A stretch of DNA of 18,399 nt from an uncultured archaeon. Lineage in GTDB: Archaea > Asgardarchaeota > Lokiarchaeia > Sigyniarchaeales > SOKP01. The position numbers and the translations under genes were made by a program. The notes beneath the pieces are model-generated. The model saw nothing but the letters and a program-made list of their open reading frames with translations. It made no database searches and was not told the DNA's origin. This document shows, piece after piece, positions 1-18,399 of the stretch (the first letter of the stretch is position 1; the number at the start of each line of letters is the position of its first letter). The stretch is from positions 1 to 18,399 of the forward strand of contig CAYUTF010000065.1 of assembly GCA_964447495.1 (NCBI GenBank), given 5' to 3'.

Positions 1-2
1 GA

Positions 3-203
3 AAAAAATTCAATTTAAAAGGACCTACTATTGAAAATAATGTATCAATTGGAGCAAATTCAGTAATTCTTCCTAATATTACGCTAAAAGAAAGGACTAT
101 TGTGGGTGCTGGTTCTGTTGTGACCAAAAATACGGAAAAGGATGATATTCTAATAGGAAATCCTGCTAAATTTCTAAAGAAAGTTCCTGAAGATTGGAAG
201 TAA
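3..203 (+). CDS. Hexapeptide-repeat (left-handed beta-helix) acyl/acetyltransferase, C-terminal part; truncated by the window edge
   Basis: Not in the ORF track. Manual translation of frame 3 gives KKFNLKGPTIENNVSIGANSVILPNITLKERTIVGAGSVVTKNTEKDDILIGNPAKFLKKVPEDWK*, with the IGANSVILP, VGAGSVVTK and GNPAK motifs of sugar N-/O-acetyltransferases. Confidence 0.9.
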   Translation, partial: KKFNLKGPTIENNVSIGANSVILPNITLKERTIVGAGSVVTKNTEKDDILIGNPAKFLKKVPEDWK

Positions 204-236
204 CATATAACTTAATTAAGTTTAGAGATATCTTCT

Positions 237-1337
237 ATGAGAGCAAAACGGAAAGTGTGGATTGATGTTGAAGAACCAAAGACAGGTATAATGTTTAAAT
301 CACTAATTAATAATTTTCAACATATAGATATTGAACTTCTAATTACAGCACGAGATTATGACGCTACATTTAACATTTTAGATGATTTTGATATCCATTA
401 TCATAAAGTAGGGCGCCATGGTGGAGAAAAATTAGAAGATAAGTTAATGGAATATATAAACCGATTAAATCAACTAGTTCCATTAGTCTCTAAATTTCAA
501 CCAGATTATTTTGTTACATTTTCGTCAGTGGAAGGGACGAGAATATCCTATGGATTAAATATTCCGTCAATAGGATATAATGACGAACCAAGAAACGTTC
601 ATGTGTGTAAGCTAATTTTTCCTTATTTAGATAACATTATTACTCCTAAATGTATTCCAATAGGAGATTACATTAAGCTTAATGCTACTCCTGAGAAATT
701 AATAAGATATAATGGTATCGATGAAATAGCATGGTTATCTGAATATATACCTAATCAAGATATACTTGAGAAATTTGATTTAGAAAAGGGAAAGTATGTG
801 ATTATGAGAAGTGAGCCATCATTTGCAAGTTATTTTATTGAAAAACTAAAAGCAGAAGAGACACTTATCAGTCAATTCCTTCCGGAGATATATCATAATT
901 TTCCAGATTATAAATATTTGCTACTTGTAAGAACTGAAAAACAAGAGATTTTTCTAAAGGAAAAATTAAAAGGATATATGAAGAATAAAAATATTATTAT
1001 TTCACGATATATGCCAAATATGGTGGATCTTTGCTTTTTTGCGAGTCTTGTGATAAGTGGAGGAGGAACTATTGTTCGAGAATCAAGCCTCCTCAATGTT
1101 CCAAGTATAGAATTTTTTCCAGGAGAAACTGCGCCTCAAGAAAGATTTCTAATGGAAAATGGTTTTCCATTGTATCATATTAAAAATTCAGAAAATATAA
1201 TTCAAAAATCTAAAGAAATATTATCAAAAGTGGTTGCACCTAGTAGATTTACTACTTCATTCAAGAAAAAAATTAACGAGTTTGAAAATCCTAATAAGTT
1301 GTGTTTTAAGATCGTAAAAGAAAATCTGTGGAAATAG
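237..1337 (+). CDS. DUF354-like GT-B-fold glycosyltransferase-related protein
   Basis: 366-aa ORF with KVWID..P at the N-terminus, ITARDY, VGRHGG, YNGIDE and ISGGGTIVRESSLLNVPSI, the pattern of the archaeal DUF354 family. It follows a sugar acyltransferase. Confidence 0.8.
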   Translation: MRAKRKVWIDVEEPKTGIMFKSLINNFQHIDIELLITARDYDATFNILDDFDIHYHKVGRHGGEKLEDKLMEYINRLNQLVPLVSKFQPDYFVTFSSVEGTRISYGLNIPSIGYNDEPRNVHVCKLIFPYLDNIITPKCIPIGDYIKLNATPEKLIRYNGIDEIAWLSEYIPNQDILEKFDLEKGKYVIMRSEPSFASYFIEKLKAEETLISQFLPEIYHNFPDYKYLLLVRTEKQEIFLKEKLKGYMKNKNIIISRYMPNMVDLCFFASLVISGGGTIVRESSLLNVPSIEFFPGETAPQERFLMENGFPLYHIKNSENIIQKSKEILSKVVAPSRFTTSFKKKINEFENPNKLCFKIVKENLWK

Positions 1338-1338
1338 A

Positions 1339-2448
1339 CTAATTAGATTTGAAATTCTTATATATAATTTCTAATCTATTAATTACTGCATCCCAACTAT
1401 ATTTAGCTATTAATTCTTTAGCATTTTTGACTAATTTAATTCTTAGGTCTTCATTAGAAAGAAGTTCTTTTAAAGATTCAGCTAACAACTCTGGATGTTG
1501 AGGAGCTACAAAAAGTGCATAATTTTTAAAGATTTCCTTATATACGTCTATTGAGGAGCAAATAATTGGTGTTCCACATGCTATAGCTTCAAGTGGAGTC
1601 AATCCAAATCCTTCTGAAGAGAAAGAATAGTTAATGAAAATATCTGCCATTGAATAATAATACGGCAACTCTTCTTCTGATACATAACCAACAAAATATA
1701 TATCTTGATAGTGTTTTTTCCATTTTTGATATTCTTTTTCCATTAAAAAATCAGGCTTTCCCCCTATAACTAATTTAATGTCGGGCAGGGTATTCTTCAC
1801 AATTTCATAAGCTTTGATGATATGATCAACTCCCTTATAGGGTGTTATACGCCCGATGTATAAAATAATTGGACCCTCAATACCTATTTTACTTTTTAAT
1901 TTTTGACCTTTTAAGGGATATGGTTTAAATCGTTCTTCAATTCCATTATAAATGGTAATGACTTTATTCATATCTATTTTAGGGATAAAAATCTTGAACT
2001 TTTTTCGAACAGAATTTGATACAGTAGTTAGAATAGTGGATTTTTTCGCAATGAATTTAATTAAATATTTCTCAAATGGAAGTTTAGTAAGTTTCGTTTC
2101 AAATGGTGTAAAATCATGGATTGTAGTAATGAATTGTTTCTTATTCGAAAGCAAAATGGGAATTGCTGCTTTTGCACTATTTGCATGTATAATATCAAAA
2201 TCATTCTTTCGGAGGAATTTTATAATCTTATAATTAAAATGCAATATCCATAGGAATCGTTTTCGAATTAATTCAAATTGAATAATATTTGGATGTTTTA
2301 GATCTATATTCCACTTACCTGAAATTAGAGTTACATCATAACCTTTTTTTTTCAAATAATCAAAATGAGAACGAATAACTTTGGCCTCTCCATCGGCGCT
2401 GTCAGGAGAGACAGTTAAAGAAATTAAACATATTTTTAGGTTTTTCAT
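1339..2448 (-). CDS. Glycosyltransferase family 4 (GT4)
   Basis: DIIHAN, TIHD, IYNGI, ILYIGRITPYKGVD and EGFGLTPLEAIACGTPII (the GT4 E-x7-E motif). Confidence 0.93.
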   Translation of the reverse strand: MKNLKICLISLTVSPDSADGEAKVIRSHFDYLKKKGYDVTLISGKWNIDLKHPNIIQFELIRKRFLWILHFNYKIIKFLRKNDFDIIHANSAKAAIPILLSNKKQFITTIHDFTPFETKLTKLPFEKYLIKFIAKKSTILTTVSNSVRKKFKIFIPKIDMNKVITIYNGIEERFKPYPLKGQKLKSKIGIEGPIILYIGRITPYKGVDHIIKAYEIVKNTLPDIKLVIGGKPDFLMEKEYQKWKKHYQDIYFVGYVSEEELPYYYSMADIFINYSFSSEGFGLTPLEAIACGTPIICSSIDVYKEIFKNYALFVAPQHPELLAESLKELLSNEDLRIKLVKNAKELIAKYSWDAVINRLEIIYKNFKSN

Positions 2449-2467
2449 TTTCGAGCAGCTATAATAT

Positions 2468-3448
2468 TTAAGTTAATTTTTCACATCCATCTTCAGTAAC
2501 TAATACAGTTTCTTCGGATTGTGAGACAAAAACTCCTTTTTCTTCTGCTAATACATAATGGGCTTTCAATTTATTAGTTCTAACAAGCTCCTCAAGACCA
2601 AACACCACGCCTATTTGAAATTCTTTCGTTAACCATCTTTCTGCAAAAGGTAAGGTTTTAAAATTCTTGTTAATGAATCCTAAAATTTGTTTAGAGGTTT
2701 TTCTTCTTAATGGGACTCTGCCAGTATAGGGATTTAATTCATATATATAGGAAGCATTTGTTGGGTGCACTGACCCCCTTCCAGTTGAAGCAAAGATTTC
2801 GATAGCTAACACGTCACCCTCTTCAATCACATCACCTCCTTGAGAGCCCAGCTCAGGTACTTGCTTTTTACCATGTACCTTCCATCTCTCGATTTGGTGT
2901 CCTCCTAGTTCTTTAATTGGATTATAATTAAATCCTTTAACTATAGTTTCAATTTTTTTGCCAATTTCACGTGTATTAACATCAGGCTTTACCATCATTT
3001 TAGCGGCCTCTACAGCTACTTCAGTAGATTGAATTATATTTTCAAGAGGTTTTTCATCAGAAAAGCTAACAGTGAAGGCGGTATCCACAATATATCCTTC
3101 AATATGAACTCCTAAATCAATTTTAATTATATCCCCTGAATTAATTATTAGATTATCATCTTTAAGAGGAGAAGTATAATGGGCAGCTATATTATTTATA
3201 CTAACATTGACAGGAAACGCACAACTTCCTCCTAATTCCTTAATCTTCGTTTCTGTTAACTCAACCAATTCAAATACATTTGATTCTTGCTTGATTTTAG
3301 GTTTTACATATTTTTTAACTTCTTGAGCAATTTTCCCCGCTTTTCTAAGTGATTCAATTTTTATCTTTTTTTCTGCTTCCTCTTTTTCTAATTCTTCTTT
3401 GCTCTTTTCCTTCTTTTCCTTAGAATTTAGATTTTTATTTTCATTCAT
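2468..3448 (-). CDS. map: Methionine aminopeptidase type II
   Basis: AFPVNVSINNIAAHYT, KIDLGVHIEGYIVDTAFT, GHQI...H, AIEIFASTGRG, the type-II helical insert (KNFKTLPFAERWL) and QSEETVLVTEDG. ATG at 3448 is preferred over the track's TTG at 3460. Confidence 0.95.
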   Translation of the reverse strand: MNENKNLNSKEKKEKSKEELEKEEAEKKIKIESLRKAGKIAQEVKKYVKPKIKQESNVFELVELTETKIKELGGSCAFPVNVSINNIAAHYTSPLKDDNLIINSGDIIKIDLGVHIEGYIVDTAFTVSFSDEKPLENIIQSTEVAVEAAKMMVKPDVNTREIGKKIETIVKGFNYNPIKELGGHQIERWKVHGKKQVPELGSQGGDVIEEGDVLAIEIFASTGRGSVHPTNASYIYELNPYTGRVPLRRKTSKQILGFINKNFKTLPFAERWLTKEFQIGVVFGLEELVRTNKLKAHYVLAEEKGVFVSQSEETVLVTEDGCEKLT

Positions 3449-3591
3449 CAAAATATGCAAATGTAAAAATTGATAAAAATATTTTTTAAATATTTAATAT
3501 CAAAGTTAATAGATAAATAAAAATAAATAAAGTAAAGATTAATTAATAAATAAATAAAGTTAAATAAATAGATCAATTAAGTTATTAATCT

Positions 3592-3609
3592 AATACTCAT
3601 TAGAGTATT
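3592..3609. promoter_or_regulatory. Inverted repeat AATACTC-N4-GAGTATT in the divergent map/roadblock intergenic region; possible operator
   Basis: Perfect 7-bp arms with a 4-nt spacer, ending 67 nt upstream of the roadblock start. Function is inferred only. Confidence 0.3.
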
Positions 3610-3676
3610 TCTATTATTGAATAAAAATTATTACAAGTTAATCAACCAATCCTAAAAAAAGTGGGGTTAATTAGAG

Positions 3677-4048
3677 TTGTCTGAAAATATTAGCGAGCTC
3701 ACTGATTTGCTGAGAAAATTATCCGCTGTAAATTCTGACATAGAAGGCTCCGCAATTGTAAGCGTTCAAGGACTTCCAATATGTTCTGTGTTAAGTAGAG
3801 ATGTAAATGATGGCATCGTTAGCGCAATGAGCGCAGCTATCCAGAGTGTTTCGGAGAGAGCAGTGGAAGAGCTCGACAGGGGCGACCTTAAGAGGATTCT
3901 AATTGAAGGTGTTAATGGTATCATAATCCTCTCAAAAGCGGGAGATAATGCGATTTTATGTACATTATGTAATGCTAATGCCAGTTTAGGGATGGTTTTC
4001 TTAAATATTCAAAGTGTTTCGAACCGAATTGCAGCACTACTAGATTAA
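3677..4048 (+). CDS. Roadblock/LC7 (MglB-like) domain protein
   Basis: 123 aa: DIEGSAIVSVQGLPI, VSAMSAA..SVSERAVEEL.RG.L..ILIEG..G.IIL...G..AIL..L.....SLG.VF, the classic roadblock pattern. TTG start. Confidence 0.95.
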   Translation: MSENISELTDLLRKLSAVNSDIEGSAIVSVQGLPICSVLSRDVNDGIVSAMSAAIQSVSERAVEELDRGDLKRILIEGVNGIIILSKAGDNAILCTLCNANASLGMVFLNIQSVSNRIAALLD

Positions 4049-4081
4049 CTATTTGATTTCCTTAATTTTTCATGTTTTCAT

Positions 4082-5437
4082 ATGCCTTATGATTATAATT
4101 TTGAAGAAGATTTTTATAAGAAATTATCTCGTTCACTAAGAGAGAAAGATTTTAGAGAATTTGGAAATCTTACAAAAAGCCAAAATTTAAAGAATGAACT
4201 TTTTAATCCTTTAAAAATAGAAGATAGATTTGAAATATTATCAACTCTATTAATGGATACAATAAGAGATGTAAGTGAGGGATATGAAACATCTGCCCTT
4301 GGAGATTTTATTGAAATATTACGTTTTTTTAATGATTATAATCTTATGGAAAGACAGTTAGAAGAAGAAGATTATATCTTATTAGAGGATTTTAAAAATG
4401 ATAAAATTTTTATTTCAAATTTATGCGACTTATTCGGAAAAATCTCAAACTCATTCATTTTTTATATAATCAAGGATATTCCCCACCATTTTTACAATTT
4501 ATTTATCAACAATCCTAATCCTTATTTTACTGATTCAGAGATCTTGATCTACTATATTAAAAATGTATTTTTCAATCAATATACCATATATGGTTTAAGT
4601 GTACGATATTTGGGACCCATTGAGAAGTTTTTAGGAGAATTAAGAAAAAAAATTGATGATTGTAATACCCAAAACATTCAAGAAGATTTCATCGAACTAG
4701 ATATTAAATATGAACTTCCCGAATTTTATAATAATTATGGTGTGCCACAAAAGCGAGTTATCATTAAAAGGCATTTAGTTTCCCCAAAAAATGTATTAGG
4801 TTATAATAATAGATTTTTTCAAGAGAAGAGATATAGAATGTATAGATTTTACAATCTTTCGATGGTTCTTTTGGGGGGATTAGGTCCTCAAGGGCAAGGA
4901 TTCAGTTATTCAACTCCGAGAGGTGAAGTCATTGAGATATGTTCAGATATTAAAGAAAATGAGGCAATAATAGTCAAATATAGGCTTTTCTTAAAGGAAC
5001 AGTTTATAACTAGATTAGAGAAAGAATTAATATATATAGATTCCCAATTAAAAAATAATATTATAAATTTCCTCAATAGGGTAATAACTCCAGAAGAGTT
5101 AATTGGATACAATAAAATTGATTTCTTATTGAATCAAATTAAGAATTTCTTAATTAATCTTGATGATTTAAGAGAGTTAAATAATTTTAACATTAATGAA
5201 TTAATTGATAAAATATCATCTGCGATCTCCATAATTCTTAGACCTATTAACATGGTTGACCAATTTAAAGCGAGGATGGATTTAGTTTCAAAAGAACAAT
5301 TAAAATCTGAAGATATAGCCAAATTAACTAGTCTTAAAAATAAATCTCATTATGATGTCTTAAGAGAAAGACTTTTTTTTCAATATATTGTTGATTTCTT
5401 TTACGAAATTTATAAAAAAAATAAAGGAATAAAATAA
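4082..5437 (+). CDS. Hypothetical soluble protein (451 aa)
   Basis: Long uninterrupted ORF in AT-rich DNA, mostly helical-looking, with one Gly-rich block (LLGGLGPQGQGFSYSTPRGEVIEICSD). No family recognised. Confidence 0.8.
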   Translation: MPYDYNFEEDFYKKLSRSLREKDFREFGNLTKSQNLKNELFNPLKIEDRFEILSTLLMDTIRDVSEGYETSALGDFIEILRFFNDYNLMERQLEEEDYILLEDFKNDKIFISNLCDLFGKISNSFIFYIIKDIPHHFYNLFINNPNPYFTDSEILIYYIKNVFFNQYTIYGLSVRYLGPIEKFLGELRKKIDDCNTQNIQEDFIELDIKYELPEFYNNYGVPQKRVIIKRHLVSPKNVLGYNNRFFQEKRYRMYRFYNLSMVLLGGLGPQGQGFSYSTPRGEVIEICSDIKENEAIIVKYRLFLKEQFITRLEKELIYIDSQLKNNIINFLNRVITPEELIGYNKIDFLLNQIKNFLINLDDLRELNNFNINELIDKISSAISIILRPINMVDQFKARMDLVSKEQLKSEDIAKLTSLKNKSHYDVLRERLFFQYIVDFFYEIYKKNKGIK

Positions 5438-5453
5438 AAAAAAATTAATTAAT

Positions 5454-5684
5454 TCAGTCTTTTAATCTTTTTTGAAAGAAAGGTTTGATAAGAACGGCAA
5501 ATGAGTAACCTAAGCCCCCACCAAGGGCTCCAAGGATTATGCCAATGATTAGAATTAGCATTAAAATTAACCAGCCAAAGCCGCTACCCAAAAATAAATT
5601 TCCAATTTGCTCAAGAATAACATAAGTATTCCTAGTTGCGAAGGCTGCAATGATATAAATCAACCATGAAAGGCTAACTTTCAT
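5454..5684 (-). CDS. Small membrane protein (76 aa) with glycine-zipper helix; possibly a gene remnant
   Basis: Fills the intergenic gap without overlap and is more GC-rich than its flanks. It has hydrophobic segments, IIGIILGALGGGLG and a basic C-terminus. An in-frame stop 7 codons upstream fixes the ATG. Confidence 0.55.
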   Translation of the reverse strand: MKVSLSWLIYIIAAFATRNTYVILEQIGNLFLGSGFGWLILMLILIIGIILGALGGGLGYSFAVLIKPFFQKRLKD

Positions 5685-5685
5685 A

Positions 5686-5705
5686 TAGTTTATATATATA
5701 AACTA
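5686..5705. repeat. Perfect 20-bp palindrome TAGTTTATATATATAAACTA
   Basis: The sequence equals its own reverse complement. It is separated by 1 nt from the ATG of the 76-aa ORF, in a divergent promoter region. Confidence 0.75.
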
Positions 5706-5807
5706 ATTATTTTTAAAAGGAAAAAAAAAGTAATTTTATAATATTGTTACACTACAAAATAATTATAAATACTTTGAGAAGAATATAATTACATAACTTA
5801 TTATTAA

Positions 5808-5813
5808 AGGTGA
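5808..5813 (+). promoter_or_regulatory. Shine-Dalgarno-like AGGTGA
   Basis: Matches part of the archaeal GGAGGTGA consensus, 9 nt before the TTG start at 5823. Confidence 0.6.
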
Positions 5814-5822
5814 ATAATAAAG

Positions 5823-6545
5823 TTGGAAATTATTGGTTGGCTGGATGGTATATCTGCTACAAGCGTATTAACCATAAATGTCATTATTGGGATATATTCG
5901 TTTTATAAGTCAAGGAAATTAAAAGCTAAGCTGCTTACAGTAACCTCTTTAACAATATTTTTTATTGGATTACTTTGGTTAGGTCCAACTACGGACTTTT
6001 TAAAAATCCTTATTACAGGAACAAATATTGAGTCTATATGGTTTTATTCAGTTAGTGTTCCGGTACTTTATCCAATTTTGAGTTATATGTGGGCTGCCGC
6101 TGGTATATTTTTTGGAATGTATATCGGAGGAGAACTGATTATGCCAAAGAAAAAATGGTATCTGTTAACTATCTTTCTTATAATCTGTGTTGCATATGAA
6201 TTTTTTCTTTTTATAAACCCACAAGGTTCATTTACATATAATCTTCCTTCTACTCCCGGTTCAGACTTAATAGACACATCTAGTAATTATGGCTATTACA
6301 CGGCTTACTTTTTAATCCTATTTATACTGTCTATCATTTTATTCAACGGTCTTGGTTTTCTAACTAAGGGTTTAAAAGCAACGGGAGTTTTAAGGAAAAA
6401 GTTTTTAGCCCTCTCATTTGGTTTCATTTTATTTGCAGTGATTGTGACTTTTGATGCATTAATACCTCCTGGCATTTTCTTATCAATTGTGAGATTTGGA
6501 ATAATAGTGAGCAGCATCTTGCTATATTTAGGAATTAGAACGTAA
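5823..6545 (+). CDS. Stand-alone seven-transmembrane protein (HisKA_7TM-like topology, no output domain)
   Basis: About seven hydrophobic segments, with Lys/Arg-rich loops (KSRKLKAK, PKKKW, LRKKF) on one side and a longer polar loop between TM4 and TM5. SD plus TTG start. Confidence 0.75.
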   Translation: MEIIGWLDGISATSVLTINVIIGIYSFYKSRKLKAKLLTVTSLTIFFIGLLWLGPTTDFLKILITGTNIESIWFYSVSVPVLYPILSYMWAAAGIFFGMYIGGELIMPKKKWYLLTIFLIICVAYEFFLFINPQGSFTYNLPSTPGSDLIDTSSNYGYYTAYFLILFILSIILFNGLGFLTKGLKATGVLRKKFLALSFGFILFAVIVTFDALIPPGIFLSIVRFGIIVSSILLYLGIRT

Positions 6546-6569
6546 AGAGTAATTTTAAAAAAAATCTAT

Positions 6570-6594
6570 ATTTTTTATTTTATATTTATTTTTT
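6570..6594 (+). terminator. Oligo-T tract, probable archaeal intrinsic terminator
   Basis: T-rich run (ttttttattttatatttattttt) starting about 25 nt after the 7TM stop, between convergent genes. Confidence 0.4.
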
Positions 6595-6769
6595 AAACGC
6601 AATCAAAGATAAGCTATAATCTGTTTTTAACACTTTATAATATAATTTATTTTATACTATTTTATTTAATTTAATAAATAATTAGTTAAGAAAAAAGTAA
6701 TCTATTCGAAATTTTAAGGACAATCTTGGAAAGATCTTTACTATTTAAGCATGATTCTATTAAACAATT

Positions 6770-8245
6770 TTAATGCCGAATTTCTTGAATGTAATCAAAA
6801 ATGATATCAACACGATTTTTAATGCTTCCAAATAACCCTTCTTCTTCTGAAACTACCGAGTTTATTGCGGTTTTTAATCCATAGTGACCTTCAGAGATCA
6901 AAACCCTTACCGGTAATGTTAGAATCTCACCCATTAGCATTAATAATTCTTGGATGATTCTAATAATTTTTGGAAAATTCTCTTCAGTTTTATCCATAAC
7001 TGACTGTTCAGAAGATATTAGCCCATCTTCACGTTCCCGTCTTAATTCTTCCCAAACATTTTCTTTTAATTCTGAAAAATTAATTCCTAAATTTTCTAAA
7101 GCTAATTGAGCACCTTCAAAGAAATAGTTAATATCATCTTTCCCATTAAATTTCTTTACATTCTCAACCATTTCTACTGGCGCTAACCCATCAAGAAAAC
7201 TAATGAGTAATTGATGATAGTCATTAATAACATCAATAGGGATAAATAATAAACTAAATTCTCTAACTTGTCGGAAAATATAACCAGCTACTTTGGAAAA
7301 AGTTTCATTTGTGAGTATCTTCTCAACAAAACCTCCATATTCATTAAAGAGATGTACAGCAAGAAACCCAATGATTCTGATCATATCATCTTCATAATTT
7401 TTAAAATAATCAAAAAAGTGCTCTGGTTCCATATTCAATTTATCTTGGATAATTTCCCGAACTTTATTCTTGATTCCCTCCAAGGGTTCATCTAGCAATT
7501 CTTCAATTTTATCTAAAGATAATACATCTTGCAGTTTATCTATTATATCCATTTTGGTTTCTTGGATAATTTCTTCTTCTAAACTTTCTTCAAATTTGAC
7601 ATCTGATTTTAACTTTTCTTTAAGCTTAATTTCGGAAAGTTTTTTCCATTCAATTGCATCATAGATTTTACATTTAAATTGAAGACATTCTTCCCCTCGT
7701 GCCATACATCTTTGTTCAATAATATTTATCCTATAATCATTTCTTTTTATCTTTAAAATAAAATTTGCCACACTTTCAAGCATACCAGTTAATCCAGATG
7801 CTAAACCCTCAACTTCCTCAGCTTTAACTTTTGCAAAATCAAAATTGTCAGCATTATCCAAACCATAACTCGCACAAACAGGACATGTCTTAATACGAAT
7901 AATATAATCACTATATTTTGTTCCTTCGTTAGGAATTTCTTCATATGTCAAATCCCCCTCAGCAATTTCTTTTCCAAACACAACAACCCATAGAAGCTCA
8001 AAATAATCTAGTACTTTTTTCGGATTGCCTGGCATGAACTTAAATACTGCTGAATGGCGCTCGCAAGATTCATAAGCGGCTCTTTTTCCAATTTCTTTAA
8101 GAATTAAAATGCTATCTTCTTCATTTTCAGTTATTTCATTTACTTCTTTTAAAATTTCCCTATAAAGGAGCGTGTAGAATAAAGAATTAGTACTTCGACC
8201 AAAGACCTTAGTGATTTTTTTCAATAACCATTGAACTGCTCCCAT
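6770..8245 (-). CDS. TRAPP Bet3-like/V4R-fold domain (aa ~18-195) fused to a ~290-aa acidic helical C-terminal region
   Basis: NSLFYTLLYREILKEVNEITENEEDSILILKEIG, LWVVVFGKE, CPVC, GLTGMLE and EQRCMARGEECLQF (V4R E..C.A.G...C.F motif). Confidence 0.75.
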   Translation of the reverse strand: MGAVQWLLKKITKVFGRSTNSLFYTLLYREILKEVNEITENEEDSILILKEIGKRAAYESCERHSAVFKFMPGNPKKVLDYFELLWVVVFGKEIAEGDLTYEEIPNEGTKYSDYIIRIKTCPVCASYGLDNADNFDFAKVKAEEVEGLASGLTGMLESVANFILKIKRNDYRINIIEQRCMARGEECLQFKCKIYDAIEWKKLSEIKLKEKLKSDVKFEESLEEEIIQETKMDIIDKLQDVLSLDKIEELLDEPLEGIKNKVREIIQDKLNMEPEHFFDYFKNYEDDMIRIIGFLAVHLFNEYGGFVEKILTNETFSKVAGYIFRQVREFSLLFIPIDVINDYHQLLISFLDGLAPVEMVENVKKFNGKDDINYFFEGAQLALENLGINFSELKENVWEELRREREDGLISSEQSVMDKTEENFPKIIRIIQELLMLMGEILTLPVRVLISEGHYGLKTAINSVVSEEEGLFGSIKNRVDIIFDYIQEIRH

Positions 8246-8247
8246 AC

Positions 8248-8751
8248 TTAATCCCCTCCTATTTTATATTTGTGTATACAGATTTTATTACCAAGGGATC
8301 GTGATTCTGAAACCTCAAGTGGCTGTAGAGAGAATTTAGGGCTTTCTTTCGATTCTTTATTTATGAGAGAGACAAATTCTGCCATCATTGAAATAATTAT
8401 CTCACACCCTGCCTCATTAATATCCTCGAAATGGTATTTACATAAAGCACAATCATTATCTTTGACTATGATGCTATTCTCTAAGTTATCAAGCTCTATA
8501 GAAACACTGCTATTAAAAATATTCTTGTAAAATGTAGCTATAACATCTTTAACATTGTCTAAATTTACTGAATCTATTGGCTTCCAATAATTAGTATAAG
8601 TTTGAGCAATATTTCTACCCATTCTTCTTAATCTTTCTCTGATATCTGTAATTCCATTAAGTTTCATGAAGCGCTCTAGATGATAAATCGCATTCCGTAG
8701 TTGATTGCAAGGTGATTCAGATTGAACTAATTCTTCTCGTGTATAATTCAT
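8248..8751 (-). CDS. Single-domain TRAPP Bet3-like/V4R-fold protein
   Basis: LRRMGRNIA, FYKNIFN, IIVKDNDCALCKY, GCEIIISMMAEFV and ESRSLGNKICIHKY follow the Bet3/V4R order of elements. ATG at 8751, alternative TTG at 8760. Confidence 0.7.
   Translation of the reverse strand: MNYTREELVQSESPCNQLRNAIYHLERFMKLNGITDIRERLRRMGRNIAQTYTNYWKPIDSVNLDNVKDVIATFYKNIFNSSVSIELDNLENSIIVKDNDCALCKYHFEDINEAGCEIIISMMAEFVSLINKESKESPKFSLQPLEVSESRSLGNKICIHKYKIGGD
8255..8260 (-). promoter_or_regulatory. Shine-Dalgarno AGGAGG inside the last codons of the upstream gene (translational coupling)
   Basis: The minus strand reads AGGAGGGGAT-TAA-GT-ATG; stop and next start are 2 nt apart. Confidence 0.7.
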
Positions 8752-8952
8752 TATTAACAACTTTCAAATTATCTTAAAATTAAATAATAAATGAAAATTT
8801 GATTGCTTTTTTAATATTTTCAATTCGAGGAGTATATTATTAGTATGTTTTCATGGAAAAATTTAGTAGTTTAATGTATAAAAAGTCTTTTTTTCAAGTC
8901 AAAAACAGCAGAAAATAGAGTATTGAAAATATAAAAGAAAAGAAAAAATGGA

Positions 8953-9309
8953 TTACATATTTTCAACTATTTCTCGAATGATAGGTTCTCCTGCAGCTCC
9001 AATCATCATTCCATTTCGAACAAGAGGTTGTCCTTGAATTTCTATCGTATGATCTAGAAGTTGTCCATTTTTAAAAAATAAAAGAGTCGGAATCGCTGTA
9101 ATTCCAAATCTGTTTCCTAGTGCACGGTTTTGATCAAGATCGACCGCTAACAAATGGATTAAACCCTCTCCCTCCAATTTTTCCAAAAGAGGGCTAATAA
9201 ACTTACATGGACCACACCACACCGTATAAACATCAATTATAACTTTACCTTGTTTCATTTCATCTGAAATTTCTAAGCCAAAATCTTTCAATTCTTCGAT
9301 ATTCAACAC
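8953..9309 (-). CDS. trxA: Thioredoxin
   Basis: IDVYTVWCGPCK active site and GITAIPTLLFFKNG cis-Pro motif. AAGGAG lies 5 nt upstream of the GTG start. Confidence 0.92.
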   Translation of the reverse strand: MLNIEELKDFGLEISDEMKQGKVIIDVYTVWCGPCKFISPLLEKLEGEGLIHLLAVDLDQNRALGNRFGITAIPTLLFFKNGQLLDHTIEIQGQPLVRNGMMIGAAGEPIIREIVENM

Positions 9310-9594
9310 ATAGTCTCCTTAAAAATTAATTGATTTATATATATTTGAAATTAAGTTTTATTAGTAAACCTTTTTTTTCTATATTTTTCTATATTATTCA
9401 TTCTTTTTATTCTTTATATTTATAAAAAATCAAATGTAATTCATTGTTTAGTTATGAATTTGATATCTTATCTTTCAAAAATGCTTTAAATTCATCGATT
9501 TGATGACTCTTACGATTTTTAATGATAAATTTATACGTTTGAATTTTGTTCTTAGTTTAAAATGAAAAGAATTAATTTTAAAATTAAATGCTAG

Positions 9595-9608
9595 TTATAA
9601 ATATATAA
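9595..9608 (+). promoter_or_regulatory. Candidate TATA box for hdrC
   Basis: TTATAAATATATAA starts 30 nt upstream of ATG 9625, compatible with a leaderless or short-leader transcript. The AT-rich background lowers specificity. Confidence 0.35.
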
Positions 9609-9624
9609 GTTTAGAAAAAGATAT

Positions 9625-10137
9625 ATGATTAAAATGGCTACAATTGATTTTGATTTTAGAAACCAAATTATTCAATCTGATATCGGTAGTACGCTTGCTT
9701 ATTGTTATCAATGTGCTACTTGTAGTGGTGCTTGTCCAGTGGCTCAAGTAACTAATGGACGATATAATCCTAGAAGATTAATCTTGGATGCATTACTTGG
9801 ATTAAAAGAGAAAATTTTTGGCAAAGAAAATGCATTTAATATTTGGGGATGTACTGTTTGCGATACTTGTGACGAAGTGTGCCCCCAAAAGGTAGAATTG
9901 ACTGAGATTTTTACAATTTTAAAAAATATGAGCGTTGAAAGAGGAGAAGCTCCTGAATATTATTCAATGCAAGCATCTACAATTTTAGAAAATGGAAAAG
10001 CAATTCCTATGCAACCAGCGATAGAACGAAGGAGAGAACAATTAAATTTACCTCCTATTCTTCCCCCCAATTTAGAGGAAATTCAAAAACTCTTAGAAGC
10101 GACTAAGTTATCTGATAAAATAAAAAAAGAAGAATAA
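9625..10137 (+). CDS. hdrC: Heterodisulfide reductase subunit C-like 2x[4Fe-4S] protein
   Basis: CYQCATCSGACP, NPRRLI, IWGCTVCDTCDEVCPQKV and RREQLNLPP; size and motifs match HdrC. Alternative start at 9634. Confidence 0.88.
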   Translation: MIKMATIDFDFRNQIIQSDIGSTLAYCYQCATCSGACPVAQVTNGRYNPRRLILDALLGLKEKIFGKENAFNIWGCTVCDTCDEVCPQKVELTEIFTILKNMSVERGEAPEYYSMQASTILENGKAIPMQPAIERRREQLNLPPILPPNLEEIQKLLEATKLSDKIKKEE

Positions 10138-10220
10138 TCCTTTTTCTTTCACTTTTTATAAATAGATCTTTTAATAGTATATTTTGATATTTAATAAGTA
10201 AAAAAGAGATGACCTTTAAA

Positions 10221-10991
10221 ATGAGAAAACCTATTATTGGTGCCAATTGGAAAATGAATAGAGGTACTCCTTCTGAAGCGAAGGAGATGCTTATAAATTT
10301 AATTCCAATGATAAAAGATATAAAAAATGTTGAAATAGTCATTGCACCTCCTTTTACCTCGATTATTGAAGTATTTGATTTAGTTAAAAATACAAATATA
10401 AAAGTTGGTGCCCAAAACATGTACTTTGAAGAAAAAGGAGCTTTCACAGGAGAGATATCACCTGTTTTTTTGAAAAACATAGGTTGTGAATATGTTATTT
10501 TAGGGCATAGCGAACGAAGAGATATTTTTAATGAAACTGACCAGTTAATTAATAAAAAATTAAAAAAGGCACTACAGATGAATTTAATACCTATAGTTTG
10601 TATAGGAGAACATTTAATTGAAAGAGAACAGGGAAATACTAAAGAAGTTATCAAGAAACAGTTTCATTTTACATTTGAAGGAATTAATAAGGAAAACATG
10701 AAAAGAATAATAATTGCTTATGAACCTATCTGGGCAATTGGAACGGGGAAGACAGCTACACCAGAACAAGCAGAAGAAATTCATATCTTTATTAGGGAAC
10801 TCATAAAACATAACTATGATGAAGAAACAGCAACAAAAGTAAGGATTCAATATGGTGGTTCTATTAAGCCTTCAAATGCAAAAGATTTATTTAGTAAGAT
10901 TAATATTGATGGTGGCTTAGTTGGAGGAGCATCATTACAAGCAGAATCATTATATGAAATTATCAAATTTGCTGAAAGTGTTACTATTTAA
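10221..10991 (+). CDS. tpiA: Triosephosphate isomerase, bacterial/eukaryotic type
   Basis: ANWKMN, GAFTGEIS, LGHSERR, AYEPIWAIGTG, YGGS and GGLVGGASL. Start at 10221 or 10209. Confidence 0.97.
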   Translation: MRKPIIGANWKMNRGTPSEAKEMLINLIPMIKDIKNVEIVIAPPFTSIIEVFDLVKNTNIKVGAQNMYFEEKGAFTGEISPVFLKNIGCEYVILGHSERRDIFNETDQLINKKLKKALQMNLIPIVCIGEHLIEREQGNTKEVIKKQFHFTFEGINKENMKRIIIAYEPIWAIGTGKTATPEQAEEIHIFIRELIKHNYDEETATKVRIQYGGSIKPSNAKDLFSKINIDGGLVGGASLQAESLYEIIKFAESVTI

Positions 10992-11009
10992 TATATTTAC
11001 TTTTCTATT

Positions 11010-11867
11010 TTAACCCAAAATTTGATTAAATTTGTTGGCTAACTTTCCTGGAAACTCTCCGAGATAGGATTGTGGTTCAGAAAATAAGAGATAAAAGTAA
11101 GGCTCGAACAACCCATCAACAGTAGGTCCTACATCTGACTTTATAATGTAAACCCAAATCTGTTCAGTTGAGGTAAAAGATTGTCTATATATCCATTCTA
11201 AAGGAGGAATTTCAGGGAAAATCCCAATATTTCTTAATATGTCGTCAATATCTTCTAATGAATATTTATTCCCGTAAATACTTAATGGGGATAAATCAAA
11301 TGAAGTAATTGCAATTCCAGTTAAACCATATTTTTTCATATCATTTAAGTATTCGTGACTTATTTTTGTTAGTTCGGTTTTTTGCTTATTTATGCGATCT
11401 CTAGCTATTTTATCAGTTAAAATGTCAATAATTTGATCTTCTTCATTCTGTAGAATTTCTAATGCTGAATCAAGGGGAACCTTTGTAGAAATTATTGAAT
11501 CGTATATCAATTTGATTTTTTTTTTAACCGATTTGTGCAATATATAGGGTTCTGTTTGAGTCGTGATTAATACATCTCCTTTATATTTTGATGATTTTTT
11601 TTCTTGAGAGACTCTATCTTGAGAATTGAACTCTATTATTTCTATTTTTTTGTCAATATTACGGGCAAATTCGAAAAGAGCTGACACTAAACCTGCATTT
11701 AACTCAAATAAACTAGTACTATCTAAATCCATTTTTATTTCTTTATTATTCTTTGAAAAATCAAAAAACCGTAAAAATAGGTTAACATCTTTTGGAATTT
11801 CTTTAAGTTTTAAATTATAATAAGGAAAACCAGTGTTAGTGATAACAGATAGCACGTAGTAAGTCAT
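11010..11867 (-). CDS. Longin-like N-terminal domain plus a second longin/roadblock-like domain
   Basis: YYVLSVITNTGFPYY (beta hairpin with conserved Gly) followed by the helix LNAGLVSALFEFARNI. A second unit runs GLTGIAITSFDLSPL ... YLLFSEPQSYLGEF...LANKFNQIL. Confidence 0.6.
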   Translation of the reverse strand: MTYYVLSVITNTGFPYYNLKLKEIPKDVNLFLRFFDFSKNNKEIKMDLDSTSLFELNAGLVSALFEFARNIDKKIEIIEFNSQDRVSQEKKSSKYKGDVLITTQTEPYILHKSVKKKIKLIYDSIISTKVPLDSALEILQNEEDQIIDILTDKIARDRINKQKTELTKISHEYLNDMKKYGLTGIAITSFDLSPLSIYGNKYSLEDIDDILRNIGIFPEIPPLEWIYRQSFTSTEQIWVYIIKSDVGPTVDGLFEPYFYLLFSEPQSYLGEFPGKLANKFNQILG

Positions 11868-12000
11868 TTCTATAAGGTTATTATGAGTAGAATTATTTTA
11901 TTTTTATTTTATCCATACATATAGATTTGGGTATATATATTTAAATTAATGTAGATAATTAGATAGAGACTTTAAAAAGGAAGACATCAATGTAAAGTTT

Positions 12001-14796
12001 CTATATTATTATGATCGCTGGTCTACCAGGTAATGCTTGAAATGCTTTTTTATCTTTTGCTTTGTCTTCATTTATAATGTTAATTTTGCATTGATATTTA
12101 GTTTCCAAAATGGATTGAATTTCTTTGAAAAAATAAAATTCTTGTTCAGCATTTATGGGTGGAATACTATATTTACCAAGATTTTTTAAAACTTTAATGA
12201 CGGTTTGAGTTACAAATTTACCATGACTTTTATTATCATCAATTTTCATCAATTCAGTAATAATCTCTTTCTGATCTTTAGTTTTCTCAACTAGTATTAG
12301 TAATTGTATCATAAAATCATATTTCCATTTATTTGCTACGATTAAATTCATTTCATTAGGTTTTTCTAATTTAATTATTACAAGTATATGATTTATTGAA
12401 TCCAATGTGTTATTAAGTAGATTCCATTTGTATTCATTCTCAATTGTGAAATAATTATCGTCAAAAATTGGCCATTCTGCTAAACTAAGAAACCCTTTTT
12501 TGTTTATACTTTCCCAAATTTCTTCAGTCATATGGGGGATAAAGGGGTGTAACAGTAGAGTCAATTTTTCTCTACATTCTTCAAATATTTTTTGAGTTAC
12601 CCCTTCAAGTTTGTATTTTAAAAGTTCGGATGAAAATTGAATCACCTGATTTATTGCATCTCGAATATCAATAGCTTCTAAACTTGTTGTGACATTTTTA
12701 ATAGTCATATTTAAATAATACAGAATTAATGTGTCTCTAATTGATTCGCTCTCATTGAATTTCACCGGTTCATTCATTAGCATCATATATGTATTCCTCA
12801 CGAATTTATAGGCAAAATCTACCCCTTCATTAGACCATTCCAAGCCTGATTTAGGACTTGCACCAAATAATATAAAAAATCTTGCTGCATCTGCTCCATA
12901 TGTATCCATGATTCCAATCGGATCAACTGTATTACCCAGACTTTTACTCATTTTTACACTTTTTAAAATATATTTTGTTCCACATCGTTTACAAACATCA
13001 TCATGCATTTCAGTTTTCATTGCAAAAGTTTCACATTCTGGACAAAAAGGATGATTTTTATTTATCATACCCTGAGTCAATAATCTTTGAAATGGTTCAT
13101 CAAGTGAATGTAGTCCTAAATCTCGGGCTACTTTTGTGAAGAAACGTGCATATAGTAAATGAAGTATTGCATGTTCGATTCCACCTATATATTGATCGAC
13201 ATTCATCCAATAATTAGCAACTTCTTTTTTATATGGTAATTTTTTTTCATGAGGATCACAGAATCTTAAGAAATACCAAGAGCTATCTACAAAAGTATCC
13301 ATTGTATCCGTCTCACGCTCAGCAAGTGTTCCACATTTAGGACATTTTGTCTTAATAAAAGTTTTACTAGTTCTTATTGGATTTCCCTTTCCAGTAAACT
13401 CAACATCTTTAGGTAATTTAACCGGTAAATTTTCATAAGGTACAGGTACGATTCCGCATTCTGGACAATAAATAATAGGTATAGGACACCCCCAGTAACG
13501 TTGTCTTGAGATTAACCAATCTCTCAATTTATAATTAATAGTAAATGAACCATTATTCATTTTAATAAGCTTTTCTGTAATGGTCTTGATTGCAGTACGA
13601 TTTTCTATTCCATCAAATTCTTCAGAATTAACAAGTGTTCCATCGCTTTCATATGCTCTTACAATTTTCTCTGGATCTATTTGATAATCAAATGGTTGAA
13701 TTACTATTTTTATAGGGATATCATATTTCTTAGCAAATTCGAAATCTCGTTGATCATGACCAGGAACAGCCATTACAGCACCAGCACCATATTCATAAAT
13801 AACAAAATTACCAACGTAAATAGGAATCTTCTCATGTGTGATTGGATGTATTGCATATTTTCCGATAAACATACCTTTCTTTTCGATCTCGATATCCGTG
13901 CGTGTAAATTTATCTTGTTTCATTACTTCATTAAGAAATGTTTTGAATTCACGTTGAATTTTTGTTCCCTTAATCCATTCATCAATCCATGGATGTTCAG
14001 GTGCAAAAACCATGAATGTAACTCCATATAAGGTATCAGGCCTGGTTGTAAAAATATCAATTGTTCGTTTTTCACCTTCAATAGGAAATTTAATAATCGT
14101 CCCTTCAGATCGTCCAATCCAATTTCGTTGCATGGTTTTGACTTTTTCAGGCCACTCAACGTTATTTAACCCTTCTAATAGTTCCTCAGCATAAGCTCTT
14201 ATTTTTAGAAACCACTGGGTGAGAAATTTCTGAGTAACTTCTGCACTACATCGCCAACATTTACCATTTAATACTTGCTCATTTGCAAGAACAGTATTAC
14301 ATTTAGGGCACCAATTAACATAACTTTCTTGTCTATAGGCTAATCCCTTTCTAAGCATCTTAAGGAAAAACCATTGATCCCATTTATAGTACTCTGGATC
14401 GTGACTATAAAGCATTCGAGTCCAATCATATGAAAGCCCTATTCGTTTTTGTTGTTTTTTCATTAGATCGATATTTTCATTAGTATATTTTTCAGGATTA
14501 GCACCTTCGTCTATTGCTGCATTTTCTGCGGGTAATCCAAATGAATCATATCCCATTGGATAAAGTACATTAAATCCATTCATTCTTTTAAACCTTGCAT
14601 ATGCGTCTCCTATTGAATAATTTCTCAGATGGCCCATGTGTAAACCACTGCCTGAAGGATATGGATACATTTCTAAAACATAAAATTTTGCCTTTTCTTC
14701 AACTGGTTTTTCGCTAACCTCGAAAATTTTTTCTTTTTCCCATTTATCTTGCCACTTTTTTTCAAGTGTTTTATAATCGTATTCTATATTTGCCAT
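12001..14796 (-). CDS. leuS: Leucine--tRNA ligase, bacterial-type core with archaeal-type C-terminal domain
   Basis: [80 protein letters not shown] and KMSKS. ATG at 14796 is preferred over 14838. Confidence 0.97.
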
Positions 14797-14928
14797 GTTA
14801 ATTGTGTCAACTTCTTTAAATATTACATTTTTAAACATTAACTTGAATAATTGAATGAATAAATTTTTTTTGAATCATATATAATCATTTGAAAAAAACT
14901 TAATTTTACAGAAACATTAGAGTAAATA

Positions 14929-15930
14929 ATGGAAGTGGATAAGATACGAGTTTCAATCGGAAGTGCTTCAGTACTTGGCTTATATGAGGGTACTCACTTT
15001 AAAGATCCTCCAACAACATGTTATATTATGACATATCAACAAGGGCGCTGTATCGCTAATTGTGGATTTTGCCCCCAAGCACGGGATGCTCTTAGTTCAC
15101 TTGAACTTTTATCTCGAGTTACCTGGCCAGTTTATAATTTCAAGGAAGTTCTTACGAAATTAAATTATTTACCTCCTAAAAAGAAGTTTAAAAGAATTTG
15201 TATACAAACCTTAAATTACGCTGAAAATTTTCACGATCTTGTTTATATAGTATCCCACATTAGAAAGATGAGTAATATTCCTATATCTATAGCGATTCCT
15301 CCCTTTTCAGAAGAAAGATTAAATGAATTAAAGCATATAGGAGTCGAAAGAGTGGGTATTGCTTTAGATGCTTCAACTAAGGAAATATTTAATTCAATTA
15401 AAGGAAAAGATGCAAATGGACCATATAGATGGGAAAGCCATTTTAAGAGTTTAGAAAGTGCTTTAAAAATCTTTTCCAAAGGAAAGGTTTCCACACATCT
15501 TATTGTTGGATTAGGAGAAACTTCAAAGGATGTATTAGAATTGATTGAGAAATTAAATATCATGACAATAACGATAGGATTATTTTCATTTACTCCCATC
15601 AAAGGTACGAGATTAGAAAATCTAGAAAAACCAAATCTATTAAAATTTAGAAAAATCCAACTTGCTTTATATCTGATTATCAATGAGAAGCGAAAACTAA
15701 AGGATTTTACATTCAATATGGATGGAGAGATTGTAAAATTTAATTTATTTAAGTCCGATTTATTAAGAATCATTCAAGATACTGATGTTTTTTTAACTAC
15801 TGGTTGTCCTGGGTGTAATCGTCCTTATTATACTTCAAAACCTTCAGGACCTATTTATAATTTCCCAAGAAAATTAACTCAAGAAGAGATAAATGAGGCA
15901 TATAATTCTTTATTAGAATATTTTAATTGA
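14929..15930 (+). CDS. lipS2: Radical SAM lipoyl synthase subunit LipS2-like
   Basis: CIANCGFC radical SAM motif plus C-terminal TTGCPGCNRP, matching the TxGCPxC(N/D)RP motif described for LipS2. Adjacent to a lipoate ligase-family gene. Confidence 0.85.
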   Translation: MEVDKIRVSIGSASVLGLYEGTHFKDPPTTCYIMTYQQGRCIANCGFCPQARDALSSLELLSRVTWPVYNFKEVLTKLNYLPPKKKFKRICIQTLNYAENFHDLVYIVSHIRKMSNIPISIAIPPFSEERLNELKHIGVERVGIALDASTKEIFNSIKGKDANGPYRWESHFKSLESALKIFSKGKVSTHLIVGLGETSKDVLELIEKLNIMTITIGLFSFTPIKGTRLENLEKPNLLKFRKIQLALYLIINEKRKLKDFTFNMDGEIVKFNLFKSDLLRIIQDTDVFLTTGCPGCNRPYYTSKPSGPIYNFPRKLTQEEINEAYNSLLEYFN

Positions 15931-15942
15931 AAAAGTAGTCTT

Positions 15943-16722
15943 ATGACAGATTGGAGAATAATTCCCCTAGAAACTAAAAATGGTTATTGGAATATGGCTT
16001 TAGATGAAGCTATTTTAACTCATGCAGTTAAAGGAAAAAGCCCTAATACTATACGGTTTTATAAATGGAAACCTTCGACAGTTTCTATTGGTAGAAATCA
16101 AAGTCTATCTGGAGAGGTAAATATGGAGGTCTTAGATCGATTGAAATATAATGTAGTTAGAAGAATAACAGGTGGAGGAGCTGTTTTTCATGATAGTATT
16201 CGTGAAATTACTTATTCAATAGTATGTCCTATTAAGGTTTTAAAAGAGTGTAAAGCTTATACGGTTTTAGAACAATTTGAGTTGATTGAAAATGGTATAG
16301 TCAATGGTTTGATAAATTATGGTTTAGAACCTGAAAAAGGAATTATTCATTGTCCTGCGATTTTTTTAGAGGGTAAAAAATTTTCGGGGAATGCGCAAAT
16401 CAGAAAAAGGAATTACATCTTGCAACATGGGACTATATTGTTAGAAATCGACCCAGAGTTAATGTATTCCGTGTTAAAGGCACCAAATAACGTTTCTAAG
16501 TCAAAAATGGTGAAATCGGTTTATGCAAAATGTGTAGGTGTAAAAGAAAAATTAAAAAACTATGATGAAGGTAATTTCTTATTATCTTTACGTAAAGGCT
16601 TTGAGAAAACATTGAATATTACTCTTAAAGAGGAATATTATTCTCCAGATGAATTAAATTTAGCAGAGAAATTAGTTAAACAGAAATATTTTAATAATAA
16701 ATGGTTAAAAAAATATGAATAG
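15943..16722 (+). CDS. Lipoate--protein ligase / octanoyltransferase family protein (catalytic domain only)
   Basis: NMALDEAIL, VSIGRNQ, VVRRITGGGAVFHD, EITYS, GKKFSGNAQ and LQHGTIL. At 259 aa it lacks the LplB-like accessory domain. Confidence 0.92.
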   Translation: MTDWRIIPLETKNGYWNMALDEAILTHAVKGKSPNTIRFYKWKPSTVSIGRNQSLSGEVNMEVLDRLKYNVVRRITGGGAVFHDSIREITYSIVCPIKVLKECKAYTVLEQFELIENGIVNGLINYGLEPEKGIIHCPAIFLEGKKFSGNAQIRKRNYILQHGTILLEIDPELMYSVLKAPNNVSKSKMVKSVYAKCVGVKEKLKNYDEGNFLLSLRKGFEKTLNITLKEEYYSPDELNLAEKLVKQKYFNNKWLKKYE

Positions 16723-17770
16723 TCACTCTAGTTTATTAAAAAAATTTATTTCAAAAACTCAGTCATGGTCAGACTATTATGAATTTCTAAATTTATCTGA
16801 GGAGGAACTAGAAGATTTCTTTAAACTTGCGAGAGAATTAACAATTCAAAATTTTAGGAATATCATCAAAGCATATATTCCCAATAAAAAATTTCCCGCC
16901 TTAAGTATAACAGGGAATGAATGTGCTTTGAATTGTGAGCATTGCAATAAAAAGTATTTGAAGGGGATGAAACATATACAAAATAGTAAAGCATTAAAAG
17001 ATTTTTTACTTACTCATTATAAAGGTGGTGGCGTAGGTGCTCTTATTTCAGGAGGATGTGATTCTAATGGATCGGTTCCTTTATTCGATTTTATAGGTTC
17101 TATCAAGGAAATTAAAGAGAAGACAAGCTTAATAATTAACGTACATACAGGGTTATTAAATGAAACTACTGCAAGAGCATTAGCAGAAGCAAAAGTAGAT
17201 ATTATTTCATTCGATATTACAATGGATGAGAAAGTCATTAGAGAAATTTACCATTTAGACAAAAATTTAGACGATTATAGGAATTCAATTGAGTTATTGA
17301 AAAAATATAAACTCAATATTGTACCACATATTTGCGTTGGATTATATTATGGTAAACTAAACAAGGAATTGGATTCTCTCAAATTTATTAAAGAATCAGG
17401 TATAAAGCCATCATTGATTGTAGTTATTGCTTTAATCCCTCCAAAAGTGATAGAGAGTAATTTTAAGGAACCTAAACCTAGTGAAATAGCAAAATTTATT
17501 GCTGCAGTTCGGTTTCTCTTTCCTAAAGCAGAAATTTCACTAGGATGTATGCGCCCGAAAGGAGGAAAAAAAATTGAAATTGAGAAATATGCTTTAAACG
17601 CAGGAATTACCAGAATCGAAATTCCATCCAAAAAAACTTTGAAGTGGCTTAGAAAAATGAATCCTGAAATAGAAATTAAATTTTTCTCTTCATGTTGTGC
17701 TATACCAAGAGAATTTGAAGATCTAGCGAAGGCTAAAGAGTCTGATTTAAAAATTTATAATATAAAATGA
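16715..17770 (+). CDS. lipS1: Radical SAM lipoyl synthase subunit LipS1-like
   Basis: SITGNECALNCEHC, LISGGCD..G.VP, NVHTGL, VPHICVGL, LGCMRP and C-terminal CC, matching the GC(M/A)R and CC motifs described for LipS1. Overlaps the upstream gene by 8 nt. Confidence 0.85.
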   Translation: MNSHSSLLKKFISKTQSWSDYYEFLNLSEEELEDFFKLARELTIQNFRNIIKAYIPNKKFPALSITGNECALNCEHCNKKYLKGMKHIQNSKALKDFLLTHYKGGGVGALISGGCDSNGSVPLFDFIGSIKEIKEKTSLIINVHTGLLNETTARALAEAKVDIISFDITMDEKVIREIYHLDKNLDDYRNSIELLKKYKLNIVPHICVGLYYGKLNKELDSLKFIKESGIKPSLIVVIALIPPKVIESNFKEPKPSEIAKFIAAVRFLFPKAEISLGCMRPKGGKKIEIEKYALNAGITRIEIPSKKTLKWLRKMNPEIEIKFFSSCCAIPREFEDLAKAKESDLKIYNIK

Positions 17771-17791
17771 ACTAAGGGAATGTTGGAAATC

Positions 17792-18399
17792 ATGAAAAAT
17801 AAAATAGAATTATTTGGATTAACTGGAATTCCAATCATTAAAGAAGGAGATAATATTGCTAACGTTATCTTTAATTCTTTAAAAACTAATGATTATTCCA
17901 TAAAGGATGGGGATATTATCGTAATTGCGCAATCAATTATTTCTAAAAGCATTGGAAGTATCAGGGATTTAAAAGCGATTAAAGTTAGCGAAGAGGCTTA
18001 TGAACTATATAAAAAAATATCACCCATAATTGAAAAGACTCAGAGTCCAATTAAGAGCCCTGAATTAATTCAAGCTATTTTAGATGAATCAAAAGAAGTC
18101 ATCAAATCTGAGCATGCTCTAATTGTTGAAACAAAGCATGGATTTGTATGTGCTAATGCAGGAATTGATAAATCTAATGCAGGTGGGCAGGGTAGAATAA
18201 CATTATTACCAAATGACTCTGATAAAGAGGCTACAAAAATTAGGACTATGCTAAAAGAGCTAACTGGTAAACAAATCGCCGTAATTATTTCAGATTCATT
18301 TGGAAGACCATTTAGAAGTGGAGCTGTTGGTGTAGCCGTAGGTATTTCTGGCATAGATGCGTTATTAGATAAACGAGGTTCTAAAGATTTATTTGGGAA
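17792..18399 (+). CDS. cofE: Coenzyme F420-0:gamma-glutamyl ligase; truncated by the window edge
   Basis: Not in the ORF track (no stop in the window). Manual translation gives MKNKIELFGLTGIPIIKEGDNIA...DGDIIVIAQSIISK...ETKHGFVCANAGIDKSN...LLP...IISDSFGRPFRSGAVGVAVG...DLFG. Alternative in-frame ATG at 17780. Confidence 0.93.
   Translation, partial: MKNKIELFGLTGIPIIKEGDNIANVIFNSLKTNDYSIKDGDIIVIAQSIISKSIGSIRDLKAIKVSEEAYELYKKISPIIEKTQSPIKSPELIQAILDESKEVIKSEHALIVETKHGFVCANAGIDKSNAGGQGRITLLPNDSDKEATKIRTMLKELTGKQIAVIISDSFGRPFRSGAVGVAVGISGIDALLDKRGSKDLFG

Follow-up and report, generated by a model that had tools for sequence, protein, structure and literature searches.

The core of eukaryotic TRAPP is built by pairing unlike paralogues of the Bet3 fold, and the heterodimers Bet3-Trs33 (TPC6) and Bet3-Trs31 flank longin proteins and serve GTPase exchange. 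In Asgard archaea, a protein of this fold has been described from Thorarchaeota (Thor-TRAPPC3; PDB 7YH2 and 7YH3; Tran et al. 2024, PMC10933270). It is recognised by Pfam TRAPP, was crystallised as a homodimer, and holds zinc by means of four cysteines, a site that eukaryotic Bet3 lacks (PMC10933270). Its relatives from MK-D1 and Heimdall were predicted to be homodimers (PMC10933270). The former, MKD1-TRAPPC3 (WP_147663132.1), is a Lokiarchaeial protein that was found through its four cysteines and is predicted to take the TRAPPC3 fold; the accessible text of that paper describes it as a homodimer and mentions neither a partner gene nor a C-terminal domain. In the same text, Asgard TRAPPC3-like proteins are so far described only as homodimers, and our full-text literature search found no report of a heteromeric Asgard TRAPPC3-like pair. 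The two genes described here, S and L, differ from Thor-TRAPPC3 in that they encode two unlike partners that fall below or outside the Pfam cut-off, and L carries an additional domain of 256 residues. MKD1-TRAPPC3 may be an orthologue of S or of the N-terminal domain of L.

The window analysed here is the whole stretch of 18,399 nucleotides, contig C65 of a 3.81 Mb Lokiarchaeia assembly (completeness 98.4%), and its G+C content is 29.5%. S and L have the same orientation, both on the minus strand and arranged head to tail. The open reading frame of S was listed as 8248..8760 with a TTG start. We placed the start at the ATG at 8751 because the resulting beginning, MNYTRE..., is common to the relatives of S; gene S is thus located at 8248-8751 and encodes 167 aa. 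Gene L (6770-8245, minus strand) encodes 491 aa. The stop codon of S (TAA) is at 8248-8250 and the start codon of L (ATG) at 8243-8245, which leaves 2 nt between them. A Shine-Dalgarno-like AGGAGG for L (8255-8260, minus strand) is located 9 nt ahead of its start, inside the last codons of S, where it encodes a conserved Gly-Gly. Both the co-oriented genes 2 nt apart and the embedded AGGAGG, from which the original prediction had started, are present in the reading-frame listing and the sequence. The protein strings that it quoted were also all found: NSLFYTLLYREILKEVNEITENEEDSILILKEIG (L 20-53), LWVVVFGKE (L 85-93), LRRMGRNIA (S 41-49), CPVC (L 121-124) and CALC (S 101-104). An AT-rich TATA-like stretch at 8780-8793 (minus strand, 29-42 nt ahead of the S start codon) is a possible archaeal promoter, and six consecutive T of the coding strand at 6691-6696 (minus strand, approximately 75 nt past the L stop) are a possible archaeal terminator.

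L consists of three parts, all on the minus strand: the N-terminal Bet3-like domain (residues 1-205; 7631-8245) contains CPVC 121-124 together with Cys180 and Cys192, the middle is a charged linker (residues 206-235; 7541-7630) of variable length and sequence among the relatives, and the C-terminal is an all-helical, acidic domain (residues 236-491; 6773-7540) that matches no known family. The bounds of the linker were set by the ends of the alignment, by composition, and by pLDDT, which is 33-69 from residue 201 on.

Relatives were collected for both proteins. At E <= 1e-3, 276 of 299 candidates were relatives of S, and 291 of 7999 scored candidates were relatives of L. With so many relatives, S and L are real genes and not chance reading frames. 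Among the matches listed, 120 relatives of S were 55-100% identical, and 120 relatives of L were 68-100% identical with lengths of 479-500 aa. The named records are from Promethearchaeota/Lokiarchaeota MAGs, with a few under other Asgard labels. The L profile reached only 62 clusters at E <= 1e-3 in 1.84 billion representative proteins; the L family is small and without a link to any large known family. In all 80 loci fetched around S relatives, L directly followed S on the same strand (72 complete copies and 8 cut by contig ends). From the S stop to the L start there are 2 nt in 59 loci and 1 nt in 10; the genes overlap by 1 nt in another 10, and in the remaining one the spacing is -22. Within 22 nt ahead of the L start, 56 of the 80 loci have GGAGG and a further 16 have GGAG or GAGG, so that a Shine-Dalgarno-like site precedes L in 72. 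S and L were also adjacent in all nine loci fetched from families f3-f7. The gene calls, the conservation, and the coupling show S and L to be an operon of two genes with coupled translation. The conserved pairing that had been proposed as a check is therefore present in 80 of 80 loci and class-wide.

The distribution was surveyed in 400 genomes of the phylum. In the window's class, 149 of 160 other genomes have L and 148 have S; the family f1 genomes without a match had a completeness of 61-94%. Of 239 genomes outside the class, none has L, and one has a marginal match to S (E 9.4e-4). The two families are restricted to a single Asgard class. In the window's own genome, local hmmsearch with S, L N-domain and L C-domain profiles found no paralogues (next best match above E 0.02). 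Pfam TRAPP matched 89 of the 400 genomes (82 above cut-off), almost all of them outside the window's class (inside, 1/160). Most of these genomes have two matches approximately 2.9 kb apart on one strand. In two such loci, each TRAPP reading frame follows one of 293-335 aa with a weak winged-helix match, and one of the two loci continues with a V4R reading frame and an HTH regulator. The Thor-type genes thus differ from S and L both in class and in context.

At the level of sequence, S scored 15.7 bits (E 0.013) against Pfam TRAPP (PF04051), below the cut-off of 27, and L had no match. The same family gave weak matches in 14 of 40 S relatives (best E 0.012) and in none of 40 L relatives, and the PF04051 search of the window's genome gave no match. 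Pfam SecA_SW matched 34 of 40 S relatives, and we rejected this as spurious; in the three relatives examined, the matches cover the N-terminal helices and lie below the 26.7-bit cut-off (best 25.7 bits). The S profile matched Thor-TRAPPC3 at E 1.6e-5, and a class-wide S profile did so at E 2.6e-7. The top match of the L N-domain profile was the same Thor-TRAPPC3 chain, at an E of only 0.38, which is not significant. When S and the L N-domain were compared by hhalign, broad alignments gave 67% (E 5.1e-5, 105 columns, in register) and narrow alignments only 1.9% probability. By this weak, in-register match, the two are paralogues of old standing whose relationship the sequences hardly reveal.

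The models of the two proteins agree with this relationship by fold. The S model was confident (pLDDT 87.2). Foldseek placed Thor-TRAPPC3 at the top for S (7yh3, E 1.1e-6), followed by Bet3/TRAPPC3 of Naegleria, mouse, human, fly and yeast; the VIA-align comparison of the S model covered 48,161 chains. The L model was weak overall (pLDDT 60.6), with an N-terminal part mostly at 70-87 that dips to 61-69 and a C-terminal domain of helices only, mostly below 65. For L, Foldseek gave 7yh2_A and chains of the fly TRAPP core as top matches. Among eukaryotic structures, the Bet3 chain 2cfh_A was the best match for either protein, and structure comparison placed the two-layer alpha/beta Bet3 fold in both models. 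The V4R sensor domains of PoxR (5FRU), DmpR (6IY8) and MJ1460 (2OSO) scored below TRAPPC3/Bet3, by a margin of 4-6 Z units for S and approximately 3 for L. This shows that, as modelled, both proteins lean by fold to TRAPPC3/Bet3 and away from V4R sensors; the grouping with ordinary V4R sensors, named beforehand as an outcome that would speak against a TRAPP link, did not occur. The N-terminus of L had been aligned by eye to a eukaryotic Bet3/TRAPPC3 string. The structural alignment, which places L 20..199 onto Bet3 15..172, fits this register, but HMMER profiles of the L N-domain reached no TRAPP chain significantly. The description of L as a Bet3-like protein holds for its N-domain but not for residues 236-491, which form a distinct domain.

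In S, Cys101, Cys104 and Cys158 are invariant throughout the class and Cys116 is nearly so. Cys101, Cys104 and Cys116 align with cysteines of Thor-TRAPPC3 in the profile alignment, and zinc binding by S is likely on these grounds. The cysteines of L vary. Residue 150 is Ser in the window and Cys in most relatives, the set Cys121, Cys124, Cys150 and Cys180 is kept in families f5-f7, and two family f3 loci have an L that lacks all four. Zinc binding by L is thus uncertain. Of the V4R-type cysteines that had been noted in both proteins, the S set is conserved class-wide, but the L set is not.

The C-terminal domain of L (256 residues, approximately 60% of L) has a pI of 4.6 and is cysteine-free. 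It is about as conserved as the N-domain, with a mean column identity of 79% in both. No Pfam family matched it in L or 40 relatives, and a Protein Atlas search with L 215-491 gave no usable match. A VIA search with the modelled domain returned only generic helical-hairpin matches in residues 415-491, where the model is weak. Weak matches to ARL2BP/BART were seen against PDB profiles (3doe_B and 2k9a_A; E 0.058-0.11, approximately 103 residues), and the BART Pfam family PF11527 had no match in 40 L relatives (E <= 1) or in the window's genome (E <= 10). In three deeper families of the class (f5-f7), the domain is absent from L: the gene after S encodes the Bet3-like part only (190-195 aa) in 6 of 6 loci. 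In these families, the domain is carried by HAD-family hydrolases of approximately 535-555 aa, which are named Helarchaeota by NCBI. The L C-domain matched the C-terminal half of these hydrolases by hhalign with 97.8% probability (E 7.4e-13, 197 columns). In two of the six f5-f7 loci (L095 and L097), the HAD fusion gene lies immediately upstream of the pair and in the same orientation. Among five f5-f7-type genomes searched, three had a match to the C-domain, two beside the pair and one, weak, elsewhere. The C-domain is thus a new conserved domain with two fusion contexts, L and a HAD hydrolase. Because it is fused to the pair in one lineage and is its neighbour in another, the gene arrangement suggests that it works together with the S-L dimer.

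We consider it fairly probable that S and L are coupled, diverged Bet3-fold paralogues that form a one-to-one heterodimer scaffold with the L C-domain as a module. The two deeply diverged TRAPPC3-like paralogues would be made from one coupled operon and would pair one to one in the manner of Bet3, their N-terminal helices, two each, packing against one another. S, and probably L too, would be braced by cysteine-bound zinc as in Thorarchaeota TRAPPC3. The dimer would serve as a scaffold that may contain a pocket for a hydrophobic ligand, with the acidic helical C-domain as its adaptor or output module. This module is absent from L in the deeper families, and in some of them it is carried by a HAD phosphatase encoded beside the pair.

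A second explanation is compatible with the heterodimer and overlaps with this one. The pair may be a small-molecule sensor of the V4R kind, whose subunits bind a hydrophobic ligand and whose C-domain relays, with no role in membrane traffic. The cysteine-zinc brace predicted in the pair would be a feature common to both kinds of protein, and ligand binding was proposed by the authors of the Thor-TRAPPC3 structure (PMC10933270). The TRAPP-domain genes of the other class sit among winged-helix and V4R genes, and the fusion of the C-domain to a HAD phosphatase adjoining the pair in two loci would also suit a sensor. Against this, Pfam V4R (PF02830) matched none of 40 S relatives and a single one of 40 L relatives (E 0.13), whereas three ordinary V4R reading frames elsewhere in the window's genome did match it, two of them over the cut-off. 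Unlike V4R sensors, S and L have no attached AAA+ or DNA-binding output, there is no regulator gene near the pair in the window, and no ligand is known. The acidic C-domain is also unrelated to the winged-helix reading frames, those of locus L106 having shown no relation when compared with it. We therefore regard a sensor of this kind as possible but rather unlikely.

A complex prediction for S with L 1-215 gave an ipSAE of 0.89 (runs 0.88, 0.90 and 0.89), and the best of three controls gave 0.00. Of 157 solved complexes, 116 reach the mark used for ipSAE, as do 2 of 215 mismatched pairs, a calibration that holds only roughly here because the complex alignments were unpaired; S with L 1-215 was the one combination scored. 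Contact agreement was at least 91% and partner pLDDT at least 87. In the predicted interface, S 1-56 meets L 15-38 and 48-63, and loops close to the two CxxC motifs take part as well; the contact is one between N-terminal helices, of the type seen in Bet3 dimers. Some of this score may stem from the predictor having learned Bet3 dimers and the Thor-TRAPPC3 homodimer, which are already solved. The predicted interface was somewhat more conserved than the rest of the protein, both in S (0.81 vs 0.68) and in the L N-domain (0.85 vs 0.78). The heterodimer proposed in the original prediction is thus predicted with clean controls and is well supported in silico and by conservation; S and L probably pair with each other. 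Alternatively, S and L may not bind each other, each forming a homodimer, and the operon may reflect a shared pathway only. The crystallised homodimer of Thor-TRAPPC3 and the predicted ones of MK-D1 and Heimdall (PMC10933270) set a precedent for this, but class-wide co-occurrence, the coupling at 2 nt, the high score beside controls at zero, and the better-conserved interface make it improbable.

The surroundings of the pair were also compared. Upstream of S is a thioredoxin gene, and beyond it are a ferredoxin-like gene, triosephosphate isomerase and leucyl-tRNA synthetase. Two membrane reading frames lie downstream of the pair, and on the other strand are a Roadblock/LC7 gene, 2.7 kb from the pair, and then a 451-aa reading frame of unknown type. 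In the 80 loci, thioredoxin recurred in 72, Fer4 in 69, triosephosphate isomerase in 62, and Roadblock in 44 (within approximately 6.5 kb). A third Bet3-like gene suspected downstream in locus L098 was rejected. The neighbours carry little functional weight because the whole region is syntenic. There is no longin or GTPase gene in the S-L operon. A search of the window's genome gave two Sybindin matches, both under the threshold and away from the operon (contigs C56 and C132), and none for Sedlin.

The other Asgard class helps to place the duplication. The two Thor-type TRAPP paralogues share 28% identity (E 3e-33). One-to-one orthology between these paralogues and S or the L N-domain was considered and rejected, as the four cross comparisons gave 67-81% probability without discrimination. 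The closeness of the other-class pair to each other therefore indicates separate Bet3-like duplications in at least two Asgard classes. The S-L duplication looks lineage-specific: it appears to be independent of the eukaryotic Bet3 heterodimers, and it is restricted to a single Asgard class. Trs31 and Trs33 have no counterpart in S or L. On these sequence comparisons, the Loki pair is not the shared ancestor of the eukaryotic heterodimers.

In a further reading, the pair would be a proto-TRAPP core that flanks longin proteins and provides the platform on which a Rab- or Arf-like GTPase undergoes exchange, as the Bet3 heterodimers do in eukaryotes. The Bet3 match of both proteins, the predicted Bet3-type contact, the nearby Roadblock/LC7 gene, and the many small GTPases and longin proteins of Asgard genomes (PMC10933270) are in its favour, but we judge it the least probable of the alternatives, as the operon lacks the linked longin subunits and GTPase of Bet3-Trs33 and Bet3-Trs31, Sybindin and Sedlin are as described above, the Roadblock gene is on the other strand of a wholly syntenic region, both families are limited to one class with no one-to-one match to Trs31 or Trs33, and Pfam does not back the faint resemblance between the C-domain and ARL2BP/BART (E 0.06-0.1). 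Overall, the interpretation given in the original prediction stands in part: the fold, the predicted heterodimer and the conserved pairing are supported. Its "proto-TRAPP" intermediate goes beyond the evidence, given one class only, no specific eukaryotic subunit match, and a separate duplication in the other class, and the function implied by that name has no longin or GTPase gene tied to the operon.

The heterodimer scaffold with its C-terminal module remains the explanation that we prefer, and the HAD phosphatase is a possible enzyme partner of the pair. A bolder proposal, which we think quite unlikely at present, is that Lokiarchaeia have an obligate heteromeric Bet3-type core, in which the L C-domain recruits a GTPase or a membrane-modifying enzyme. 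If true, this would be a working, independently evolved prokaryotic counterpart of the TRAPP core, and heteromeric Bet3 assemblies with adaptor domains would have arisen in Asgard archaea before, or in parallel with, those of eukaryotes. Because the eukaryotic TRAPP core is built from such unlike pairs, a conserved, coupled pair in cultivable Lokiarchaeia would give a direct experimental handle on the origin of such assemblies.

The end of the gene for S, the small Bet3-fold protein, overlaps the ribosome-binding site of L, the larger protein encoded after it. A Gly-Gly pair near the C-terminus of S (8251-8262, minus strand) is conserved, and its codons contain the GGAGG to which ribosomes bind to translate L. 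Because the same bases have both functions, the Gly-Gly codons of S may be under double constraint.

A Roadblock/LC7 gene (3677-4048, plus strand; Pfam E-value 7.9e-16) is also present in the window. A 451-aa ORF (4082-5437, plus strand) starts 33 nt after it and had neither a Pfam nor a PDB match. In 44 of 80 loci a relative of the Roadblock/LC7 gene lies no more than about 6.5 kb from the S-L pair, and in 39 of the 80 a relative of the 451-aa ORF does. The Pfam V4R model matched three ORFs in the window's own genome, two of them above the cut-off; these lie on contigs C195, C95 and C87 (L110-L112) and are unlinked to the S-L pair.

The C-terminal domain of L also occurs as a C-terminal fusion on HAD-family hydrolases of Helarchaeota (P0292, P0299, P0301 and P0303-P0305). 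At loci L095 (1-1218, plus strand) and L097 (5161-6825, minus strand), the HAD fusion gene lies directly upstream of a pair of S and short L, the Bet3-like part alone. In the Lokiarchaeia family f3, Cys121, Cys124, Cys150 and Cys180 are gone from the N-terminal domain of L (L100, 2967-3602, minus strand; L101, 2580-3194, plus strand), and S keeps all four cysteines. This recalls the report by Tran et al. 2024 (PMC10933270) that eukaryotic Bet3 has lost its zinc site.

SecA_SW Pfam matches were found on the N-terminal helices of 34 of 40 S relatives (P0027, P0031, P0033 and others); the best score in three members examined, 25.7 bits, falls short of the 26.7-bit cut-off. Two records bear the source name 'preprotein translocase subunit SecA', probably because of these matches. 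One contig with an S-L pair (L044) bears the title of a Nanopelagicaceae bacterium MAG; the contig is probably archaeal and was mis-binned.

Most genomes of another Asgard class contain two TRAPP ORFs that match the Pfam model and are separated by about 2.9 kb, as at the two loci analysed, L106 (1604-2110 and 4545-5018) and L107 (1317-1838 and 4364-4840). At both loci each TRAPP ORF is preceded by an ORF of about 300 aa with a weak winged-helix match, and a V4R ORF and an HTH regulator come next in order at L107. These winged-helix, V4R and HTH neighbours give a hint that the Thorarchaeota type of TRAPPC3 acts in sensing or regulation.
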